64,000 nt of DNA, taken from assembly GCF_058153355.1 (NCBI RefSeq), contig NZ_CM177019.1. One strand, written 5' to 3'. Below the pieces are notes generated by a model. That model ran no database searches and was not told the origin of the DNA. It was given only the letters and a program-made list of their open reading frames with translations. The translations under genes and the position numbers were made by a program. Shown one piece after another: positions 1-64,000 of this stretch. How positions within the stretch are numbered: position 1 is the stretch's first letter; each line of letters opens with the position of its first letter.

Positions 1-467
1 GCACCATTACTTCGCTGATTAACGATATTGCGTTTCAGACCAATATTCTCGCCCTGAATGCGGCGGTGGAAGCGGCGCGTGCCGGAGAACAAGGCAAAGG
101 TTTTGCAGTGGTGGCAGGGGAAGTGCGTCATTTAGCCAGCCGCAGTGCTAATGCCGCCAACGATATTCGCAAGCTGATTGATGCCAGTGCTGATAAGGTG
201 CAATCCGGTTCGCAGCAGGTACACGCCGCCGGACGGACGATGGAAGATATTGTGGCGCAGGTAAAAAACGTCACCCAGTTGATAGCTCAGATTAGCCATT
301 CAACGCTGGAACAGTCCGATGGGCTTTCCAGCCTGACCCGTGCAGTGGATGAGCTTAACATGATCACCCAGAAAAATGCCGAGTTAGTGGAAGAGAGTGC
401 GCAGGTGTCGGCGATGGTGAAACACCGCGCCAGCCGACTGGAAGACGCGGTGACGGTGCTGCATTAA
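1..467 (+). CDS. aer: Aerotaxis receptor, C-terminal fragment (methyl-accepting signalling domain); 5' end lies outside the window
   Basis: Reading frame is open from the window edge to the stop at 465-467. Translation carries the conserved MCP signalling motif ([27 protein letters not shown]). Sits next to yqjI as in K-12. Confidence 0.8.
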
Positions 468-500
468 TCGGTATGCCGGATATAGCCGTTTGTACACAAT

Positions 501-566
501 GCCTGATGCGATGCTGGCGCATCTTATCAGGCCTACGGGGTGTGTAGGGTACGCCGCATCCGGCAA
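501..566. repeat. REP (repetitive extragenic palindromic) element pair
   Basis: GCCTGATGCGATGCTGGCGCATCTTATCAGGCCTAC followed by GTAGGGTACGCCGCATCCGGCA; matches the GCCGGATGCGGCG/CTTATCAGGCCTAC REP family by eye. Confidence 0.7.
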
Positions 567-573
567 TCGGTGA

Positions 574-1197
574 TTAATCCAGTTGGGTAATATCAAAAGC
601 GGCGCGGTCGATCACCGCAATGATCTTTTTTATTTGTGCATCAGTGATATCGCTCTGGTTGACGCGTAAATCCAGCACCGCTTTAAAATTATCCAATGCC
701 CGCTTCATTTGCGGGTTCTGGCGCAGCGCCGCGCCAACGCAACGCGCTTTGATGCGTTCTTCAATCATCTCCACTTGTTCGCGGTTTTCTTCCAGCCACT
801 GCGCGCCTTGTTCGGTCAGCGCAATCTGCTTCTTACCACCTTCCTCTTCGCGGATGGTAATCAGCGACTGCTCCTGCAGAAAATCCAGCGTCGGGTAGAT
901 GACGCCCGGGCTTGGGGTGTAATTTCCCTGGGTCAGATTTTCAATCGCTTTAATCAATTCGTAACCGTGGCTGTCATCGCGCGAGAGAATATCCAGAATC
1001 ACCAGACGCAATTCGCCGTGACCAAAGAAACGTTGCCGACGACCGCCGCCGCGACCGTGGCGACCACCGCAGCATTGACCGTGTTCATGCTGGTGACCGT
1101 GTCCACAGTGTTCATGTTCTGATTTCTCACCTTTGCAGCAGCCTTCATGGCGTGGCTGGCCTTCATGTTTACAACACCCTTCGTGATGATGGCTCAT
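574..1197 (-). CDS. yqjI: PadR-family transcriptional repressor with His/Cys-rich N-terminal metal-binding tail
   Basis: 207-aa ORF; N-terminus MSHHHEGCCKHEG...HEHCGHGHQHEHGQCCGG; divergent from yqjH as in K-12. Confidence 0.85.
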   Translation of the reverse strand: MSHHHEGCCKHEGQPRHEGCCKGEKSEHEHCGHGHQHEHGQCCGGRHGRGGGRRQRFFGHGELRLVILDILSRDDSHGYELIKAIENLTQGNYTPSPGVIYPTLDFLQEQSLITIREEEGGKKQIALTEQGAQWLEENREQVEMIEERIKARCVGAALRQNPQMKRALDNFKAVLDLRVNQSDITDAQIKKIIAVIDRAAFDITQLD

Positions 1198-1217
1198 ATC
1201 AGCCTCCTTTTGCTTAA

Positions 1218-1232
1218 TTAGATATATCTAAT
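1218..1232. promoter_or_regulatory. Palindromic candidate operator (TTAGATATATCTAA) just upstream of the yqjI start
   Basis: Near-perfect palindrome seen directly in the sequence, about 20 nt from the yqjI start codon; a near-identical copy sits at 1447-1459. Confidence 0.45.
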
Positions 1233-1297
1233 TTATATCTGATGTAAGCATTAGTGCAAGTGTAAAAATGATTTTTAAACGTGGACTCATCTCACAC

Positions 1298-1333
1298 GTA
1301 GGCCGGATAAGGCGTTCACGCCGCATCCGGCGT
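1298..1333. repeat. REP element in the yqjI-yqjH intergenic region
   Basis: GTAGGCCGGATAAGGCGTTCACGCCGCATCCGGCG; typical REP palindrome. Confidence 0.7.
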
Positions 1334-1413
1334 TGAGTAATGATGCCTGAGAAGAGGCGGTTCGTCTTATCAGACTATAGACATATCAGTTCTACAAATC
1401 GCTTGCATTTATC

Positions 1414-1434
1414 ATGATTAACAATCATTATCAT
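1414..1434. promoter_or_regulatory. Candidate Fur box upstream of yqjH
   Basis: ATGATTAACAATCATTATCAT resembles the Fur consensus GATAATGATAATCATTATC; yqjH encodes a siderophore-interacting reductase. Confidence 0.45.
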
Positions 1435-1446
1435 TTACGAAAATTA

Positions 1447-1459
1447 TTTAGATATATCT
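1447..1459. promoter_or_regulatory. Second copy of the TTTAGATATATCT palindrome, 25 nt upstream of the yqjH start
   Basis: Direct sequence repeat of the motif at 1218-1232. Confidence 0.45.
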
Positions 1460-1484
1460 GATTATCATCACGAAGGCGATAACA

Positions 1485-2249
1485 ATGAATAATTCCCCCA
1501 GCTACCCACAGCGCGTTCGCAATGATCTGCGCTTCCGTGAACTGACTGTGTTACGCGTTGAGCGTATCAGTGCCGGTTTTCAGCGCATTGTCCTCGGCGG
1601 CGAGGCGCTGGACGGTTTTACATCGCGCGGCTTTGACGATCACAGCAAACTCTTCTTTCCTCAATCTGACGTTCACTTTGTGCCGCCAACGGTAACGGAA
1701 GAGGGGATCGTCTGGCCGGAAGGACCACGCCCACCGTCGCGTGACTATACGCCACTGTATGACGAACAACGTCATGAACTGGCGATCGATTTCTTTATTC
1801 ACGACGGCGGAGTCGCCAGCAGCTGGGCGATGCAGGCGCAACCGGGCGATAAACTCACGGTGGCGGGGCCGCGCGGTTCGCTGGTGGTGCCGGAAGATTA
1901 CGCGTATCAGGTGTATGTTTGCGATGAGTCCGGAATGCCGGCACTGCGCCGCCGCCTGGAAACGTTGAGTAAACTTGCCGTTAAACCGCAAGTTACCGCG
2001 CTGGTCAGCGTACAGGATAACGCCTGTCAGGATTATCTCGCGCACCTTGATGGTTTTAATATCGAATGGTTGGCGCATGATGAGCAGGCGGTAGACGCAC
2101 GCCTGGCGCAGCTGCAAATCCCTGCCGATGATTACTTCATCTGGATAACCGGCGAAGGCAAAGTCGTTAAGAATTTAAGCAGCCGCTTTGAAGCGGAACA
2201 GTATGACCCACAGCGGGTACGCGCAGCGGCTTACTGGCACGAAAAGTAA
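1485..2249 (+). CDS. yqjH: NADPH-dependent ferric-siderophore reductase (siderophore-interacting protein family)
   Basis: 254-aa ORF with an FAD-binding fold signature; synteny with yqjI and ileX. Confidence 0.85.
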   Translation: MNNSPSYPQRVRNDLRFRELTVLRVERISAGFQRIVLGGEALDGFTSRGFDDHSKLFFPQSDVHFVPPTVTEEGIVWPEGPRPPSRDYTPLYDEQRHELAIDFFIHDGGVASSWAMQAQPGDKLTVAGPRGSLVVPEDYAYQVYVCDESGMPALRRRLETLSKLAVKPQVTALVSVQDNACQDYLAHLDGFNIEWLAHDEQAVDARLAQLQIPADDYFIWITGEGKVVKNLSSRFEAEQYDPQRVRAAAYWHEK

Positions 2250-2255
2250 CTGATA

Positions 2256-2292
2256 TATAAAAAGAAAAAGGCTGACGATTTCTCGTCAGCCT
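2256..2292 (-). terminator. Rho-independent terminator downstream of the tRNA; hairpin also follows yqjH on the + strand
   Basis: Stem AGGCTGACGA / TCGTCAGCCT with a 5-nt loop; the minus strand then reads TTTTTCTTTTT. Confidence 0.7.
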
Positions 2293-2302
2293 TTGCTATG
2301 TC

Positions 2303-2378
2303 TGGTGGCCCCTGCTGGACTTGAACCAGCGACCAAGCGATTATGAGTCGCCTGCTCTAACCACTGAGCTAAGGGGCC
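2303..2378 (-). tRNA. ileX: tRNA with CAU anticodon, likely tRNA-Ile2 (lysidine-modified); elongator tRNA-Met not excluded
   Basis: Reverse complement reads GGCCCCTTAGCTCAGTGGTTAGAGCAGGCGACTCATAATCGCTTGGTCGCTGGTTCAAGTCCAGCAGGGGCCACCA: cloverleaf, CAT anticodon, encoded CCA. Position between yqjH and mug matches K-12 ileX. Confidence 0.85.
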
Positions 2379-2502
2379 ATGGTAGCGGATTATAAAGTAA
2401 CTCCGTGTCGCAATCCAGCCATTACCGCTCGCCTGCTGTTTTTATAAACAATGTATTTTCAATCCGTTATACTTTTCCTGGTGATGTTAGAAAGGAGTAA
2501 AT

Positions 2503-3008
2503 ATGGTTGAGGATATTTTGGCTCCAGGGTTACGGGTTGTGTTTTGCGGTATCAATCCTGGTCTTTCATCCGCCGGAACTGGTTTTCCCTTTGCTCATCC
2601 GGCAAATCGCTTCTGGAAGGTGATATATCAGGCTGGGTTTACCGACCGTCAGTTGAAGCCGCAGGAGGCACAGCATCTGCTGGATTATCGTTGTGGTGTC
2701 ACCAAACTGGTAGACCGTCCAACGGTGCAAGCCAATGAAGTTTCAAAGCAGGAGCTGCACGCAGGCGGGCGTAAGCTGATTGAAAAATTGAGGATTATCA
2801 ACCACAAGCGTTGGCGATCCTCGGCAAACAGGCTTATGAGCAGGGCTTTAGCCAGCGCGGCACGCACTGGGGGAAACAAACGCTCACTATTGGTTCGACG
2901 CAGATTTGGGTACTGCCAAATCCCAGCGGTTTAAGTCGCGTTTCACTGGAGAAACTGGTTGAGGCGTATCGGGAACTGGACCAGGCGTTGGTAGTGCGTG
3001 GGCGATAA
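2503..3008 (+). pseudogene. mug: G/U mismatch-specific DNA glycosylase gene carrying a -1 frameshift in an A5 run (2783-2787)
   Basis: The frame from 2503 reads ...GRKLIEK then runs into unrelated sequence to 2934. The +2 frame from 2784 reads [22 protein letters not shown]...ALVVRGR to the stop at 3008. The two halves join only if one A is added to the homopolymer. Confidence 0.8.
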
Positions 3009-3015
3009 AAAACGC

Positions 3016-3028
3016 CACCGAAAAGGTG
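3016..3028. repeat. 13-bp target-site duplication, left copy (CACCGAAAAGGTG)
   Basis: Identical 13-mer directly flanks both ends of the IS element. Confidence 0.85.
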
Positions 3029-4454
3029 TAATGCCGATCAGTTAAGGATCAGTTGACCGATCCAGTGGCTGTGTAAGAATCCGGAAACGCTCACTTGTTT
3101 CCGGATTTTTTTATGCACATTGGACAGGCTCTTGATCTGGTATCCCGTTACGATTCTCTGCGTAACCCACTGACTTCTCTGGGGGATTACCTCGACCCCG
3201 AACTCATCTCTCGTTGCCTTGCCGAATCAGGTACTGTAACGCTACGCAAGCGCCGTCTTCCCCTCGAAATGATGGTCTGGTGTATTGTTGGCATGGCGCT
3301 TGAGCGTAAAGAACCTCTTCACCAGATTGTGAATCGCCTGGACATCATGCTGCCGGGCAATCGCCCCTTCGTTGCCCCCAGTGCCGTTATTCAGGCCCGC
3401 CAGCGCCTGGGAAGTGAGGCTGTCCGCCGCGTGTTCACGAAAACAGCGCAGCTCTGGCATAACGCCACGCCGCATCCGCACTGGTGCGGCCTGACCCTGC
3501 TGGCCATCGATGGTGTGTTCTGGCGCACACCGGATACACCAGAGAACGATGCAGCCTTCCCCCGCCAGACACATGCCGGGAACCCGGCGCTCTACCCGCA
3601 GGTCAAAATGGTCTGCCAGATGGAACTGACCAGCCATCTGCTGACGGCTGCAGCCTTCGGCACGATGAAGAACAGCGAAAATGAGCTTGCTGAGCAACTT
3701 ATAGAACAAACCGGCGATAACACTCTGACGTTAATGGATAAAGGTTATTACTCACTGGGACTGTTAAATGCCTGGAGCCTGGCGGGAGAACACCGCCACT
3801 GGATGATACCTCTCAGAAAGGGAGCGCAATATGAAGAGATCAGAAAACTGGGTAAAGGCGATCATCTGGTGAAGCTGAAAACCAGCCCGCAGGCACGAAA
3901 AAAGTGGCCGGGACTGGGAAATGAAGTGACAGCCCGCCTGCTGACCGTGACGCGCAAAGGAAAAGTCTGCCATCTGCTGACGTCGATGACGGACGCCATG
4001 CGCTTCCCCGGAGGAGAAATGGCGGATCTGTACAGTCATCGCTGGGAAATCGAACTGGGATACAGGGAGATAAAACAGACGATGCAACTGAGCAGGCTGA
4101 CGCTGAGAAGTAAAAAGCCGGAGCTTGTGGAGCAAGAGCTGTGGGGTGTCTTACTGGCTTATAATCTGGTGAGATATCAGATGATTAAAATGGCGGAACA
4201 TCTGAAAGGTTACTGGCCGAATCAACTGAGTTTCTCAGAATCATGCGGAATGGTGATGAGAATGCTGATGACATTGCAGGGCGCTTCACCGGGACGTATA
4301 CCGGAGCTGATGCGCGATCTTGCAAGTATGGGACAACTTGTGAAATTACCGACAAGAAGGGAAAGGGCCTTCCCGAGAGTGGTAAAGGAGAGGCCCTGGA
4401 AATACCCCACAGCCCCGAAAAAGAGCCAGTCAGTTGCTTAACTGACTGGCATTA
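3029..4454 (+). mobile_element. IS4 insertion sequence, 1426 bp, complete
   Basis: 18-bp imperfect terminal inverted repeats TAATGCCGATCAGTTAAG (3029-3046) and CTTAACTGACTGGCATTA (4437-4454); single transposase ORF; 13-bp direct repeats at both ends; length matches IS4. Confidence 0.9.
3113..4441 (+). CDS. insG: IS4 transposase (DDE family)
   Basis: ORF 3095-4441; start at [16 protein letters not shown] gives 442 aa. Recognised as the IS4 transposase. Confidence 0.85.
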
Positions 4455-4467
4455 CACCGAAAAGGTG
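4455..4467. repeat. 13-bp target-site duplication, right copy (CACCGAAAAGGTG)
   Basis: Identical to 3016-3028. Confidence 0.85.
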
Positions 4468-4525
4468 GCGTTTGTGCAAAGGGAAAAGTGCCGGATGTGG
4501 CGTAACGCCTGATCCGGCCTACCGA

Positions 4526-6367
4526 TTAATCGTCCAGGAAGCTACGCAGCACTTCAGAACGGCTCGGGTGACGCAGTTTACGCAGCGCCTTCGCTTCGAT
4601 CTGACGGATACGTTCGCGGGTAACGTCGAACTGTTTACCCACTTCTTCCAGCGTGTGGTCGGTGTTCATGTCGATACCGAAACGCATACGCAGAACTTTC
4701 GCTTCACGCGCGGTCAGGCCAGCCAGCACGTCGTGCGTTGCCGCACGCAGGCTTTCAGTGGTCGCAGAATCCAGCGGCAGCTCGAGGGTGGTATCCTCGA
4801 TGAAATCCCCCAGATGCGAATCTTCATCATCACCGATCGGCGTTTCCATGGAGATTGGCTCTTTGGCGATTTTCAGCACTTTGCGGATCTTGTCTTCCGG
4901 CATCAGCATACGTTCAGCCAGTTCTTCCGGCGTCGGCTCGCGGCCCATCTCTTGCAGCATCTGGCGAGAAATACGGTTGAGCTTGTTGATAGTCTCAATC
5001 ATATGCACCGGAATACGGATGGTGCGCGCCTGATCCGCGATAGAACGGGTGATAGCCTGACGAATCCACCAGGTTGCGTAGGTGGAGAATTTGTAACCAC
5101 GGCGATATTCGAACTTATCTACCGCTTTCATCAGGCCGATGTTACCTTCCTGAATCAGGTCAAGGAACTGCAAGCCACGGTTGGTGTATTTCTTGGCGAT
5201 AGAAATAACCAGACGTAAGTTCGCTTCAACCATCTCTTTCTTCGCACGGCGGGCTTTCGCTTCACCGATGGACATACGACGGTTGATATCTTTAACCTGC
5301 TCGATGGTCAGGCCGGTTTCTTCTTCAATCTGCTGCAGTTTCTGCAGGGCGCGATGCACTTCTTCAGAGACATCGTGCAGTTTTTCCGACCACGGCTTGT
5401 TCATCGCAATTGCCGCGTTGAACCAGGTATCGCTGGTTTCGTTGCCGGTAAACAGGGTAATGAAGTTTTTCTTCGGCATTTTGCACTGCTCAACGCAGAG
5501 CTTCATGATCAGACGTTCTTGCGTACGAACGCGGTCCATCATGACGCGCATGCTGTTGACCAGGTAGTCAAACTGCTTCGGCACCAGGCGGAACTGTTTG
5601 AATACTTCAGACAGTTTCAGGATCTCTTCCTGAGCGGCAGCGTGACTGCGACCTTTCGCTTTGATGGTGTCACGCGTTACAACGTACTGAGCGCGCAGTT
5701 CCGCAAATTTTTCGCGAGCCAGTTCCGGGTCGATGCTGTTGTCATCATCGGCGCTATCGTCATCGCCATCTTCTTCGTCTTCATCTTCGTCATCGTCCAG
5801 ATCTTCCTGGGAAAGCTCAGAACCGACGTGAGTGGCGGTAGGTGCCAGATCTTCTTCTGCGTTCGGGTCAACAAAGCCGGTGATCAGATCGGACAGACGC
5901 GCTTCTTCTGCTTCAACACGATCGTACTGTTCCAGCAGATAGGTGATCGCTTCCGGATATTCAGCAACGGAGCATTGAACCTGGTTGATCCCGTCTTCAA
6001 TACGCTTAGCGATGTCAATTTCGCCTTCGCGGGTCAACAGTTCAACGGTGCCCATTTCACGCATGTACATGCGTACCGGGTCAGTCGTGCGCCCGATTTC
6101 AGATTCCACGCTGGAAAGCACCTGCGCGGCGGCTTCGGCAGCATCTTCGTCCGCGGTGTTTTCAGCCAGCATCAGATCATCGGCATCCGGTGCTTCTTCC
6201 ATCACCTGAATGCCCATGTCGTTGATCATTTGGATGATGTCTTCGATCTGATCTGAATCGACGATATCTTCCGGCAGATGGTCATTGACCTCGGCATAGG
6301 TCAGATAGCCTTGCTCCTTACCACGGGTGACAAGAAGTTTCAGCTGTGACTGCGGGTTTTGCTCCAT
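4526..6367 (-). CDS. rpoD: RNA polymerase sigma-70 (primary sigma factor)
   Basis: 613 aa; acidic region 1.1; regions 2-4; C-terminal ...[14 protein letters not shown]. Confidence 0.97.
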
Positions 6368-6561
6368 AAGACGGTATCCACACTTATTTCATGAGGTTGG
6401 TGTTGGGCGATTGACCCGCTGTCCTTCAGCCGTTAACGCTGAAATCCAACGGTTATTTACCGCCAACGATAATTACGAGGGCGTACTTATATATTTGCCG
6501 CTGCCTCTCAGTGCGGCTGTCGGGGGCTTCCCGATCGCTCTTCGGCACTTAAGCCGTTAAA

Positions 6562-8307
6562 TTACTTTTTCGCCAGCTCCTGGTTTAATGTCCAGAGCTC
6601 CAGGCGTTCTTCGTTGCTTAAACCATGCGTGCGCTCACGAGCGATTAACTCTTCCTGGCGCAGTTCAAGCAGCGAATCAAACATATGGTTGAGTGAGTCG
6701 GTGAAGGTTTGCTCAGCAATATTCCTATCTGCTATATCGTCCCACATCGACAGTTTTTCAAGGGTGGCAGCATTATTTGTACCACGATAGTGCTCTAAAA
6801 GTTGCCCGGTGGTCAGACCTGGCTGAGAGAGACAAGTGTTGACCAGTTCTCTGAATAAGCCAAGTCCAGGGAGCTTATTTTCATCCAGATTCTCAAGCGG
6901 CGGGACCAATGTCGCTAATTCTGGATTTTGCACCAGCAACCCTATAAGTATACGCATGGTCGTGCGTTTTAGCTGTGGAACAGGGCGAGAAACGCTGCTC
7001 TCCGCCGCTTTTGGCATTAATCGTTCAAGCTGGCTGTCATCAAGTATGCCTAATTTGTTGCCTAATTCCTGACGAAGATATATTCGCAGCGTTTCGCCCG
7101 GCACCTGCGATATCAATGGCAGTGCCAGCGTACTCAAACGTGTGCGCCCGTCAGGGGTACTCAGATCAACTTGCGGCATCAGACTGTTAAACAGAAAAGC
7201 GGAGAGCGGCATCGCCTGCTCCATCCGCGCTTCAAACGCTTCTTTACCTTCTTTGCGCACCAGCGTGTCAGGGTCTTCGCCATCAGGCAAAAACATAAAA
7301 CGTAGCTGCCGTCCGTCTGTCATGTAAGGCAACGCCGTTTCCAACGCTCGCCAGGCAGCATCGCGACCTGCACGGTCGCCGTCATAACAGCAAATGACAT
7401 TGTTGGTCGCGCGGAACAACAACTGAATGTGATCGGCAGTGGTTGACGTGCCTAACGACGCGACAGCGTAATTAATGCCGTATTGCGCCAGCGCCACCAC
7501 GTCCATATAGCCTTCGACCACAAGCAGACGATTGGGTTCAGCGTTATCCTGCTGCGCCTCATAAAGACCGTATAGCTGGCGGCCTTTATGGAAAATATCG
7601 GTTTCCGGCGAGTTCAGGTATTTGGGGGTATCGTTGCCCAGCACGCGCCCGCCAAAACCAATTACCCGACCGCGTTTATCGCGAATGGGGAACATCACCC
7701 GCTCGCGGAAACGATCGTAACTACGCCCCTGATCGTTGGTGACCAACATGCCCGCATCAATCAATGACTGACGATTTTCTGGATTACCGCCAAACCGTTT
7801 CAGGACGTTGTCCCAGCCGGGGGGCGCAAAACCAATCGCAAAGCGGGCGATAACCTCGTGGCTTAGTCCGCGTTTTTCCAGATACTGGCGCGCAGACGTG
7901 GCAACAGGTTGCTGTAAAGATTGTTGGTAAAACGTATTCAGACCGTCCATCAACTGATAAAGCGTTTGCCGTTGATGGCGTTCGATCTGACTGGGGCCGC
8001 TGCCTGCTTCAAATGGCACTTCAAGATTGTGCATTGCCGCCAGCTCTTCGACCGTTTCGACGAACTCGAGCTTGTCATAGTTCATCAGGAAGTCGATCGC
8101 GTTGCCGTGCGCGCCACATCCAAAGCAGTGGTAAAACTGTTTTTCACCGTTAACGGTGAATGACGGGGTTTTCTCGTTGTGGAATGGACAACACGCGTGA
8201 AAATTCTTGCCCTGCTTTTTCAGCTTTACACGGGCATCGATCAGATCGACGATGTCAGTGCGTGCCAGCAGATCATTAATGAATACGCGTGGGATTCGTC
8301 CAGCCAT
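6562..8307 (-). CDS. dnaG: DNA primase
   Basis: 581 aa; zinc-binding CPFHNEKTPSF motif and TOPRIM domain; rpsU-dnaG-rpoD operon order. Confidence 0.95.
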   Translation of the reverse strand: MAGRIPRVFINDLLARTDIVDLIDARVKLKKQGKNFHACCPFHNEKTPSFTVNGEKQFYHCFGCGAHGNAIDFLMNYDKLEFVETVEELAAMHNLEVPFEAGSGPSQIERHQRQTLYQLMDGLNTFYQQSLQQPVATSARQYLEKRGLSHEVIARFAIGFAPPGWDNVLKRFGGNPENRQSLIDAGMLVTNDQGRSYDRFRERVMFPIRDKRGRVIGFGGRVLGNDTPKYLNSPETDIFHKGRQLYGLYEAQQDNAEPNRLLVVEGYMDVVALAQYGINYAVASLGTSTTADHIQLLFRATNNVICCYDGDRAGRDAAWRALETALPYMTDGRQLRFMFLPDGEDPDTLVRKEGKEAFEARMEQAMPLSAFLFNSLMPQVDLSTPDGRTRLSTLALPLISQVPGETLRIYLRQELGNKLGILDDSQLERLMPKAAESSVSRPVPQLKRTTMRILIGLLVQNPELATLVPPLENLDENKLPGLGLFRELVNTCLSQPGLTTGQLLEHYRGTNNAATLEKLSMWDDIADRNIAEQTFTDSLNHMFDSLLELRQEELIARERTHGLSNEERLELWTLNQELAKK

Positions 8308-8417
8308 AGGCCCCGATTTTTAGCAATTCATAAACGAAAATAAGCCGCGCATTCCTTTCGGAAGCACGGCCTTACAACTACAACTCGGTCTGATCGGAGA
8401 GCAACGCTCTCGGGGAA

Positions 8418-8672
<255 letters not shown>

Positions 8673-8870
8673 TCAACGCCAGCTTATTTCAAAATGGTGC
8701 GGAATTTTACTGCAATTGCTGCTGCTTTGTAAAGCACCGCGGCCTTTTTTGAAAGGGACTTTTATAAGGGTGAGGAGTATACACGAGGCTTTCTCCAGGG
8801 GCGAACAAAGTTTTACATCAACCCGCATTGGTCCTACACTGCGCGGTAATAAAGCGAGGTAAAACAAGTC

Positions 8871-9884
8871 ATGCGTGTACTGGGTATTGAAACTTCCTGC
8901 GATGAAACCGGCATCGCCATTTACGACGATGAAAAAGGTTTGTTAGCCAACCAATTGTATAGTCAGGTGAAATTGCACGCTGACTACGGCGGCGTCGTGC
9001 CTGAACTGGCCTCCCGCGATCACGTGCGTAAAACCGTACCGTTGATCCAGGAGGCGCTGAAAGAGTCCGGTTTAACGGCAAAAGACATTGACGCCGTGGC
9101 CTATACTGCAGGCCCTGGATTAGTCGGTGCGCTGTTGGTTGGCGCAACGGTCGGGCGTTCACTGGCGTTTGCCTGGGGCGTTCCGGCGATCCCTGTACAC
9201 CATATGGAAGGGCATCTGTTAGCGCCGATGCTGGAAGATAACCCACCGGAATTTCCGTTTGTCGCGTTGCTGGTTTCCGGCGGCCATACGCAGTTAATCA
9301 GCGTGACTGGCATTGGTCAGTACGAGCTGCTCGGAGAGTCTATCGATGATGCCGCCGGGGAAGCGTTTGATAAAACCGCGAAGCTGCTGGGGCTGGATTA
9401 TCCTGGCGGGCCATTACTGTCGAAAATGGCGGCTCAGGGTACTGCCGGGCGCTTTGTCTTCCCGCGCCCGATGACCGACCGTCCGGGGCTGGATTTCAGC
9501 TTTTCTGGTCTGAAAACCTTTGCGGCAAATACCATTCGTGATAACGGCACCGACGACCAGACGCGTGCTGATATCGCCCGCGCCTTTGAAGATGCGGTGG
9601 TCGATACGTTGATGATTAAGTGTAAGCGAGCGCTGGATCAGACGGGCTTTAAGCGACTGGTAATGGCAGGCGGCGTGAGTGCTAACCGCACGTTACGGGC
9701 GAAGCTGGCTGAAATGATGAAAAAACGCCGTGGCGAAGTGTTCTACGCGCGTCCGGAATTTTGTACTGATAACGGCGCGATGATCGCCTATGCCGGAATG
9801 GTGCGGTTTAAAGCAGGCGCGACGGCGGATCTCGGCGTTAGCGTGCGTCCGCGCTGGCCGCTGGCAGAGTTACCGGCCGCGTAA
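8871..9884 (+). CDS. tsaD: tRNA N6-threonylcarbamoyladenosine biosynthesis protein TsaD (Kae1/YgjD family)
   Basis: 337 aa, [20 protein letters not shown]...; divergent from rpsU. Confidence 0.93.
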
Positions 9885-9926
9885 AACTATTAGGTGCCGG
9901 AGAGTCACTTCCGGCACCGTCCTCAC

Positions 9927-11390
9927 TTAAAGCAACACCACGGGCATCCACAGTAAGCCGGTAATCACCAGCAACACGAGGAATATCAGCCCAAAAATTG
10001 CCCCCAGTCGCCAGTAATCCACCGTTGGCAGATAACCACTACCGTAGTAAATTGGACTGGGTCCGGTGGCGTATGGCGTAAGAATGCTCCCCAGACCAAT
10101 TGCCGCGCCAACCATCAGGCAGAACACGGGAAGCGGGATTTCCGGCATCGCCAGCGCGGCGGCAATCATCATCGGTGCGAGAGCGGAGGTATACGCCGTG
10201 GCGCTGGCAAAGAAGTAGCGTAGCAGATAAAACACCACAATCAACGCCACCATCACCATCGTTGGCGAATAACCGCTTAAGCTGCCTGCTAACAGTTTGC
10301 CAAACCAGCTAATAAAACCGGTGTTGTTGAGTCCGGTAGCGAGGGTGATAAGCGAGGCCAGCCAGAAGAAAACGTTCCACGCGGCTTTATTACTGACAAT
10401 GTCGTCCCAACTGATAATGCGCAGAAGCAGCATCAGCGCCACCACGCTGTAACCGACCATCGCGGCATCGATATAATCACCGCCGAAAATCCACAGCACC
10501 AGCGCGCCTACCATCAGCCCCAGCATCCGTTTTTCACGCGAACAGAGCGGGCCCATTGCCTGCAGTTCCGTCTCTGCCCAGCGTGGCACCTGATCACCAG
10601 ACTTCAGTACCGGCGGGTACAGCACGTAAGCCAGCCAGGGAACCAGCAGAACCAGTAAAATGCTGAGCGGCAACATGCCGAGAAACCAGTCGCCCCAACT
10701 CAGCGTGGCGTGAGATGCGCTTTTCATCAGGCCAATTAACAGCAAGTTAGGTGCCATCGCCGTCAGGAAAATGGCGCTGGTCACGCAGTCGGCAACAATC
10801 CCCATCCACATGATGTACGAGCCAATGCTGCGCGAACTGCTGTCGTTTGGTTGTGATTGATAGAGCGGTGGCAGGTTACGGATGATGGGATAGATAATCC
10901 CCGCACCGCGCGCCGAGTTGGACGGTGTTACAGGTGCCAGGATCAGCTCGGAGAACATCACCGCATAGCCGAGAAACAGCGTACGATGCCCCATCTTTTT
11001 CACCAGAATCAGCGCGATACGTCGCCCCAGCCCGGTTTTTTCATAGCCTGTGCCAAACATAAAGGCGGCGAAAATCAGCCAGATAACCGAATTAGAAAAA
11101 CCAGAAACCGCCCAGGAGAGGGATTTGGCGGTGAACTTAAAACCTGGCTGGGCGAGCTGCTCCGGGCTAAACAGCAGCCACGGCGAGAGAATGGCGATAA
11201 TGGAGATACCCACCATCGCCACCACGGCACCCGGCACGGGTTCGAGGATCAGTCCAACGATCACGCCAGTAAAAACGGCAAAGTAGAGCCAGGTATGACT
11301 CTCCAGCCCTGCGGGAACCGGAATTAGAGCAATAATGGCGATGACCGCCAGCGGCGCAAGGTATCGCCACCATTCAGTGGAAGGTTTCAT
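9927..11390 (-). CDS. ttdT: L-tartrate/succinate antiporter (DASS family)
   Basis: 487-aa polytopic membrane protein immediately downstream of ttdAB. Confidence 0.85.
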   Translation of the reverse strand: MKPSTEWWRYLAPLAVIAIIALIPVPAGLESHTWLYFAVFTGVIVGLILEPVPGAVVAMVGISIIAILSPWLLFSPEQLAQPGFKFTAKSLSWAVSGFSNSVIWLIFAAFMFGTGYEKTGLGRRIALILVKKMGHRTLFLGYAVMFSELILAPVTPSNSARGAGIIYPIIRNLPPLYQSQPNDSSSRSIGSYIMWMGIVADCVTSAIFLTAMAPNLLLIGLMKSASHATLSWGDWFLGMLPLSILLVLLVPWLAYVLYPPVLKSGDQVPRWAETELQAMGPLCSREKRMLGLMVGALVLWIFGGDYIDAAMVGYSVVALMLLLRIISWDDIVSNKAAWNVFFWLASLITLATGLNNTGFISWFGKLLAGSLSGYSPTMVMVALIVVFYLLRYFFASATAYTSALAPMMIAAALAMPEIPLPVFCLMVGAAIGLGSILTPYATGPSPIYYGSGYLPTVDYWRLGAIFGLIFLVLLVITGLLWMPVVLL

Positions 11391-11438
11391 CGTGTTATGC
11401 CTGCGAAAAAGGAGAGGGGGTGAGCCTCTCCGGGAGGG

Positions 11439-12044
11439 TTATTTGATGTAGTGGACGTGCTCGCAAATCTCTTCCACGATGGGATCGCGGCGTTCGGCGA
11501 ACAGCTTTTTGTTTTCGGCTATCAGGTTGTTGCCGTGGGTATCAATAGAGACAATCAGCGGACCGAACTCTTTGACCCGGCAGACCCACAGCGACTCCGG
11601 CATCCCGAGTTCTGTCCAGTGCACCTCTTCAATCTCTTCCACCTGGGTTGCCGCCAGTACTGCGCAGCCTGCCGGGAAAATCACATGCAGCGCCTTGAAT
11701 TTCTGGCAGCCTTCTTCGGTCAGCGGCCCCATTCCGCCTTTGCCGACCACCAGTTTCACGCCGGTCTGTTCGATAAATTCACGTTCAAAACTTTCCATAC
11801 GCATACTGGTTGTCGGGCCGACGGATACCATCTCCCATTTGTCGCCGTTTTTGCGCACGATGGGGCCAGCGTGGAAAATCGCTTTGCCGTTGAGATCGTA
11901 AGGGATCGGACGTTTGAGTTCGATCAAGCGACGGTGACAAACGTCACGGCAGGTTACCAGCGTACCGGTCAGGTAGATCACATCGCCGACGCGAATATCT
12001 TGCAGATCTTCAGCTTTGATCGGGGTTGTCAGGATCTTTTTCAT
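11439..12044 (-). CDS. ttdB: L(+)-tartrate dehydratase beta subunit
   Basis: 201 aa; fumarate hydratase class I C-terminal-like; start overlaps the ttdA stop. Confidence 0.88.
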
Positions 12045-12952
12045 AACGCGCTCCGGGTGTGAGACAGATTTTCAAAGGTGAGATCGGCATGAACCAGCAG
12101 TGTGCCGCGACGATGCGCCCAGCAGCCGGTAGAAACAGCAACGCCGATGGTTGACGGATGGCGGGCGGCAGATTCGATATGTACGCCCATCACTGAACTG
12201 TTGCCAGTCAGCCCCTGTGGACCAATCCCCAGACGGTTGAGTCCTTCTTCCAGGCGTAGTTCCAGCTCTGCCGCTTTTGGATTGGGATGGCGGCTGCCAA
12301 TTGGGCGCAAAATGGCTTTACGTGAGAGCACAGCGGCGGTTTCCACCGAGGTGGCGATGCCCACGCCTACCAGTACCGGTGGACAGGCGTTTACGGCGAG
12401 GGTGGAGATATTTTCGAAGACGAATTTCACTACCCCTTCGTAGCCTTCCGACGGCATTAACACTTTCGAACGACCAGGCAACGTGCAGCCGCCGCCTGCC
12501 ATGTAAACTTCGATTTCCGCATCGTCACCGTCGGGGACGATATCCCAGGTGACCCACGGTACGCCGCTGCCGGTATTTTTGCCGGTGTTCACTTCGTCAA
12601 AAATTTCTACCGCATTGTGACGCAGTGGCGCTTTGACGGTTGCCTCTTCCACGGCTTGCTTAAGAATGCTTTGCAGCTCGCCAAGCAGTGGGAAACGGGA
12701 ACCGACCTTAACAAAAAACATGATTTCGCCGGTGTCCTGACAGGCAGGACGATTCAGGTCGATTGCTTTTTGCATGTTGTCGAACATCGTGTGGTAGATG
12801 ATTTTCCCCATCGACGACGTTTCGGCATCCTTTAGCTGTTTTAGTTTGTCCACCACGTCATCGGGCATTCGGGTAGAAATCATGGCGGTAAAGTTAGCGA
12901 CAATCTCCGTCAACTTATTCACTGCCTGTTGCTTATTACTTTCGCTCATCAT
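12041..12952 (-). CDS. ttdA: L(+)-tartrate dehydratase alpha subunit (Fe-S hydro-lyase)
   Basis: 303 aa; fumarate hydratase class I N-terminal-like. Confidence 0.88.
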
Positions 12953-13158
12953 GGCAACTCCAGTTTATGTATTTGTCTGGAAAAATTCACCGCCACAAAC
13001 TACCACTAAAAATGTGGTTTTATATTTTTTGCCGCCGTGAATATGTAATTCACAGTTCGTGAATCAACGCGAAAATAAGAATGAATATTGCGCCAGAGCA
13101 GGGAATGGCAATGTTTTGCGAAATACACTGCGCTTATCACAACTGCGGATAATTAACG

Positions 13159-14091
13159 ATGCTGAATAGCTGGCCTTTAGCCAAAGATTTGCAGGTACTG
13201 GTAGAAATCGTCCACAGCGGGAGTTTTAGTGCTGCAGCGGCGACGCTTGGGCAAACGCCTGCATTTGTCACCAAGCGGATCCAAATCCTTGAAAATACGC
13301 TGGCAACAATGCTGCTGAACCGCTCCGCCCGCGGCGTGGCGCTGACTGAAAGTGGCCAACGTTGTTACGAGCATGCGCTGGAAATCCTCACCCAATATCA
13401 GCGACTGGTCGATGACGTCACGCAAATCAAAACGCGCCCGGAGGGGATGATTCGTATTGGCTGTAGTTTTGGTTTTGGGCGCAGCCATATTGCGCCAGCT
13501 ATTACCGAACTGATGCGCAATTATCCTGAGTTACAGGTGCATTTTGAATTGTTCGATCGGCAAATTGATTTAGTGCAGGATAATATTGATCTGGATATTC
13601 GTATTAATGACGAAATTCCTGATTATTATATTGCGCATCTTTTGACAAAAAATAAACGAATATTATGTGCAGCGCCTGAGTATCTGCAAAAATATCCGCA
13701 GCCACAATCCTTGCAGGAATTAAGTCGTCATGACTGTCTGGTGACCAAAGAGCGCGATATGACCCACGGAATATGGGAGTTGGGGAACGGTCAGGAGAAA
13801 AAATCGGTGAAGGTAAGCGGGCACCTTTCCTCCAATAGCGGCGAGATTGTGCTGCAATGGGCGCTGGAAGGAAAAGGAATTATGCTGCGTTCTGAGTGGG
13901 ATGTTTTACCGTTTCTGGAGAGTGGCAAACTGGTGCGAGTATTGCCGGAGTATGCACAAAGCGCCAATATCTGGGCTGTTTACCGGGAGCCGCTCTATCG
14001 CAGCATGAAATTACGTGTCTGCGTGGAATTTCTGGCGGCATGGTGCCAGCAGCGGCTAGGCAAGCCCGACGAAGGCTATCAGGTTATGTAG
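13159..14091 (+). CDS. ttdR: LysR-type transcriptional activator of the tartrate genes
   Basis: 310 aa; N-terminal LysR HTH; divergent from ttdA. Confidence 0.88.
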
Positions 14092-14103
14092 ACTCGCGAA
14101 AAA

Positions 14104-14721
14104 TCACTCAGGATCCTTTTCGCGCTTTCTTTTGAATTTCGTCCAGATTTTTGTCTCCTGACGACGCCACAGACGCTGGATGTTGTCATGATGGCGCAGC
14201 AGGATCAGGCATGAGAGCATCGAAACCGGGAAGGTGAATTGTGGCTTAAACCACCAGACGTAAAATGGAGCAATCAGTGCGCTGACAATCGCTCCCAGCG
14301 ACGAGTATCCGCTCAATAGCACGGTCAGTAACCAGGTTCCCGCCATTACTCCGGTGAGATCCCAGCCAATTGGTGCGATGGCACCAAAAGCGGTAGCAAC
14401 GCCTTTTCCTCCTTTAAAACCGAAGAAAACGGGCCAGATGTGTCCAAGGCAGGCGGCGATGGCAATTAAGCCTAGCCAGAAGGGGCTGACACCTAATTCA
14501 TACGCGCCCCAGACGGGCAACATTCCTTTCAGAACGTCGAAAATCAGTACTGCTACGGCTGCTCCCTTGCCACCGATACGTAACACATTGGTTGCGCCAG
14601 GATTACCGGAGCCGCTGGTTCGCGGATCGGGCAGCCCACACAAGCGGCAAACCAGAATGGCACTGGAAATGGAGCCGCAGAGGTACGCGATGAGGATCAT
14701 TCCAGGCGCGATTGCACTCAT
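14104..14721 (-). CDS. plsY: Glycerol-3-phosphate acyltransferase PlsY
   Basis: 205-aa membrane protein, [26 protein letters not shown]... Confidence 0.9.
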
Positions 14722-14825
14722 AAGCTGTTCCGTTTTGAAAATTCGTGTTCAACGATGAATCTGTGGATAATACGCACATTTCGCCGGAAGTGGTATCCGG
14801 TTAGCCAAAAAGCAGGCAGGACGTG

Positions 14826-15194
14826 ATGGATATTGTATTTATAGAGCAACTTTCGGTAATCACCACTATTGGTGTTTACGACTGGGAACAGACCATCGAA
14901 CAGAAGTTAGTGTTCGATATCGAAATGGCGTGGGATAACCGTAAAGCGGCGAAAAGTGATGATGTGGCGGATTGCCTCAGTTACGCTGACATTGCAGAAA
15001 CGGTAGTCAGCCACGTCGAGGGCGCGCGTTTTGCGCTGGTGGAACGTGTGGCGGAAGAGGTGGCGGAGCTGCTGTTAGCACGCTTCAACTCGCCGTGGGT
15101 GCGTATCAAACTCAGCAAGCCAGGCGCAGTGGCGCGGGCGGCGAATGTTGGCGTCATCATTGAGCGTGGCAATAATCTGAAAGAAAATAATTAA
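14826..15194 (+). CDS. folB: Dihydroneopterin aldolase
   Basis: 122 aa from MDIVFIEQLSVITTIGVYDWEQ... Confidence 0.92.
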   Translation: MDIVFIEQLSVITTIGVYDWEQTIEQKLVFDIEMAWDNRKAAKSDDVADCLSYADIAETVVSHVEGARFALVERVAEEVAELLLARFNSPWVRIKLSKPGAVARAANVGVIIERGNNLKENN

Positions 15195-15284
15195 TTTTAC
15201 AGCTGTTAAACCAAACGGTTATAACCTGGTCATACTGCAGTAGTTTGGACAAGCGTTACATTTTTATAATTTAGGGGTTTATTG

Positions 15285-16106
15285 ATGAGCGATATGCACT
15301 CGCTGCTGATAGCGGCAATATTGGGTGTGGTCGAAGGATTGACAGAATTTCTGCCGGTATCCAGCACGGGCCATATGATTATTGTCGGTCACTTGTTGGG
15401 ATTTGAGGGCGACACGGCGAAAACCTTTGAAGTCGTGATCCAGTTAGGATCAATTCTGGCGGTAGTAGTGATGTTCTGGCGGCGTCTGTTTGGCCTGATT
15501 GGCATTCACTTTGGTCGTCCGCTGCAACACGAAGGAGAAAGCAAAGGCCGTTTAACGCTGATCCACATTCTGCTTGGCATGATCCCAGCGGTAGTACTGG
15601 GGCTGTTGTTCCACGACACGATTAAGTCGTTGTTTAATCCAATAAATGTGATGTATGCGCTGGTCGTTGGCGGTCTGTTGCTGATTGCCGCCGAATGTCT
15701 GAAGCCGAAAGAACCGCGTGCGCCGGGTCTCGATGATATGACCTATCGTCAGGCGTTTATGATTGGCTGCTTCCAGTGTCTGGCGCTGTGGCCAGGTTTC
15801 TCCCGTTCCGGGGCGACCATTTCAGGTGGGATGCTGATGGGTGTGAGCCGTTATGCGGCTTCTGAGTTCTCGTTCCTGCTGGCGGTGCCGATGATGATGG
15901 GCGCAACGGCGCTCGATCTCTACAAAAGCTGGGGCTTCCTGACAACCGGCGATATCCCGATGTTTGCCGTTGGGTTTATCACCGCTTTTGTGGTGGCGCT
16001 GATAGCGATTAAAACCTTCCTGCAATTGATTAAGCGCATTTCGTTTATCCCTTTCGCCATTTATCGCTTTATTGTGGCTGCTGCGGTGTATGTCGTGTTC
16101 TTTTGA
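15285..16106 (+). CDS. uppP: Undecaprenyl-diphosphate phosphatase
   Basis: 273 aa from [30 protein letters not shown]. Confidence 0.92.
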
Positions 16107-16186
16107 TTGAGGAATAGTGTCGGATATGACGCTTGTGCGTCTTATCCGACCTGGCCGGTGTTTGCAATAAATTGAAATTCAAGTGC

Positions 16187-17425
16187 TTAATCAGGCTTTG
16201 GACAACGTTGTTCCTTCCAGCTGGCTACCGCCGCAATCCGCCGTCGGGTCAGCTCTTCGCGAATCTCCACACCTTTAAATCCCGCTTCAACGACGGCTTT
16301 TGTCGGCACTGACTGTGCCACTTCCCAGGCTTCGCGCAACCAGCGGCCTTGCGGGTAGTCCGCTGATTCAAAACCGGTTCTGCCGCGCACATCAGCCTCG
16401 CTGGTCAGCGCCAGTTGCTCGACACGCTGCGGTTTACGCCAGGCGTCGATGGAATCAAATAGTTTGACGATGGTTTTTGGGTTCAGCATTGGGAAGGTGT
16501 GGATGAGATCGTGAAACTCAGCCACCAGTCTGGCTAAATCGCGAATTTCATTTGGCACGCGCAGACGCTGGCATAGTTGTTCCACTAACTTCACACCCGC
16601 CGGGCCATGACCATGATGACGCGGCCAAAGTTCTGGCGGCGTCAGTCCTTTACCGAGATCGTGGCATAGCGTTGCGAAACGGACATCGACCTGCGGACTT
16701 AGCATCGCCGCCATTGAGAGCGTCATTAAGGTGTGAATACCGGTGTCGATTTCCGGATGCCACTTGGCTGGGGCCGGAACGCCAAACAGGGCGTCAATTT
16801 CCGGGAATAAAACGCGCAGTGCGCCGCAATCGCGCAGTACCTGGAAGAACACCTGGGGATTGCGGGTAGTGAGGGCGTTTTCCGTCTCTTTCCACACCCG
16901 TTCAGGCGTCAGGTGTTCCAGTTCACCCGCGTGGGTCATCTCGCGCATCAGCGCCAGAGTTTCATCGGCAATACGAAAACCGAGGTGGGCATAACGCGCA
17001 GCAAAACGCGCCACGCGCAGTACGCGTAACGGATCTTCGCCAAAAGCGGGGGAAACATGGCGCAACAGACGATTTTGCAGATCGCCCAGACCGTTGTACG
17101 GGTCGATAATCTCGCCGTTATCGTCCTGGGCCAGCGCATTAATGGTCAGATCGCGCCGCTTAAGATCATCTTCCAGCGTGACATCCGGTGCGGCATAGCA
17201 GGTAAAACCGGTGTAACCGGAACCGGATTTCCGTTCGGTACGTGCCAGCGCATACTCTTCATGCGTTTGCGGATGCAGAAAAACAGGAAAATCGCGGCCT
17301 ACCTGCTGGTAGCCCGCGTCGAGCATCTCCTGTGGCGTACTACCGACTACCACCCAATCTCTGTCTTTGACCGGTAGCCCTAACAATGCATCCCGAACAG
17401 CACCACCGACCAGATAAATCTTCAC
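16187..17425 (-). CDS. cca: tRNA nucleotidyltransferase (CCA-adding enzyme) with HD domain
   Basis: 412 aa, [28 protein letters not shown]... Confidence 0.93.
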
Positions 17426-17488
17426 GCCATCATCCCTTCGTCAAATACACAATTCCTAATAATAAGACAGTGCAACGAAGAAGGCGAT

Positions 17489-18109
17489 TTAGTTCATCCA
17501 GCGATCTTTACGTTTGCGCGTTGGGATCAGGTGCGGCAGTACCAGACCGAGCAGCAAGCCAAGCCCCAGCACGCCGCCACCATACATAAACCACTGCATG
17601 ATGATGGTGCGCTGTTTGTCATCCAGCTGCACGCTGGCGGCATCGACCTTTTTCTGCGCGACAATCAGCTCGTTTTTCAGTTTCTGATTTTCTTCTTTTA
17701 ACCCGTTGATCACGCTGTCGCTCTGCGCCACTTTTTGCTGCATTTCTGCGGTGCGCTGATTCCAGGTGTTATCGATATTGGTGAGCTTATCGGTCAGGGT
17801 TTTGACCTGATTTTCCTGATCTGGCACACGGGAGCGCAGGCTTGGCTCTGTGCTAAGTTGTTTCAACGGGATCCAGGCAGTTCGGCCAGAGCTGTCTTTC
17901 ACCTGGGCATAATTGGTGTTGGCGTCAGTTTGTAATAAGGTCACTTCCTCGCCGGCGTTAACCGTGCCCACGAGGCGATAATGGTCTCCCGGACCGCTAC
18001 GGACCCAGGTATTCAGTTCGTCGGAAACATAGCGCGTTTCTTCAGCGTGTGAGACGGCAGTGGCGCTAAGTGCAAGTATAGTTAATCCGATCAGGCGTAA
18101 TTTTGGCAT
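17489..18109 (-). CDS. ygiM: SH3-domain inner-membrane protein
   Basis: 206 aa from MPKLRLIGLTILALSATAVSHA (signal peptide), coiled-coil segment, C-terminal transmembrane helix. Confidence 0.8.
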   Translation of the reverse strand: MPKLRLIGLTILALSATAVSHAEETRYVSDELNTWVRSGPGDHYRLVGTVNAGEEVTLLQTDANTNYAQVKDSSGRTAWIPLKQLSTEPSLRSRVPDQENQVKTLTDKLTNIDNTWNQRTAEMQQKVAQSDSVINGLKEENQKLKNELIVAQKKVDAASVQLDDKQRTIIMQWFMYGGGVLGLGLLLGLVLPHLIPTRKRKDRWMN

Positions 18110-18348
18110 CAGGCTGTCGTTATTGTCTGGGAAAAGTGGAACGATAGTAGTGGCATCAGTGTCGCTACGCAAAGCATTCGCTATCAATCGGAATCCTCTG
18201 TGTCAGGTGCCACAGCTTCAATCTTTTACGCCCGTCAAATTGCCCGTTGCATGGCAATTTGGCGCAAAATACTATCTACTGACAAAAAAGATCGCATTAA
18301 GTTCGCCGTTCATCGTCACTTATGTGACATAACCGATAAGTAAAGGCC

Positions 18349-19650
18349 ATGGCTCAGGAAATCGAATTAAAGTTTATTGTTAATCACAGTGCCGTTGAGA
18401 CGCTGCGTGACCATCTCAATACGCTGGGCGGCGAGCACCATGACCCCGTGCAGTTGCTGAATATTTACTACGAAACGCCGGATAACTGGTTGCGTGAACA
18501 CGATATGGGCTTACGTATTCGTGGCGAAAACGGCCGCTATGAGATGACCATGAAAGTCGCAGGAAGAGTGACTGGCGGTTTACACCAGCGCCCGGAATAT
18601 AACGTGGCGTTGAGCGAACCGACGCTCGAGCTGGCGCAGTTACCGACGGAAGTCTGGCCGAACGGTGAGTTACCAGCCGATCTCGCGTCCCGCGTGAAGC
18701 CACTGTTCAGCACCGATTTTTATCGCGAAAAGTGGCTGGTAGAGGTCGATGGTAGCCAAATTGAAATCGCTCTCGACCAGGGGGAAGTGAAAGCGGGGGA
18801 ATTTGCTGAGCCTATCTGCGAGCTTGAACTGGAACTGCTTAGCGGCGACACGCGCGCGGTGCTGAAACTGGCGAACCAACTGGTATCGCAAACCGGATTA
18901 CGTCAGGGCAGCCTGAGCAAAGCCGCGCGCGGCTATCATCTGGCGCAAGGCAATCCCGCGCGTGAAATCAAACCCACCACCATTTTGCATGTTGCGGCAA
19001 AAGCCGATGTGGAACAGGGGCTGGAAGCGGCGCTCGAGCTGGCGTTAGCGCAATGGCAGTATCATGAAGAACTGTGGGTCCGCGGCAACGATGCGGCGAA
19101 AGAGCAAGTGCTGGCTGCCATTGGCCTGGTCCGTCATACGCTGATGCTGTTCGGTGGCATTGTGCCGCGTAAAGCGAGCACTCACTTACGTGACCTGCTG
19201 ACTCAATGCGAAGCGACCATCGCATCTGCGGTGTCTGCCGTAACGGCGGTCTACTCTACCGAAACGGCGATGGCGAAGCTGGCGTTGACCGAATGGCTGG
19301 TAAGCAAAGCCTGGCAGCCGTTTTTAGATGCCAAAGCGCAGGGCAAAATCAGCGATTCTTTCAAACGCTTTGCCGATATCCATCTTTCCCGCCATGCCGC
19401 TGAACTGAAAAGCGTTTTCTGCCAGCCATTAGGCGATCGCTACCGTGACCAATTGCCGCGCCTGACGCGTGACATTGACTCAATATTGTTGCTGGCGGGT
19501 TACTACGATCCTCTCGTCGCGCAAGCCTGGCTGGAGAACTGGCAGGGACTGCGTCATGCCATTGCGACCGGGCAACGCATTGAAATTGAACATTTCCGTA
19601 ATGAGGCAAACAATCAGGAACCGTTCTGGTTGCACAGCGGAAAACGTTAA
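18349..19650 (+). CDS. ygiF: Inorganic triphosphatase (CYTH domain + CHAD domain)
   Basis: 433 aa, [11 protein letters not shown]... CYTH signature. Confidence 0.88.
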
Positions 19651-19672
19651 TCAGGCAAGGATAAAATCGCTT

Positions 19673-22513
19673 ATGAAGCCGCTCTCTTCACCGTTACAGC
19701 AGTACTGGCAGACCGTTGTTGAGCGGCTGCCAGAGCCTTTAGCCGAGGAATCACTTAGCGCACAGGCGAAGTCAGTACTTACTTTCAGTGATTTTCTGCA
19801 GGACAGCATAATTGCGCATCCAGAGTGGCTGACGGAACTGGAAAGCCAACCGCCGCAGGCCGACGAATGGCAGCATTACGCTGCATGGTTGCAGGAGGCG
19901 CTCAGTAATGTGAGTGACGAAGCCGGGTTAATGCGCGAGCTGCGGCTATTCCGGCGGCGCATTATGGTGCGCATCGCCTGGGCGCAAACGCTGGCACTGG
20001 TTACTGAAGAGAGCATATTGCAGCAGCTCAGCCATCTGGCGGAGACATTGATTGTCGCCGCGCGTGACTGGCTGTATGAGGCCTGCTGCCGCGAGTGGGG
20101 TACGCCCTGCAATGCGCAGGGTGAAGCGCAACCGCTGCTGATTTTAGGCATGGGTAAACTGGGCGGCGGGGAGCTGAATTTTTCCTCAGATATCGATCTG
20201 ATTTTTGTCTGGCCGGAACATGGTTGCACGCAGGGCGGACGCAGGGAACTGGATAACGCTCAGTTCTTTACCCGCATGGGTCAGCGGCTGATTAAAGTGC
20301 TGGATCAACCAACGCAGGATGGTTTTGTTTATCGCGTGGATATGCGACTGCGTCCGTTTGGCGAAAGTGGCCCGCTGGTGCTGAGCTTTGCGGCACTGGA
20401 AGACTATTACCAGGAGCAGGGGCGCGACTGGGAGCGATACGCCATGGTCAAGGCGCGGATTATGGGCGATAGCGACGGCGTCTATGCTAACGAGTTGCGT
20501 GCGATGCTGCGCCCGTTTGTTTTCCGCCGTTACATCGATTTCAGCGTGATCCAGTCGCTGCGCAACATGAAAGGAATGATTGCCCGTGAAGTACGTCGTC
20601 GTGGTTTGACCGATAACATCAAACTTGGCGCGGGTGGCATTCGCGAAATTGAATTTATCGTCCAGGTATTCCAGCTCATTCGCGGCGGGCGCGAACCGTC
20701 GCTGCAATCGCGCTCTTTACTGCCAACGCTCAGCGCCATTGCCGCGCTGCATCTGCTTTCTGAAAACGATGCTGAACAATTGCGAGTGGCGTATCTGTTC
20801 CTGCGGCGTCTGGAAAACCTGCTGCAAAGCATTAACGACGAACAAACCCAGACACTTCCTTCTGATGAGCTTAACCGTGCGCGGCTGGCGTGGGCGATGG
20901 ACTTTGCTGACTGGCCGCAACTGACCGGGGCGCTGACCGTACATATGACCAATGTGCGCCGGGTGTTTAATGAATTGATTGGCGACGACGAAAGCGAAAC
21001 TCAGGAAGAGTCGCTGTCGGAACAGTGGCGTGAGCTGTGGCAGGATGCGTTGCAGGAAGATGACACCACGCCAGTGCTGGCGCATCTTAGCGAAGATGAT
21101 CGCAAACAGGTGCTGACGCTGATTGCTGATTTCCGCAAAGAGCTGGATAAGCGCACTATTGGGCCGCGAGGACGTCAGGTGCTCGACCATCTGATGCCGC
21201 ATCTGCTAAGTGATGTCTGTGCGCGTGAAGACGCTGCTGTCACGCTGTCGCGCATTACCGCCTTGCTGGTGGGGATTGTTACCCGCACTACCTATTTAGA
21301 ATTGCTTAGTGAATTCCCCGCGGCGCTTAAGCATTTGATTTCTCTGTGTGCCGCATCGCCGATGATTGCCAGCCAACTGGCGCGTTATCCATTATTGCTG
21401 GACGAACTGCTCGATCCAAACACTCTCTACCAGCCGACGGCGACGGATGCCTACCGTGATGAACTGCGCCAGTATTTGCTGCGCGTGCCGGAAGATGACG
21501 AAGAACAACAGCTTGAGGCGCTGCGTCAGTTCAAACAGGCGCAACTGTTACGTATTGCGGCAGCGGATATCGCCGGTACGCTACCGGTAATGAAAGTGAG
21601 CGATCACTTAACCTGGCTGGCGGAAGCTATGATAGATGCCGTCGTTCAGCAGGCGTGGGTTCAAATGGTTGCCCGCTACGGTAAACCGAATCACCTGAAC
21701 GAACGCGAAGGGCGTGGTTTTGCGGTGGTCGGCTACGGCAAGCTGGGCGGCTGGGAGTTAGGCTACAGTTCCGATCTTGACCTGATCTTCCTCCATGATT
21801 GCCCAATGGATGCGATGACTGACGGCGAGCGGGAAATCGACGGGCGACAGTTTTATCTGCGTCTGGCGCAACGCATTATGCATCTGTTCAGTACGCGCAC
21901 CTCTTCCGGCATTTTGTACGAAGTGGATGCGCGGCTGCGTCCGTCCGGGGCGGCGGGAATGCTGGTGACATCTGCAGAAGCGTTTTCCGATTATCAGAAA
22001 AACGAGGCCTGGACGTGGGAACATCAGGCGCTGGTGCGTGCGCGTGTAGTGTACGGCGATCCGCAGCTCACCGCGCACTTTGACGCGGTGCGTCGCGAGA
22101 TTATGACGCTGCCGCGTGAAGGTAAAACTCTGCAAACGGAAGTGCGGGAAATGCGCGAGAAAATGCGCGCTCATCTCGGCAATAAACATCGCGATCGCTT
22201 TGATATCAAAGCCGATGAAGGCGGAATTACCGATATCGAATTTATTACCCAATATCTGGTGTTGCGCTACGCTCATGAAAAACCGAAGTTAACGCGCTGG
22301 TCAGACAACGTGCGTATTCTGGAGCTGCTGGCGCAAAACGACATTATGGAAGAGCAGGAAGCGATGGCGCTGACCCGTGCTTACACGACGCTGCGCGATG
22401 AACTTCATCATCTGGCATTACAGGAATTGCCGGGTCATGTGCCGGAAGATTGCTTTACCGCAGAGCGTGAACTGGTGCGGGCAAGCTGGCAGAAGTGGCT
22501 GGTGGAAGAATGA
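19673..22513 (+). CDS. glnE: Glutamine synthetase adenylyltransferase / adenylyl-removing enzyme
   Basis: ATG at 19673 gives 946 aa from [22 protein letters not shown]; two nucleotidyltransferase domains. Confidence 0.93.
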
Positions 22514-22560
22514 AGTATGGTATTATCGCGCGCAAATTTTGAATCTCTCAGGAGACAGGA

Positions 22561-23994
22561 ATGAAAGTAACGCTGCCAGAGTTTGAACGTGCAGGAGTGA
22601 TGGTGGTTGGTGATGTGATGCTGGATCGTTACTGGTACGGTCCCACCAGCCGTATCTCGCCGGAAGCGCCGGTGCCCGTGGTTAAAGTGAATACCATCGA
22701 AGAACGTCCGGGCGGCGCGGCTAACGTGGCGATGAATATCGCTTCTCTCGGTGCTAATGCACGCCTGGTCGGGTTGACGGGCATTGACGATGCGGCGCGC
22801 GCGCTGAGTAAATCTCTGGCCGACGTCAACGTCAAATGCGACTTCGTTTCTGTACCGACGCATCCGACCATCACCAAATTACGGGTACTTTCCCGCAACC
22901 AACAGCTGATCCGTCTGGATTTTGAAGAAGGTTTCGAAGGGGTTGATCCGCAGCCGCTGCACGAGCGGATTAATCAGGCGCTGAGTTCGATTGGCGCGCT
23001 GGTGCTCTCTGACTACGCGAAAGGTGCGCTGGCAAGCGTGCAGCAGATGATCCAACTGGCGCGTAAAGCGGGCGTTCCGGTGCTGATTGATCCAAAAGGC
23101 ACCGATTTTGAGCGCTACCGCGGCGCTACGCTGTTAACGCCGAATCTCTCGGAGTTTGAAGCGGTTGTCGGTAAATGCAAGACCGAAGAAGAGATTGTTG
23201 AGCGCGGCATGAAACTGATTGCCGATTACGAACTTTCGGCTCTGTTAGTGACCCGTTCCGAACAAGGGATGACCCTGCTGCAACCGGGTAAAGCGCCGCT
23301 GCATATGCCAACCCAGGCGCAGGAAGTGTATGACGTTACCGGTGCGGGCGACACGGTGATTGGTGTGCTGGCGGCAACGCTGGCTGCGGGTAATTCGCTG
23401 GAAGAAGCCTGCTTCTTTGCCAATGCGGCGGCAGGCGTGGTGGTCGGCAAACTGGGGACATCCACGGTTTCGCCGATCGAGCTGGAAAATGCAGTACGTG
23501 GACGTGCAGATACCGGCTTTGGTGTGATGACCGAAGAGGAACTGAAGCTTGCTGTAGCGGCGGCGCGTAAACGCGGTGAAAAAGTGGTGATGACCAACGG
23601 CGTCTTTGACATTCTCCACGCCGGGCACGTCTCCTATCTGGCAAATGCCCGCAAACTGGGTGACCGCCTGATTGTCGCTGTGAACAGCGATGCCTCCACC
23701 AAACGGCTGAAAGGGGATTCCCGCCCCGTTAACCCTCTCGAACAGCGTATGATTGTGCTGGGGGCACTGGAAGCGGTCGACTGGGTGGTGTCGTTTGAAG
23801 AAGACACGCCGCAGCGCTTGATTGCCGGGATCTTGCCAGACCTGCTGGTGAAAGGCGGCGACTATAAACCAGAAGAGATTGCCGGGAGTAAAGAAGTCTG
23901 GGCCAATGGTGGCGAAGTGCTGGTGCTCAACTTTGAAGACGGTTGCTCAACGACCAACATCATCAAGAAGATCCAACAGGATAAAAAAGGCTAA
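22561..23994 (+). CDS. hldE: Bifunctional D-glycero-beta-D-manno-heptose-7-phosphate kinase / heptose-1-phosphate adenylyltransferase
   Basis: 477 aa; N-terminal PfkB-like kinase and C-terminal cytidylyltransferase-like domain. Confidence 0.93.
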
Positions 23995-24412
23995 CCGGAA
24001 AGCGGTTCACAGATCTCGCTTCGAACCAGGCAGGCCTATTGACGCTGTTGTTTTTTCAACCTAAAGTAAAGGAACAAGGGTAAGGGAGGATTTCTCCCCC
24101 CTCTGAATTGGTTGTTAGTAAGTCGGGAAACTTAACAGTAACAACACAATCAGTATGATGACGAACTTCATCATAACCCTTTCCTTATACAAGGCCCCTT
24201 CCTCGGGAGGGGCTTTCCCGTTTCAGCCCCTTGCTGACTCCCCGATTGTTGATGAGCGCCAGACCCCGCGCAATGCTTTCTCTTATGCAGTTTTCTCTTC
24301 CCCGAGTCGGCTCGCAAAACGCTGTAACAACCTGATCATTTGTACTTTTTAGCGGAACACAGATATAAAAAATCCCCGACTTTTTGGGCCAGGGATGTTC
24401 ATGGTTGAAAAT

Positions 24413-26074
24413 TTATTCTATGTTTTCTGCTACGGGAGTTGTTGAGGTTAAGGGTGAAGTCAATGCCGCTAGCGAGCCGCCTGAAACACCAATTTCATTG
24501 AGCAAGGAGTCAATCAGCGGTGCCTGTGTGCGGTAAGAAAGCGCGGCTGATAACGCTTGTTCCGCCAGATTTCCTCCACCAACGCTACCTGATATTGCAT
24601 CCCCTGCGGTACCACCACGGTTCAGACCATCGACCTGAATAATCTTAATACCGTCGATAGACTTCATTGGTTCCACAGATTTCTCAATTACTGCAGGGAG
24701 CGCCTGCAACAATGCCAGTTTGAATTTAAGGCTGGTTTGCTCGTCAGAAAGTACGTTGATAGCATCGTTCAGCGCACGTTGCGCTTCTGCTTCCGCCAGG
24801 CCTTTTTTACGCGTAGCTTCGGCTAACTCAACGATCGCCGCCGCCTGCATCTCTGCGGCTTCTTTTTCTGCTTTCGCCCGCACGGTCAGTTCAACCGCTT
24901 TGGTTTCTGCATCCTGCGCGGCAGCGATTAGGGCAACTTGTTTAGCACGATCGGCTTCTGCGGTCTGGCGAGTGGTTTCTACGTTTTGCTGGGCGCTTAC
25001 CGCTTCTGCAAGTGCAAGGTTGGCACGCGCTTCCGCTTGTGACTGCTGTTCCGATTTGGCGGCAATAGCGATCGATTTCGTCTGGTTGGCGATTTCGGTG
25101 ACCTGCTGCTGTTCGATCTCTTTAATGCGAACTTCACGTTCAGCTTCAACTTTTCTGGAACGGACGGCCTGTTCGCGGTCGATTTCCGTTTCCTGAATCT
25201 GTCGTTCAGCCAGAATTCGCGTCTGCTCTGCTTCCCGACGACGCTCGGCCTCAAAAGCCGCAATTTTCGCATTCTGCTCAGCGGTACGGGTTTTAACCTG
25301 CTGCTCCTGCTCAAGCGTCATAAACGCTTCTTGCTGTTCAATCTCCAGCTTCCGCGAAAGCTCATCACGGTTTTTCTCACGCACCGCAACTTCTACATCC
25401 TGTTCAACTTCGTTACGTTCGCGACGACGGCGCTCCGTCTCCTGCGTCAGCTTGGTTAAACCTTCGGCGTCAAAGGCGTTGTTAGGATTGAAATGTTCTT
25501 TCGACGTCTGGTTAAAGTTGGTAAGTGAAACGCTTTCCAGTTCCAGGCCGTTTTTCGACAGATCTTCAGCAACGGTATTTTGTACGCCCTGCACGAAGTT
25601 CTCGCGGGTATCCTGTAACTCATGCATGGTCATTTGTGCAGCTGTTGCACGGAGGGCATCGACAAATTTATCTTCAACCAACATACGTAAGTCTTCAGGC
25701 GACAGGGTGCGTTGCCCCAGCGTCTGGGCGGCGGTGGCAATACCTTCCACTGACGGTTTTACCCGCACAAAGAAAGCGACAACGACATCGACGCGCATAC
25801 GATCTTTCGTAATCAGGCTATCAATGGTTGAGCGGCTGACTTCCAGCTTCAGAGTATTCATATTGATGGGGATTATTTCATGAAAGATCGGCATCACGAT
25901 TGCGCCACCGCTCATTACCACTTTTTGCCCACCTAAACCAGTACGAACAAAAGCTTGCTCTGCCGAAGCGCGACGATAGAGCCTGGCGAAAATAATTCCA
26001 ATAATAAACAGAATGCATACGGCAATAATTGCGGTAAACATCCAGGAGGGCACAGAATTAACAATATCATCCAT
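24413..26074 (-). CDS. yqiK: Flotillin-like SPFH/band-7 membrane protein
   Basis: 553 aa; N-terminal transmembrane helix, SPFH core, long charged coiled-coil stretch. Confidence 0.85.
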   Translation of the reverse strand: MDDIVNSVPSWMFTAIIAVCILFIIGIIFARLYRRASAEQAFVRTGLGGQKVVMSGGAIVMPIFHEIIPINMNTLKLEVSRSTIDSLITKDRMRVDVVVAFFVRVKPSVEGIATAAQTLGQRTLSPEDLRMLVEDKFVDALRATAAQMTMHELQDTRENFVQGVQNTVAEDLSKNGLELESVSLTNFNQTSKEHFNPNNAFDAEGLTKLTQETERRRRERNEVEQDVEVAVREKNRDELSRKLEIEQQEAFMTLEQEQQVKTRTAEQNAKIAAFEAERRREAEQTRILAERQIQETEIDREQAVRSRKVEAEREVRIKEIEQQQVTEIANQTKSIAIAAKSEQQSQAEARANLALAEAVSAQQNVETTRQTAEADRAKQVALIAAAQDAETKAVELTVRAKAEKEAAEMQAAAIVELAEATRKKGLAEAEAQRALNDAINVLSDEQTSLKFKLALLQALPAVIEKSVEPMKSIDGIKIIQVDGLNRGGTAGDAISGSVGGGNLAEQALSAALSYRTQAPLIDSLLNEIGVSGGSLAALTSPLTSTTPVAENIE

Positions 26075-26100
26075 TATTAAATTTCCTTTTGATTAATAAA

Positions 26101-26730
26101 TTACAGTATTTGGGGCCAGGGGTTTTTTTCCGCCAAATATCGCGTTGCAGAAAGTCGGCAAATAATTAATACTTTGTCTCCTTTAGTGAAAGTTTTTTCT
26201 TCTTCAGGTTCCAGTAGTAAATAATGTATTTGGCCAAATTGATCGGTGAGTTTTCCTTCACAGGGGTTACCTGAAGTGGCCTGATGTCCGGTAATTAATG
26301 CCATGCAGCCAATATAATCGTCTTCTGTAATAGCAGTGCTATGATCTCGTGGTAACCAGGGCGCAATTACTTTACCGGTATAATGCACTGCAATAATCGT
26401 TAGCAGTAAACTGACAGGAACCACAAACAGATTTGTGAGTGGTGATTGCCAGACCATGATGCAGACCTGCTGTAGCAGGATGCCAATAAGGCCAAAAAAA
26501 CCAGCATGTAAGCAGAGAACGACGAGAGCTGGCAATCTTCCAAAATTGAGATAATGAAGTGCCTGGCTAATATGACCTGTGGTTATGGAATCATAATGGT
26601 CAAGATGTGCATCAAGAGCACCGGAGAGCATGTGACCGCAGATAAGTGCAAAAATTTCTAAAAGGCCGATCAAAAGTACAAAAGAAATAGCGAAAAGATA
26701 AGGGGTGTTATAGTCAGCGAATAAAATCAT
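26101..26730 (-). CDS. yqiJ: NfeD-like inner-membrane protein, partner of the flotillin
   Basis: 209-aa polytopic membrane protein with C-terminal OB-fold-like segment; immediately upstream of yqiK on the same strand. Confidence 0.8.
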
Positions 26731-26999
26731 ATGTCACTCCAATGTCCATTTAGTGACGCAATATTTATTTTGCGATAATTTCCTTGCTTACATTTATCTT
26801 TGTTAATAATAACACATGTTAGAGATGTTCTGAAAGAGAAAGTCTTTTAATGTTGTTTTTTTATTTTTCACTAAAAAGTGTGATCGGGAACAATATATTT
26901 ACGCACGTTATGTTTAAAGGCACTACACTGATTGGGGAATACTGAAATCAGAAAAAGCATATGGCCTTAAAAGGTATGCGATAACCGGAGGATGTGCTT

Positions 27000-27200
27000 A
27001 TGGATCATAGTCTTAATTCTTTAAATAACTTCGATTTCCTGGCGCGTAGTTTTGCCAGAATGCACGCAGAAGGTCGCCCGGTCGATATTCTGGCCGTTAC
27101 TGGTAACATGGATGAAGAACATAGAACCTGGTTTTGCGCACGTTATGCCTGGTATTGCCAACAGATGATGCAAACCAGAGAACTGGAATTAGAACATTGA
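27000..27200 (+). CDS. glgS: Sigma-S-dependent surface-composition / glycogen-associated regulator GlgS
   Basis: 66 aa from [57 protein letters not shown]... Confidence 0.9.
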
Positions 27201-27206
27201 TATTAC

Positions 27207-27227
27207 GGGCCGTCTGGCCCGTTTTTG
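27207..27227 (+). terminator. Rho-independent terminator after glgS, in a 34-bp convergent gap before ubiK
   Basis: GGGCCGTCTGGCCC hairpin followed by GTTTTTG. Confidence 0.7.
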
Positions 27228-27234
27228 TGGTGCT

Positions 27235-27534
27235 TTATTCTGCTTTATCAACCGGCGGGATAGCCGGAGGAGATTGAAGTTCTGCTACCGGATTATTGCG
27301 CGCTTCCAGTTCGCTGATGCGTTGTTCCAGTAACGCCAGTTTTTCACGAGTCCGTAACAGGACTTGCGTCTGAACGTCGAATTCTTCGCGGCTTACCAGA
27401 TCGAGACGCGTCAACTGCGCTTGTAGGGTTTGGCGGATTTTTTTCTCCACATCTTCCCCGAACTCCCTGATTCCTTTAGGCATTGATTCGTGAACCTGGC
27501 GAGCGATTTGCTCAATTTTTTTCGGGTCAATCAT
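27235..27534 (-). CDS. ubiK: Ubiquinone biosynthesis accessory factor UbiK (BMFP family)
   Basis: About 99 aa from [55 protein letters not shown]... Confidence 0.85.
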
Positions 27535-27655
27535 TGTAGTTTCCCTGTACTGATAGGTGTTGAGTGCCATTGTAGTGCGATAAGGGTAAGTCATAAACCA
27601 GAATTATGTGAAGCTATGCGTTGCTGCCGCTAATCATTAGCGTTATAGTGAATCC

Positions 27656-27810
27656 GCTTATTCTCAGGGCGGGGCGAAATTCCCCACCGGCGGTAAATCA
27701 ACTCAGTTGAAAGCCCGCGAGCGCTTTGGGTGCGAACTCAAAGGACAGCAGATCCGGTGTAATTCCGGGGCCGACGGTTAGAGTCCGGATGGGAGAGAGT
27801 AACGATTCTG
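27656..27810 (+). ncRNA. FMN riboswitch (RFN element) in the ribB leader; expression platform continues towards 27900
   Basis: Conserved RFN core segments TTCTCAGGGCGGGGCGAAATTCCCCACCGGCGGTAAA ... AGCCCGCGAGCGC ... GATCCGGTGTAATTCCGGGGCCGACGGTTAGAGTCCGGATGGGAGAGAGTAACG directly upstream of ribB. Confidence 0.85.
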
Positions 27811-27907
27811 TCGGGCATGGACCCGCTCACGTTATTTTGGCTATATGCCGCCACTCCTAAGACTGCCCTGATTCTGGTAACCATAATTTTAGTGAGGTTT
27901 TTTTACC

Positions 27908-28561
27908 ATGAATCAGACGCTACTTTCCTCTTTTGGTACGCCTTTCGAACGTGTTGAAAATGCACTGGCTGCGCTGCGTGAAGGACGCGGTGTAATGGTG
28001 CTTGATGATGAAGACCGTGAAAACGAAGGCGATATGATCTTCCCGGCAGAAACCATGACCGTTGAGCAGATGGCGCTGACCATTCGCCACGGTAGCGGTA
28101 TTGTTTGCCTGTGCATTACTGAAGATCGCCGTAAACAACTCGATCTGCCAATGATGGTAGAAAATAACACCAGCGCCTATGGCACCGGTTTTACCGTGAC
28201 CATTGAAGCGGCTGAAGGTGTGACTACCGGTGTTTCTGCCGCTGACCGTATTACGACCGTTCGCGCAGCGATTGCCGATGGCGCAAAACCTTCTGATCTG
28301 AATCGTCCTGGCCACGTTTTCCCACTGCGCGCGCAGGCGGGTGGTGTGCTGACGCGTGGCGGCCATACTGAAGCGACTATTGATCTGATGACGCTGGCAG
28401 GCTTTAAACCGGCTGGTGTGCTGTGTGAGCTGACTAATGACGATGGCACGATGGCGCGTGCACCAGAGTGCATTGAGTTTGCCAATAAACACAATATGGC
28501 GCTCGTGACTATTGAAGACCTGGTGGCATACCGTCAGGCACATGAGCGTAAAGCTAGCTGA
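27908..28561 (+). CDS. ribB: 3,4-dihydroxy-2-butanone 4-phosphate synthase
   Basis: 217 aa; [42 protein letters not shown]... Confidence 0.95.
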
Positions 28562-28593
28562 AAACCGCTGCTTAATTTACCGCGTTAATCAAG

Positions 28594-28627
28594 AAACCGA
28601 AGCTATTACTGGCTTCGGTTTTTATTT
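28594..28627 (+). terminator. Rho-independent terminator of ribB
   Basis: AACCGAAGC-TATTACT-GGCTTCGGTT hairpin followed by TTTATTTT. Confidence 0.75.
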
Positions 28628-28799
28628 TGCTCTTGTTATGCAAGATGTTAATTCCTCTTCTCTTTCTATGAGAAAATTTCATTAATATCAGGCATTCTTT
28701 TCCATTATGATCAAAATCATATAATTGTTCCGTTATTATGCGACCATATGAATATATCCGAAAAAGGATATGTGAATTTTATGCGCTAAATGTTTAGTA

Positions 28800-28994
28800 T
28801 TGTTAAATATTAAGGGTAAAAGGATGTTTATCGCCTGGTACTGGATTGTATTGATTGCTCTGGTTGTGGTGGGTTATTTACTGCATTTGAAACGTTATTG
28901 TCGGGCGTTTCGTCAGGACAGAGACGCACTGCTTGAAGCGCGGAATAAATACTTAAACAGTACGAGAGAAGAGACAGCCGAGAAGGTAGAATAG
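28800..28994 (+). CDS. Candidate small single-pass membrane protein (64 aa; 56 aa if started at the internal Met at 28824)
   Basis: ORF with one hydrophobic helix (FIAWYWIVLIALVVVGYLL) followed by a basic/charged tail; preceded by AT-rich sequence and AAGGGTAAAAGGATG. No homology check was possible. Confidence 0.4.
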   Translation: MLNIKGKRMFIAWYWIVLIALVVVGYLLHLKRYCRAFRQDRDALLEARNKYLNSTREETAEKVE

Positions 28995-29051
28995 GGCTTT
29001 AGTGAAGCTGGCAGAAGTTGTCCATGCGCTGGACAACTTCTGATGTTGCTT

Positions 29052-29825
29052 TTAACCAATTCCCGCCGTTTGTAGTAGCACTAAACTGAATCCCATCACT
29101 GACATTCCACATAGCACGCCATAGCTGGGGTTATTATTGGGGTCAATCTCTTTAGCTAGCGGCATTAATTCATCAACCGAGAGCGCCACCATAATTCCTG
29201 CAACCGCCGCCATGATTGCCGCCATGACCACCGGAGAAATCATGCTACCGAGGATTAACCACGCCAGCACACCACCAAGAATTTCTGCCAGCCCAGAAAT
29301 GCCCGCCCACAAAATTGCGGTGCGTTTTGACCCCGTTGCCGCGTAAACCGGCCCCGCAACTGCCAGACCTTCAGGAATATTATGCAATGCAACAGCCAGA
29401 GCGATGCCAAATCCCAGCTCCAGGTTGCTGCTCGCCGTGACAAAGGTGGCAATCCCTTCCGGGAAGTTATGCAGACTGATGCCGAGAGTGAGCAGAATGG
29501 CTGTGCGCTTGATCGATTTTGGCAACGGCTGCACCGATGTTTGCATTAAATCCTGCGGATGCGCATGTGGCAACATGCGGTCCAGACCAAAATAGCCAAG
29601 CAGACCGAAGATAAACATTCCATAACCCAGCACAGGCGACATTCCTTCGGCGGCTAGTGCGGCAGGAAGCATTTCCATTAATGAGATGAGCAACATGATC
29701 CCCGCCGCAAATCCTAGCGAAAACGCCAGTAAGCGGTTCGAGGGTTTTTGCCCGAGAACGCCGAGAAACGCGCCAATAAACGTGGCTGCCCCCGCCAGTA
29801 TGGTCAGAATGAGAGGTACTGACAT
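29052..29825 (-). CDS. zupT: Zinc transporter ZupT (ZIP family)
   Basis: 257 aa from [26 protein letters not shown]... Confidence 0.92.
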
Positions 29826-29940
29826 CGACAACTCCTTATAAATCTTCACCTTCAGGCAGATCGTCAAAATAACTGATGATCATCATCATTGTTATCCGGG
29901 TTCTTACTCCGCCGAACAAGCGTATTGTGAGGATATCAAA

Positions 29941-30756
29941 ATGACACCTTTAGTTAAGGATATCATCATGTCTTCAACACGTATGCCAGCATTGTTTTTA
30001 GGTCACGGTAGTCCGATGAACGTGCTGGAAGATAATTTGTATACCCGCAGCTGGCAGAAGTTGGGGATGACATTGCCACGCCCGCAAGCGATTGTGGTGG
30101 TTTCGGCTCACTGGTTTACCCGTGGAACAGGAGTGACCGCGATGGAGACGCCGCCCACGATTCATGACTTTGGTGGCTTCCCGCAGGCGCTGTACGACAC
30201 CCATTATCCGGCTCCTGGATCACCGGCTTTGGCTCAGCGATTGGTTGAGCTGTTAGCGCCAGTGCCTGTCACACTGGATAAAGAAGCCTGGGGCTTTGAC
30301 CACGGTTCCTGGGGTGTGCTGATTAAGATGTATCCTGACGCCGATATCCCGATGGTGCAGTTGAGTATCGACAGTACCAAACCTGCCGCCTGGCACTTTG
30401 AGATGGGGCGTAAACTGGCGGCTCTGCGAGACGAAGGAATAATGTTGGTCGCCAGCGGTAACGTGGTGCATAACCTGCGTACGGTGAAGTGGCACGGTGA
30501 TAGTTCACCGTATCCTTGGGCGATGTCGTTTAATGAGTATGTGAAAGCGAATCTGACGTGGCAAGGGCCGGTAGAGCAGCATCCTCTGGTGAATTATCTC
30601 GACCATGAAGGTGGCGCGTTATCGAACCCAACGCCGGAACACTTTTTACCACTGCTGTATGTGTTAGGTGCATGGGACGGGCAGGAGCCAATTACCATTC
30701 CGGTCGATGGTATAGAAATGGGCAGTTTAAGTATGTTGTCGGTGCAGATAGGCTAA
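29941..30756 (+). CDS. ygiD: Extradiol ring-cleavage dioxygenase family protein (DODA-type)
   Basis: 271-aa ORF with the LFLGHGSPMN motif; divergent from zupT as in K-12. Start may be the internal Met at 29970. Confidence 0.85.
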   Translation: MTPLVKDIIMSSTRMPALFLGHGSPMNVLEDNLYTRSWQKLGMTLPRPQAIVVVSAHWFTRGTGVTAMETPPTIHDFGGFPQALYDTHYPAPGSPALAQRLVELLAPVPVTLDKEAWGFDHGSWGVLIKMYPDADIPMVQLSIDSTKPAAWHFEMGRKLAALRDEGIMLVASGNVVHNLRTVKWHGDSSPYPWAMSFNEYVKANLTWQGPVEQHPLVNYLDHEGGALSNPTPEHFLPLLYVLGAWDGQEPITIPVDGIEMGSLSMLSVQIG

Positions 30757-30793
30757 TAATTACCGGATGGCGAATGCCATCCGGTTTCACGAT

Positions 30794-31954
30794 TTACTCA
30801 ACAAAAATATGTGGATAAAACCGAGACATATCCTGGGTGATCAATGCACGGTCTTCACGAATGCCAATTCCGGCAGGTTGATCGTTCACCAGCCAGCTAC
30901 CAATCAGCATATAGCTGTCGCCGAATTTCGGTAACGGGTGGAATTGCTGAACAATCATCCCTTCTTCGCCATACGGACCTTCCGCTGCTTCAATGGTTTT
31001 GCCGTTCTCAATGATCGACACGTTTGCGCCTTCACGGGAGAAGATCGGTTTAACCACATATTTTTCCATTTGCGGATGATCATCTTCCGCAAAATAAGCG
31101 GGCAGCAGGTTCGGGTGATTCGGGAACATTTCCCACAGTAGCGGCAGAAGCGCTTTGTTGGAGATAATGCTCTTCCACGCCGGTTCCAGCCAGCGTACGC
31201 CTGCATCCTCCAGCTTGGTGGAGAACATCTCACGCAGCATAAATTCCCACGGATACAGCTTGAACAGGTTAGAAATCACCTGATCCTGTAAATCCGTGAA
31301 CTGACCTTTTTCGCCTAAACCGATATCGTCGATGTAGAGGAATTCAGTAGCGATTTCAGCTTCTGTCGCGCAGTCCTGCAAATACTGAATGGTTCCGCGA
31401 TCTTCCACCGTGTCGCGACAGCAGGTGAGATGCAGCAACTGGAAGCCATACTGTTCACGCAGCTCAACGAAGCGATCGATCAGCTTTTCTTGCAGACTGT
31501 TAAACTGGTCGCTGCCCTCCGGCAAGTTACCGGCGTTAAGCTGATCTTCCAGCCAGATCCACTGAAAGAACGCTGCCTCGTATAGTGACGTTGGCGTATC
31601 GGCGTTATTTTCCAGAAGTTTAGGTTCGCCAGTGCCATCCCACGCCAGATCAAGACGCGAATAAAGCGATGGCTGGTGAGTCAGCCATGACTGGCGCACA
31701 AAACTCCAGGTGTGTTTTGGAATGCGGAATTTGGTCATCAGCTCATCGCTGGCGATCACTTTTTCAACCACTTTCAGGCACATCTGGTGCAGTTCGGCAG
31801 TGACTTCTTCCAGCTTTTCAACCTGGGCGAGGGTCAACTTGTAGTAAGCATCTTCACACCAGTATGGCTCTCCGTACATGGTGTGAAAATTGAAACCGTA
31901 TTCGTGGGCTTTTTCGCGCCAGTCCGGACGCTCGGTAATACTGACTCTTTCCAT
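30794..31954 (-). CDS. ygiC: Glutathionylspermidine synthase-like ATP-grasp protein
   Basis: 386 aa; downstream of tolC-ygiB as in K-12. Confidence 0.88.
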
Positions 31955-31959
31955 CGGTA

Positions 31960-32631
31960 TCAGCCACCCATTGAACGAGAAGAGGTGCCAGTTGCGCTAC
32001 GCTGCATGGTGCTTTGTTTGGCAACAGATTCACCAAAGCCACCGCGGGTAACGGTAGTGGTGGTCGCCGGTTTTGGTGCCATGGCTGTCTTCGGTACGGT
32101 CATGGTGCGGCCTGGCTGCGCTGCGCCATAGTTTTTACCCGTCGCGTCGGTATATTTACCGTAAGCCGGGCTGGCTGGGTTTTTCGAGGAGAACAGCGGC
32201 TGTTGTGCAAAGCCCGCGCCGCCGCCCATCAGACGCCCCATCATGTAACCGGCCATCAGCGGCATCCAGAAACTCCCGCTGGATTGCTGGGCCTGCGCCT
32301 GGTTTTCTGGTGCCATGCCAGCCTGGGCTGGTGCCTGCTGGCACTGACCTTCGCCAAATTCAGCAATACAGTCTTCACGAGTGGCGTATTTCGGCGCAGT
32401 ACGTTCGGCTTCTTTCAGCGCATTGTTGTACGCAGTGGTACATTCGGCGCTTTTGCCTGGGTTTGCAGCTGAACAGTCGTCAGCATTTTGATAGAGAGAC
32501 ACTGTTTCATCACTCTTTTCACAGCCTGCCAGCATAAAAACAGTGGCAACAGCAAGAGCGACAGGTGTCAGATGGCGTGCGCTCCAGTTTTTGCGGAACG
32601 ATGCGTGGCGTATGGATTTTGTCCGTTTCAT
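31960..32631 (-). CDS. ygiB: DUF1190 family lipoprotein
   Basis: 223 aa from [14 protein letters not shown]...; lipobox LAGC; Gly/Met-rich C-terminus. Confidence 0.85.
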
Positions 32632-32778
32632 TTTTGTCTTCCGGGACCAGTGGTAAATACCCATCAGAATAGAGGATGGCTGGTCGAAATTGAAGCGAGA
32701 AGGGGGAAGAATGCGGCAGATAACCCGTATCTTTACGTTGCCTTACGTTCAGACGGGGCCGAAGCCCCGTCGTCAGCA

Positions 32779-34260
32779 TCAGTTACGGAAAGGGTTATGA
32801 CCGTTACTGGTAGTCGTGCGTGCGGATGCTTGCTGAACGGCTGGGGCCGGGCTATCTGGTGCATAACCATCAGCAATAGCATTTTGTTCTGGCGTTTGCG
32901 GCGCAACGTTTTCTGGATTAGTGGAAACCGGTTTGCTCAGCGCATTGTTCAGTGCCAGCAGATCCTGCTCGTTCAACGTACCCAGAGCTGATTTAATATT
33001 CAACTGGTTAATCAGGTAGTTATAACGCGCATTCGCCAGCTCTTGCTTGGCGTTGTACAGCGTGGTGGTGGCATCCAGCACATCAACAATGGTACGCGTA
33101 CCGACCGAGTAGCCCGCTTCCATCGCGTCTAATGAGCTTTGAGCGGAAACTACGGCTTGTTTGTAGGCGTTAATGCTGCTGATAGAAGCATTAATGTTGT
33201 TGAATGAGGAACGTACGGTTTGCACGACGCTACGATGGGCGCTTTCCAGTTGCTCACTGGCACCAACAAAGTTGTACTGGGCCTGTTTCACCTGCGAGTT
33301 AACCATTCCGCCCTGATAAATCGGCAGCGAGAAGCTCAGGCCAACTTTGTTCTGTCCCATATTGCTATCGTCATACTGGGTACCAGCGGCACCACGAGTT
33401 TTCGAACCGCTATATGAGGTGTCAGATATCCCGGTAGAAGCCGTTAAATCCAGAGTCGGTAAGTGACCATCCTGCGCCTGGCGAATTTGCTCGCGCGCCA
33501 GGTCCTGACTCAAGCGAGCCTGTAACAGCGACAGGTTGCGTTTTTCGGCTTCTTTCAGCAGTGCGTTAACCGGCTGTGGTTTGTCGGTTTTAAAGTTTTC
33601 GACATTCAACGCCGCCAGTTCCGGATAATAGTTACCGGTGATCTGGCGCAGCTGCTCTACCGCGTTATCAAGGTTATTACGTGCGGTCACTTCGTTCGCC
33701 AGCACGGTATCGTACTGTGCGCGGGCGTTCTGCACGTCGGTGATCGCTACCAGGCCCACGTTAAAACGTTGAGTGGTTTGATCTAACTGACGGTAGATCG
33801 CTTCTTTTTGCGCCTGCGTATAGGAAAGAACATCAATGGCATTCAACACGTTGAAATAAGCAGTCGCGGTGTTGAGGATCAAGGTTTGTTGATCGGTCTG
33901 ATACGTGACGTCCTGAATACCCGCTGCTTTTTCCTGTAGCGTTAACGCACGCCATTTCGACATATCAAAAATGGATTGAGTTAACTGCAGGGACGCACTG
34001 GTCGCGTTAGAGTTGATGCCGTTCGCGTCGCGGTAGCCGTTGCTATAGGTGTAATCTGCACCTAAACCTAGCTGTGGCAGTAATGGACTGCGCGCTTCAT
34101 TAATTTTTTCAAAGGCAGCATCACGATCGGCGGCAGACTTACGCAATTCCGGGTTACTAAGGCGTGCTTGCTGATAAACTTGCATCAGGTTCTCGGCCTG
34201 GCTCAACGTACTGAACCCAGAAAGGCTCAGGCCGATAAGAATGGGGAGCAATTTCTTCAT
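32779..34260 (-). CDS. tolC: Outer-membrane efflux channel TolC
   Basis: 493 aa from MKKLLPILIGLSLSGFSTLSQAENLMQVYQQARLSNPELRKS... Confidence 0.96.
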   Translation of the reverse strand: MKKLLPILIGLSLSGFSTLSQAENLMQVYQQARLSNPELRKSAADRDAAFEKINEARSPLLPQLGLGADYTYSNGYRDANGINSNATSASLQLTQSIFDMSKWRALTLQEKAAGIQDVTYQTDQQTLILNTATAYFNVLNAIDVLSYTQAQKEAIYRQLDQTTQRFNVGLVAITDVQNARAQYDTVLANEVTARNNLDNAVEQLRQITGNYYPELAALNVENFKTDKPQPVNALLKEAEKRNLSLLQARLSQDLAREQIRQAQDGHLPTLDLTASTGISDTSYSGSKTRGAAGTQYDDSNMGQNKVGLSFSLPIYQGGMVNSQVKQAQYNFVGASEQLESAHRSVVQTVRSSFNNINASISSINAYKQAVVSAQSSLDAMEAGYSVGTRTIVDVLDATTTLYNAKQELANARYNYLINQLNIKSALGTLNEQDLLALNNALSKPVSTNPENVAPQTPEQNAIADGYAPDSPAPAVQQASARTTTSNGHNPFRN

Positions 34261-34343
34261 TTGCATTCCTTGTGGTGAAGCAGTATTTAGCGCGATCAAA
34301 CTGTAAAATTATTGCGGATTCTAGCAGAAGCCGCTACCGCAAA

Positions 34344-34363
34344 AGGTTGGCGTTACGTGCCAT
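34344..34363 (-). promoter_or_regulatory. Candidate mar/sox/rob box in the tolC promoter region
   Basis: Minus strand reads ATGGCACGTAACGCCAACCT, a close match to the marbox consensus AYnGCACnnWnnRYYAAAYn, about 85 nt upstream of the tolC start. Confidence 0.5.
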
Positions 34364-34464
34364 AGGGCGTTAATGTGCCTCAATTTAACACATGACTGCT
34401 CAAACGGCAGTCAAACGTCGCTGAAATTCACATTTAATTCACTATTAGTGCCAGGACATTAACA

Positions 34465-35094
34465 ATGCTTAAGCCAGACAACCTGCCCGTTACTTTTGGC
34501 AAAAACGATGTTGAAATTATTGCACGAGAAACACTTTATCGCGGCTTTTTTTCATTAGATCTTTATAGATTTCGTCATCGTCTATTCAACGGGCAAATGA
34601 GTCGTGAGGTACGGCGGGAAATTTTTGAGCGCGGTCACGCCGCAGTCTTGCTACCCTTTGACCCAGTGCGCGATGAAGTTGTGCTGATTGAGCAGATTCG
34701 GATTGCCGCGTATGACACCAGCGAAACCCCCTGGCTACTGGAGATGGTGGCCGGGATGATTGAAGAGGGTGAAAGTGTGGAAGATGTCGCCCGTCGCGAA
34801 GCGATTGAAGAGGCGGGACTGATAGTCAAACGGACCAAACCGGTGTTAAGTTTCCTGGCAAGCCCTGGGGGCACCAGTGAGCGTTCGTCAATTATGGTGG
34901 GCGAAGTGGACGCCACGACCGCAAGCGGTATTCACGGTCTGGCTGATGAAAACGAAGATATTCGCGTTCATGTGGTAAGCCGGGAACAGGCATACCAATG
35001 GGTAGAAGAGGGGAAAATCGACAACGCAGCGTCGGTCATCGCTTTGCAATGGCTGCAGCTGCATCATCAAGCGTTAAAAAATGAGTGGGCATAA
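34465..35094 (+). CDS. nudF: ADP-ribose pyrophosphatase (Nudix)
   Basis: 209 aa; Nudix box [22 protein letters not shown]. Confidence 0.93.
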
Positions 35095-35517
35095 ATGAAG
35101 CGTTACACACCTGACTTTCCTGAAATGATGCGCCTGTGCGAGATGAACTTTTCACAATTGCGGCGTTTGTTACCGCGCAATGACGCACCCGGCGAAACTG
35201 TAAGCTATCAGGTGGCAAACGCACAATATCGGCTAACGATTGTGGAATCGACCCGATACACTACCCTGGTGACAATCGAACAGACTGCGCCCGCGATCAG
35301 TTACTGGAGCCTTCCGTCAATGACGGTGCGTCTGTATCATGACGCGATGGTGGCTGAAGTGTGTTCAAGTCAGCAGATTTTTCGCTTCAAAGCGCGGTAT
35401 GATTATCCTAATAAAAAGTTGCATCAACGCGACGAAAAGCATCAAATTAACCAGTTTTTAGCGGACTGGTTGCGATACTGTTTAGCACATGGAGCGATGG
35501 CGATTCCGGTTTATTAG
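35095..35517 (+). CDS. yqiB: DUF1249 family protein
   Basis: 140 aa; start overlaps the nudF stop; conserved nudF-yqiB-cpdA-yqiA-parE order. Confidence 0.85.
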
Positions 35518-35541
35518 CGTCGTGAAACCTAAGGACACCAT

Positions 35542-36369
35542 TTGGAAAGCCTGTTAACCCTTCCTCTGGCTGGTGAGGCCAGAGTCAGGATTTTACAAAT
35601 TACCGACACTCACCTGTTTGCGCAAAAGCACGAAGCCCTGTTGGGGGTAAATACCTGGGAAAGCTACCAGGCGGTGCTGGAGGCGATTCGTCCACACCAG
35701 CACGAATTCGACCTGATTGTCGCGACCGGTGATTTAGCGCAGGATCAATCCTCTGCGGCCTATCAGCATTTCGCTGAAGGCATCGCAAGTTTTCGTGCGC
35801 CCTGCGTCTGGCTGCCGGGCAACCACGATTTTCAGCCTGCGATGTACAGCGCGCTACAGGATGCGGGGATCTCCCCGGCGAAGCGGGTGTTTATTGGTGA
35901 GCAATGGCAAATCCTGTTGCTGGATAGCCAGGTGTTTGGTGTGCCGCACGGTGAGCTGAGCGAGTTTCAGCTTGAGTGGCTGGAACGTAAACTGGCTGAT
36001 GCGCCAGAACGCCATACGTTGCTGCTGCTGCACCATCATCCGTTGCCTGCGGGCTGTAGCTGGCTTGACCAACACAGTCTGCGTAACGCGGGCGAACTGG
36101 ATAACGTGCTGGCGAAGTTTCCGAACGTTAAATACTTGCTGTGTGGACATATCCATCAGGAGCTGGATCTCGACTGGAATGGTCGCCGCCTGCTGGCAAC
36201 GCCATCGACCTGTGTACAGTTTAAGCCGCATTGTTCCAACTTTACGCTGGACACCATAGCGCCTGGTTGGCGTACGCTGGAACTCCATGCCGATGGCACG
36301 TTGACCACCGAGGTGCACCGCCTGGCAGACTCTCGTTTCCAACCAGATACCGCTTCAGAAGGTTACTGA
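35542..36369 (+). CDS. cpdA: 3',5'-cyclic-AMP phosphodiesterase (calcineurin-like metallophosphoesterase)
   Basis: 275 aa; metallophosphoesterase motifs (DTH, GDL, GNHD, GHIH). The first codon is TTG. Confidence 0.92.
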
Positions 36370-36950
36370 TGTCGACGCTTCTTTATTTACACGGTTTCAA
36401 TAGTTCGCCGCGTTCTGCGAAAGCGAGCTTGTTGAAAAACTGGCTGGCGGAACATCACCCTGACGTTGAGATGATCATTCCGCAGTTGCCGCCGTATCCT
36501 TCCGACGCGGCAGAACTGCTGGAATCCATTGTCCTGGAACATGGCGGCGATTCACTGGGGATCGTCGGTTCATCACTGGGGGGATATTACGCCACCTGGT
36601 TGTCGCAATGTTTTATGCTGCCCGCCGTGGTGGTAAACCCAGCGGTGCGCCCGTTTGAACTGCTGACGGACTATCTCGGTCAGAACGAGAACCCCTACAC
36701 CGGGCAGCAATATGTGCTAGAGTCACGCCATATTTACGATCTCAAAGTCATGCAGATTGACCCGCTGGAAGCGCCGGATTTGATTTGGCTGCTGCAACAG
36801 ACGGGAGATGAAGTGCTGGATTACCGCCAGGCGGTGGCGTACTACGCTTCCTGCCGCCAGACTGTTATAGAAGGCGGCAACCATGCATTCACAGGCTTCG
36901 AAGATTATTTCAACCCGATCGTCGATTTTCTTGGTCTGCACCATCTCTGA
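36369..36950 (+). CDS. yqiA: Alpha/beta-hydrolase esterase
   Basis: 193 aa from [19 protein letters not shown]; GSSLGG nucleophile elbow; its ATG shares one nucleotide with the cpdA TGA stop. Confidence 0.9.
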
Positions 36951-36975
36951 CGATCAACTCGAATTGCTAACTTAA

Positions 36976-38871
<1,896 letters not shown>

Positions 38872-38900
38872 TAATCCTCCCGCCAGAAGAATAAAACATA

Positions 38901-38932
38901 GCCCGGTATACAAGTGTATACCGGGCTTTTTT
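38901..38932 (+). terminator. Rho-independent terminator of parE, at the left boundary of the accessory island
   Basis: GCCCGGTATAC-AAG-TGTATACCGGGC hairpin followed by TTTTTT; the stop codon of the convergent receptor gene lies 3 nt beyond the T-tract. Confidence 0.8.
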
Positions 38933-38934
38933 GA

Positions 38935-41076
38935 TCAAAATTCCATTTTCACCGTGAATTGCACTTCACGAGGATCGCCAATCTGGTTGCCCAGATTATT
39001 TGTGGCGATGGAAGAGGTGTAATACGTTTTATCAAACAGGTTTTTGACGTTTAATTGCAGTGTGACCGGATACTGCAATTTCATTTTGTATGCGGCGAAG
39101 GCATCGGCAACAAAATAGCCTGGCAGATAATAGTCAGCCCCATTGGTTGCCGAACGACGGCTTACACCATGTCCACCACCGCCAAACGTCAGTGTGTTAT
39201 TGCCTGGCATGTTATGAATATCATAGGTCAGGAATAGCGAACCGGTATGACGAGGAACATTCGGCAATGGTTTCCCTGCATAATCAGGATCCTCCAGAAC
39301 CTTAGCATCGGTATAGCCGTAGCTGGCAATGATATTAATGTTTTCAGTTAATGCTCCCGCAAGGTCGACTTCTACCCCTCTTGAACGAACACGGCCTGCC
39401 GTTTTGGCAATGGTTTCATCACCAACACTTTCGGTATACAACACATTACGTTTATGGATATCAAACAGCGCAATATCTGCGGTGATACCATCGAATAGCT
39501 CGAATTTTGCCCCGACTTCGTAAGCATTAGATGATTCTGGTGGCAGATCGCCAATGTAGCTGGCAATTGACGATTGCGGCATAAATGTTTGCGAATAATT
39601 GGCAAATAAGGATACCGATGGCGTCAGTTTGTAGACCAATCCCAGTTTGGGAGTCCATTGTTCATCGCGGCTGTCAGTATTGACATTAAAAGGACGGCCT
39701 TTACCCGCATACTGCGTGTAATACTGATAGCGGAGCCCGGCGACGGCAATCCAGTTATCGGTCAGATAGAGTGCGTCCTGTGCATACGCTGAGTAGCTCT
39801 CCTGTTTGATCGTCTGATCACTGTCCGACGCCGAAACCGTTGTGCATTTGCTGGTAATACCATAAACGGGGTTGTAGATATTGAAATCTTTAGCTTTTTT
39901 ACAGCGAATCATATCTGTGCGCAGAAGATCATAATATTCATATGACACCCCACCCAGAATCTCATTATAGAATCCAGCAACATCAACATTCCCTTGCAGA
40001 TCCGCACGAGTAGCATGCATACGCTGGGTAGATCCTTGAGTTGCATCAACACGCCGTGTCAGCGTTCCTGTCGTTGCATCATACGCGGTAACGCGAGCTT
40101 GATTATCGCTGTATTTATCCTGGCTGTAGCTGTAATCAAAGCGCGCTGTCCACTGGCTATTGAGATGATATTCTGCGTTGAGTTGCGCCAGATCGGACTG
40201 ACCATCTGTAATATTAAACGGTTCGTCAAAACGTATTTTTCGATCAACGTTTACGGGCTGTTTCGTCGTAAGGTCGAAAATCGTTCCACGATCGAACGGC
40301 GTTTTATAATCCCGATGAGAATAGAGCATGGTTACTGTTGCATTATCACCAAACCAGGTGAGTGATGGAGCAATAAATGTACTGCGCTCTTTACCGAAGT
40401 TTCGCCAGTAATCTTCATCTTGCACTTCCCCAATAAGGCGATACGCCAGCTGAGTGCCTTCAATGGGACCTGTGATATCCAATTGCCCAGTGCCTCCGCC
40501 AAAACTGGAGGAAGTGGCTGAGACAGTACCATGGAATGTTTTTTCCGGGCGCTTTGTCACGACGTTAATCAGTCCGCCAGGATCGAGAATGCCATACAGC
40601 GTGGAGGCCGGACCTTTTAGCACTTCCACACGCTCTGTGGCGGCGTTGAAACTGCGAGGAAGTACAGTTCGCAGGCCGTTGGTCATGATGGAGCCATCCC
40701 GGTTAGCACCAAACCCACGACGTACAAAAGCATCCTGAGTCCCGCCTAATGTATTGGTCTGTACCACGTTACTGACGTTATAAAGTGCCTCATCCAGCGT
40801 CGTCGCATTCTGATTTTCCAGAACTTGATCGCTAACCGTATTGACCACCTGCGGGATATCCAGCATCGGCATATCGGTTAATGTCGCCGTGGAGGTGCTC
40901 AGAGGTTGATAACCATCGGTCGCCTCAGTTGCGGTATTTGCATCCGCTGTAACAGTGATTGTTTCGCCATCTTTGGTCGTTACAGTGTCGGTTGCATGAA
41001 TCATCGGTGCTGCAAAGAGCAGTGAAAAGAGCGCTCGACCTTTGAGTCCTGAGAATGAAGGTGTGAACATAGCCAT
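38935..41076 (-). CDS. TonB-dependent outer-membrane receptor, siderophore type
   Basis: 713 aa; N-terminal signal peptide, TonB-box-like ETITVTA, plug-domain motifs, beta-barrel with C-terminal aromatic residue (...VKMEF). Confidence 0.85.
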   Translation of the reverse strand: MAMFTPSFSGLKGRALFSLLFAAPMIHATDTVTTKDGETITVTADANTATEATDGYQPLSTSTATLTDMPMLDIPQVVNTVSDQVLENQNATTLDEALYNVSNVVQTNTLGGTQDAFVRRGFGANRDGSIMTNGLRTVLPRSFNAATERVEVLKGPASTLYGILDPGGLINVVTKRPEKTFHGTVSATSSSFGGGTGQLDITGPIEGTQLAYRLIGEVQDEDYWRNFGKERSTFIAPSLTWFGDNATVTMLYSHRDYKTPFDRGTIFDLTTKQPVNVDRKIRFDEPFNITDGQSDLAQLNAEYHLNSQWTARFDYSYSQDKYSDNQARVTAYDATTGTLTRRVDATQGSTQRMHATRADLQGNVDVAGFYNEILGGVSYEYYDLLRTDMIRCKKAKDFNIYNPVYGITSKCTTVSASDSDQTIKQESYSAYAQDALYLTDNWIAVAGLRYQYYTQYAGKGRPFNVNTDSRDEQWTPKLGLVYKLTPSVSLFANYSQTFMPQSSIASYIGDLPPESSNAYEVGAKFELFDGITADIALFDIHKRNVLYTESVGDETIAKTAGRVRSRGVEVDLAGALTENINIIASYGYTDAKVLEDPDYAGKPLPNVPRHTGSLFLTYDIHNMPGNNTLTFGGGGHGVSRRSATNGADYYLPGYFVADAFAAYKMKLQYPVTLQLNVKNLFDKTYYTSSIATNNLGNQIGDPREVQFTVKMEF

Positions 41077-41176
41077 TTAGTCTGTTATCCCAAAAACTCG
41101 CGGATTGTCGCGAGTGAAAATTGTTTCTTATTGCTCACTAAGCACTATCCGTTTGTTATTTCGCCATCGGATATGT

Positions 41177-41195
41177 AATTGAGAATCATTCAATC
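41177..41195. promoter_or_regulatory. Candidate Fur box in the divergent control region of the island
   Basis: AATTGAGAATCATTCAATC; the core TGAGAATCATTCA matches the Fur consensus TGATAATCATTAT at 11 of 13 positions. Lies in a 373-bp AT-rich region between the receptor gene and the ABC operon. Confidence 0.45.
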
Positions 41196-41449
41196 ACGCG
41201 GTAATGTAGTAGTAAATGAGAAATAACAAAAAATTGCTACATGTGTTTTTATGAAAGGTTTATACAATTTAATTGTTTTTAATTTATTGATATTTAATGT
41301 TTTTATTTGTATGTGCAAAAATATTTTACCTGTTATTTACCTTGTTTTTGTGTGGCTTTTAACTGCTTGACTACTACATTTTGTGGCGTCAAACTCTCAA
41401 AGGAGAATGAGTTTTATTTTTGTTTGTCTTTGATTAAGTTGGCGTACAC

Positions 41450-42259
41450 GTGGCACATAACGCAAAAGGGCAGGGGCTGATCCTCGACAATGTTTCTGCC
41501 GGGTATCACAAGAAAATCATTGTTGATGGTGTTTCTTTCTCCGTTCCCACAGAAAAAATGACCGTTCTGGTTGGGGCAAACGGCTGTGGAAAGTCGACGC
41601 TGCTCAGCACCATTGCTCGTATCTTGCAACCCATGGGCGGTTCGATATTGCTTGATGGCAACGCGATTCACGAGCAACCAACGAAAGCGTTATCCCGTAG
41701 ACTTGGGATCTTGCCGCAGTCGCCATTATTGCCGGAGGGCTTAACCGTTTATGAACTGGTGTCGCGTGGGCGTTTTCCCTGGCAGAATTTCATTCGTCAA
41801 TGGAGCGATGCCGATGAGCTGGCGGTAGAAGAGGCCCTGAAATTAACGGGTACGCAGGAGTTTGCACATTTACCTGTTGAAAAACTCTCTGGTGGGCAGC
41901 GCCAGCGTTGCTGGATTGCGATGGTGTTGGCGCAAAAGACGCCTTATATCCTGCTGGATGAACCCACAACATGGCTTGATTTACGTTATCAGGTTGAAAT
42001 TCTTGAGTTATTACATGATTTAACGCGTCATCACGGGCGTACAGTCGTCGTGGTGTTGCATGATCTGAATTTTGCCGTCAATTATGGCGATACGTTGATA
42101 TTTTTACGCCAGGGGAAAGTGGTGCGTGTGTTGAATGAGGGGGAGCATTGCACGCCTGAGCTGGTAAAAGCGGTCTTTGACGTTGATGTTCACGCATCAA
42201 TAAATCCTCTGACGGGAAAGCCGTTCTTCATGCCGTTTCGTGGTGTAGAAAAAGTATGA
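41450..42259 (+). CDS. ABC transporter ATP-binding protein, FepC/FhuC/FecE-like
   Basis: 269 aa; Walker A GANGCGKST, signature LSGGQRQR, Walker B ILLDEPT, H-loop; apparent GTG start. Confidence 0.85.
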   Translation: MAHNAKGQGLILDNVSAGYHKKIIVDGVSFSVPTEKMTVLVGANGCGKSTLLSTIARILQPMGGSILLDGNAIHEQPTKALSRRLGILPQSPLLPEGLTVYELVSRGRFPWQNFIRQWSDADELAVEEALKLTGTQEFAHLPVEKLSGGQRQRCWIAMVLAQKTPYILLDEPTTWLDLRYQVEILELLHDLTRHHGRTVVVVLHDLNFAVNYGDTLIFLRQGKVVRVLNEGEHCTPELVKAVFDVDVHASINPLTGKPFFMPFRGVEKV

Positions 42260-43239
42260 TGCGCACAGGGCTGGTTACTGTAATTTTCCTCGCCTTACTG
42301 CTGGTGGGATGCGTGGTATATCCAGGGATTGGTGCCCGATTTATTGCACCACAAACGGTGTTGCAGGCATTTCTTCATTTTGATCCGCAAAACTTCGATC
42401 ACAACGTAATTGTAAGACTCCGTTTGCCGCGTTTAGCGGCAGCATTGCTTACCGGTGCTTCTCTTGGTGTTGCTGGTGCTTTGTTGCAGGCTGTCATTCG
42501 TAACCCATTGGGGGAGCCACATATTTTAGGCTTAAATGCCGGAGCCGCTCTTGCTGTCGTTGCCGCCAGTGCGCTTGGACTGGCCTTTCCGATTGGACGC
42601 CCACTGCTGGCATCTACGGGGGGCGCGTTATTGTTCCTGTTGATATTGCTGCTTTCCTCCGCAGGGCGTTCAGGGTTAACGCCAATGAAAGTTACTTTAT
42701 GCGGCGTGGCGCTATCGGCGTTCGTGTCCTCAATAACGGCTGCAATCCTGATTCTTGACGAACAAACACTGCTGGCGATGCGGACATGGCTAGCAGGTGA
42801 TTTAGCGGGGCAGGATTGGGCGACGCTGGGTACGTCCGCCTGGTTTTCTCTGGGGGGATTTGTGTTAGCCCTTTACCTTGCACCCTCCCTTAACATGTTG
42901 GCACTGGGCGATCGCATGGCGCAGGGGCTGGGCGTCTCTGTATTCCGCACGCGAACATTCACCCTGCTTGCGATCGCGTTGCTCTGTGGCGCAGCCGTAT
43001 CGATTGCTGGCCCCATTGGTTTTGTCGGCCTGCTAGTACCGCAGATTGTCCGGCGTCTGGTATCAGCGGATCTGTGCGTTCTGCTCCCTCTTTCAGCTTG
43101 TGTCGGCGCACTTTTGTTATTACTGGCAGATATTATTGCCCGTACGCTTTTCACGCCCCATGAGTTAGCGACCGGTGTCATGACGGCGTTAGTTGGTGCG
43201 CCTGTTTTTGTCATTATGGCGACGAGGATGTTCAAATGA
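42256..43239 (+). CDS. ABC transporter permease, FecCD family (iron-siderophore/B12 type)
   Basis: 327-aa polytopic membrane protein; start overlaps the ATPase stop (ATGA). Confidence 0.85.
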   Translation: MMRTGLVTVIFLALLLVGCVVYPGIGARFIAPQTVLQAFLHFDPQNFDHNVIVRLRLPRLAAALLTGASLGVAGALLQAVIRNPLGEPHILGLNAGAALAVVAASALGLAFPIGRPLLASTGGALLFLLILLLSSAGRSGLTPMKVTLCGVALSAFVSSITAAILILDEQTLLAMRTWLAGDLAGQDWATLGTSAWFSLGGFVLALYLAPSLNMLALGDRMAQGLGVSVFRTRTFTLLAIALLCGAAVSIAGPIGFVGLLVPQIVRRLVSADLCVLLPLSACVGALLLLLADIIARTLFTPHELATGVMTALVGAPVFVIMATRMFK

Positions 43240-44285
43240 GTCGGATAATGAACGTCGGGCTACGCCCACTACGTGTTGGTAAGTTTTCGACACTGGTACG
43301 CCCTAAAAATCTGCTGTTGCTTGGTGGGCTGTTCCTGCTTGCGGTTGGAATACTGATATTCGGTCTGATGCAGGGTTCTTTCTCTGTTCCGGCATCGGAA
43401 GTAGGACGAGCGTTGTTTGCTCCAGAAAACGTAAGCACAGACGCACGTTATATTGTGCAGGATATTCGCTTGCCGAGAGTCATCATGGCATTGCTATGCG
43501 GGGCCATGTTAGGTATGGCAGGGGCCGCAATGCAATCCATTGCACGTAACGGCCTTGCCGATCCTGGTTTAATCGGCGTCAAAGAAGGATGTAGCGTGGC
43601 TGTGCTGTGGCTGATTTTCCAGTTTCCAATGCTGGGAATGTTCTGGCGTCCAGTGGCTGGTCTTGCTGGCGGCCTGTTGGTGGCTTTAATCGTGATTTTT
43701 TGTGCGCGCGATATTTCCCGCCCGCGATTTGTTCTGATTGGTATTGGTGTTTCCTGGTTTTTCGCCGCCGGTATCGGTGTATTTATGACCACTGCAGATG
43801 TTCGAGATGTACAAACTGCATTGATGTGGTTATCGGGAAGCCTGCATGCAGCTAACTGGATGTTAGTCGGTATTTCAGCCTGTTGGATGTTGCCAGCCGC
43901 TCTTTTATTGCTGTTCACCGCCAGGAAGGCGGATATCGCTCTGCTTGGTCATCAGGTGGCAACCGGGTTAGGCGTGAATAGTTCTCGCCTGGCGTTGTTA
44001 CGTGTCGCCGCACCCATAATCCTGACAGCCGTCTGCGTTTCGTGTGTTGGTAACATAGGTTTTGTCGGATTGATAGCACCCCATATATCACGTTTTATTC
44101 TACGTGGCGGGCAGACGACATTACTGCTGGGGAGCGCGGTATCGGGGGCGTTGTTAGTTATTCTGGCGGATAGCATTGGTCGTTTGGCTTTTTTGCCTTT
44201 GCAACTGCCTGCCGGAATCATTATCTCACTGATTGGTGGACCATTTTTTTTGCTACTGCTCTGGCAGCGCAGGAACAGTTTTTAA
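43236..44285 (+). CDS. ABC transporter permease, FecCD family, second subunit
   Basis: 349-aa polytopic membrane protein; start overlaps the upstream stop (ATGA). Confidence 0.85.
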   Translation: MSRIMNVGLRPLRVGKFSTLVRPKNLLLLGGLFLLAVGILIFGLMQGSFSVPASEVGRALFAPENVSTDARYIVQDIRLPRVIMALLCGAMLGMAGAAMQSIARNGLADPGLIGVKEGCSVAVLWLIFQFPMLGMFWRPVAGLAGGLLVALIVIFCARDISRPRFVLIGIGVSWFFAAGIGVFMTTADVRDVQTALMWLSGSLHAANWMLVGISACWMLPAALLLLFTARKADIALLGHQVATGLGVNSSRLALLRVAAPIILTAVCVSCVGNIGFVGLIAPHISRFILRGGQTTLLLGSAVSGALLVILADSIGRLAFLPLQLPAGIIISLIGGPFFLLLLWQRRNSF

Positions 44286-44295
44286 CGGGAGTTAT

Positions 44296-45243
44296 ATGCG
44301 TTTATTTTTTTCTCTGCTGATACTGTTGTCATTTTTTTCCCGTGCAACAGAACCTGTTCAGGTATTTACTGATGATTTAGGGCGCAAAGTCACTGTTCCT
44401 GCTCATCCAAAGAGAATTGTCTCTTTACACGATCTTGATATCACTATTCCTCTGATTGAGCTCGGTGTACCTCCTGTCGCCAGCCACGGGCGAACTCGGC
44501 CTGACGGTAGCCATTTCATTCGATCTGGCGCGTTATTGACAGGTGTCGACTTTGATAATTCATCGATCGCCTTTATTGGTACCGCTGATATTGATATTGA
44601 AGCGATTGTGGCGGCAAAGCCTGACCTGATCATCACAGAACCGACCCGTAATACGCCCATTGAACAACTTGAAAAAATTGCGCCCACGGTGAGCATTGAT
44701 CATCTCAAAGGGGGCGCGCCAGAAATCTATCGCAAGCTGGCAGAACTTACAGGAACGCAGTCGCAGCTGGCGATACTTGAACGCCGCTATCAGGCACAAA
44801 TCAATGCGCTGAAGGCGACGCTGGACAGCCAAAAAATAACGGTATCGGTGATTCAGGCAAACCAGGGAAAAATTAATGTGATGCATAGCTATCATTCGCT
44901 GGGGCGGGTATTACGCGATGCTGGTTTTCGTTTTCCGCCGCTGATTGAGAGCATTCCTGAAGGTGGGCGAATGGATGTGAGCGCGGAGCGTTTACCTGAA
45001 CTGGATGCCGATTTTGTTTTTGCAACCTGGCGCGGTGACACCGGTGGTAAACCTCAGGATGAGCTGGCAGCAATGGAAAAAGTCATGCCGGGATGGTGTC
45101 AGTTTCTGACTGCCTGTCGTTCCGGGCGTTATGTGCTGATTTCTCGTGAAGAGGCAATTTCTAACTCCTTTGCATCTCTGGGGCTGATGGCTGCGCAGAT
45201 ACAATCACAAATTGCAGGGCGACCTCTACCGGAGGCTAAATGA
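44296..45243 (+). CDS. Periplasmic substrate-binding protein, class III (siderophore/heme/B12-type)
   Basis: 315 aa from MRLFFSLLILLSFFSRATEP (signal peptide); typical size and architecture; GGGA ribosome-binding site upstream of the ATG at 44296. Confidence 0.8.
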   Translation: MRLFFSLLILLSFFSRATEPVQVFTDDLGRKVTVPAHPKRIVSLHDLDITIPLIELGVPPVASHGRTRPDGSHFIRSGALLTGVDFDNSSIAFIGTADIDIEAIVAAKPDLIITEPTRNTPIEQLEKIAPTVSIDHLKGGAPEIYRKLAELTGTQSQLAILERRYQAQINALKATLDSQKITVSVIQANQGKINVMHSYHSLGRVLRDAGFRFPPLIESIPEGGRMDVSAERLPELDADFVFATWRGDTGGKPQDELAAMEKVMPGWCQFLTACRSGRYVLISREEAISNSFASLGLMAAQIQSQIAGRPLPEAK

Positions 45244-46127
45244 TCCAGAAAGATAAAGCGCGGGTTGATATTTTTGGTGAGCGTTTTCGCACTCGCGCGA
45301 GTCAGTTAACGCCTGGGTTAAGAGCTGTCGCCAGCTACATTAATGAGCATCGTGAAGTGGTACTCGAGCAAACGGCGATGGAAATTGCGGCCACGTTGAA
45401 CACTTCCGATGCCACAGTTATCAGGGCTATACAGGCCCTGGGGTTTGCCGGGCTGCGTGATCTGAAACGCACTCTGGAACAGTGGCTTGGTCCAGCCCTT
45501 AGTTCCAGCGAAAAGATGTCTACGACGGTGAGTAACTTGACGAGCGATGTTAACACCGCAATCGACTTTGTTCTTGAAGGGCATTTGTATACCTGTAATG
45601 TCCTGTCAGAGCCTGAAAACCGCCACGCGCTTGCGCAAGCTGTAGCGTTGTTGGTGCAGGCACGGCAAGTCGCAATTTTTGGCATTGGCGCTTCGGGTAT
45701 TCTGGCGGACTATACCGCACGACTATTCAACCGCATAGGTTTGCCTGCCACGGCACTAAACCGTACGGGTATTGGCCTTGCCGAGCAACTGATCGCGCTT
45801 CAACGTGGCGATGTTCTGATCATGATGGCGCAAAAATCTGCGCACCGGGAAGGGGTGACGACGCTTCGTGAGGCGAGGCGGCTGGGGATCCCTGTTATTT
45901 TGCTGACAAACGCGCTGGATTCACGTTTTAGCAAAGACGCCAGTATCGTGATTCATGTTCCGCGCGGGGATGAAAAAGGGAAAACGCCGCTACATGGTAC
46001 GGTATTGTTGTGTCTGGAAATGATTGTCTGGTCGGTAGCTTCCGCAGTGCCGCAGCGTGCGGTTAAAACCATTAAGCGAATTAACGATTTCCATCGAGGA
46101 CTGAAAACGGGAAGAAAGAATGGCTAA
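45240..46127 (+). CDS. RpiR-family transcriptional regulator (N-terminal HTH_6 + C-terminal SIS sugar-phosphate-binding domain)
   Basis: 295 aa; HTH region (...QTAMEIAATLNTSDATVIRAIQALGFAGLRDLK) followed by a SIS-like fold (VAIFGIGASGILADYTARLFNRIG...); start overlaps the stop of the binding-protein gene. Confidence 0.75.
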   Translation: MIQKDKARVDIFGERFRTRASQLTPGLRAVASYINEHREVVLEQTAMEIAATLNTSDATVIRAIQALGFAGLRDLKRTLEQWLGPALSSSEKMSTTVSNLTSDVNTAIDFVLEGHLYTCNVLSEPENRHALAQAVALLVQARQVAIFGIGASGILADYTARLFNRIGLPATALNRTGIGLAEQLIALQRGDVLIMMAQKSAHREGVTTLREARRLGIPVILLTNALDSRFSKDASIVIHVPRGDEKGKTPLHGTVLLCLEMIVWSVASAVPQRAVKTIKRINDFHRGLKTGRKNG

Positions 46128-46171
46128 TCTGGGCTGAGACCGGTAGCAGCACCGGCCTCTTTTCAGGAATG

Positions 46172-46486
46172 TTAAATCCCCGGTTGCAGAATACGAATAT
46201 TCATCTCCAGCACGTCGCCTTTTACGGCTTCGCTGTACGCCTTCATGTGCGGGGTTTGCAGGTGCGCTTCAAGGTGCGCGATGCTTTCCCACTGCTCAAT
46301 CATCACGATAGAATCCGGTGCCATAGACTGGAAACTCACGCCAGCAGCGCAATCCACCATTGGCGCATAGCCGTGGCAACCTTCTTCTTTCAGTACGGTT
46401 GGAACGATTTTAGCAAACTGATCCAACACTGCCTGACGGTGATGTTGACCTGGACGAGTACGGATTTCTGCGATTACTGTAATCAT
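46172..46486 (-). CDS. ygiN: Quinol monooxygenase (ABM domain)
   Basis: 104 aa, MITVIAEIRTRPGQHHRQAVLDQFAKIVPTVLKEEGCHGYAPMVD... Confidence 0.92.
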   Translation of the reverse strand: MITVIAEIRTRPGQHHRQAVLDQFAKIVPTVLKEEGCHGYAPMVDCAAGVSFQSMAPDSIVMIEQWESIAHLEAHLQTPHMKAYSEAVKGDVLEMNIRILQPGI

Positions 46487-46516
46487 GGTTAACTCCTTCT
46501 AAAGCCAGAGCTCTAG

Positions 46517-47098
46517 TTAACCAAAAATTTCCACAAGATGCTTGCGATATTCTTCAGTATAGCGGGGAACATCAGGCATTTTTATCACGTCATTAGCGAT
46601 AAATGTCGGCAGCGGTTCCATACCAAGGAATTGGTTTGCTTTATGGAATGGTAGATACACACCGTCAACGCCAACCCCGTGGAAGAACTGATCTTTTTCG
46701 GTGAAAGCTTCCATTGGTGCGTTCCAGGTCAGGGAAAGCATATATTTTTTACCTTGTACCAGACCGCCAGAACCGTATTTTTTCGACGGATCTTTGCGGG
46801 TACGACCATCGCTGGCATACAGCGTACCGTGACCTTCGGTGAATACATCATCAATGTATTTTTTCACCGTCCACGGCGCGCCCATCCACCAGCCTGGCAT
46901 CTGCCAGATCACCACATCAGCCCAGAGAAAGTTTTGTACTTCCGCTTTGACATCGTAGTCGCTGTCGGCGCGAACGATGCGGACATCATGCCCGAGGTCG
47001 CGCAGCGTGCCATCCGCGACTTCGGTCAGGGTGTCGTTCAGTTGACCATTGGAGTGGGCGAATTTTTTCGCGCCGTTGATAATCAGGATGTTGCTCAT
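46517..47098 (-). CDS. mdaB: NADPH:quinone oxidoreductase MdaB
   Basis: 193 aa, MSNILIINGAKKFAHSNGQLNDTL... Confidence 0.92.
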   Translation of the reverse strand: MSNILIINGAKKFAHSNGQLNDTLTEVADGTLRDLGHDVRIVRADSDYDVKAEVQNFLWADVVIWQMPGWWMGAPWTVKKYIDDVFTEGHGTLYASDGRTRKDPSKKYGSGGLVQGKKYMLSLTWNAPMEAFTEKDQFFHGVGVDGVYLPFHKANQFLGMEPLPTFIANDVIKMPDVPRYTEEYRKHLVEIFG

Positions 47099-47159
47099 TT
47101 TTTAACCTCAAGGTGAGACGTTTGCCGACTATAGTACGTCACAGAGCGGTACGGTGAAA

Positions 47160-47180
47160 TTAGCAAAATGTGCAAAGTCT
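47160..47180. promoter_or_regulatory. Candidate mar/sox/rob-type box upstream of mdaB
   Basis: Reverse complement contains GCACATTTTGCTAATT (GCAC-N5-GCTAAT), resembling the marbox consensus; flanked by duplicated AATTAGCAAAA motifs at 47158-47170 and 47187-47199. Confidence 0.35.
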
Positions 47181-47360
47181 TTTGCGAATTTAGCAAAAGT
47201 CTGATCTTGCTCCGATTCACCGATGCAGGATAAATATTTTCTGAAAATGACAATACTGATAGCCATTCCTCATAATTCCTACTCGCACCGGATTAATTTA
47301 CAGGTTTGGTTCGGTTTTTTGGGGATTAAAAATATGGCGTTGGATAAGTAAAAATGAAAA

Positions 47361-47381
47361 TATCAACGCGTCACGTTGATA
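47361..47381. promoter_or_regulatory. Perfect 8-bp inverted repeat TATCAACG-N5-CGTTGATA upstream of ygiZ (candidate operator)
   Basis: Seen directly in sequence, 34 nt upstream of the ygiZ start. Confidence 0.4.
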
Positions 47382-47414
47382 ATTATAAATGGATTTTTAT
47401 GAGCGTGCTAACAT

Positions 47415-47744
47415 ATGTTAAAGCATAAAATTCAAACAATATTTGAAGCTCTGTTATATATAATGCTTACTTATTGGTTAATAGATGCTTTTTTTGCATT
47501 CAATAAGTATGACTGGATGCTTGAGTCGGGAGACAATATTTGCAGTATACCTTCCGTTTCAGGCGAAGATCGTATATTGCAAACAATGATTGCAGCATTT
47601 TTTCTTCTGACGCCACTTATTATTATCTTAAGAAAACTCTTTGTGCGAGAAATGTTTGAGTTTTGGTTATATGTAATCTCGCTCGTTATTTGTTTGGTTT
47701 GTGGTTGGTGGCTTTTTTGGGGACGGTTTATATTTTGCTATTAA
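47415..47744 (+). CDS. ygiZ: Small inner-membrane protein
   Basis: 109-110 aa with three hydrophobic helices; position between mdaB and qseC. Confidence 0.8.
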   Translation: MLKHKIQTIFEALLYIMLTYWLIDAFFAFNKYDWMLESGDNICSIPSVSGEDRILQTMIAAFFLLTPLIIILRKLFVREMFEFWLYVISLVICLVCGWWLFWGRFIFCY

Positions 47745-47789
47745 TAAAATCTATGAGAGTCGTTTTAACGGCTCTCATAGACAGAGAAG

Positions 47790-49139
47790 TTACCAGCTTA
47801 CTTTCGCCTCAAATCCACCTTGTTCCGCATTCCCAAACTCAACATTCATGCCATGCAGCTTGGCGATTCGCTGGACAATTGAAAGCCCAAGTCCACTGCC
47901 GGTAGCGGTTTGTCCGGGTGGGCGATAGAAGCGTTCGCCAATTCTCGCCAGTGCCTCTGGTGTCACACCGGGGCCGTTATCCCTCACGATGAAATTATCG
48001 GCATTCAGCGTGACGTCCACCACGCTACCTTGTGGACTGTAGCGCACGGCGTTATCCAGCAAATTTCGCACCAACAAACTTAGCAATAGCGGTTGTCCGG
48101 TGCGTTTGATGCCGTGGGCATTGAGTGTCAGTCGCACGTCAATTTTCGCTTGCTGCGCCGTGTGGTAAATATCCATCACCGACGATTGCAGGAGATCTTC
48201 AAGCGGGATCTCCGCGACGTCCTGAAGGTTATCCAGTGAGTCCAGCCGCGATAGCGTGAGCAGTTGATCAACCAGACGAGTAGCACGATCGATTCCGGAA
48301 TGTAATTGAAGCAGCGCTTTTTTCCGCGCCTGCGGATCATCGTCAGAGAGCTGCGCAACTTCGGTTTGCACTTTCAGCGCCGTTAACGGGCTACGAAGTT
48401 CGTGAGCTGCGTCGGAGGTAAAGCGTCGTTCACGAACCATCATCGCATGTGTGCGGGCGAACAGTTGATTCAACGACTCAACCAGTGGACGCACTTCGCT
48501 GGGTACGCCCGTCGCGTTTAGTGGTTTTTCCGAGTCAGGGTCACGCATACGTAGTGCCAGCGCCAGTTTGTTCAGCGGCGCGAGTTCTCGTCCCAATAGT
48601 ACCATCATAATGATTAACATAATCGGCAGTGCGACCAGCCACGGGATCAATTGCCCGGCAACAATCGCCAGCGCCATGTCTTCACGGTATTCCCATTCCT
48701 GACCAACAACGATGCGATATTTGCCATCAGGTGAGGTCATCCAGACAAAACGCCAGGGATCGTCTTCACCGACCAGTTGCCCGTCAGCAAAACCTTCCCG
48801 TTGATAGCTATAGGGAATATCTTCTCCGTTATCGCCATCGTTAAGGACCATTCTGCCGTCGTGGGTAAAGATGGCAAAGGTCAGCGCATCGTCATCAACA
48901 TGACCGTGTTTTAATTTATTTGGCGTCTGTGCCATGCGATCCGCCGCGTTGATTTCGTTGAGATCGAGCGTACTTAACCGTTTGGCAAACAGCATCAGTT
49001 GGGTGTCGAACAACTCATCGACGTTATCCGTTGTTTGTTTCCAGGCGACAAAGCTGGAAAGCAGCCAGGTCACCGAGGCCAGAATTAAAAAGATTAGCGT
49101 CAGCCTGACTCGCAGACTAAGACGTTGGGTAAATTTCAT
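47790..49139 (-). CDS. qseC: Sensor histidine kinase QseC
   Basis: 449 aa; two transmembrane helices, H-box [10 protein letters not shown], HATPase_c. Confidence 0.93.
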
Positions 49140-49795
49140 TTCTCACCTAATGTGTAGCCAATACCATGCACGGTACGAATAAAATCACTACCGAGTTTGC
49201 GTCGCAGATGATGCACATGCACTTCAACGGCATTACTGGTGACCTCTTCGTCCCAGGTATACAGTTTCTCTTCAATCAGTTTGCGCGGCAGTACTCGACC
49301 AGCGTTACGCATCAGTAATTCCAGCAGGGCAAATTCTTTTGGTTTCAGCGTTAAGGGTTCGCCAGCCAGCGTGGCGATACGTTTGCCGGGGTCGAGCATG
49401 ACGTTGCCGTGGCGCAGCTCGTTGCTGGCCTGGCCGTTGGTTCGGCGCATCAGAGCTTCCAGCCTGGCGGCGACTTCTATCAACGCAAAAGGTTTACACA
49501 GATAATCGTCAGCTCCCAGACGCAGCCCTTCTACACGTTCCGCCAGCGCATCGCGCGCAGTCAGGATTAATACCGGCTCACGCTGACCTTTTTCTCGCCA
49601 TTCGCGCAAAATATCGCGACCATCCATGCCCGGTAAGGTTAAATCCAGGATTACCGCATCATAAGGTGCGCTATATAGCGCCTCTTTTCCCTGACGACCT
49701 TGTGTAAACCAGTCGACGCTAAAACCCATTTTACTAAGGCCCGTTTTGATGCCGTCGCCAATCAGCATGTCATCTTCTATCAGTAAAATTCGCAT
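49136..49795 (-). CDS. qseB: Response regulator QseB (OmpR family)
   Basis: 219 aa; [15 protein letters not shown]...; stop overlaps the qseC start. Confidence 0.93.
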
Positions 49796-49946
49796 TTTTT
49801 CATCCCTGCGATAACCATATTTGCTGCCAGTAAACCGTGTTGTAACGCGCTCTGTACAGCACTAAATTTTATTTTTTTCCCTTAAGAAGTTGTTAAGGAC
49901 TATCTTGTTAAATGCTCGAAAACAGACATTAAAGGGAGTAATAAAC

Positions 49947-50339
49947 ATGAAAAAATTCGCAGCAGTAATCGCAGTAATGGCCCTGTGCAGTGCACCGGTG
50001 ATGGCAGCAGAGCAGGGCGGTTTTTCTGGTCCATCGGCAACACAAAGTCAGGCCGGAGGATTCCAGGGGCCGAATGGCAGCGTAACGACCGTAGAAAGCG
50101 CAAAATCCCTGCGTGATGACACCTGGGTCACCCTGCGCGGCAATATCGTTGAACGTATCTCTGACGATCTCTACGTGTTCAAAGATGCCAGCGGTACTAT
50201 CAATGTTGATATCGACCACAAACGCTGGAACGGCGTGACGGTGACCCCGAAAGATACCGTTGAGATTCAGGGTGAAGTCGATAAAGACTGGAACTCTGTT
50301 GAAATTGACGTCAAACAGATCCGCAAAGTAAATCCGTAA
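49947..50339 (+). CDS. ygiW: Periplasmic OB-fold (BOF/YgiW family) stress protein
   Basis: 130 aa from MKKFAAVIAVMALCSAPVMAAEQGGF... Confidence 0.88.
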   Translation: MKKFAAVIAVMALCSAPVMAAEQGGFSGPSATQSQAGGFQGPNGSVTTVESAKSLRDDTWVTLRGNIVERISDDLYVFKDASGTINVDIDHKRWNGVTVTPKDTVEIQGEVDKDWNSVEIDVKQIRKVNP

Positions 50340-50391
50340 TTGTTAGCGCTCCCGGGACACGTTCCCGGGAATAATTTCGCAGGGAGGCAAA

Positions 50392-50874
50392 ATGAAAAAC
50401 CTGACACTGGATGTAAATATTATCGATTTCCCATCAATCCCTGTGGCGATGTTGCCACATCGCTGTAGCCCTGAATTGCTCAACTACAGCGTGGCGAAAT
50501 TTATCATGTGGCGTAAAGAAACGGGGCTTTCTCCTGTTAACCAAAGCCAGACTTTTGGTGTCGCCTGGGATGACCCTGCCACCACCGTACCGGAAGCGTT
50601 TCGCTTTGATATCTGCGGCAGCGTTAACGAACCGATTCCCGATAATCGTTATGGCGTGAGTAATGGTGAACTTACCGGGGGACGTTATGCCGTGGCCCGC
50701 CACGTTGGCGAGCTGGACGATATTTCACATACGGTATGGGGCATCATTCGCCACTGGCTGCCTGCAAGCGGCGAGAAAATGCGTAAAGCACCGATTCTGT
50801 TTCACTACACCAATCTTGCCGAAGGGGTAACAGAGCAGCGACTGGAAACGGATGTTTATGTGCCGTTGGCGTGA
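50392..50874 (+). CDS. ygiV: GyrI-like domain transcriptional regulator
   Basis: 160 aa. Confidence 0.85.
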   Translation: MKNLTLDVNIIDFPSIPVAMLPHRCSPELLNYSVAKFIMWRKETGLSPVNQSQTFGVAWDDPATTVPEAFRFDICGSVNEPIPDNRYGVSNGELTGGRYAVARHVGELDDISHTVWGIIRHWLPASGEKMRKAPILFHYTNLAEGVTEQRLETDVYVPLA

Positions 50875-51211
50875 TGAAGAATCTTTACCGGAGTGTGAGC
50901 CAAATCACTCGCTATCAGTTTAAGTTAACGATGCCACAGGCGTATTGTTGTCCGCTCAGACTCTGACGGCACAGGATTTTGTCCTTCCACACAGAAACCG
51001 CCATTGGCGGTTTTCCGCTGCATAATCCGCAGGATTATGTCTACAGCAAAGAGTTGTATATCAAGGCACATTGATGCCTTTATCGCCGTCGGAGCACGTC
51101 CGGCGGCGCTATTCACGCTGATCTCCTGTGACTCGACGCGGCAGATAATGTAGTATCTCCGGCAATATTGCCCCTTTGAAGGCTGGCGAATAAGTTGAGG
51201 AATCAGAATTA

Positions 51212-53470
51212 ATGAGCGATATGGCAGAGCGCCTTGCGCTACATGAATTTACGGAAAACGCCTACTTAAATTACTCCATGTACGTAATCATGGACCGTGC
51301 GTTGCCGTTTATTGGTGATGGTCTGAAACCTGTTCAGCGCCGCATTGTGTATGCGATGTCTGAGCTGGGCCTGAATGCCAGCGCCAAATTTAAAAAATCG
51401 GCCCGTACCGTCGGTGACGTACTGGGTAAATACCATCCGCACGGCGATAGCGCTTGTTATGAAGCGATGGTCCTGATGGCGCAGCCGTTCTCTTACCGTT
51501 ATCCGCTGGTTGATGGTCAGGGGAACTGGGGCGCGCCGGACGATCCGAAATCGTTCGCAGCAATGCGTTACACCGAATCCCGGTTGTCGAAATATTCCGA
51601 GCTGCTATTGAGCGAGCTGGGGCAGGGGACGGCTGACTGGGTGCCAAACTTCGACGGCACTTTGCAGGAGCCGAAAATGCTACCTGCCCGTTTGCCGAAC
51701 ATTTTGCTTAACGGCACCACCGGTATTGCCGTCGGTATGGCGACCGATATTCCACCGCATAACCTGCGTGAAGTGGCTCAGGCAGCAATCGCGTTAATCG
51801 ACCAGCCGAAAACCACGCTCGACCAGCTGCTGGATATCGTGCAGGGGCCGGATTATCCGACCGAAGCGGAAATCATCACCTCGCGTGCCGAGATCCGTAA
51901 AATCTACGAAAATGGTCGCGGTTCTGTGCGTATGCGCGCGGTGTGGAAGAAAGAAGACGGTGCGGTGGTTATCAGCGCATTGCCGCATCAGGTTTCTGGT
52001 GCGCGCGTACTGGAGCAAATTGCTGCGCAAATGCGCAACAAAAAGCTGCCGATGGTTGACGATCTGCGCGATGAGTCTGACCACGAGAACCCGACCCGTC
52101 TGGTGATTGTGCCGCGTTCCAACCGCGTGGATATGGATCAGGTGATGAATCACCTTTTCGCCACCACCGATCTGGAAAAGAGCTATCGTATTAACCTCAA
52201 TATGATCGGTCTGGATGGGCGTCCGGCGGTGAAAAACCTGCTGGAAATTCTCTCCGAATGGCTGGTGTTCCGCCGCGATACCGTGCGCCGCCGACTGAAC
52301 TATCGTCTGGAGAAAGTCCTCAAGCGCCTGCATATCCTTGAAGGTTTGCTGGTGGCGTTTCTCAATATCGACGAAGTGATTGAGATCATTCGCAATGAAG
52401 ATGAACCGAAACCGGCGCTGATGTCGCGGTTTGGCCTTACGGAAACCCAGGCGGAAGCGATCCTCGAATTGAAACTGCGTCATCTTGCCAAACTGGAAGA
52501 GATGAAGATTCGCGGTGAGCAGAGTGAGCTGGAAAAAGAGCGCGACCAGTTGCAGGGCATTCTGGCGTCCGAGCGTAAAATGAATAACCTGCTGAAGAAA
52601 GAACTGCAGGCAGACGCGCAAGCCTACGGTGACGATCGTCGTTCGCCGTTGCAGGAACGCGAAGAAGCGAAAGCGATGAGTGAGCACGACATGCTGCCGT
52701 CGGAACCCGTCACCATTGTGCTGTCGCAGATGGGCTGGGTACGCAGCGCTAAAGGCCATGACATCGACGCGCCGGGCCTGAATTATAAAGCGGGTGATAG
52801 TTTCAAAGCAGCGGTGAAAGGTAAGAGCAACCAACCGGTAGTGTTTGTTGACTCCACCGGTCGTAGCTATGCTATCGACCCGATTACGCTGCCGTCGGCG
52901 CGTGGTCAGGGCGAACCGCTCACCGGCAAATTAACGTTGCCGCCTGGGGCGACCGTTGACCATATGCTGATGGAAAGCGACGATCAGAAACTGCTGATGG
53001 CTTCCGATGCGGGTTACGGTTTCGTCTGTACCTTTAACGATCTGGTGGCGCGTAACCGTGCAGGTAAGGCTTTGATCACCTTACCGGAAAATGCCCATGT
53101 TATGCCGCCGGTGGTGATTGAAGATGCTTCCGATATGCTGCTGGCAATCACTCAGGCAGGCCGTATGTTGATGTTCCCGGTAAGCGATCTGCCGCAGTTG
53201 TCGAAGGGTAAAGGCAACAAGATTATCAACATTCCGTCGGCAGAAGCCGCGCGTGGCGAGGATGGTCTGGCGCAACTGTACGTTCTGCCGCCGCAAAGCA
53301 CGCTGACCATTCATGTTGGGAAACGCAAAATTAAACTGCGTCCGGAAGAGCTACAGAAAGTCACTGGCGAACGTGGACGCCGCGGTACGTTGATGCGCGG
53401 TTTGCAGCGTATCGATCGTGTCGAGATCGACTCTCCTCGCCGCACCAGCAGCGGCGATAGCGAAGAGTAG
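51212..53470 (+). CDS. parC: DNA topoisomerase IV subunit A
   Basis: 752 aa; [49 protein letters not shown]... Confidence 0.96.
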
Positions 53471-53703
53471 TATGCCGGGGAGGGTATTGCTTCCTCCCGC
53501 TTGCAAGGAACGCCGGATGAAACGTTAAGTCGTCATCCGGCAGCATATTCAACCCCCGGAAACGATAAAAATTCCCTTGAAACCGTTGTTTATTCATGCG
53601 TTGCGATTAACAATACGCTTTTCCAGAGAGCGGCTTTTAACAATGCCCTAACCTGATTTCAGGTGACGTACAATGCCAGTCTCTCAGACCTTCAGAGGGT
53701 GTT

Positions 53704-54441
53704 ATGCTATATATCTTTCGTCTTATTATTACCGTGATTTACAGCATCTTAGTCTGTGTATTCGGCTCCATTTACTGCCTTTTCAGCCCGCGTAACCCGA
53801 AACATGTAGCCACCTTTGGGCATATGTTTGGTCGTCTTGCGCCGCTGTTCGGCCTGAAAGTTGAGTGTCGCAAACCTGCAGATGCTGAAAGCTACGGCAA
53901 TGCTATTTATATTGCTAACCACCAGAACAACTATGACATGGTGACAGCATCGAACATCGTGCAACCGCCGACGGTGACGGTAGGTAAAAAGAGTTTGCTG
54001 TGGATCCCCTTCTTTGGTCAGTTGTACTGGCTAACCGGCAACTTATTGATCGACAGAAATAACCGCACTAAAGCTCACGGCACCATTGCAGAAGTAGTGA
54101 ATCACTTCAAAAAACGCCGTATTTCCATCTGGATGTTCCCGGAAGGTACCCGCAGCCGTGGTCGCGGCCTGCTGCCGTTCAAGACCGGAGCATTTCACGC
54201 GGCAATTGCGGCAGGCGTCCCGATTATTCCCGTGTGCGTCTCTACAACTTCGAATAAGATTAATCTTAATCGACTGCACAATGGCTTGGTGATTGTCGAA
54301 ATGCTGCCGCCAATTGACGTGAGTCAGTATGGTAAAGACCAGGTTCGCGAGTTGGCTGCCCATTGTCGTTCGATAATGGAACAAAAAATCGCTGAGCTCG
54401 ATAAAGAAGTCGCAGAGCGCGAAGCCGCCGGAAAAGTTTAA
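53704..54441 (+). CDS. plsC: 1-acyl-sn-glycerol-3-phosphate acyltransferase
   Basis: 245 aa; NHQNNYD acyltransferase motif. Confidence 0.93.
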   Translation: MLYIFRLIITVIYSILVCVFGSIYCLFSPRNPKHVATFGHMFGRLAPLFGLKVECRKPADAESYGNAIYIANHQNNYDMVTASNIVQPPTVTVGKKSLLWIPFFGQLYWLTGNLLIDRNNRTKAHGTIAEVVNHFKKRRISIWMFPEGTRSRGRGLLPFKTGAFHAAIAAGVPIIPVCVSTTSNKINLNRLHNGLVIVEMLPPIDVSQYGKDQVRELAAHCRSIMEQKIAELDKEVAEREAAGKV

Positions 54442-54515
54442 GTCGGCAATCTGTATTTTTGCGGGGAACACTTTCCTGCACGGTATTACTTTAGCCAGTT
54501 TTACATGGAGCAAAT

Positions 54516-55928
54516 ATGTCACTCAGTCGGCGTCAGTTCATTCAGGCATCGGGGATTGCACTTTGTGCAGGCGCTGTTCCCCTGAAGGCCAGCGCAGCCG
54601 GGCAACAGCAACCGCTACCCGTTCCGCCGCTGCTTGAATCTCGCCGTGGGCAACCGCTGTTTATGACTGTACAACGTGCGCACTGGTCATTTACGCCAGG
54701 GACACGCGCGTCGGTCTGGGGAATCAATGGTCGTTACCTGGGGCCGACTATCCGCGTCTGGAAGGGCGATGATGTTAAGCTGATCTACAGTAACCGCCTG
54801 ACAGAAAATGTCTCAATGACGGTGTCTGGTTTACAGGTGCCTGGCCCGCTGATGGGCGGTCCGGCACGGATGATGTCGCCAAACGCTGACTGGGCACCCG
54901 TATTACCCATTCGCCAGAACGCAGCGACATTGTGGTATCACGCTAATACCCCCAATCGCACGGCTCAGCAGGTCTATAATGGCCTTGCCGGAATGTGGCT
55001 GGTGGAAGATGAAGTCAGCAAGTCGCTGCCTATCCCCAACCATTATGGTGTGGATGATTTTCCGGTCATTATCCAGGATAAACGGCTGGATAACTTTGGT
55101 ACGCCAGAATACAACGAACCGGGAAGCGGCGGCTTTGTTGGAGATACGCTGCTGGTCAACGGTGTACAAAGCCCGTACGTTGAAGTCTCGCGTGGCTGGG
55201 TGCGCTTGCGTCTGTTGAACGCGTCGAACTCTCGTCGCTATCAACTACAGATGAGCGATGGTCGCCCGTTACATGTGATTTCTGGCGATCAGGGATTCTT
55301 GCCTGCTCCTGTATCGGTGAAGCAACTTTCGCTGGCACCGGGCGAGCGCCGCGAGATTCTGGTGGATATGAGCAACGGTGATGAAGTGTCGATCACCTGT
55401 GGCGAAGCGGCGAGCATTGTTGCTCGTATTCGTGGCTTCTTTGAGCCATCCAGCATTCTGGTTTCTACGCTGGTGCTCACGTTGCGCCCGACCGGGCTAC
55501 TGCCGCTGGTTACTGACAGCCTGCCGATGCGCCTGCTGCCAACTGAAATTATGGCCGGTTCGCCGATTCGCAGTCGCGATATCAGTCTGGGTGATGACCC
55601 GGGTATCAATGGGCAGCTGTGGGACGTCAACCGTATTGATGTCACCGCGCAGCAAGGAACGTGGGAACGCTGGACGGTACGCGCGGACGAGCCGCAAGCG
55701 TTCCATATTGAAGGCGTGATGTTCCAGATCCGTAACGTGAATGGCGCGATGCCGTTCCCGGAAGACAGAGGCTGGAAAGATACCGTTTGGGTTGACGGAC
55801 AAGTGGAGCTGCTTGTTTATTTCGGTCAGCCTTCCTGGGCGCACTTCCCGTTCTACTTCAACAGTCAGACGCTGGAAATGGCGGACCGTGGCTCGATTGG
55901 GCAATTGTTGGTCAATCCGGTACCGTAA
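54516..55928 (+). CDS. ftsP: Cell division protein FtsP (SufI), multicopper-oxidase fold, Tat-exported
   Basis: 470 aa; twin-arginine signal MSLSRRQFIQASGIALCAGA. Confidence 0.93.
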   Translation: MSLSRRQFIQASGIALCAGAVPLKASAAGQQQPLPVPPLLESRRGQPLFMTVQRAHWSFTPGTRASVWGINGRYLGPTIRVWKGDDVKLIYSNRLTENVSMTVSGLQVPGPLMGGPARMMSPNADWAPVLPIRQNAATLWYHANTPNRTAQQVYNGLAGMWLVEDEVSKSLPIPNHYGVDDFPVIIQDKRLDNFGTPEYNEPGSGGFVGDTLLVNGVQSPYVEVSRGWVRLRLLNASNSRRYQLQMSDGRPLHVISGDQGFLPAPVSVKQLSLAPGERREILVDMSNGDEVSITCGEAASIVARIRGFFEPSSILVSTLVLTLRPTGLLPLVTDSLPMRLLPTEIMAGSPIRSRDISLGDDPGINGQLWDVNRIDVTAQQGTWERWTVRADEPQAFHIEGVMFQIRNVNGAMPFPEDRGWKDTVWVDGQVELLVYFGQPSWAHFPFYFNSQTLEMADRGSIGQLLVNPVP

Positions 55929-55931
55929 TCG

Positions 55932-55968
55932 CCATACTCGCCCGAGAGGGCGAGTATGGAATACTTTT
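55932..55968 (+). terminator. Candidate terminator hairpin after ftsP
   Basis: CATACTCGCCC-GAGA-GGGCGAGTATG stem-loop followed by a U-rich stretch. Confidence 0.55.
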
Positions 55969-56037
55969 CGATTTCTCTTTCGTTCCGGCTTATAATCCCC
56001 GGCCTTTGATTATTTTTTTATCATTTCTGGAAGCAAA

Positions 56038-58257
56038 ATGAGCTCTATCTCCCTGATCCAACCGGATCGCGACCTGTTCTCCTGGCCGCAGTATTGGGCC
56101 GCCTGTTTTGGACCGGCACCGTTTTTGCCGATGTCTCGTGAAGAGATGGATCAACTTGGCTGGGATAGCTGCGACATCATTTTGGTTACTGGCGACGCGT
56201 ATGTCGATCATCCCAGCTTTGGGATGGCGATTTGCGGTCGTATGTTGGAAGCGCAGGGCTTTCGCGTCGGGATCATCGCCCAACCGGACTGGAGCAGCAA
56301 AGACGATTTCATGCGTCTGGGTAAACCGAATCTGTTTTTCGGTGTTACTGCTGGCAACATGGACTCGATGATCAACCGCTATACCGCCGATCGCCGTTTA
56401 CGTCATGACGATGCCTACACGCCGAATAACGTCGCGGGTAAGCGACCGGATCGCGCCACACTGGTTTATACCCAGCGTTGTAAAGAGGCGTGGAAAGATG
56501 TACCGGTGATCCTCGGCGGTATTGAGGCAAGTCTGCGCCGTACCGCGCATTATGATTACTGGTCCGATACCGTGCGCCGTTCCGTGCTGGTGGATTCGAA
56601 AGCCGACATGCTGATGTTCGGTAACGGTGAGCGTCCGCTGGTGGAAGTGGCGCATCGTCTGGCGATGGGTGAGCCGATTAGTGAAATCCGCGATGTGCGT
56701 AATACCGCGATTATCGTAAAAGAGGCGTTGCCAGGCTGGAGCGGTGTGGATTCCACCCGTCTTGATACTCCTGGGAAAATCGACCCGATCCCGCATCCGT
56801 ATGGTGAAGATTTGCCGTGCGCGGATAACAAACCGGTGGCCCCGAAAAAGCAGGAAGCGAAAGCCGTAACCGTGCAGCCACCGCGCCCGAAACCGTGGGA
56901 AAAAACTTACGTATTGCTGCCTTCTTTCGAGAAAGTGAAGGGCGATAAAGTGCTGTACGCTCATGCTTCGCGTATTCTGCACCACGAAACCAACCCAGGC
57001 TGCGCGCGTGCGCTGATGCAAAAACATGGCGACCGCTATGTATGGATCAACCCGCCTGCCATCCCGCTTTCTACCGAAGAGATGGACAGCGTCTTTGCGC
57101 TGCCGTACAAGCGCGTGCCGCATCCGGCTTACGGTAATGCCCGAATTCCGGCTTACGAAATGATCCGTTTCTCTGTCAACATTATGCGCGGCTGCTTTGA
57201 CGGCTGCTCTTTCTGCTCTATTACCGAGCATGAAGGTCGCATTATTCAGAGCCGTTCGGAAGATTCGATCATCAACGAGATTGAAGCGATCCGCGACACC
57301 GTGCCAGGCTTTACGGGCGTGATTTCCGATCTCGGTGGGCCAACTGCCAACATGTATATGTTGCGCTGCAAATCGCCGCGCGCCGAGCAGACTTGCCGCC
57401 GTTTATCGTGCGTTTACCCGGATATTTGTCCTCATATGGACACTAACCACGAACCGACGATCAACCTCTATCGCCGCGCGCGTGATCTGAAAGGCATTAA
57501 AAAGATCCTCATCGCTTCCGGCGTGCGTTATGACATCGCCGTGGAAGATCCGCGCTATATCAAAGAGCTGGCGACCCATCACGTTGGCGGTTATCTGAAG
57601 ATTGCCCCGGAACATACCGAAGAAGGGCCGTTATCGAAGATGATGAAGCCGGGCATGGGCAGCTATGACCGCTTTAAAGAGCTGTTCGATACCTACTCGA
57701 AACAGGCAGGTAAAGAGCAATATCTGATCCCGTATTTCATCTCCGCACACCCGGGTACGCGTGATGAAGATATGGTGAATCTGGCGCTGTGGCTGAAAAA
57801 GCATCGCTTCCGTCTCGACCAGGTACAGAACTTCTACCCGTCGCCGTTGGCTAACTCTACCACCATGTATTACACCGGGAAAAACCCGCTGGCGAAGATT
57901 GGTTACAAGAGTGAAGACGTCTTCGTACCGAAGGGCGACAAACAGCGTCGTTTGCATAAAGCGTTGTTGCGTTACCACGATCCGGCAAACTGGCCGTTAA
58001 TCCGTCAGGCGCTGGAAGCGATGGGTAAAAAGCATCTGATTGGCAGCCGTCGTGATTGCTTAGTGCCTGCGCCAACCATCGAAGAGATGCGCGAAGCCCG
58101 CCGTCAGAACCGCAATACCCGTCCGGCGTTGACTAAACATACGCCGATGGCGACCCAGCGTCAGACACCTGCTACGGCAAAAAAAGCGTCGTCTACGCCA
58201 TCTCGCCCGGTGAATGCTGGTGCAAAGAAACGGCCTAAAGCGGCGGTTGGTCGTTAA
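56038..58257 (+). CDS. ygiQ: Radical SAM protein (UPF0313 family)
   Basis: 739 aa; CxxxCxxC-type radical SAM motif ([10 protein letters not shown]). Confidence 0.88.
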
Positions 58258-58295
58258 GTGAAATGTGCCCGGCAGCAATGATACTGCCGGGAAAT

Positions 58296-58526
58296 TTATA
58301 ACCTTGGTTTATAAGGACTGTTACGAACGTCTAAGCGGTAATGCGCTCTTGCTGTTTCGTCTTTAACTTGCTGAATTTCCGGACGCAGGGCGTCAATATC
58401 CTGTTGCAGTTGATTAATTTTGTTATTCAATGCCTGAATATCATGTTCCAGGTGTTCAATTTTGGCATTGCTGGTACAGCCAACAAGACACAGCGCCAGC
58501 GGAATGGATAAGATAAGTTTGTTCAT
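58296..58526 (-). CDS. Lpp-like small lipoprotein (paralog of the adjacent yqhH)
   Basis: 76 aa from MNKLILSIPLALCLVGC (lipobox LVGC), then Lpp-like coiled-coil heptads (...NNKINQLQQDIDALRPEIQQVKDE...). Confidence 0.65.
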   Translation of the reverse strand: MNKLILSIPLALCLVGCTSNAKIEHLEHDIQALNNKINQLQQDIDALRPEIQQVKDETARAHYRLDVRNSPYKPRL

Positions 58527-58543
58527 TATGAATTCCAGAACCG

Positions 58544-58801
58544 TCATTCCGCATACATACGCAAGCAGCGCAGGCAATCAAAATAGTCCTGAGCATCAAG
58601 ACGCGTATTGGCTCTGTTAGCTTCGGATTTTGCCGCATAGATTTGCGGGCGTAATGCTTTCATATCCTGCTCAAGCCGGGCGATTTTGGCATTTAATGTT
58701 TGCACATTGCTCGCCAGCTGATTGACCTTTTGCTCATTGACGCAGCCGCTGAGCAAGCAGGTTGCCAGAACAACAGCCCCCACGGTGAAAATCGTTTTCA
58801 T
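58544..58801 (-). CDS. yqhH: Lpp-paralog lipoprotein
   Basis: 85 aa; [20 protein letters not shown] lipobox; Lpp-like heptads ([27 protein letters not shown]). Confidence 0.85.
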
Positions 58802-58851
58802 ATAGTGTTCCCTTTTATTTATTGTTCCGGCTAATTGTTATTTAATTCAGC

Positions 58852-59778
58852 TCATTGCTTTAATCTGGCGGCGGTTTTCACCTCAATCTGTTTAAGTAGG
58901 CTGCCGCTGTTCGGGCGGATAAAATCAGCGATTTCCCACTTACCTTCGCGCCGCTGTAAAACCAGTTCTTGCTCTTCGTTGTTGCCATTGGTCAGCGTAA
59001 AACGAACATGAATGCGGGCGGAATCGGTGGTTTTCTCCAGGACACGGATTTCATCAACGCGTGAAAATAGCGACTCTTCGCCAAAACAGATCGGATTGTC
59101 GTAAATAAATTGCCGTTCTATTTGCATATCTTCATCGGGATTGTTGGCAGTCTTGAAGGTGGTTTTATAGAAGGCATTGACCGCCTGGCGGTAAGAGTCG
59201 GAAACCACCCACGTCCACGGCCAGCTATAATCAGCAATATGTTCAAAGAGTTCGGCAACAAAGGCTTCCGGCTGTTCTTTTTGCAACGAAGCTACAGCGG
59301 CCAGCGTTTTTTCATTCTCGCTATTAACTGCTTGTAAGACGCTGCCATGATTGCTGACAATATCGTCAATGACCCAACGACCATTTTCCGCCACCATTTT
59401 CAGTGTCTGCGTGGTCTTTTCTTTATCGTCTTTAAAGATACGAAAGCGCACAACGGCATCGGCATGATCGGCGTCAGGTTGGGTTATCGCTACGCTTTTT
59501 AACACCAGATCGCCAAAATCCTGACAATCACAAACCGGATCATAATCCAGCCAGCCAATATTGCCCGGCAGCGTAAGATTGTCGTTCAGGGTAAGCGCCT
59601 GTTGAATACGCGCAGAAGTTATCGCTCGCTCTCCGGTTTCACCAAAATAAGGCGTACTGGCATCTGATTTATAGTTCTGATAAATCTGCCGGACTGTTTG
59701 TTCTACGGTCTGTGAAGGAGGCTGCGCGTGTACGGTAAAACTTGCCAGGGCTGCTAAAAACAGAAGTATTATTTTCAT
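58852..59778 (-). CDS. yqhG: DUF3828 family periplasmic protein
   Basis: 308 aa with signal peptide. Confidence 0.82.
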   Translation of the reverse strand: MKIILLFLAALASFTVHAQPPSQTVEQTVRQIYQNYKSDASTPYFGETGERAITSARIQQALTLNDNLTLPGNIGWLDYDPVCDCQDFGDLVLKSVAITQPDADHADAVVRFRIFKDDKEKTTQTLKMVAENGRWVIDDIVSNHGSVLQAVNSENEKTLAAVASLQKEQPEAFVAELFEHIADYSWPWTWVVSDSYRQAVNAFYKTTFKTANNPDEDMQIERQFIYDNPICFGEESLFSRVDEIRVLEKTTDSARIHVRFTLTNGNNEEQELVLQRREGKWEIADFIRPNSGSLLKQIEVKTAARLKQ

Positions 59779-59977
59779 CTGTTTTTCACCTCTCCGTTGC
59801 GTTTATCCCGGGTGTAGATGAATTGTTCCTTTAAGAGCTTCCGGCTCTGCATGATGATGTCCTTATATTTGGCATTCCTGAACAAGGAAGAGTAACAATG
59901 GGCGTGACGCGAGGGGAATAAATGATTTCTGAAAAGTCCGGTAGCGGAACATTACCGCCACCGGGAGAATTTGCGCG

Positions 59978-60805
59978 TTAGCCGCCGAACTGGTCGGGAT
60001 CGGGGCCGAGGCGTTTGCCCTGGTCGAGTTTGGCAATTTCACCTAGCTCGTCTTTGTCGAGACGGAAATCCCAGACATCAAAGTTTTCGGCAATACGTGA
60101 AGGTGTGACCGATTTCGGGATCACCACCAGGCCGTTATCCAGATGCCAGCGGATAACAATCTGCGCCGGGGTTTTGCCGTATTTATCTGCCAGATCGCGA
60201 ATGACTTTCTGATCGAAAACGCCTTTCCCACCTTGCGCTAATGGGCTCCAGGATTCGGTCTGGATTTTGTGTGTCGCGTTCCAGGCGTGAAGCTGGCGTT
60301 GCTGCATCAGCGGGTGGAGTTCAATCTGGTTTATCACCGGCGTCACGCCAGTTTCATCAATCAGGCGTTGCAGGTGATGGATCTGGAAGTTGCACACGCC
60401 GATGCTTTTGATTAAGCCCTCTTTTTGCAATTCGATCATGCCCTTCCATGCTTCGACATAGTGGTCGATAGCAGGAACGGGCCAGTGCATTAAGTAAAGG
60501 TCGACATAATCAAGCTGGAGTTTTTTCAGGCTGTCGAGCAGGGCTTCGCGGGGGCGCTTGTGGTCGTCGTTCCACAGTTTAGTGGTGATGAACAGTTCTT
60601 CTCTGTTAACTGAGGCATTTTTCAGGGCTTTGCCGACACCTTCTTCGTTCTTATAGGCCGCGGCGGTATCAATCGAGCGATAACCCACGTCTAACGCTTT
60701 TTGAATGGCAGTGATTACTTCCTCATTACTTGCTTGCCAGACGCCCAGTCCCAGCTGGGGCATGACATTGCCATCCTGTAGCTTAATAACGGTTGGATTA
60801 GCCAT
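59978..60805 (-). CDS. dkgA: 2,5-diketo-D-gluconate reductase A / methylglyoxal reductase (aldo-keto reductase)
   Basis: 275 aa; MANPTVIKLQDGNVMPQLGLGVWQ... Confidence 0.93.
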   Translation of the reverse strand: MANPTVIKLQDGNVMPQLGLGVWQASNEEVITAIQKALDVGYRSIDTAAAYKNEEGVGKALKNASVNREELFITTKLWNDDHKRPREALLDSLKKLQLDYVDLYLMHWPVPAIDHYVEAWKGMIELQKEGLIKSIGVCNFQIHHLQRLIDETGVTPVINQIELHPLMQQRQLHAWNATHKIQTESWSPLAQGGKGVFDQKVIRDLADKYGKTPAQIVIRWHLDNGLVVIPKSVTPSRIAENFDVWDFRLDKDELGEIAKLDQGKRLGPDPDQFGG

Positions 60806-60909
60806 ACGTTCCTCCTTTATATGAACTCACCGGAGCTGGCTCCGGTGAGGTGTTGTGAACTTAAGTCTGGACGAAATGCCCGAAAACGAAAGTTTGAGGC
60901 GTAAAAAGC

Positions 60910-62073
60910 TTAGCGGGCGGCTTCGTATATGCGGCGGCTGACATCCAGCGTAATGTCATGATTTTCGCCCAGTTGGGTCATACCGTGCTCTTCCAGTTTT
61001 TTCAACAAAGCCGGGATGGAGCTGCCGTCCAGACCGTAGTCGGAGAGGTGGGTCGGCACGCCTAATTGCTCAAAGAAATTGCGGGTTGCGGCAATTGCGG
61101 CGTCAATACGCTCATCGTCAGAACCTTCTGTGATGTTCCAGACGCGTTCAGCATATTGCAGCAGTTTAGCGCGTTTAGTGTCGCGTTTCTCATTCCACAG
61201 TGCAGGCAGGACGATAGCCAGCGTTTGCGCGTGATCCAGACCGTGCATCGCAGTCAGTTCGTGGCCCAGCATATGCGTTGCCCAATCCTGGGGTACACCT
61301 GCGCCAATTAAACCGTTCAGCGCCTGAGTCGCCGCCCACATAACGTTGGCGCGTACATCGTAGTTTTCTGGCTCTTTCAGGGCTTTCGGACCATCTTCGA
61401 TCAGCGTCAGCAAAATGCCTTCTGCGAAACGGTCCTGAATTTTGGCATCAACCGGTTTGGTAACATACTGTTCCACGGTGTGCACAAAGGCATCCACTAC
61501 ACCGTTAGCCACCTGACGCGGCGGCAGAGTGTAGGTATAAACTGGATCGAGCACGGCAAATACGGGTTGAACATGGGCAGAATGGAATGCCTGCTTGTCG
61601 CCTGTGGTTTTACGGGAGATCACCGCGCCTGCGTTGGATTCTGAACCGGTTGCTGGCAGCGTCAGCACACAGCCCATCGGGATGGCGCTTTTAATCTCTT
61701 TACCGCCCGTTTGTAGAATGTGCCACGGATCGATATTTTCTGGATAGTTAGCCGCCGCAGCGATAAATTTGGTGCCGTCCAGTACAGAACCGCCGCCAAC
61801 CGCCAGCAGGAAGGTTACTTTCTGTTCGCGAACCAGTTTCACGGCATTCATCAGCGTTTCATAAGCCGGGTTTGGCTCAATACCGCCAAATTCCAGCACG
61901 TCCATGCCTTTCAGGGCATCCAGAACTTGATCGAGAACGCCGGTTTTTTTCACGCTGCCGCCGCCGTAGGTAATCAATACGCGTGCATCGTGAGGAATTT
62001 GTTCGCGTAAACCAGCGATTGCGCCTTTACCAAAAAGAATACGGGTTGGGGTGTGCAGATTAAAGTTGTTCAT
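60910..62073 (-). CDS. yqhD: NADPH-dependent aldehyde reductase (iron-containing alcohol dehydrogenase family)
   Basis: 387 aa from [27 protein letters not shown]. Confidence 0.93.
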
Positions 62074-62209
62074 TACTTGCTCCCTTTGCTGGGTCAATAT
62101 GAGGGCAGAGATCGGTCTGCCTGATGTATTTCATTGTGGTCGCCAGCGCCGTACCTCTCAATGCTCATTTCTGCCAATGTCTTGCCTATTTCTCCAGAGT
62201 GCTGGAGAA

Positions 62210-63166
62210 ATGCTACAAAATTGCGCACAATCAAATTGCCGCATTATTCCTAAGAAATTACGCGATATGAAACGTGAAGAGATTTGCCGCTTGCTGGCGG
62301 GTAAAGTTAATAAACTGAAAAATAAAAAAAATAGTTTGTCAGAGCTATTGCCCGATGTGCGTTTGTTGTATGGCGAGACGCCTTTCGCACGTACGCCGGT
62401 GATGTACGAGCCCGGCATCATAATTCTCTTTTCTGGGCATAAAATCGGTTATATCAATGAACGCGTGTTTCGTTATGATGCCAATGAATATCTGCTGCTG
62501 ACGGTGCCGTTGCCGTTTGAGTGCGAAACTTATGCCACGTCAGAGGTACCGCTGGCAGGGGTGCGTCTCAATGTCGATGTTTTGCAGTTACAAGAGCTGT
62601 TGATGGACATTGGCGAAGATGAGCATTTTCGGCCGTCGATGGCAGCCAGCGGGATTAACTCTGCCACGTTATCAGAAGAGATTTTATGTGCGGCGGAGCG
62701 GTTACTCGATGTGATGGAGCGACCGCTGGATGCGCGTATTCTCGGCAAACAGATCATCCGCGAAATTCTGTACTACGTGCTGACCGGACCTTGCGGTGGC
62801 GCGTTACTGGCGCTGGTCAGCCGTCAGACCCACTTCAGCCTGATTAGTCGCGTGCTGAAACGAATTGAGAATAAATACACCGAAAACCTGAGCGTCGAGC
62901 AACTGGCGGCAGAAGCCAACATGAGCGTATCGGCGTTCCACCATAATTTTAAGTCTGTCACTAGCACCTCGCCGTTGCAGTATTTGAAGAATTACCGTCT
63001 GCATAAGGCGCGGATGATGATTATCCACGACGGCATGAAGGCCAGTGCAGCAGCGATGCGCGTCGGCTACGAAAGCGCGTCGCAATTTAGCCGTGAGTTT
63101 AAACGTTACTTTGGTGTGACACCGGGGGAGGATGCGGCAAGAATGCGGGCGATGCAGGGGAGTTAA
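62210..63166 (+). CDS. yqhC: AraC-family transcriptional activator of yqhD-dkgA
   Basis: 318 aa from [10 protein letters not shown]...; C-terminal AraC HTH; divergent from yqhD. Confidence 0.88.
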
Positions 63167-63205
63167 ATGCGTTCCCGGTACCGCAACCGGGAACGGGGGA
63201 AATTG

Positions 63206-63865
63206 TCAGGCGTTACAGTATTTCTTTTTAATCACCACAAACAGCGTGCCTAACAAGCCTGCAGTTAACAAGGCAATCGGCAGGATCATCAGGAATGTCA
63301 TTACCTGATCTTCATGCCGTTTAACGAACGGAATCATGCTTAAGGCATAGCCGAAACTGGTTACTACGCTGACCCACAGCAATCCGCTTAGCCAGTTGAA
63401 AAACTGGAAGCGGCGGTTTGGCAGACCGGAAATTCCCGCCATGGTTGGCAGCAACGTACGGACAAATGCAAGAAAACGTCCAGCCAGCAGCGCCAGCAGA
63501 CCGTGGCGGTCAAACATGCAGGTGGCGCGCTGGTGATATTTAGCGGGAAGCTGTGCCAGCCAGCCTTTCACTGTTTTGGTATTCCCTAACCAGCGCCCCT
63601 GAATATAACTTAACCAGCAGCCCAGACTTGCTGCGGCGGTCAGAATCGCAATCGTAGGCAGAAAATCCATAACCCCCTGGGCAATCAATGCGCCAGCCAA
63701 TATCAACAAGCTGTCGCCTGGCAAAAATGAGGCGGGCAGCAGGCCGTTTTCTAAAAACAGCGTGGCAAACATGACAAAGTAAACAACGCTAACAATATGA
63801 GGATCCGCCAGCGCGGCAAAGTCGTGTTGCCAGAGCGCAGCGATGATATCTTGAATAACAGCCAT
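63206..63865 (-). CDS. yghB: DedA-family inner-membrane protein
   Basis: 219-aa polytopic membrane protein. Confidence 0.88.
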
Positions 63866-64000
63866 GGACTTTCCTGTGGAACAGCGTTTAAGCCTTTATC
63901 TGCCTATTGTACTCCTGAATCGTCCGGGACGCCTTGATCCCGGACGCAACAATTTAAGACTTTTCACAATAAAATGTCTGCAAAATTGTCCAAAAGTGGC

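Follow-up and report, generated by a model that had tools for sequence, protein, structure and literature searches.

Six genes lie between parE (stop at 38871) and ygiN (end at 46172) in the window, by which we mean the whole analysed stretch of 64,000 nucleotides. The ORF listing bears out their positions. Profile models and domain assignment uphold the families which an earlier note, made from the sequence alone, had given them: a receptor, an ATPase, two permeases, a binding protein and an RpiR/SIS regulator. The genes and the hairpins next to them are as follows.

38900..38927, no strand: terminator-like hairpin, bidirectional, 12-bp stem and T-tract, between convergent parE and fitA
38935..41076, minus strand: fitA, TonB-dependent outer-membrane siderophore receptor, 713 aa (TIGR01783; qPCR primers at 40256-40332)
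41450..42259, plus strand: fitB, ABC transporter ATPase (FecE/FepC/FhuC-like), GTG start (models; primers at 41607-41693; RefSeq start identical)
42256..43239, plus strand: fitC, FecCD-family permease (models, primers; start overlaps fitB stop, ATGA)
43236..44285, plus strand: fitD, second FecCD-family permease (models, primers; start is either the overlapping ATG 43236 or the RefSeq ATG 43248)
44296..45243, plus strand: fitE, periplasmic class III (Peripla_BP_2) siderophore-binding protein, 315 aa, signal peptide (3BE5/3BE6 match, domain, RBS, primers)
45240..46127, plus strand: fitR, RpiR/MurR-family repressor (HTH_6 and SIS; models, domains, primers), published as auto-repressor of fit (PMC2593036)
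46140..46155, no strand: hairpin CCGGT-AGCAGC-ACCGG, followed by CCTCTTTTCA, between convergent fitR and ygiN

All four operon junctions had been described as ATGA overlaps. This holds for fitB/fitC (42256) and fitE/fitR (45240), but not for fitD/fitE, where TAA ends fitD at 44285 and a 10-nt gap with GGGAG precedes ATG 44296, which opens the signal peptide MRLFFSLLILLSFFSRA. The fitC/fitD junction is uncertain: ATGA is present at 43236, yet RefSeq places the start of fitD 12 nt downstream, at ATG 43248.

In K-12, parE and ygiN are directly adjacent, with a spacer of 47 nt, as the earlier note had stated. The hairpin at 38900-38927 is homologous to the hairpin of this K-12 spacer (local alignment; observed score reached in 1 of 500 shuffles). 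It is thus flanking DNA, and the indel has its left edge here, in agreement with the border proposed just past the parE terminator. On the other side, the fitR stop is indeed 44 nt from the ygiN stop, and the second hairpin noticed near ygiN is present. It is not cargo, however, since E. coli MB06173 has the same hairpin and other DNA at this site; this hairpin therefore belongs to the flank as well.

The block of ~7.2 kb is a known system at its usual site, the fit locus, and is not novel. Descriptions of the system go back to 2006 (Ouyang & Isaacson, Infect Immun 2006; Open Microbiol J 2008, PMC2593036), and a crystal structure of FitE exists. The fit primers listed in Table 2 of PMC2593036 could all be placed (17 of 17), each with 0-1 mismatch and with gene, order and orientation/strand as expected. 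Mature FitE matches PDB 3BE5/3BE6 over its whole length (E 2e-195, 651 bits, residues 19-315 to 1-297), entries cited as E. coli FitE in PMC2966073. A "fit operon" of 7193 bp was reported in 2026 in the region ygiN..parE of BEN2908 (PMC12928451), and c3771-c3775 of CFT073, named Fit pathway, are in the direct Fur regulon (PMC7157518). The tentative guess of the fit system was thus correct. The block shares genes, order, orientation, chromosomal site, control region, primers and crystallised protein with the published E. coli system, from which it does not differ substantively. Compared with other E. coli copies, the present one shows 97-98.5% identity; its lineage is uncommon, with identity of at least 99% in only 2 of 5424 matching records. 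New in the present analysis are a 12-nt element, probably the FitR operator, and the lack of the canonical phosphosugar-binding motif in FitR.

Identification of the block as an iron locus is supported by the scores of FitA. The protein is above the cut-off of TIGR01783 (TonB-dependent siderophore receptor; 371.7 bits vs 223.5), which supports the resemblance to ferric-siderophore systems of the fep/fhu/fec type pointed out before. Identity with the vitamin B12 receptor BtuB was rejected (TIGR01779, 45.3 vs 599.7 bits), as was that with heme/hemoglobin receptors (TIGR01785/TIGR01786, 97.3 vs 316.9 and 84.8 vs 323.8 bits). Two findings had been named that would speak against the original reading, the same genes in K-12 or a receptor of the B12 or heme family; instead, parE and ygiN adjoin each other in K-12 and FitA scores as siderophore-type. 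Besides a signal peptide, FitA contains Plug and TonB_dep_Rec domains only, the latter of the 22-strand-barrel type, and a TonB box (ETITVTA) near its mature N-terminus. FoxA, FetA and FhuA are its nearest solved receptors. The remaining transport genes encode a type II ABC importer, as one operon combines a class III (cluster A) Peripla_BP_2 protein carrying a signal peptide with FecCD permeases and an ABC ATPase. FitA, FitB, FitC, FitD and FitE are all well under the equivalog cut-offs of FhuA, FoxA, FhuE, Fiu, FecA, FepA, CirA, FecBCDE, FepBCDG and FhuBCD, so the specificity of characterised systems is not transferable to Fit. We infer the label "siderophore" from family membership together with regulation by iron and Fur.

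E. coli Fhu (fhuA, fhuCDB) has a TonB-dependent receptor, a class III binding protein, a FecCD-type permease, an ATPase and Fur control in common with Fit. The TonB box of FitA is almost identical to that of FhuA (DTITVTA), and FitA reaches 225 bits with the FhuA model, far under the 803-bit equivalog cut-off. In contrast to Fhu, Fit has two separate permeases in place of the fused FhuB, a receptor gene divergent from the transporter operon and a dedicated repressor of RpiR type. The best model hits for the Fit ATPase and permeases are FecE, FecC and FecD of E. coli Fec (fecIR-fecABCDE), all under the Fec equivalog cut-offs. Both Fec and Fit possess two separate permeases, and both are iron systems with their own regulator besides Fur. 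On the contrary, domain assignment reveals no N-terminal signalling domain in FitA, the FecI/FecR sigma/anti-sigma pair is missing from Fit, and control is exerted by a cytoplasmic repressor, whereas Fec is controlled by surface signalling.

Could Fit import something other than a ferric siderophore, namely cobalamin, heme, another metal-metallophore (Co, Cd, Ni, Zn) or free metal? According to PMC5907654 its transported compound was never identified, and a citing paper credits fit (with reference to the 2006 work) with uptake of Fe2+, Co2+ and Cd2+. The top PDB names for FitA include "Metal-pseudopaline receptor CntO", and FitR comes from a sugar-sensing regulator family, atypical among iron systems. 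We consider such cargo very unlikely, though. FitA exceeds the siderophore-receptor cut-off and stays far below those for B12 (45 vs 600 bits) and heme (97 vs 317 bits), and the "CntO" entries and those named as the ferrioxamine receptor FoxA are one and the same sequence. In two genera, the fit operon contains a PepSY_TM protein, from the family of the siderophore reductases FoxB and PiuB. Solved relatives nearest to FitE bind hydroxamate, catecholate or carboxylate siderophores, and fit expression is repressed by iron and Fur (PMC2593036, PMC7157518).

FitR displays the RpiR/MurR architecture, with PF01418 (HTH_6) at residues 15-81 and PF01380 (SIS) at 138-247. Regulators of the RpiR/MurR/HexR group (MurR/RpiR-family PDB 8k3b, PDB 4ivn, E. 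coli MurR) likewise consist of HTH_6 and SIS and repress an adjacent operon; FitR differs from them in controlling an iron-uptake operon and in replacement of the SIS phosphate-binding motif. The first SIS loop (GIGASG) is retained. The canonical phosphosugar motif S-x-S-G-x-S/T is absent from FitR, with MMAQKSAHREG in its place; AQKSAHRE aligns where 8k3b has SQSGRSK and 4ivn has SSSGSTK, and the variant MM(A/G)Qxx(A/P)HREG is kept in 72 FitR orthologues. The effector of FitR is probably not a classical phosphosugar. FitR represses in both directions and shifts intergenic DNA in EMSA, and derepression is additive in fur and fitR mutants (23-, 2.2- and 52-fold; PMC2593036). Work on strains i484 and CFT073 showed that Fur-Fe2+ and FitR each repress the two divergent promoters, independently of one another, and growth promotion by fit that depends on iron is also described (PMC2593036, PMC7157518).

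The divergent control region (41077-41449) is AT-rich, as observed earlier, with GC of 0.34-0.35 vs ~0.52 for the window. Only four blocks of this spacer are conserved across 51 Enterobacteriaceae.

41173..41196, minus strand: fitA-side conserved block TGATTGAATGATTCTCAATTACAT, inferred extended -10 (TGn-TTGAAT) overlapped by a Fur-like box, 12/19 (conservation)
41205..41216, minus strand: TTTACTACTACA, arm A of the conserved element, overlaps the inferred fitA -35; candidate FitR operator
41367..41378, plus strand: arm B of the conserved element, TTGACTACTACA, overlaps the inferred fitB -35 (TTGACT, 17 nt, CAAACT); candidate FitR operator
41399..41421, plus strand: fitB-side conserved block AAAGGAGAATGAGTTTTATTTTT, Fur-like box, 13/19, just downstream of the inferred -10 (conservation)

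All orthologous spacers compared (61 of 61), six alphaproteobacterial loci included, have the 12-nt element TT(G/T)ACTACTACA on the -35 of each of the two divergent promoters. Arms A and B are inverted, their starts being 162-166 bp apart depending on the arm positions counted, and they are the only occurrences of the element within the 64-kb window. Exact ACTACTACA occurs 129 times in the 31.5 kb of spacers, where 0.24 would be expected, vs 2 times in the other ~1.12 Mb; of these two, one immediately precedes a second siderophore receptor gene beside fitR in Neorhizobium. The element includes a good -35 hexamer (TTGAC), and promoter function could account for part of its conservation. No obvious palindrome is apparent in it, unlike in many RpiR-family operators.

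Comparison of these sequences suggests that TT(G/T)ACTACTACA is probably the FitR operator. Alternatively, it might be a mere conserved promoter (-35 and spacer) or the site of another regulator, with FitR binding elsewhere in the spacer; the near-consensus -35, the lack of clear palindromy and the fact that, per PMC2593036, the FitR site is unmapped by experiment are compatible with this. We regard the alternative as unlikely, given that seven invariant bases run past the hexamer into the spacer and that the same 12-mer is kept at both promoters from one class to another, despite differences in their other promoter and Fur elements. Moreover, FitR is the only regulator travelling with the cassette, the third copy of the 12-mer precedes another receptor gene beside fitR, and apart from the Fur-like blocks nothing else in the spacer is conserved.

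With 12/19 and 13/19 matches to the 19-bp consensus, the Fur-like boxes do not stand out from many chance sites in the window. They are, however, invariant across Enterobacteriaceae and placed at -10/+1, and it is this conservation and position that points to them as putative Fur boxes. The fitA-side block is absent in Alphaproteobacteria. Fur control of fit itself was shown experimentally (PMC2593036, PMC7157518).

We examined the distribution of the locus as well. Of 5426 complete E. coli genomes, 1870 (34%) carry the fit block; K-12 and BL21 do not. The same six-gene cassette is present in about 70 species. In Enterobacter, Lelliottia, Huaxiibacter and Silvania it adjoins parE; Fit protein identities there (72-90%) resemble those for YgiN and MdaB (80-90%). 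That the cassette was transferred horizontally at some point is evident from alphaproteobacterial orthologues, which are 64-71% identical. Among E. coli, the block is 97-98.5% identical, vs 96-97% for the background, and is no more divergent than its flanks. Its GC is 0.491 vs 0.519 for the background, and GC3 of fitA (0.45) and fitE (0.43) is under that of flanking genes (0.52-0.61). ORF list and repeat search revealed no integrase, transposase, IS, tRNA, att-type or flanking repeats at the block or its edges. Assignment to mobile genomic islands was rejected on the basis of missing mobility ORFs and flanking repeats and of the GC values above.

The earlier note had called the block strain-specific cargo. 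This is right as far as absence from K-12 is concerned, but not with respect to its presence in a third of complete E. coli genomes and many species and the lack of mobility genes. A recent, horizontally acquired, strain-specific island between parE and ygiN would agree with the fact that K-12, BL21 and some two thirds of complete E. coli genomes lack the block and with GC3 slightly under the flanks; near-complete copies in Alphaproteobacteria make lateral spread clearly possible. From fitB to fitR, the block is also 99+% identical to FDAARGOS_1253, vs ~96-97% for the surrounding genome, suggesting exchange between E. coli lineages; homologous recombination through conserved flanks can, however, explain such exchange. 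Recent acquisition is improbable in our opinion: no IS, tRNA, att-like repeat, integrase or transposase occurs at either edge; in several other genera the cassette likewise adjoins parE and has diverged about as much as the neighbouring core genes; and each of the 1870 genomes has the block in one place, with a single plasmid-borne case among 5807 matched places, which comprise block and flank matches. Rather than a recent strain-specific insertion, the fit locus looks like a non-mobile element of long standing at the parE-ygiN site, since lost in K-12-like lineages.

Taken together, we are highly confident that 38935-46127 is the fit locus already described from the E. coli chromosome, in which fitA diverges from fitBCDE-fitR and which serves TonB-dependent ferric-chelate uptake, with the regulation proposed here and a history as old resident. 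FitR would bind the 12-nt element overlapping the -35 of each promoter and Fur the blocks at -10/+1 (41173-41196 and 41399-41421); this arrangement would explain why the two repressors act independently. By analogy with their families, FitA would carry the iron-siderophore complex across the outer membrane with TonB energy, FitE would bind the ferric complex in the periplasm, and FitC and FitD would form the type II ABC channel driven by ATP hydrolysis by FitB. The imported substrate would be a siderophore produced by other organisms; it is not enterobactin.

Between parE and ygiN lie six genes, as the earlier note had described, and an ORF scan and family models agree on this content:

36979-38871, parE, left neighbour (TIGR01055, 1248 bits)
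38935-41076, minus strand, fitA ORF
41450-42259, plus strand, fitB ORF
42256-43239, plus strand, fitC ORF
43236-44285, plus strand, fitD ORF (start ambiguous, 43236 or 43248)
44296-45243, plus strand, fitE ORF (its ATG at 44296 opens a typical signal peptide)
45240-46127, plus strand, fitR ORF
46172-46486, minus strand, ygiN (104-aa ORF, named according to RefSeq)

According to NCBIfam and Pfam models, FitA is a TonB-dependent siderophore receptor (TIGR01783, 371.7 bits, cut-off 223.5) composed of Plug and barrel only, without a signalling domain. FitB is an ABC ATPase with FecE as best model, FitC and FitD are two FecCD permeases, FitE is a Peripla_BP_2 binding protein and FitR is a regulator with HTH_6 and SIS domains. 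The divergent spacer is AT-rich (GC 0.34-0.35) and both hairpins are found at the positions previously proposed. Four overlapping ATGA junctions had been claimed in the operon; this does not hold for fitD/fitE, where a TAA stop is followed by 10 nt with GGGAG and the ATG at 44296, and fitC/fitD is ambiguous.

The tentative assignment to fit proved correct, and the iron-uptake interpretation was right in kind and name, the observation as a whole having been mostly correctly described. Ouyang & Isaacson (2008, PMC2593036) give in their Table 2 a set of 17 primers covering fitA, B, C, D, E, R and the fit promoter; each of them finds its site in the window with 0-1 mismatch, and gene, order and strand are all as expected. 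FitE matches PDB 3BE5/3BE6, cited as E. coli FitE in PMC2966073, over the entire mature protein (E 2e-195). A 7193-bp "fit operon" is listed in the region ygiN..parE of strain BEN2908 (PMC12928451), and CFT073 c3771-c3775 represent the Fit pathway, a member of the direct Fur regulon (PMC7157518). Primers, FitE structure and these two literature lines thus identify a locus that is already known, and the finding itself is not novel.

As expected by the earlier note, the block is absent from K-12, where the parE-ygiN gap measures 47 nt. In a megablast of 38800-46300 against 5426 complete E. coli genomes, 1870 (34%), O157 included, carry the block in full; it occupies a single chromosomal place per genome, and the remaining genomes carry an empty site. 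Position-by-position comparison with K-12 placed the start of divergence at the parE stop codon. This was rejected, since by gapped local alignment the K-12 spacer contains a hairpin homologous to the terminator hairpin at 38900-38927 (only 1 of 500 shuffles reached the observed score). The indel therefore begins directly after the parE terminator, as had been proposed. At the other edge, the hairpin and tail at 46140-46165 are common to the fit+ allele and E. coli MB06173 (26 nt, 96%); because MB06173 has other DNA at this site, the hairpin belongs to the flank and not to the cargo.

The DNA found in MB06173 is a third parE-ygiN allele (L006 3073-5068), consisting of IS1A and a 5'-truncated MFS transporter gene, and its parE terminator differs from that of the fit+ allele. 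The parE-ygiN site is thus one that holds alternative cargo. The closest genome to the window, E. coli 2020CK-00188, is 99.6% identical across the block. Its fitE (L003 10497-11443) is annotated as frameshifted, so that fit is decaying in at least one near relative; it is intact in the window.

Is the block a mobile island or an old resident? Its GC content is 0.491 versus 0.519 in the rest of the window, and GC3 is somewhat lower in fitA and fitE. Search for integrase, IS, tRNA and flanking repeats at the block detected none. The whole window is approximately 96-97% identical to K-12 and to a fit+ strain, so the block, with identity of 97-98.5% versus 93-94% for parE, does not exceed its surroundings in divergence. 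These data argue against a mobile island. Distribution was assessed by a FitE scan with one genome per species, which retrieved 74 loci onto which the six Fit proteins together with ParE, YgiN and MdaB were mapped. Complete fitA<>fitBCDE-fitR architecture occurs in Escherichia (coli, whittamii, sp. MOD1), in Enterobacter, Lelliottia, Huaxiibacter, Silvania, Kosakonia, Citrobacter, Klebsiella, Raoultella, Kluyvera and Phytobacter, and also in the Alphaproteobacteria Rhizobium, Neorhizobium, Azorhizobium and Xanthobacter (FitE 64-71%, FitR 51-54% identity). In Enterobacter, Lelliottia, Huaxiibacter and Silvania the cassette is located directly 3' of parE, and ygiN-mdaB follow either immediately or after about 5.5 kb of unrelated sugar genes. 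Identity to E. coli in these four genera is 72-90% for Fit proteins, similar to that of YgiN/MdaB (80-90%). The simplest reading is that fit has long resided at this site, that some E. coli lineages have lost it and that homologous recombination has passed it between lineages. Its alphaproteobacterial copies show that lateral transfer of the cassette also took place further back in time.

The insert of about 5.5 kb between fitR and ygiN is present in many genomes of the Enterobacter group (L012 10910-16264; similar in L019, L021-L025, L027, L061 and L074). In Enterobacter soli (L012), the one examined, it encodes an AraC-type regulator and an oligosaccharide MFS transporter, along with two proteins of 629 and 395 aa that gave no family hit. 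At least there, a second, unrelated module accumulated at the same intergenic site. No homology was detected between this MFS transporter and the truncated one of MB06173.

Several other differences were observed in the window. The parE gene, 93-94% identical in nucleotide sequence to K-12, O157 and other E. coli, forms a local patch of high divergence that may have come from a more distant lineage of Escherichia; identity of at least 99% to this region occurs in only 2 of 5424 matching records. The ygiZ ORF (47415-47744) lies between mdaB and qseC, where GC is 34% (47100-47800), and is polymorphic for presence: the window, K-12, 2020CK-00188 and MB06173 have it, and O157 Al Ain, FDAARGOS_1253 and A10, with an mdaB-qseC gap of about 110 nt, lack it. 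Compared with K-12, the window is devoid of the yqiGHI/ygiL fimbrial cluster and the mqsR-mqsA-ygiS segment (27200-27304, 50874-51212), and parC directly follows ygiV, as in strain A10.

Published work assigns FitA as outer-membrane receptor, FitE as periplasmic binding protein, FitC/FitD as permeases and FitB as ATPase; FitR acts as repressor towards both fitA and fitB, and in EMSA it causes a shift of the intergenic fragment, with exact FitR and Fur sites left undefined by the authors (PMC2593036). The fitA-fitB spacer (41077-41449) contains an inverted repeat that is conserved in every orthologous spacer. Its arms are two copies of a 12-nt element, TT(G/T)ACTACTACA. Across 51 Enterobacteriaceae spacers, the conservation profile displays just four conserved blocks, two around the arms and two Fur-like:

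41173-41196, Fur-like block, fitA side
41203-41218, arm block, containing the fitA-side arm TTTACTACTACA (41205-41216, minus strand)
41366-41379, arm block, containing the fitB-side arm TTGACTACTACA (41367-41378, plus strand)
41399-41419, Fur-like block, fitB side

Both arms are found in 61 of 61 loci, high-GC alphaproteobacterial ones included, and within the 64-kb window the 12-mer is confined to these two places. The fit spacers, 31.5 kb in all, hold 129 exact copies of the 9-mer ACTACTACA against a chance expectation of 0.24; the remaining ~1.12 Mb of the 67 loci hold only two. One of these two outside matches is intragenic, in coding sequence, and the other is directly 5' of a second receptor gene in Neorhizobium. 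Neither 12-mer was found in the literature searched. The second receptor gene, of the TonB-dependent siderophore type, lies between fitR and fitA of Neorhizobium alkalisoli (L070 1115-3103, minus strand). It is preceded by TTGACTACTACATTCATGTTTG (L070 3105-3125), the same element as at the fitA promoter of that genome, which suggests an expanded FitR regulon.

Within each arm is a plausible -35 hexamer, TTTACT or TTGACT. On the fitA side the Fur-like block overlies an extended -10 (TGaTTGAAT), and on the fitB side it is just 3' of a weak -10 (CAAACT, 17-nt spacer). These assignments are an interpretation of the conserved blocks; a generic promoter scan of the spacer found no sigma-70 site. The 19-bp Fur consensus matches the control region at 12-13 of 19 positions, and because such scores are common in the window, we relied on phylogenetic footprinting instead. 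The best consensus match in the window (16/19, CATAATGATTAACATAATC) is at 48606-48624 within the qseC coding region, and weaker clusters (14/19) are at 1414-1438, 27629-27647 and 29875-29896. The Fur-like blocks are absent from alphaproteobacterial spacers, which fits a class that is not known to use Fur for iron control. Judging from these conserved blocks, FitR would bind the 12-nt element at the -35 of the fitA and fitB promoters and Fur would bind at -10/+1 of both; such an arrangement would explain independent, additive repression. The arms are spaced at 166, 178 or 188 bp, classes about one helical turn apart, which was judged insufficient to claim DNA looping.

FitR retains the first SIS loop, GIGASG. 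It differs from its nearest solved relatives in carrying MMAQKSAHRE where these have ISQSGRSK (8k3b) or SSSGSTK (4ivn). Since the signature MM(A/G)Qxx(A/P)HREG, together with LNRTG and EQL, is kept in 72 orthologues from Alpha- to Gammaproteobacteria, FitR probably has a specific, conserved effector, which is unlikely to be a classical phosphosugar.

The Fit substrate is orphan, with enterobactin excluded (PMC5907654). Fit proteins score far under the cut-offs of all equivalog models of characterised systems (Fhu, Fox, Fec, Fep and others), and homology therefore cannot transfer specificity. B12 and heme receptor models also score far under cut-off, so the models did not place FitA in a non-iron family of that kind, the outcome that would have gone against the earlier note. 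The nearest solved receptors to FitA are FoxA, FetA and FhuA, and the binding proteins nearest to FitE, besides FitE itself, are YfiY and FhuD-type proteins. Neighbour genes in other genera provided no usable substrate clue; this concerns the AraC/oligosaccharide-MFS module of Enterobacter soli and the PstS-like binding proteins of Affinibrenneria and Azorhizobium. The latter, weakly PstS-like, are encoded between fitE and fitR, as is a PepSY_TM membrane protein in Affinibrenneria and Acerihabitans (extra genes at L065 9898-11058, L068 9885-11033 and L071 9950-11901; minus-strand ORFs in the high-GC locus L071 are artefacts). The siderophore reductases FoxB and PiuB belong to the PepSY_TM family, so this protein would fit with processing of ferric siderophores. 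Literature search with the motif and CFT073 locus tags retrieved no description of operator or substrate.

The locus matters modestly: fitA serves as a marker of extraintestinal and adherent-invasive E. coli (PMC9409007) while the substrate is still orphan. Residual interest resides in this substrate, in the breadth and age of the cassette, and in the candidate FitR operator and atypical SIS pocket, which bear on the two questions of the 2008 paper, where FitR binds and what its ligand is. Comparative data reframe fit as a widely conserved cassette adjoining parE in several genera, and found even in Rhizobiales, rather than E. coli-specific cargo. We tentatively propose, as a possibility to which we give rather low confidence, that Fit is not an oddity of E. 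coli virulence islands but an ancient six-gene cassette common to Enterobacteriaceae and Rhizobiales, gated by a specialised SIS-domain repressor, FitR, that would recognise TT(G/T)ACTACTACA at both promoters and answer a non-phosphosugar ligand, plausibly the imported siderophore or its breakdown product, via the conserved MMxQxxxHREG pocket. If true, fit would use an RpiR scaffold as a substrate-inducible switch for iron uptake, and FitR or FitE as ligand bait, with the operator as reporter, would offer a direct handle on the substrate of a transporter that has been orphan for 20 years.

Follow-up and report, generated by a model that had tools for sequence, protein, structure and literature searches.

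Background

The enterobactin system of E. coli K-12 includes the regions fepA-fes, fepD-entS and fepB-entC, in which divergent iron-uptake units share one AT-rich gap with Fur boxes at the promoters; the fepB-entC gap measures 374 bp and carries several Fur sites. Repression loops at divergent promoters are known for NagC at nagE-nagB, for GalR-HU and for AraC. The fit locus of E. coli was reportedly first described by Ouyang and Isaacson in 2006.

The regulation of fit was subsequently studied by Ouyang & Isaacson (2008, PMC2593036), who showed that the fitA-fitB gap is a bidirectional promoter. Iron deprivation induced lacZ fusions in both directions, fitA was up 23-fold in a fur mutant, purified FitR shifted an intergenic fragment in EMSA, and FitR repressed both directions 2–5-fold independently of Fur; where exactly Fur and FitR bind was left by these authors as future work. 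The fit system has no known substrate and is iron-induced in Klebsiella (PMC5907654). In the Fur pan-regulon of Gao et al. (2023, PMC10164565) the main text is without mention of the fit genes, and the peaks are found in the supplements only: these hold ChIP-exo peaks in the gap for all three fit-carrying strains (CFT073, 042 and Sakai) and count fitA, fitB and fitC among the members of the accessory Fur regulon. The log2 fold changes upon deletion of fur were 8.1 (042), 3.5 (Sakai) and 3.9 (CFT073) for fitA, 5.9, 1.8 and 3.3 for fitB, and 4.6, 1.9 and 2.6 for fitC in the same strains.

The region analysed here shares its locus, genes, parE-side position and 373-bp gap with the published E. 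coli fit promoter (Ouyang & Isaacson 2006, 2008; Gao et al. 2023). Like the K-12 enterobactin regions it joins divergent iron-uptake units through a single AT-rich gap with Fur boxes at the promoters; unlike them it has an extra local repressor of the RpiR family, duplicated -35 modules and a spacer of constrained length.

Genes and identity of the locus

The DNA under study is a stretch of 64,000 nucleotides, hereafter the window. The gap occupies nucleotides 41077–41449, between a gene for a TonB-dependent siderophore receptor and an ABC-transporter operon, and its boundaries are identical in the RefSeq annotation. The receptor gene, fitA (38935–41076, minus strand), is an open reading frame of 713 codons with a TIGR01783 match (7.9e-111) and bears this name in the O157:H7 Sakai record, as do fitC, fitD, fitE and fitR. 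On the plus strand, fitB (41450–42259; identified by ORF, family scan and RefSeq) specifies a 269 amino acid ABC ATPase from a GTG start, and ORFs and family scans identify the genes that follow it (42256–46127) as fitC and fitD (FecCD-type permeases), fitE (periplasmic binding protein) and fitR. The product of fitR (45240–46127) possesses HTH_6 and SIS domains, as in repressors of the RpiR/MurR type, and its closest solved relatives are RpiR/MurR-family regulators. The order of the island, with fitA divergent from fitB, fitC, fitD, fitE and fitR and with parE and ygiN as flanks, agrees with the description of the fit locus in PMC2593036. [quoted passage not shown]

Of 5426 complete E. coli genomes, 1870 have the fit region between parE and ygiN, with an identity of at least 95%. 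For window positions 40700–41800, only two of the 1870 matching genomes reach at least 99% identity (99.8% and 99.6%), the remaining 1868 lying in the 95–99% band (97.8% among the matches listed); the window's fit allele, as judged from these matches, is from an uncommon lineage. The gap differs from that of CFT073 by 8 mismatches and from that of 042 by 24. fitE is labelled a frameshifted pseudogene in the closest complete genome (99.8% identical; equivalent to about 44296–45243 of the window); its frame is open in the window.

An earlier note, made from the letters of the window, had described the gap as an AT-rich divergent region of 373 bp, and in size, position and composition this description holds: the gap has a GC content of 30.8%, where the window as a whole has 51.6%, fitA 47.7% and the operon 51.2%, and falls to a minimum of 25.5% inside the gap at 41200–41399.

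Conserved blocks in the gap

With each species represented by one genome, a scan recovered 39 orthologous fit loci, the genera named being Escherichia, Enterobacter, Lelliottia, Silvania, Huaxiibacter, Citrobacter, Kosakonia, Kluyvera, Yokenella, Erwinia, Pantoea and Affinibrenneria (12 in all). The identity of FitA across these orthologs is 71–98%, the divergent arrangement is kept in every one of the 39 loci, and the gap lengths range from 369 to 588 bp. The alignment of 40 gaps revealed four blocks that are invariant or nearly so, the rest being free to vary. They are box A (TGTAATTGAGAATCATTCAA, 41174–41193), a left module (TGTAGTAGTAAA, 41205–41216), a right module (CTTGACTACTACA, 41366–41378) and box B (41402–41421). 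Since boxes A and B are conserved across orthologs, they are taken to be functional elements whatever their raw scores.

Fur boxes and Fur occupancy

Fur sites were scored with a matrix of 19 bp, symmetrised, consensus-seeded and derived from 12 known Fur-regulated intergenic regions of K-12; it is a rough instrument, giving 11.5–21.9 bits for the known K-12 sites and 7.9–20.3 bits in leave-one-out scoring. The matrix scan that the earlier note had proposed returned two sites in the gap where the note had recognised one.

The site of the note, AATTGAGAATCATTCAATC, lies at 41177–41195 exactly as it had stated. Its description as a good match to the Fur consensus was overstated. In that register fewer than 11 of 19 positions agree with the consensus GATAATGATAATCATTATC (8 by hand count); a shift of 2 nt gives the best register (GTAATTGAGAATCATTCAA, 41175–41193, box A), which has 12/19 matches and 10.0 bits. 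Because 127 strand-positions in the window match the consensus equally well, and because 25% of dinucleotide shuffles of the gap reach 10 bits (P = 0.25), box A is by sequence alone not beyond chance. The mean best Fur score in the shuffles was 8.5 bits. Box A shares a core, GAGAATCATT, which we take to be that of the aerobactin iucA operator of de Lorenzo et al. 1987; the iucA site presumably fits the consensus well on both flanks, unlike box A.

The best Fur site in the gap is box B (GAGAATGAGTTTTATTTTT, 41403–41421), with 13/19 matches, 15.9 bits and a shuffle P of 0.005. Its first and last bases lie 47 and 29 nt upstream of the fitB GTG, and a weaker site overlaps it 6 nt downstream of its start (41409–41427). 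Among the 63,982 window positions scored, box B ranks second and box A 13th. In every ortholog box B keeps a fixed offset and scores 8.4–18.2 bits. The 19-mer of box A is identical in 35 of the 40 orthologous regions, while the intergenic sequence flanking it diverges towards random, and in Kosakonia cowanii the site reads GATAATCATT, which is nearer to the Fur consensus (12.3 bits).

The top match of the Fur matrix in the window is elsewhere, at 48606–48624 (CATAATGATTAACATAATC, 18.2 bits, 16/19), inside qseC as placed by offset. The supplement of Gao et al. (PMC10164565) has no peak for qseC, qseB, ygiZ or mdaB, despite this strong motif.

The ChIP-exo peaks of CFT073 and 042 were mapped onto the window via the genome records of these strains. 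The fitA-side peak falls at 41186–41198 in both and overlaps box A; the fitB-side peak falls at 41396–41408 (CFT073) or 41399–41411 (042) and overlaps box B. Sakai has an equivalent pair of peaks, 211 bp apart. The mapped peak centres are 7–10 bp off the box centres, on the -35 side; the resolution of this data set is limited, the fhuA peak being about 26 bp from its best Fur motif. With peaks on boxes A and B, the site of the earlier note is one of two Fur-occupied places, and its interpretation is supported; the stronger box B lies under the other peak. The iron-responsive divergent transcription by way of Fur that it had proposed agrees with the published lacZ fusions, the fur-mutant data and the ChIP-exo peaks in the gap.

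A further Fur peak lies inside fitA, at window positions 39581–39594; its position is equal in CFT073, 042 and Sakai, where its label yqiA is wrong. Within 50 bp on either side of this peak the best matrix score was only 3.5 bits.

That the Fur-like 19-mer of box A is a functionless chance match would accord with its 12/19 matches, with the 127 equal strand-positions and with the shuffle P of 0.25. The identity of the 19-mer in 35 of 40 regions amid diverging flanks and the ChIP-exo peak on it speak the other way; this explanation is effectively refuted by the conservation and occupancy data together, and we give it next to no credence. Box A is functional on the strength of conservation and the published ChIP-exo.

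Predicted promoters

A simple consensus promoter scan of the region found no promoter. A sigma-70 matrix scan, another of the analyses suggested beforehand, gave as its best plus-strand candidate in the gap TTGACT (41367–41372), 17 nt and CAAACT (41390–41395), with a score of 10.4; this is the predicted fitB promoter, with transcription probably starting near 41402. In other genera its -10 hexamer is CAAAAT or CATGAT, the A at position 2 and the T at position 6 being kept in the orthologs inspected. On the minus strand the fitA candidate is weak (5.7), its -10 hexamer TTGAAT (41193–41188) being without the near-universal A at position 2. This hexamer is preceded by an extended TG (41196–41195) and lies 17 nt from an invariant TTTACT (41216–41211), all bases of the TG and the hexamer being likewise invariant; the predicted fitA start is near 41181. 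Two other candidates were rejected: a -10 hexamer TACATT within the twin modules, the final T of which is not conserved, and a plus-strand promoter TTGAGA-17-TAATGT, the first -10 bases of which are not conserved.

Relative to these predicted promoters, box A overlaps the fitA -10 hexamer and box B overlaps +1 to +20 of fitB or, given a start near 41402, about +2 to +20. We put at about 85% the probability that the gap is a bidirectional control region of fit, composed of two back-to-back sigma-70 promoters, each with its own Fur box over the -10 hexamer or the start site. PfitA, directed to the minus strand, would consist of TTTACT (41216–41211), a 17-nt spacer and TG-TTGAAT (41196–41188), and would start near 41181; PfitB, directed to the plus strand, would consist of TTGACT (41367–41372), a 17-nt spacer and CAAACT (41390–41395), and would start near 41402. 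Box A would serve fitA and box B fitBCDE-fitR. In the presence of iron, Fe2+-Fur on both boxes would block RNA polymerase, and in its absence both promoters would fire. Repression by iron and Fur in both directions (PMC2593036) and the presence of Fur in vivo at two places about 210 bp apart (PMC10164565) have been shown experimentally; the promoter hexamers, the start sites and the assignment of the peaks to boxes A and B are our predictions.

A simpler scheme would let one Fur site control both promoters, the second motif arising by chance, and AT-rich DNA does yield Fur-like matches easily, as the mean best score of the shuffles indicates. We consider it very improbable. All three strains have two distinct ChIP-exo peaks in the gap (042 has a third), both motifs keep fixed offsets from the promoter modules in the 12 named genera, and the starts of the predicted -35 hexamers are separated by 151 bp, so that one 19-bp site is too short to occlude both promoters.

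Twin modules and FitR

The left and right modules share the sequence TTKACTACTACA, which is invariant and occupies the -35 position of both predicted promoters. The left module (TTTACTACTACA, 41205–41216, minus strand) joins the fitA -35 hexamer TTTACT to ACTACA, and the right module (TTGACTACTACA, 41367–41378, plus strand) joins the fitB hexamer TTGACT to the same ACTACA. Together they form an inverted repeat in which 13 of 14 positions are complementary (the 41205–41216 side against 41367–41380). The twin-module pattern occurs twice in the window where 0.16 occurrences are expected, and the left 12-mer is found exactly in 40 of 40 regions. The twin ACTACTACA modules are candidate FitR operators, one at each promoter. 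The earlier note had suspected further elements in the gap; box B, the twin -35-type modules and the conserved central element described below bear this out.

In third-lineage loci from metagenomes, which have the 173–175-bp spacer, the right module reads ATTGACT, not CTTGACT.

It might also be argued that box A is mainly a FitR operator and that Fur acts from box B, spreading along the AT-rich DNA. Box A has only 10 bits for Fur and yet is conserved more rigidly than box B, and its initial TGTAAT presumably resembles the half-sites of HexR, an RpiR-family regulator. An EMSA with the RpiR-family regulator, as called for in the earlier note, is already published: the region is bound by FitR, which in the same study represses both directions independently of Fur (PMC2593036). 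We nevertheless regard this explanation as unlikely. In iron-replete CFT073 and 042 a separate Fur peak rests on 41186–41198, some 210 bp from the fitB-side peak; the deletion of fur affects fitA more strongly than fitB; and the Kosakonia cowanii version of the box is nearer to the Fur consensus. Roles for FitR and Fur at box A are, moreover, compatible with each other.

Spacer length and the central element

The AT-rich spacer between the modules (41217–41366) is free in sequence and quantised in length. A metagenome scan for box A, undertaken as an independent test, supplied 76 further unique spacers, and among 114 unique variants the module-to-module distance is only 161–163, 173–175 or 183–185 bp, with no intermediates; the three classes have 54, 32 and 28 members. 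The short class (161–163 bp) is that of the Escherichia/Enterobacter clade, the long class (183–185 bp) is that of the other genera, and the third (173–175 bp) is from metagenomes.

Each spacer is divided by a central element. In the short class the left module is 75 bp from the centre and the right module 86–88 bp; in the long class these distances are 85–86 and 98–100 bp, and in the third class 84–86 and 88–89 bp. The half-spacers overall (114 variants) are 75 or 84–86 bp on the left and 86–89 or 97–100 bp on the right, and the difference of 21–22 bp between the short and long classes is shared between the two halves. Ungapped identity between spacers within a class is 0.38–0.58 (0.27 is expected for random sequence), and in the same genomes the flanks vary, the fitA leader being 94–246 nt and the distance from box B to the start codon 28–53 nt. 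The existence of only three classes, the drifting sequence and the free leader lengths argue that selection acts on the length of each half-spacer, in increments of roughly one turn of the helix. Across natural variants the half-spacers change only in steps of about 11 bp, which is indirect evidence of a phase constraint. The AA/TT periodicity of the spacers has its maximum near 11.5 bp; other periods exceed the shuffles too, and the sequences are related.

The central element of the window, TAATTTATTGATA (41280–41292), is IHF-like; entered on the minus strand as TATCAATAAATTA, it is a perfect match to the IHF core consensus WATCAANNNNTTR, and an A/T-only tract lies beside it (41293–41306). 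Over the 114 spacers its consensus, with the frequency of each base, is T.96 A.96 A.68 N4 T.76 T1.0 G.96 A.89, and its distance to either module is fixed. The TTG, the TA and the 4-nt gap are kept in these variants, the T of TTGAT being found in only 45%. Window-wide, the IHF core alone is not enriched (3 occurrences, 2.4 expected). To our knowledge, the fit island is absent from E. coli K-12, the strain generally used to map binding genome-wide.

In 042 alone a third Fur ChIP-exo peak maps to mid-spacer (41291–41303) and adjoins the IHF-like element, of which 042 carries a rare TTAATA variant. No conserved Fur motif that would explain this peak was found among the orthologs scored. The central element was itself considered as a third conserved Fur box and rejected, the 042 peak nearby notwithstanding, its scores ranging from 2.6 to 18.9 bits at shifting positions.

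The element may act as an IHF-type bend that holds the two promoter modules in fixed helical phase; such a fixed three-dimensional arrangement of the modules round a central bend would be the most economical reading of the spacer lengths. Tentatively, and at slightly worse than even odds, we would go further and picture fit as a phase-locked nucleoprotein switch, in which the TTKACTACTACA modules come face to face across the IHF-bent spacer and FitR, possibly with Fur, bridges or co-occupies both promoters. In resemblance to the loops of NagC, GalR-HU and AraC, fit has two similar candidate sites, each overlapping one predicted promoter, about 160–185 bp apart, with a putative bend site between them and whole-turn spacing. 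Unlike those loops, the bridging protein at fit is hypothetical, and repression by FitR is only 2–5-fold (PMC2593036).

The fitB start

Reading in frame from a TAA stop, the first start codon is the GTG at 41450, which is also the one used by RefSeq. That fitB begins at GTG and is without a clear Shine-Dalgarno sequence, as the earlier note had said, was confirmed: the pairing with the anti-Shine-Dalgarno sequence is -4.0 kcal/mol, compared with -2.6 +/- 2.4 for random 22-mers of the window. The sequence CACGTGGC at the fitB start is kept throughout the Escherichia/Enterobacter clade. Upstream of fitB, most orthologs from Citrobacter, Kosakonia, Yokenella, Erwinia, Pantoea and Affinibrenneria contain an additional segment, GC-rich and hairpin-prone, of about 60–70 nt. 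It mostly includes AGGAG, or in a few cases GGGAG, together with an ATG that precedes the GTG by four codons. The segment is absent from the Escherichia/Enterobacter clade, and the E. coli lineage apparently lost it together with the Shine-Dalgarno sequence.

The fitA leader and candidates rejected

Two hairpins are predicted in the fitA leader, on the minus strand. Hairpin 1 (UAUCCG...CGGAUA, 41146–41173) is at the predicted 5' end of the mRNA and has five pairs in RNAalifold, each with compensatory changes. Hairpin 2 (ACUCGCG-ACAAUC-CGCGAGU, 41096–41115) appears in both the MFE and the centroid folds and is succeeded by UUUUU (41091–41095); a conserved GGGAWAACAGA follows the hairpin, and a hairpin of different sequence takes this position in nearly all orthologs. 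Hairpin 2 looks terminator-like in E. coli and is a possible attenuation or mRNA-stability element. Between 40900 and 41650 no known RNA family of Rfam matched at E <= 1.

A perfect inverted repeat of 11 nt (11/11; TTTGTTATTTC at 41152–41162 and GAAATAACAAA at 41220–41230) brackets box A and the left module. As an element in its own right it was rejected, being confined to Escherichia and hence either due to chance or lineage-specific. A leader peptide (MSFIFVCL*) with its ATG at 41407 behind AAGGAG was likewise discarded: this ATG lies within the core of a Fur box, most orthologs have AAAGAG, and neither the stop nor the length is conserved. Small proteins encoded in the spacer were rejected too: a hydrophobic one of 39 amino acids (41251–41370), for example, falls in the unconserved part and has no Shine-Dalgarno sequence, and its composition is an artefact of T-rich DNA. 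No credible small ORF was found in the gap.

Conclusions

Already known are the fit locus and the bidirectional nature of its promoter, which Fur and FitR repress, as well as the occupancy of the gap by Fur. As fit regulation and Fur occupancy are all published, the observation of a Fur-controlled divergent region as first written adds nothing new. The literature searched, which did not extend to the 2006 description of fit, where a Fur box may already be named, holds no motif-level map of the gap, no twin modules, no central element and no quantised spacer; the only new content offered here is the predicted motif-level map together with the quantised spacer, both drawn from the comparison of sequences.

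The fit locus is common in pathogenic E. coli. The base-level map assigns two Fur boxes and adds a candidate FitR operator for each promoter, a central IHF-like site and half-spacers that vary only by whole helical turns, which is the work that the authors of 2008 had left for the future. Should the spacer feature be due to looping or wrapping, fit would offer a compact model from nature for the sharing of a divergent promoter between Fur, a global regulator, and FitR, a local one; and if the phase-locked reading is true, evolution has in effect run a helical-phasing experiment, with 114 natural variants.

Follow-up and report, generated by a model that had tools for sequence, protein, structure and literature searches.

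The whole stretch of DNA analysed here (64,000 nucleotides, hereafter the window) carries between parE and ygiN an island that consists of the six fit genes only, and the gene at 45240-46127 on its plus strand is the fitR gene known from the fit system of E. coli (Table 1). All 18 of the published primers for fitA-E, fitR and the fit promoter (PMC2593036) map here with at most one mismatch, in the expected genes and orientations. The fitR2 forward primer coincides with 45240-45262 (one mismatch) and the reverse primers end at 46124, whereas the fitR primers for quantitative PCR (qPCR) match 45343-45430 without mismatch. Because all 18 primers map, and because the expression primers delimit 45240-46124, the locus in the window is the published fit system. 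The joining of an RpiR/SIS regulator to a siderophore-type importer is therefore already known: it appeared in print under the name FitR in 2006-2008. The FitR protein of strain i484 of E. coli is reportedly also the subject of an earlier fit paper, that of Ouyang and Isaacson in 2006.

Table 1. Genes and observed or predicted features of the fit island (positions in the window)
Feature	Position	Strand	Basis and remarks
fitA, TonB-dependent siderophore receptor, 713 aa	38935..41076	-	ORF; NCBIfam TIGR01783; fitA qPCR primers 40256-40332
fitA / fitBCDE-fitR divergent promoter region, 69% A+T	41077..41449	.	Published promoter primers 41098-41119 and 41433-41456
Fur-box-like element 1, GTAATTGAGAATCATTCAA	41175..41193	.	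12/19 to Fur consensus; site assignment inferred
Candidate FitR operator 1, TTTACTACTACA	41205..41216	-	Overlaps predicted PfitA -35 (TTTACT); conserved exactly in type A and type B loci
TGTAGC, inverted partner half-site	41236..41241	-	About 25 nt upstream of candidate operator 1; weakest element of the model
Candidate FitR operator 2, TTGACTACTACA	41367..41378	+	Overlaps predicted PfitB -35 (TTGACT); invariant in 51/51 type A promoters
Fur-box-like element 2, GAGAATGAGTTTTATTTTT	41403..41421	.	12-13/19 to Fur consensus; downstream of predicted PfitB -10; in conserved block 41400-41425
fitB, ABC transporter ATPase, GTG start	41450..42259	+	ORF, annotation of matching RefSeq locus; primers 41607-41693
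fitC, FecCD-family permease	42256..43239	+	ORF, annotation of matching RefSeq locus; primers 42875-42970; ATGA overlap with fitB
fitD, FecCD-family permease	43236..44285	+	ORF, annotation of matching RefSeq locus; primers 43940-43999; ATGA overlap with fitC
fitE, periplasmic siderophore-binding protein, Peripla_BP_2-type	44296..45243	+	ORF, annotation; primers 44843-44914; PDB 3be5/3be6, E 2e-195
fitR, HTH_6 + SIS MurR/RpiR-family auto-repressor, 295 aa	45240..46127	+	ORF, Pfam, fold, primers
Terminator-like hairpin, CCGGTAGCAGCACCGG, and T-run, CCTCTTTTCA	46140..46165	+	Consensus match only; 3' of fitR stop; predicted operon end before convergent ygiN

The described FitR of E. coli i484 (PMC2593036) and the gene in the window share the six-gene layout, in which fitA is divergent from fitBCDE-fitR, as well as the HTH and SIS description and the divergent promoter fragment; although the strains are different, nothing material differs, and the primers show no or one mismatch. 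The calculated mass of FitR is 32.2 kDa (295 aa, pI 9.9), against 28 kDa in that paper, which gives no FitR site, Fur site or ligand; the operator, the promoter layout and the pocket analysis are additions of the present study. The ORF map and the primers agree with the first-pass annotation in placing the regulator last in a siderophore-type ABC operon, overlapping the stop codon of the binding protein: the ATG of fitR (45240-45242) and the TGA of fitE (45241-45243) form ATGA, with GGAGG 4 nt upstream of the ATG. This 4-nt overlap is found in the Escherichia loci and two others, and small gaps in other genera. The likely start of fitE is the ATG at 44296, rather than the TTG at 44233 that was called mechanically.

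FitA scores 372 bits with the NCBIfam model for TonB-siderophore receptors (TIGR01783, cutoff 223.5) and falls under the cutoff of each specific equivalog (FhuA, FoxA and FhuE), and its nearest solved structures are FoxA, FetA and FhuA (E about 1e-49 to 1e-43). Since NCBIfam has no equivalog for FitR, FitA or FitE, no substrate can be assigned by homology. Ferrichrome was dropped as a candidate substrate because PMC5907654 calls the substrate unknown. In the papers found, which run up to 2022, neither the Fit substrate nor the FitR ligand is described, and no RpiR-siderophore link other than that of the 2008 paper was found.

According to Ouyang and Isaacson (2008; PMC2593036), FitR is an auto-repressor that lowers both divergent promoters 2-5 fold, and in strain i484 the refolded protein binds the fitA-fitB intergenic DNA in vitro (EMSA). 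It acts independently of Fur and additively with it: fitA was elevated 23-fold in a fur mutant, 2.2-fold in a mutant of fitR and, when both genes were mutated, 52-fold, Fur repression of fit itself being given as unpublished data. Because the two act additively and independently, the fit operon is still Fur-controlled, and FitR constitutes an extra lock, not a replacement for Fur. The first-pass annotation had set the usual control by Fur against an RpiR-type regulator here; the regulator is indeed present, but Fur control persists. Its remark that such a regulator is unusual for iron uptake had also been made in PMC2593036, and the mutant, reporter and EMSA data there, which include a fur background, already show an effect of the regulator on the operon, so that the reporter fusions it proposed are not new.

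Both domains that had been proposed from the first reading were confirmed by Pfam, namely HTH_6 (PF01418; residues 15-81, E 1.1e-9) and SIS (PF01380; residues 138-247, E 9.1e-14). The AlphaFold (AF2) model has a mean pLDDT of 82, with each domain at about 90. Among the solved RpiR-family repressors, full-length matches are RccR (8k3b/8ju9, E 1e-14) and NanR (4ivn, E 4e-14), which are also the best PDB matches by fold (Foldseek E 3e-16 for RccR), and the N-terminal HTH can be aligned with those of 2o3f and 3iwf. The target-normalised TM of the model is 0.78-0.82 with the SIS domain of MurR (7en5/7en6/7en7) and 0.75-0.80 with 3sho. Since the scores of FitR with the NCBIfam equivalogs RpiR/AlsR, HexR, MurR, PRK11337 and PRK11557 are all far under the curated cutoffs (73 bits where 378 are required, to give one case, and 29 where MurR requires 408), FitR is, judged from its sequence, a distinct subfamily within the MurR/RpiR family.

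Of 5426 complete E. coli genomes, 1870 carry fitR, and just as many contain 80% or more of the complete locus; in all of the sampled rows fitR lies right next to fitE. Across 80 species-level genomes, the orthologue is linked to siderophore-uptake genes in about 78: about 55 species keep the whole locus, 22 have a different TonB receptor together with a ferrioxamine-type binding protein, and in one (L074) the orthologue is paired with the ferrioxamine-type binding protein alone. The partner binding protein of type B loci most resembles ferrichrome/ferrioxamine binders. Some variant loci contain two PstS-like (PBP_like_2) genes within the operon. In one GC-rich genome, a receptor-ABC operon ends with a relative of 45% identity. 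However, three relatives, P0123 (52%), P0129 (42%) and P0140 (39%), have no adjoining TonB or ABC iron genes, and for this reason linkage is not claimed for the whole non-canonical branch. Another relative, P0128, sits on a 2-kb contig.

Within the divergent promoter region, the motif TT(T/G)ACTACTACA occurs once per promoter, over each predicted -35, and both copies fall inside the published EMSA probe (41098-41456, 359 bp). Alignment of 51 promoters revealed four conserved blocks. The motif is exact in 51/51 type A and 22/22 type B promoters; a search of 1.5 Mb gave 130 exact matches, all in fit promoters, and all 76 of the promoter-containing loci have it. In the window there are two matches, both in the fit promoter region, against 0.16 expected. 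Its half-site, ACTACA/TGTAGT, is that of RccR (PMC5489143, PMC11014249), with a spacing unlike that of RccR sites. The partner half-site reads TGTAGT in most orthologues, and its conservation is about 0.6-0.7 in type A promoters, rising to at least 0.9 in type B (21 distinct promoters). By this comparison TT(T/G)ACTACTACA is a candidate FitR operator. The motif is not a clean palindrome, and the spacing between its two copies varies from 162 to 187 bp; DNA looping between them was not adopted, as this spacing shows no helical phasing.

The -35 and -10 hexamers, including a predicted PfitB -10 (CAAACT, 41390-41395), are our own reading of conserved hexamers; scanning the intergenic region for the sigma-70 consensus yielded no promoter call. 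The motif contains the -35 hexamer, and part of its conservation could reflect promoter function alone. A strict search for Fur boxes (at most three mismatches to the 19-bp consensus) found none in the intergenic region, the sole match in the window lying inside qseC; the two Fur-like boxes were then found by a scored scan and by conservation. Read towards fitA, element 1 is TTGAATGATTCTCAATTAC; it overlaps the predicted extended -10 of PfitA (TGaTTGAAT) and is nearly invariant in 70 distinct orthologous promoters. It is present also in the GC-rich locus L089, which has the same layout of TTTACTACTACA, nine nucleotides and a Fur-like box, together with an inverted TGTAGTAGT. An 8-codon leader ORF at 41407 was rejected because its Shine-Dalgarno sequence is just 1 nt from the ATG, the block being better explained as a Fur-like box.

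The SIS pocket of FitR departs from that of its solved relatives. The residues with which RccR binds the ligand phosphate, S139, S183, S185 and S188, align to FitR S152, A197, K199 and H202, so that one of the four Ser/Thr is kept. These positions are conserved as S/T in NanR, MurR and RccR (PMC11014249), a set that marks the phosphosugar-sensing members and not the MurR/RpiR family as defined by Pfam. S152, in GIGASG, is invariant, and A197, K199 and H202 are invariant or nearly so in the orthologues; among 26 of these, neither Q198 nor H202 varies, and conservation is at least 90% for K199 and S200. The SxSGxT loop is absent from all of the FitR relatives down to about 25% identity (about 100 relatives) and from 3sho. 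The basic sugar-contacting residues H148 and R152 of RccR align to basic residues, R161 and R165, in FitR. The structure prediction and pocket comparison that the first-pass annotation had called for thus bore out the SIS fold and not the MurR/RpiR-type phosphate site, three of whose four residues are replaced.

Taken together, we consider fitR to be a dedicated auto-repressor of the fit island, with candidate TT(T/G)ACTACTACA operators and a proposed Fur/FitR double lock (probability roughly 85%). FitR would bind the motif over the predicted -35 of each divergent promoter, and Fur would occupy the conserved Fur-like boxes, which lie on the -10 or immediately after it. With Fur and FitR on separate sites, each promoter would be under a double lock, which fits their published independence. 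Because FitR would be made from the very transcript that it represses, negative feedback would result. With lower confidence, the SIS domain may remain a ligand sensor in spite of the loss of three of the four phosphate-binding Ser/Thr, with an inducer that is more likely connected with what Fit transports (its substrate, or a product of this) than a classical phosphosugar, and full expression of fit would then require both scarce iron and the presence of substrate.

The assignment of the operator could be mistaken, the element belonging instead to the promoter (as its -35 and spacer) or serving some other factor as its site, with FitR binding elsewhere in the 359-bp probe. The motif does open with a -35-like hexamer and lacks the palindromy usual for the sites of RpiR-family dimers; we nevertheless regard this as unlikely, since the six bases that follow the hexamer vary no more than the hexamer does, the motif goes with the regulator where the receptor is non-orthologous and also in a GC-rich genome and is missing from the rest of the 1.5 Mb, and it is identical to the half-site established by experiment for RccR, the closest homologue with a solved structure.

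As to the effector, the first-pass annotation had suggested a sugar-derived effector or substrate, or control by carbon status. On such a model, FitR would respond to an amino sugar or phosphosugar, whether to report carbon status or because the Fit substrate is a glycosylated or sugar-conjugated siderophore that yields a phosphosugar on breakdown, and iron uptake would be coupled to sugar metabolism. A SIS fold is indeed present, the structurally characterised effectors of the RpiR family are all phosphorylated sugars or sugar acids (KDPG, ManNAc-6P and MurNAc-6P), S152 is invariant, and two PstS-like genes occur in some variant operons. Because FitR keeps only one of the four phosphate-binding Ser/Thr, however, a phosphosugar effector appears weakened, although the basic loop residues K199, H202 and R203 leave room for the binding of an anion or phosphate. 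In addition, the SxSGxT loop is missing across the FitR-related branch, neither the ORF map nor the RefSeq annotation of the matching locus shows any sugar-metabolism gene in the parE-ygiN island, among receptors FitA comes closest to the hydroxamate and pyochelin types, and the binding protein of type B loci is most like ferrichrome/ferrioxamine binders. The inducer is thus probably not a classical phosphosugar, as read with lower confidence from the pocket residues, and coupling to sugar metabolism is improbable. We give little credence, likewise, to a FitR without any small-molecule effector, in which SIS would serve oligomerisation only and the protein would be a constitutive negative-feedback damper against overshoot of fit once Fur is lifted. 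The co-transcription of fitR with its own targets, the modest 2-5 fold repression and the diverged canonical ligand loop would suit such a damper, but Q198, K199, S200, H202, R203, E204 and G205 are invariant or nearly so in orthologues at 66-100% identity, and this conservation argues for selection on a specific pocket and not for decay. A wider generalisation of our preferred reading can be offered only tentatively: the FitR branch of the RpiR family may have ceased to sense phosphosugars and may sense an imported siderophore-type substrate or its processing product, acting as a substrate-gated repressor at candidate ACTACTACA operators and forming with Fur a two-input AND gate that governs xenosiderophore uptake in Enterobacterales and more widely.

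The presence of the fit locus in about one-third of complete E. coli genomes makes it of some practical relevance; it is reported to be enriched among pathogenic and adherent-invasive strains (PMC5907654, PMC9409007) and is iron-induced in carbapenem-resistant Klebsiella (PMC5907654). The candidate operator, the double-lock layout and the altered SIS pocket turn open questions on fit into simple experiments.

Of the known systems, RccR of Pseudomonas (PMC5489143, PMC11014249) is the best solved match to FitR in sequence and fold, at 22% identity. Like FitR, it is a full-length HTH_6 and SIS auto-repressor, and its operator half-sites, TGTAGT/ACTACA, are the motif conserved in the fit promoters. 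However, RccR controls central carbon metabolism and binds KDPG via four Ser, of which FitR keeps one; its sites are palindromic, with linkers of 3 or 16 bp, whereas those of fit would consist of ACTACTACA and a partner half-site about 25 bp off, and R60 in its recognition helix aligns to Gln65 of FitR. HexR, MurR, NanR and RpiR/AlsR share with FitR the architecture and a repressor mechanism in which the SIS ligand alters DNA binding, but they have the SxSGxT phosphate loop and serve sugar catabolic operons, whereas FitR has neither feature and serves TonB/ABC iron uptake. In the arrangement of a pathway regulator beside a TonB-dependent receptor and layered on Fur, FitR resembles FecIR (ferric citrate) and FoxR of Salmonella (PMC9804782); FecIR (an ECF sigma and anti-sigma pair) and FoxR (AraC-type) are activators, whereas FitR is an RpiR-type repressor whose response to substrate is a proposal of the present analysis.

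Based on the ORF map and annotation, the feature under study belongs to a six-gene insertion in the Escherichia chromosome (see table). The plus-strand operon shows ATGA start/stop overlaps at its first two junctions and at its last (fitE-fitR), the fitR ATG is preceded by GGAGG 4 nt upstream, and a hairpin and T-run are located 3' of the fitR stop codon. All 18 oligonucleotides in Table 2 of the published description of FitR (Ouyang & Isaacson 2008, PMC2593036) were placed on the window, once each, with 0–1 mismatch, and gene and orientation were as expected in every case. Those used to express FitR run from 45240 to 46124, exactly the ORF under study, and the promoter primers bound 41098–41456. 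In that paper, fitA- and fitB-lacZ were repressed about 3-fold by FitR over-expression and de-repressed by a fitR knockout, complementation brought repression back, and purified FitR specifically shifted the promoter fragment. From these experiments and the primer identity, the ORF is almost certainly fitR (probability about 0.95), encoding an auto-repressor of the fit genes alongside Fur. The first-pass annotation rightly regarded the regulator as unconventional, and PMC2593036 likewise called a dedicated regulator unusual among E. coli iron transporters; the premise that FitR stands in place of the usual Fur control is wrong, since FitR acts on top of Fur. The experiments that the annotation proposed are already in the same paper; the feature itself is genuine and was accurately described, though not new. 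What remains of value are the questions of the FitR ligand and the Fit substrate, together with predictions on operator and pocket that can be tested. FitR has a calculated mass of 32.2 kDa versus a published band of 28 kDa, which was called consistent with the predicted mass; the promoter fragment was given as 347 bp, and its primers span 359 bp on the window.

Genes and conserved promoter blocks of the fit insertion
Feature	Position	Strand	Remarks
parE	36979–38871		left flank of insertion
fitA	38935–41076	-	TonB-dependent siderophore receptor
fitA-fitB intergenic region			373 bp, 69% A+T
Conserved block 1	41175–41193		GTAATTGAGAATCATTCAA, Fur-like
Conserved block 2	41204–41217		motif copy
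Conserved block 3	41367–41379		motif copy
Conserved block 4	41400–41425		Fur-like
fitB	41450–42259	+	ABC ATPase
fitC	42256–43239	+	FecCD permease
fitD	43236–44285	+	FecCD permease
fitE	44296–45243	+	siderophore-type periplasmic binding protein
fitR	45240–46127	+	HTH_6 + SIS regulator, 295 aa
ygiN-mdaB-ygiZ-qseCB	from 46172		right flank of insertion

Pfam recognized both HTH_6 (E = 1.1e-9) and SIS (E = 9.1e-14) in FitR, and the solved RpiR-family repressors RccR and NanR align over its full length. The same two proteins were returned by a fold search with the AlphaFold model (mean pLDDT 82), which also matched the SIS domain of MurR (target TM ~0.8), and FitR scored far under every curated NCBIfam cutoff for named RpiR-family equivalogs. 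The earlier structural description, an RpiR/SIS-family regulator placed last in a siderophore-type ABC operon and overlapping the binding-protein stop, is confirmed in all respects. A crystal structure exists for FitE (PDB 3be5/3be6, 'putative iron compound-binding protein', E = 2e-195), so that pocket-based substrate prediction is feasible. The G+C content falls to the window minimum of 0.433 at 26001–28000, against ~0.52 in the remainder, and this stretch may thus also stem from horizontal transfer.

fitR was found in 1870 of 5426 complete E. coli genomes, exactly the number in which 80% or more of the entire 7.3-kb fit locus is present, and it adjoins the binding-protein gene in all rows sampled, from best to weakest. 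Loci around FitR orthologues (66–99% identity) from 80 species-level genomes were searched with the five Fit proteins. About 55 show the full layout (Escherichia, Enterobacter, Kosakonia, Phytobacter, Citrobacter, the Klebsiella oxytoca group, Raoultella, Kluyvera and Erwinia; Tatumella is counted here, but lacks fitA). In a second type (n = 22; Pantoea, Serratia, Rahnella and some Erwinia), the orthologue is transcribed divergently from another TonB receptor, which shares only 35–39% identity with FitA and is followed by a ferrichrome/ferrioxamine-type binding protein. One further orthologue (locus L074) keeps the binding protein alone, and in a GC-rich genome a 45%-identical relative closes a receptor-ATPase-FecCD-FecCD-binding protein operon. 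Consistent linkage to iron genes was not seen among more distant relatives. Unlinking in related genomes, which the first-pass annotation had named, together with a lack of effect on the operon, as evidence against its reading, is not what these loci show, since about 78 of the 80 keep the regulator beside siderophore-uptake genes; from these data, the regulator-transporter link is ancient and robust inside the FitR clade.

Over the whole locus (38900–46200), only 2 of 1947 genomes reach 99% identity to the window, versus 1205 of 1870 for fitR alone, so that the window has either a rare allele of fitA–D or a mosaic locus. In the closest genome, E. coli 2020CK-00188 (L001, 9397–10343), the annotation gives fitE as a pseudogene with a frameshift; that of the window is intact. 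One of ~1950 copies lies on a plasmid, 77 E. coli genomes carry a partial locus without fitR, and FitR also matched Escherichia whittamii at 99%. In the second-type loci (L059, 6271–10870, and 21 others), the FitR orthologue (66–69% identical) is a stand-alone gene with no permease or ATPase within 10 kb, and the promoter motifs are nonetheless identical. Erwinia sp. JUb26 and Pantoea coffeiphila (L038, 6926–9992; also L042) have a ~3-kb insert between fitE and fitR, encoding a 379-aa membrane protein (PepSY-TM-like by eye, no NCBIfam match) and two PstS-like (PBP_like_2) proteins, one of which was inspected and showed no clear signal peptide. The same type of gene pair lies between binding protein and regulator in the GC-rich locus L089 (8010–9946), and it might bear on the FitR ligand. 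In L086, a 39%-identical relative (P0140; loop MMVQKSKHHEG, FitR-like) is divergent from an operon for BOF (YgiW-like) and HupE/UreJ-like proteins, with NicO and CsoR-like metal genes nearby, which hints at a wider association of the FitR-related branch with metals.

Four conserved Ser/Thr (RccR S139, S183, S185 and S188), common to NanR, MurR and RccR, hold the effector phosphate in the RccR-KDPG structure (PMC11014249). In a HMMER alignment that reproduces the published numbering, they correspond to S152, A197, K199 and H202 of FitR, and the canonical loop (SQSGRS in RccR, SSSGST in NanR) becomes AQKSAH. Among 26 orthologues, Q198 and H202 never vary, and conservation is at least 90% at K199 and S200, so the loop seems under selection and not decaying. 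All ~100 full-length relatives found among 1.84 billion representative proteins, down to 25% identity, lack SxSGxT as well; (L/M)AYGRxYxE is found in most of them, and the orphan structure 3sho has a similar loop.

The phosphosugar or amino-sugar effector proposed earlier is thus weakened, three of the four phosphate-holding positions being changed and SxSGxT absent, and the fit island contains no sugar-metabolism gene. However, the FitR loop is basic, and R161 and R165 align with the sugar-contacting H148 and R152 of RccR, so that an anionic or sugar-containing ligand is still compatible. We consider that the effector is probably not a classical phosphosugar, and that a phosphosugar or carbon-status signal is unlikely; FitR acting as a ligand-free feedback damper seems equally improbable. 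Tentatively, the effector may be the transported compound or a derivative. The receptors nearest to FitA are those for ferrioxamine, pyochelin and ferrichrome, and the closest counterparts of the second-type binding protein are ferrichrome/ferrioxamine binders; the Fit substrate was stated to be unknown and not enterobactin in 2018 (PMC5907654), and a 2022 paper (PMC9409007) found no functional data for FitA.

In an alignment of 51 orthologous fitA-fitB intergenic regions, four blocks stand out as sharply conserved against a variable background, the outer two matching the Fur consensus at 12–13 of 19 positions and the inner two being inverted copies of TT(T/G)ACTACTACA. This motif is exact in 51/51 full loci, where each gene set is faced by one copy, and in all 22 Pantoea-type loci, where it faces a non-orthologous receptor. 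All 130 exact matches in 1.5 Mb of fetched loci lie inside fit-type promoter regions; the motif is present in 76 of 76 loci that include the promoter (the four without it end before the promoter), and the window has only two copies, versus 0.16 expected. The L089 receptor promoter carries TTTACTACTACA-N9-TTGACAATCATTCTCAAT in an otherwise unrelated background; TGTAGTAGT lies 124 bp upstream in inverted orientation. At up to three mismatches to the 19-bp Fur consensus, the sole match in the window, with none in the fit promoter, lies inside the qseC coding sequence (48606–48624, minus strand; GATTATGTTAATCATTATG, 16/19, 0 in 100 shuffles).

From conserved hexamers, PfitA is predicted as TTTACT-N14-TGaTTGAAT (extended -10) and PfitB as TTGACT-N17-CAAACT. 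The motif includes the -35 hexamer and is not a clean palindrome, and its two copies are 162–187 bp apart without phasing; that it is something other than a FitR site is nevertheless rather unlikely. From its conservation and specificity, the L089 copy and the RccR half-site, we predict that ACTACTACA is quite likely the FitR operator, lying over the -35 at each promoter and with Fur bound at the -10; TGTAG(T/C), ~25 nt upstream, would be its weaker partner. FitR would occupy the -35 and spacer and Fur the -10 or the DNA just after it, and such separate sites would explain the published independence and additivity of the two repressors. Among solved structures, the nearest homologue of FitR is RccR, which binds pseudo-palindromes built of TGTAGT/ACTACA, as established by ChIP-seq, SPR, footprinting and mutagenesis (PMC5489143, PMC11014249), and these half-sites are known independently of the fit promoters.

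Follow-up and report, generated by a model that had tools for sequence, protein, structure and literature searches.

A candidate composite promoter upstream of Escherichia mdaB: a CrgA/YafC-type LysR operator that may share its promoter-proximal site with a marbox

The window analysed here, a stretch of 64,000 nucleotides from contig NZ_CM177019.1 (assembly GCF_058153355.1), contains the Escherichia ygiN-mdaB / ygiZ / qseCB locus, as judged from the list of open reading frames and from annotated BLAST matches. Of 5,426 complete E. coli genomes, 5,425 contain a match to the region, with identities of 95-99%; the MdaB protein of the window shows 100% identity with its counterpart in Escherichia whittamii. 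A sequence-only reading of this DNA had placed the start of mdaB at 47098 on the minus strand and had taken its product for a quinone reductase; both the open reading frame and the annotation of the matching E. coli genomes bear this out. In Salmonella, mdaB and ygiN have been found to be co-transcribed by RT-PCR (PMC2653508). The two proteins also occur as a natural fusion, the 308-aa protein P0005, in which a flavodoxin-like domain (PF02525) is joined to an ABM monooxygenase domain (PF03992). Just past ygiN, at 44233-46127 on the plus strand, we see an open reading frame resembling periplasmic binding proteins and a regulator of the MurR/RpiR family. This is an accessory segment of some Escherichia genomes, whereas K-12 has parE directly after ygiN. 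The features of the control region are collected in Table 1.

To obtain a phylogenetic footprint, the upstream regions of 80 mdaB loci across the Enterobacteriaceae were aligned together with that of the window, which gives a set of 81 promoters. In 77 of the 81 loci, qseC lies immediately upstream of the conserved block that is described below; its stop codon is a few bases away from the block and about 100-110 nt away from the ATG of mdaB. A ygiZ gene between qseC and mdaB is found only in four of the 81 loci (L001, L002, L015 and L074) plus the window. The boundary of this insertion, which is carried by few lineages and corresponds to 47200-47790 of the window, directly adjoins the left arm of the inverted repeat on its upstream side. 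In the stretch from ygiZ to the mdaB control region, the minus strand has a promoter-like TTAGCA-18-TATAAT (47411..47382). Directly after this TATAAT there is an inverted repeat with a 9-bp stem, TATCAACGTGACGCGTTGATA, and then TTTTCATTTT (47381..47361). The repeat in 47361-47411 could be a terminator of qseBC read-through or a protein site for ygiZ.

Table 1. Positions of genes, candidate regulatory sites and promoter elements (window coordinates, except for the two K-12 rows)
Feature	Position	Strand	Description	Basis
mdaB	46517..47098	-	regulated gene; NADPH:quinone oxidoreductase, 193 aa; ATG at 47098	open reading frame, BLAST annotation
ygiN	46172..46486	-	quinol monooxygenase; operon partner downstream of mdaB	open reading frame, annotation
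ygiZ	47415-47744	+		
qseC, qseB		-		
Inverted repeat CTTTTGC-TAAATTC-GCAAAAG	47179..47199	-	proposed YafC/CrgA-type T-N11-A LysR recognition site (RBS); holds the distal copy	
20-mer TTTGCACATTTTGCTAATTT	47157..47176	-	forward marbox candidate; holds the proximal copy	consensus, PWM, conservation, published prediction
TGC-ACATTTT-GCT	47162..47174	-	imperfect second TGC-N7-GCA copy; candidate activation site (ABS) of the LysR-type regulator, lying within the marbox	
-35-like hexamer TTCACC	47153..47158	-	weak; 16 bp upstream of the -10; over the 3' end of the marbox	
-10 hexamer TACTAT	47131..47136	-	conserved mdaB promoter	
Predicted transcription start	47121..47124	-	7-10 nt downstream of the conserved -10; conserved CAAAC block there	
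Shine-Dalgarno GAGG of mdaB	47106..47109	-	conserved as TGAGG	
Equivalent of K-12 start 3170500 (U00096.2)	47150	-		S2 Table of PMC12052159
K-12 motif copy (locus L096)	1060-1079 of the locus		upstream of dkgB	
K-12 motif copy (locus L096)	2882-2901 of the locus		across the yafC start codon	

The region upstream of mdaB had drawn attention because of two copies of a motif around a near-palindrome, which were described as duplicated motifs together with a marbox-like element. The strings themselves are all present: AATTAGCAAAA at 47158-47168, AATTTAGCAAAA at 47187-47198 and TGCAAAGTCTTTTGC at 47171-47185 on the plus strand, and GCACATTTTGCTAATT at 47173..47158 on the minus strand. If one mismatch at most is allowed, TTTTGCTAAWTT is found four times in the 64 kb as compared to 1.13 expected, and three of the four matches fall within 47157-47198, so the local repetition is real and goes beyond chance. 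The extended likeness, in the TAA(A)TT part of the copies, is confined to certain lineages, and only TTGC is both common to the copies and conserved; in other genera, the distal copy reads TTATTGC and is followed by a variable spacer. The picture of two marbox-like duplicates that flank a palindrome finds no support, since the distal copy is an arm of a conserved inverted repeat of the T-N11-A type, and the "near-palindrome" is the junction of the right arm of this repeat with the marbox. We lean towards the view that the copies first described are the left arm plus spacer of a LysR recognition site, on the one hand, and the RE2 half of a marbox, on the other.

In the 81 Enterobacteriaceae promoters, the conserved block has the form TTnTTGC-N7-GCAAAAG-AC-TTTGCACATTTTGC-(T)n-ATTT, and its geometry is fixed: the repeat, 2 nt, the 20-mer, 20 nt and TAnnAT. 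The major-base frequency is 0.965 in the left arm TTnTTGC and 0.995 in the right arm GCAAAAG, but 0.473 in the 7-nt spacer between them, for which we count 64 distinct sequences among the 81. The four-fold degenerate sites of mdaB have a value of 0.717, which is far below the 0.96-0.99 of the conserved block. TGC-N7-GCA is kept in 78 of the 81 promoters; that is, the arms are conserved and the spacer is free in its sequence but fixed in its length. The centre of the repeat, 47189, is found at about -65 relative to the start that is predicted from the conserved -10. Conserved arms, a free spacer of fixed length, the T-N11-A form and a centre near -65 together indicate a LysR-type recognition site, and we consider it very probable that the distal repeat is such a site.

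Outside this set, there are distant Enterobacterales in which mdaB-ygiN is not located beside qseBC. Here, the repeat and its distance from the -10 are kept, whereas the marbox decays, with GTAC or ACCT in place of GCAC. Likewise, in Shimwellia, in Tenebrionibacter and in the loci L092-L093, the repeat is kept while the proximal marbox is degraded or lost.

Several other candidates were considered for these sequences and rejected. A hand check did not support a sigma-54 promoter, as the TTGCAC...TTGC spacing is off by 2 nt and there is a TG instead of GG. The same holds for an operator of PurR or of another LacI-type regulator, for GCAAA and TTTGC are 4 nt apart, not 2, and have no central CG. 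YhaJ, a LysR-type regulator linked to quinols, was rejected as the binder because its published box is TCA-N7-TGA and not TGC-N7-GCA. A literature search for papers naming both YhaJ and mdaB returned none.

The proximal copy belongs to the 20-mer TTTGCACATTTTGCTAATTT, which agrees with the marbox consensus AYnGCACnnWnnRYYAAAYn at 12 of the 14 specified positions, with mismatches at positions 1 and 18. The window contains 15 matches to this degenerate consensus with two or fewer mismatches, as compared to 16.3 expected; such matches occur at chance frequency, which is a familiar weakness of this consensus, and the agreement alone proves little. Scoring with a position weight matrix (PWM), which the sequence-only reading had proposed as a check, was more favourable to a marbox. 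We used 11 sites at known MarA targets, taken from the supplement of PMC12052159, from K-12 promoters and from the tolC site of the window. With this matrix, which is small and partly derived from sites picked by consensus, the mdaB site reaches 12.4 bits and rank 3 of 127,972, and only 2 of the 11 training sites do as well or better when scored by leave-one-out. The tolC marbox, when held out of the matrix, is found at rank 92, below the mdaB site.

Only two sites in the window outscore that of mdaB, namely GCAGTAATTGAGAAA (24680-24694) and GCATTGAATAACAAA (58419-58433), both on the minus strand. The tolC marbox, ATGGCACGTAACGCCAACC (34345-34363, minus strand), served as a positive control. 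It is located in the tolC-nudF intergenic region on the strand of tolC and has one mismatch to the consensus; its core GCACGTAACGCCAAC is the tolC site given in the supplement of Trigg et al. 2025 (PMC12052159).

The orientation of the proximal element is forward, that is, toward mdaB, and its 3' end overlaps the weak -35-like TTCACC. Its distance from the conserved -10 is 20 nt as compared to 18 nt in micF, nfo and sodA and 17-19 nt in fumC, the mdaB start being a predicted one only. Among the 81 orthologous promoters, the major-base frequency is 0.985 for marbox positions 1-14 and 0.63 for positions 15-16. The RE2 half is weaker in Klebsiella and Enterobacter, where it reads GCTCATT and has 3 mismatches. 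The proposal of a marbox near mdaB holds, at the level of sequence analysis, for the proximal element, on account of its consensus match, PWM score and orientation, and does not hold for the distal copy, which makes a poor marbox and is an arm of the LysR-type repeat. We find it fairly likely, from these scores and the conservation, that the proximal element is a working marbox.

That mdaB could be under mar/sox control, as had been suggested from the sequence, agrees with the literature. In PMC2989944, MdaB is given as a member of the mar regulon with reference to Martin & Rosner 2002; the upregulation of mdaB via MarR/MarA is reported in PMC6561319, and its regulon membership is also cited in PMC3139621. 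Deletion of ramA lowers mdaB and ygiN along with the classical marbox genes acrAB, tolC, nfsA and nfo. Furthermore, the exact K-12 15-mer GCACATTTTGCTAAT upstream of mdaB is a predicted marbox in Trigg et al. 2025 (PMC12052159, S2 Table). The same table has a second predicted marbox, GCTAAATTCGCAAAA, which overlaps the distal element and has 2 mismatches to the 15-mer pattern used there. For starts on the plus strand, the distances printed in the S2 Table are 10 above the difference of the coordinates (the pair 3170500 and 3170484, for instance, has a printed distance of -26), so its class assignments need rechecking. The high-quality EcoCyc MarA targets listed in PMC12052159 do not include mdaB. 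The main text of the Salmonella ChIP-seq paper does not name mdaB either, and our search returned no ChIP-seq report of binding. In summary, the marbox half of the finding is already published in substance and explains only one of the two copies. As the membership of mdaB in the mar/sox regulon has long been known, the original finding alone adds little.

At the -10, TAnnAT follows the 20-mer after 20 nt in 79 of the 81 orthologues, and the same offset is seen in the distant taxa and in dkgB promoters, while the -35-like hexamer is moderately conserved as TT(T/C)ACC. A sigma-70 scan gave no strong promoter near the element, which is what one would expect of an activator-dependent promoter. For Salmonella mdaB, primer extension has been unsuccessful (PMC2653508). 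We mapped K-12 start sites to the window by means of the coordinate of the mdaB ATG and of the identical K-12 sequence. The nearest K-12 starts in PMC12052159 correspond to 47150 and 47198, which are 52 and 100 nt upstream of the ATG, and neither of them fits the prediction from the conserved -10 (about 26 nt upstream of the ATG). The start at 47150 does fit an extended -10, TGcTAATTT (47165..47157), which is located inside the marbox. This extended -10 is intact only together with the RE2 sequence GCTAATTT, as found in Escherichia, Salmonella and Citrobacter, and not in Klebsiella/Enterobacter, which have GCTCATTT. The start at 47150 may represent a lineage-specific second promoter that would be occluded by bound activators, as at lpxC P1/P2.

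The 20-mer can be read in yet another way, as TTTGC-ACATTTT-GCTAA, 21 bp downstream of the first copy of the repeat. The TGC-N7-GCT contained in it has its centre at 47168, about -44 relative to the predicted start, and the K-12 dkgB promoter has a TGC-N7-GCT in the corresponding position. None of the seven bases that separate TGC from GCT varies among the 81 promoters, while they do vary in the distant taxa, whereas the spacer of the putative recognition site is free. The invariance of this stretch beside a free spacer points to a second reader of the sequence. Since a marbox would place just such an additional constraint on A6, C7 and the T-run, this suggests that, in this clade, both readings are real. 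In Neisseria, CrgA site 1 likewise contains TTTGCAC with a T-run after it, so the resemblance to the RE1 of a marbox could be a by-product of the LysR site. Neisseria is not known to have MarA-type regulators. It seems to us rather likely from the spacing and the conservation that the proximal element is also a LysR activation site. With slightly less assurance, we favour a composite promoter, that is, a CrgA/YafC-type LysR operator of which the promoter-proximal site doubles as a forward marbox.

Which regulator could bind the repeat? In the window there is no LysR gene that adjoins mdaB; yafC is outside the window and, in Escherichia, is unlinked to mdaB. However, in Neisseria meningitidis the LysR-type regulator CrgA activates the divergent mdaB gene, and YafC is the closest E. 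coli homologue of CrgA, with 59% identity (PMC2724274). The first 63 residues of both proteins, which include the winged helix-turn-helix, are nearly identical. The 63-bp DNase footprint of CrgA given in PMC2724274, when reverse complemented, contains ATTATTTC-ATTTGAC-GCAAAAG (site 2), which is one mismatch away from the enterobacterial consensus and is followed by TTTTGCACTTTT (site 1). We took this strand as the mdaB sense strand because of its TATAAT and terminal ATG, a reading made here.

The enterobacterial genomes themselves provide a second line of evidence. On contig L093, the gene divergent to mdaB encodes a LysR-type protein with 75% identity to E. coli YafC, and this yafC orthologue adjoins a dkgB-like aldo-keto reductase gene, as in the dkgB-yafC synteny of K-12. 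The mdaB/yafC intergenic region of L093 contains ATTATTGC-TGTATGA-GCAAAAG, and its distance from the -10 is the same. K-12 has the motif TTnTTGC-N7-GCAAAA exactly twice in its 5-kb dkgB-yafC locus, where 0.01 occurrences are expected, and none of 200 shuffles contained two. The copy upstream of dkgB is part of the same layout as at mdaB in K-12, in Dickeya and in a metagenomic enterobacterial contig, with three different spacers: the repeat, 9 + 20 + 20 nt, and then CATAAT or GATAAT. The copy at the yafC start codon is present in K-12, Dickeya, Lelliottia and L202, and absent in the one Salmonella contig covered. A motif scan of metagenomes returned at least 120 matches, mostly by chance; among the matches listed, the informative ones were a single mdaB locus and a single dkgB-yafC locus. 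What we read directly from the DNA is the sequence with its pattern of conservation and its constant spacing, and the fact that the motif recurs at dkgB, at yafC and at the mdaB gene adjacent to yafC. The K-12 copies suggest a small YafC regulon of detoxifying reductases, and the regulator of the distal repeat is probably YafC, to judge from the similarity to CrgA and from the recurrence of the motif. A YafC ChIP-exo dataset exists (PMC6237786). In our literature search we saw no discussion of YafC and mdaB together; yafC appeared beside mdaB only in a reference list.

The two elements may be explained in simpler ways, and the simplest is a marbox only: the proximal site would bind MarA/SoxS/Rob, the distal one would be a weaker marbox or an accessory contact, and no LysR regulator would be involved. 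This agrees with the very good consensus and PWM scores of the proximal site, with the published prediction of GCTAAATTCGCAAAA over the distal element (PMC12052159) and with the place of mdaB in the mar/sox regulon. It agrees less with the distal element itself, which was rejected as a second marbox: by hand count it has 5 of 14 mismatches to the 20-mer consensus, its PWM rank is 75, and the A6 and C7 of GCAC, which are essential to a marbox, would have to come from the spacer, where any base is tolerated. As the repeat is also kept in the taxa named above where the marbox is degraded or lost, and is found at dkgB and yafC, both of which are without a marbox, we regard this explanation as quite improbable. 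Conversely, both elements could be YafC sites, the likeness to a marbox could be a coincidence, and the effects of mar, sox and ram could be indirect. The presence of TTTTGCACTTTT in the footprinted CrgA site 1 of Neisseria, the related CTCTGCATTTT at the same place in dkgB promoters, the absence of mdaB from the high-quality EcoCyc targets of MarA and from the ChIP-seq reports that we found, and the gap of 20 nt to the -10 where classical class II promoters have 18 nt are all in line with this. Yet a coincidence would have to produce rank 3 of about 128,000 with a matrix of known marboxes, and the stretch between the half-sites is invariant in the studied clade only, just as an additional reader would constrain it. 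Moreover, mdaB and ygiN respond to the ramA deletion together with the classical marbox genes, and Martin & Rosner 2002 is cited in the literature for regulon membership. A LysR operator without a marbox thus appears unlikely, if less so than a marbox alone.

Two further explanations start from the neighbouring qseBC genes. If the TTTGC units were direct-repeat sites of QseB (PreA), they would explain the PreA-dependent activation of mdaB-ygiN in Salmonella, where overexpression of PreA raises mdaB 7-fold in arrays and 32-fold in qRT-PCR and direct binding was hypothesised by the authors (PMC2653508); the position of qseC directly upstream of the element in 77 of the 81 loci would fit as well. 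We consider a QseB operator very unlikely, because the pattern is inverted with a free spacer and not a tandem of 10-11 bp, the TTTGC units recurring at 21 and 9 bp, and because the repeat is kept where qseBC is not beside mdaB and recurs at dkgB and yafC. Nothing like the PmrA-type box of this regulator family is visible. Even less credit can be given to the idea that the repeat is no protein site but an RNA or DNA hairpin, for example a terminator of qseBC read-through or a structural element. The Escherichia sequence does fold to -15.5 kcal/mol with a z-score of -2.4, and no preB-mdaB co-transcript was found in Salmonella (PMC2653508). But the stem is A/U-rich and has no U-tract after it, a terminator scan makes no call, and the arms are imperfectly complementary in most genera (TTATTGC and GCAAAAG). 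The right arm never varies, hence there is no covariation, and the same repeat is found in two places where one would not expect a terminator, namely in front of dkgB and at the start codon of yafC. A search of Rfam gave no known RNA family, only a meaningless match to a snoRNA (E = 0.55).

A candidate for an extra reader of the marbox was STM3175/YgiV, which is Rob-like. It was rejected for the window, since ygiV (50392-50874, plus strand) encodes a GyrI-like ligand-binding domain of 160 aa only, as in K-12. Salmonella STM3175 has an additional AraC-type DNA-binding domain, is Rob-like and is strongly induced by PreA; therefore, it could explain the effects of PreA on Salmonella mdaB via the marbox.

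For the composite promoter, we infer who binds, where transcription starts and in which direction the regulation goes. The stretch 47157-47199 would be the upstream half of the mdaB-ygiN promoter and would be read by two activator systems. A CrgA/YafC-type LysR regulator would bind CTTTTGC-N7-GCAAAAG, with its centre some 65 bp ahead of the start that is predicted, and also the weaker TGC-N7-GCT site 21 bp downstream. From this activation site it would activate mdaB under quinone or electrophile stress, like CrgA in Neisseria. The activation site would coincide with a forward marbox abutting the weak -35, to which MarA, SoxS or Rob (in other genera, RamA) could bind as a monomer, so as to recruit RNA polymerase as at class II promoters. 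More tentatively, and with odds that we would put a little below even, YafC could be the enterobacterial counterpart of CrgA, responsive to quinones or electrophiles and with a regulon of mdaB-ygiN, dkgB and yafC, the proximal site at mdaB having been co-opted as a marbox.

What would follow from this? The genes mdaB and ygiN form a pair that detoxifies quinones, and drug susceptibility is influenced by mdaB. What is new here is the proposed LysR-type layer, with a specific set of YafC targets and the motif TTnTTGC-N7-GCAAAA, and YafC is still listed as an uncharacterised transcription factor of E. coli in papers of 2022-2025. If the composite promoter is real, LysR and MarA/SoxS/Rob would compete or cooperate on a single stretch of 20 bp, and if both activator families share one site, this is a compact case of two stress pathways that converge on one promoter. 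Methylene-butyrolactone reportedly induces E. coli MdaB, according to a study from 1996, and this induction would be linked to the CrgA mechanism known from Neisseria.

Finally, we compared the mdaB promoter with systems that are already known. With the class II marbox promoters of micF, nfo, sodA and fumC it shares an asymmetric 20-bp site in which one helical turn separates a GCAC RE1 from an A-rich RE2, the forward orientation, the 3' end on a weak -35 and a target in the detoxification of redox stress. It differs from them in its RE2, which is GCTAATT and not RYYAAAY, in the gap of 20 nt and in the nesting within a LysR-type operator; furthermore, the binding at mdaB is a predicted one. 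At E. coli lpxC, with its P1 and P2, a marbox likewise lies over the core of one promoter and in class II position for the downstream promoter (PMC12052159). Both lpxC promoters and their activation by MarA have been demonstrated experimentally, whereas the starts and the regulation of mdaB are predicted.

The closest parallel is the crgA-mdaB operator of Neisseria, which is bound by the octameric LysR-type CrgA (PMC2724274). Here, the regulated gene, mdaB, and the family of the regulator are the same, and the recognition sequences are nearly so, ATTATTTC-N7-GCAAAAG in Neisseria and ATTATTGC-N7-GCAAAAG in enterobacteria. The orientation toward mdaB (with the footprint as read here) and the second site, TTTGCAC with a T-run, agree as well. 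Unlike in Neisseria, the regulator gene in Escherichia is unlinked to mdaB (yafC is beside dkgB) and not divergent from it, and the binding of YafC is presumed; the two sites at Escherichia mdaB are one helical turn closer than those of Neisseria, and the second has gained a marbox-like RE2. In classical LysR promoters such as those controlled by BenM/CatM and CbnR, a recognition site near -65 is combined with an activation site near -35 to -45. The mdaB promoter resembles these in its T-N11-A at about -65, in the degenerate copy two helical turns downstream and in its weak -35. On the other hand, the putative regulator of mdaB is encoded elsewhere, and its activation site seems to be used by another family of activators as well.

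Follow-up and report, generated by a model that had tools for sequence, protein, structure and literature searches.

In Escherichia coli K-12 MG1655 the genes run in the order parC-ygiS-mqsA-mqsR-ygiV-ygiW-qseBC, and 2775 bp separate ygiV from parC. In the 64,000-nt stretch of DNA analysed here (the window), ygiV ends at 50874 and parC starts at 51212 in the list of open reading frames, which leaves 337 bp between them. The question is how this interval came to be so short, and what that says about the mqsRA toxin-antitoxin module. The initial annotation had placed mqsR, mqsA and ygiS between ygiV and parC in K-12, instead of the two genes being directly adjacent there, and had concluded that the window has no room for them. 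The MG1655 annotation and the gene coordinates agree with both points, and alignment of the ygiV-parC region with K-12 confirmed that the window is without mqsR, mqsA and a functional ygiS. By these alignments the gap is ordinary strain variation, in which the mqsRA cassette was never acquired and ygiS was separately deleted.

The flanking genes have the same order and orientation as in K-12 (b3019-b3023), and both sides of the spacer are recognisable. The genes qseC (47790-49139) and qseB (49136-49795) lie on the minus strand, and ygiW (49890-50339) is the upstream neighbour of ygiV. On the plus strand, ygiV (50392-50874) is intact and encodes a GyrI-like/AraC-family regulator of 160 aa, 98% identical to K-12 YgiV over 160 aa by tblastn; the same ORF is annotated as ygiV in relatives. 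The intact parC ORF (51212-53470, plus strand, 752 aa) is annotated as parC in all relatives, and plsC and ftsP follow 3' of it, in that order. The interval was aligned piece by piece with K-12, Nissle 1917 and 2020CK-00188; the last of these is the complete genome closest to the window, 99.0% identical over 22 kb, and has an intact ygiS and no mqsRA. It had been described as containing no intact ORF. There is indeed no gene in it, although mechanical ORFs of 31-63 aa exist, and the ORF at 50979-51074 includes the in-frame C-terminal 23 aa of YgiS. Rfam gave no known RNA family for 50700-51350 at E <= 1. Over 50300-51400 a promoter scan found no sigma-70 consensus, and a terminator scan returned one weak site (50931-50943) against 1.3 expected by chance, so the native ygiV terminator and the parC promoter were left unassigned. 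The native ygiS-parC intergenic region, which presumably holds the parC promoter, occupies 51075-51211 on the plus strand and is 100% identical to that of 2020CK-00188; together with the ygiS 3' end, it is 98.6% identical to K-12.

The left part of the interval (50875-50952, plus strand) is the ancestral ygiV-ygiS spacer with an unoccupied mqsRA insertion point. It can be aligned with K-12 to the left and right of the cassette, and also with the spacer of genomes having ygiS without mqsRA. K-12 carries 927 bp in place of AAGAA (50877-50881), just past the ygiV stop codon, ie TGATG is followed by the cassette and then by TCTTTACCGG, whereas the window reads TGATG-AAGAA-TCTTTACCGG without interruption (50872-50889). 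In K-12 the cassette contains a promoter/operator, mqsR, mqsA and a terminator, and its GC content is 41.1%, compared to 52-53% in the flanking ygiV and ygiS. K-12 thus differs from the window in having both the cassette and a full ygiS, of which approximately 93% is gone here. The published layout of the occupied locus is ygiV - 204 bp - mqsR mqsA - 132 bp - ygiS (Table 1 of PMC5120126). When K-12 MqsR and MqsA were used as tblastn queries, no homologue was found in the 64-kb window (best E = 0.95, over short stretches), and blastn with the cassette matched the spacer and ygiS fragments only. Neither the arrangement that defines the module, mqsR (a 98-aa RNase) directly upstream of mqsA (131 aa), nor its location at the ygiV-ygiS junction is found in the window. 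Within the spacer, six substitutions relative to the closest relative fall within 18 nt at 50913-50930 (CTATCAGTTTAAGTTAACG vs CGATAAGTTTGAGCGAACA), some of them common to deep Escherichia lineages (L008, which is MOD1-EC7003, L009 and L012).

The same uninterrupted site is present in Nissle 1917, ST131 and 2020CK-00188 and in all five outgroup loci. The outgroups were the five loci obtained among GTDB species representatives with a YgiV query; E. fergusonii and Salmonella were not recovered. Three of them, E. albertii, E. whittamii and a divergent "E. coli" representative, have ygiW-ygiV-ygiS-parC and no mqsRA, the empty site of E. albertii and E. whittamii being identical to that of the window. 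The other two Escherichia species (MOD1-EC7003 and E1V33) have a degraded ygiS and, again, no mqsRA. In complete E. coli genomes all mqsRA copies (n = 2298) are at least 99% identical to K-12, whereas the ygiV end next to the cassette ranges from 90 to 100% identity. Because the outgroup sites are empty, the GC content is low and the copies are uniform beside a variable ygiV end, mqsRA is taken to be a derived, recently spread insertion. On this comparison the window shows the ancestral condition, a site that mqsRA never occupied. Chromosomal toxin-antitoxin modules, mqsRA included, have been described as horizontally acquired intergenic insertions between core genes (PMC5120126; PMC7167474), and PMC5120126 cites Ramisetty & Santhosh 2016 and Fiedoruk 2015 for it. 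The presence or absence of mqsRA at a fixed intergenic site follows the pattern of other horizontally acquired type II cassettes of E. coli, with the difference that the window holds the unoccupied site and no module. That mqsRA is accessory and was acquired horizontally has thus been published before, and its variation has already been described.

The frequency of each arrangement was determined in 5426 complete RefSeq E. coli genomes. The module is present in 2298 (42%), at a median of one place per genome; 2289 of these have the ygiV-mqsR junction and in none is it on a plasmid. A ygiV-ygiS junction with an empty mqsRA site is found in 1756 genomes, a 545-bp ygiV-parC allele in 1357 (25%), and the 337-bp allele of the window in 13 (0.24%), with 97.3-99.1% identity. 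These four classes total 5424 of the 5426 genomes, a near-exact partition, which implies that, with at most a handful of exceptions, mqsRA has no other location in genomes whose site is empty or deleted. Absence of mqsRA, at 58%, is the majority condition in E. coli, and the ygiS-deletion allele of the window is rare. The initial annotation took the short interval as the mark of a strain lacking mqsRA, and treated the three genes as one missing block. As regards the locus, alignment and tblastn support the absence of mqsR and mqsA; the missing block is the part that did not survive. Beyond the 64-kb window the population data have to speak for the strain, which is very probably without mqsRA altogether, since the window has no homologue, 2289 of the 2298 complete E. 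coli genomes with mqsRA have it at the ygiV junction, and the module is never on a plasmid.

The history of ygiS, which encodes an ABC-type periplasmic substrate-binding protein, is different. Genomes with the ancestral ygiV-ygiS-parC arrangement, among them Nissle 1917, ST131 and 2020CK-00188, keep an intact gene of 1608 bp, whereas the window retains only nt 315-347, approximately 896-908, and 1538-1608. The first remnant (50953-50985, plus strand) is 33 nt long, corresponds to nt 315-347 (aa 106-116), and is identical to intact ygiS at 30 of the 33 positions (91%, E = 4e-6); the tblastn match to YgiS aa 106-116 is weak. It is followed by a 6-nt filler, TCCACA (50986-50991, plus strand), with no match to intact ygiS. 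The second remnant (50992-51005, plus strand) corresponds to nt about 895-908, codons E-K-P-P-F, and contains the exact 13-mer AGAAACCGCCATT found at the collinear nt 896-908; in 2000 shuffles no 13-mer match arose. The third (51004-51074, plus strand) comprises the last 71 nt including the TGA stop (aa 513-535), and is 98.6% identical to K-12 (E = 1e-30) and 100% identical to the closest relative. Its reading frame is kept (95.7% over aa 513-535, E = 9e-10 by tblastn), and in two genomes with the 337-bp allele PGAP labels this piece an incomplete pseudogene. The spacer breaks off immediately ahead of the ygiS -10 box (TATAAT); this box, the ribosome-binding site and the start codon are all deleted, and no ORF of 535 codons under a promoter and ribosome-binding site of its own is left. 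What remains is a set of three collinear fragments of significant identity at the orthologous position, as expected for a pseudogene. By alignment, then, ygiS was once present and is now decayed, with about 93% of its coding sequence deleted. The treatment of the three genes as a single missing block was mistaken on the evidence of the outgroups and these alignments: mqsRA is ancestrally absent, and ygiS is a true loss that left scars.

A hairpin within the interval had been placed at 50995-51014 and read as the terminator of ygiV. The palindrome is real, one base shorter than described: AAACCGCC-ATT-GGCGGTTT is a perfect 8-bp hairpin at 50995-51013 on the plus strand, with a predicted stem of 8-9 bp, a 3-nt loop and a folding energy of -12.5 kcal/mol (z = -2.6). 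It spans the junction of the second and third ygiS remnants. The left arm is ygiS nt 898-905, carried by remnant 2, and the right arm nt 1540-1547; in the intact gene about 640 nt separate them, and they were brought together where nt 908 joins nt 1538 at a 2-nt TT microhomology (51004-51005). The equivalent stretch in the intact ygiS of 2020CK-00188 forms a different hairpin of -7.5 kcal/mol (z = -0.4). An origin of the left arm by quasi-palindrome (template-switch) correction of AAACCCTACGTTGGCGGTTT was considered and rejected, given the exact 13-mer at ygiS nt 896-908.

The reading as a ygiV terminator does not stand. Both arms are ygiS coding fragments, the structure lies 120 nt beyond the ygiV stop, and it is absent from the relative with intact ygiS. 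It does have the GC-rich stem-loop of an intrinsic terminator, without a U tract of at least 5 T in the 8 nt after the stem: only TTTT follows the GC core, three of these T pairing with the A-tract, and having only 4 T after the stem it was not called in the terminator scan of 50300-51400. Judged from its sequence, the hairpin is a scar left by a deletion, not the terminator of ygiV, and at most it may by accident stop some read-through. Could it nevertheless have been recruited as a functional, selected terminator that would shield parC from ygiW-ygiV read-through? The perfect 8-bp stem, its stability and the TTTT that follows would suit such a role, and the hairpin is identical in two other genomes with the 337-bp allele while several other positions of the interval vary. 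That invariance, however, covers three sequences only. An ancestral ygiV terminator would not have arms made of joined coding remnants, the run of T is short and escaped the scan, and ancestral genomes have no equivalent structure. Native hairpins of the ygiS 3' end are in any case conserved just downstream, at 51063-51080 (across the ygiS stop codon) and, GC-rich, at 51084-51108, and that region folds with -30.9 kcal/mol (z = -3.5). We consider selection for termination unlikely, and keep to the deletion scar. The case illustrates that a convincing-looking terminator hairpin can be the scar of a deletion.

A never-occupied mqsRA site and a heavily decayed ygiS pseudogene would jointly explain the 337 bp, and we hold this explanation with high confidence. 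The ancestral Escherichia order would have been ygiW-ygiV-ygiS-parC. The 927-bp low-GC cassette would then have inserted after the ygiV stop in part of the species E. coli, K-12 among them, and the lineage of the window would never have received it. In that lineage at least three internal deletions would independently have destroyed ygiS, their number and order being read from the fragments, and one junction would have put AAACCGCC beside GGCGGTTT to give a hairpin by chance. The predicted outcome is a strain that has neither MqsR/MqsA activity nor the periplasmic binding protein YgiS. Its parC would keep the native 137 bp upstream, and transcription from ygiV would probably meet the scar hairpin and then the old ygiS 3' hairpins before reaching parC.

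A single deletion that removed mqsR, mqsA and ygiS together from a K-12-like ancestor would fit two simple facts, that K-12 has all three genes in the interval and that none is functional in the window. Such a deletion is, however, very improbable, and we regard it as effectively refuted. It would not have kept a continuous spacer on both sides of the insertion point, and the junction recurs in all five outgroup species, none of which has mqsRA. In the closest relative ygiS is present without mqsRA, the three separate fragments imply several deletions confined to ygiS, and the cassette combines a foreign GC content with at least 99% identity over 2298 genomes. That the interval is an artefact of assembly, ie a collapsed or mis-joined contig, can practically be dismissed: it has no specific support beyond the lack of an identical match to the window among complete RefSeq genomes, whereas 13 independent complete genomes have the 337-bp architecture with identical junctions at 97.3-99.1% identity, and the flanks are collinear with relatives across the whole window. 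Within the preferred history, namely an empty mqsRA site and a decayed ygiS, the allele need not be native to this lineage. The left spacer and remnant 1 are 91-92% identical to the closest relative, and the part to the right of 51004 is 100% identical to it; this divergence on one side hints that the 337-bp allele may have been imported by recombination and not have arisen in the lineage of the window.

The loss of ygiS is not confined to the 337-bp allele. The 545-bp allele (eg in STEC711) resembles the window in that mqsRA is absent, ygiS is deleted, and ygiV lies next to parC. It arose independently, with other deletion endpoints and a group II intron-like insert: ygiS nt 1-22 and 1567-1608 are kept around a single-copy fragment of 236 bp (3614-3849 of the STEC711 locus, L003). 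By blastn this fragment resembles the 3' ends of group II introns, matching sequence that adjoins or overlaps ltrA or maturase genes in records of E. coli, Polaromonas, Cupriavidus and Sinorhizobium. Rfam, its group II intron model included, gave no match to the 545-bp allele (L003 3400-4100). The blastn matches suggest that ygiS was first invaded by an intron, and that most of the gene and of the intron was lost afterwards. Among other Escherichia species, MOD1-EC7003 keeps ygiS nt 464-538, 617-683 and 1361-1608, and E1V33 keeps nt 82-254 and 1354-1608. All of these endpoints differ from those of the window, which makes at least four independent inactivations of ygiS. The right-hand endpoints in MOD1-EC7003 and E1V33 (ygiS nt 1361 and 1354) are only 7 nt apart.

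This evidence for recurrent ygiS loss across Escherichia is the only mildly new element of the analysis. It bears on the disputed MqsR-YgiS-deoxycholate story, which reportedly goes back to work by Kwan in 2015, in which YgiS is said to promote deoxycholate uptake. The link of MqsR to YgiS and deoxycholate has been disputed (PMC6918082). As a tentative and rather speculative suggestion, recurrent loss might reflect selection against a periplasmic binding protein that imports deoxycholate, in which case deletion of ygiS would be a genetic route to bile tolerance independent of MqsR.

The weight given by the initial annotation to the absence of mqsRA for persistence and biofilm phenotypes was overstated, with 58% of complete E. 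coli genomes in the same condition and the phenotypes not reproduced. An independent study could not reproduce the biofilm and stress phenotypes attributed to mqsRA (PMC6918082, PMC7167474). Moreover, such phenotypes cannot be general traits of E. coli, because the module is found in only 42% of genomes and its absence is ancestral. K-12 should not be taken as the reference state for the ygiV-parC locus, in which mqsRA is a minority, recently spread insertion. The modest use of the present results lies in the census of four ygiV-parC alleles and in the identification of ygiS, not mqsRA, as the gene that is repeatedly lost.

Some other differences were observed elsewhere in the window. A complete IS4 of 1426 bp lies at 3029-4454, between rpoD and mug; the closest relative, 2020CK-00188, lacks it. 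The element ends in inverted repeats and is flanked by a target duplication of 13 bp (CACCGAAAAGGTG, at 3016-3028 and 4455-4467), and its transposase ORF (3095-4441) matches the NCBIfam IS4 model with E = 9e-91. Conversely, at 18348/18349, between ygiF and ygiM, 2020CK-00188 has a 1.84-kb ISEc41 that the window does not; this element carries an IS200/IS605 tnpA and a TnpB/InsQ RNA-guided endonuclease gene. In K-12 parE is the direct neighbour of ygiN; in the window the two are separated by an iron-siderophore uptake cluster of approximately 7.2 kb (about 38935-46130). Its genes encode a TonB-dependent receptor (38935-41076, minus strand), an ABC ATPase, two FecCD permeases, a substrate-binding protein and a MurR/RpiR regulator. 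Of these, the gene for the substrate-binding protein (44233-45243) is intact in the window and frameshifted in 2020CK-00188.
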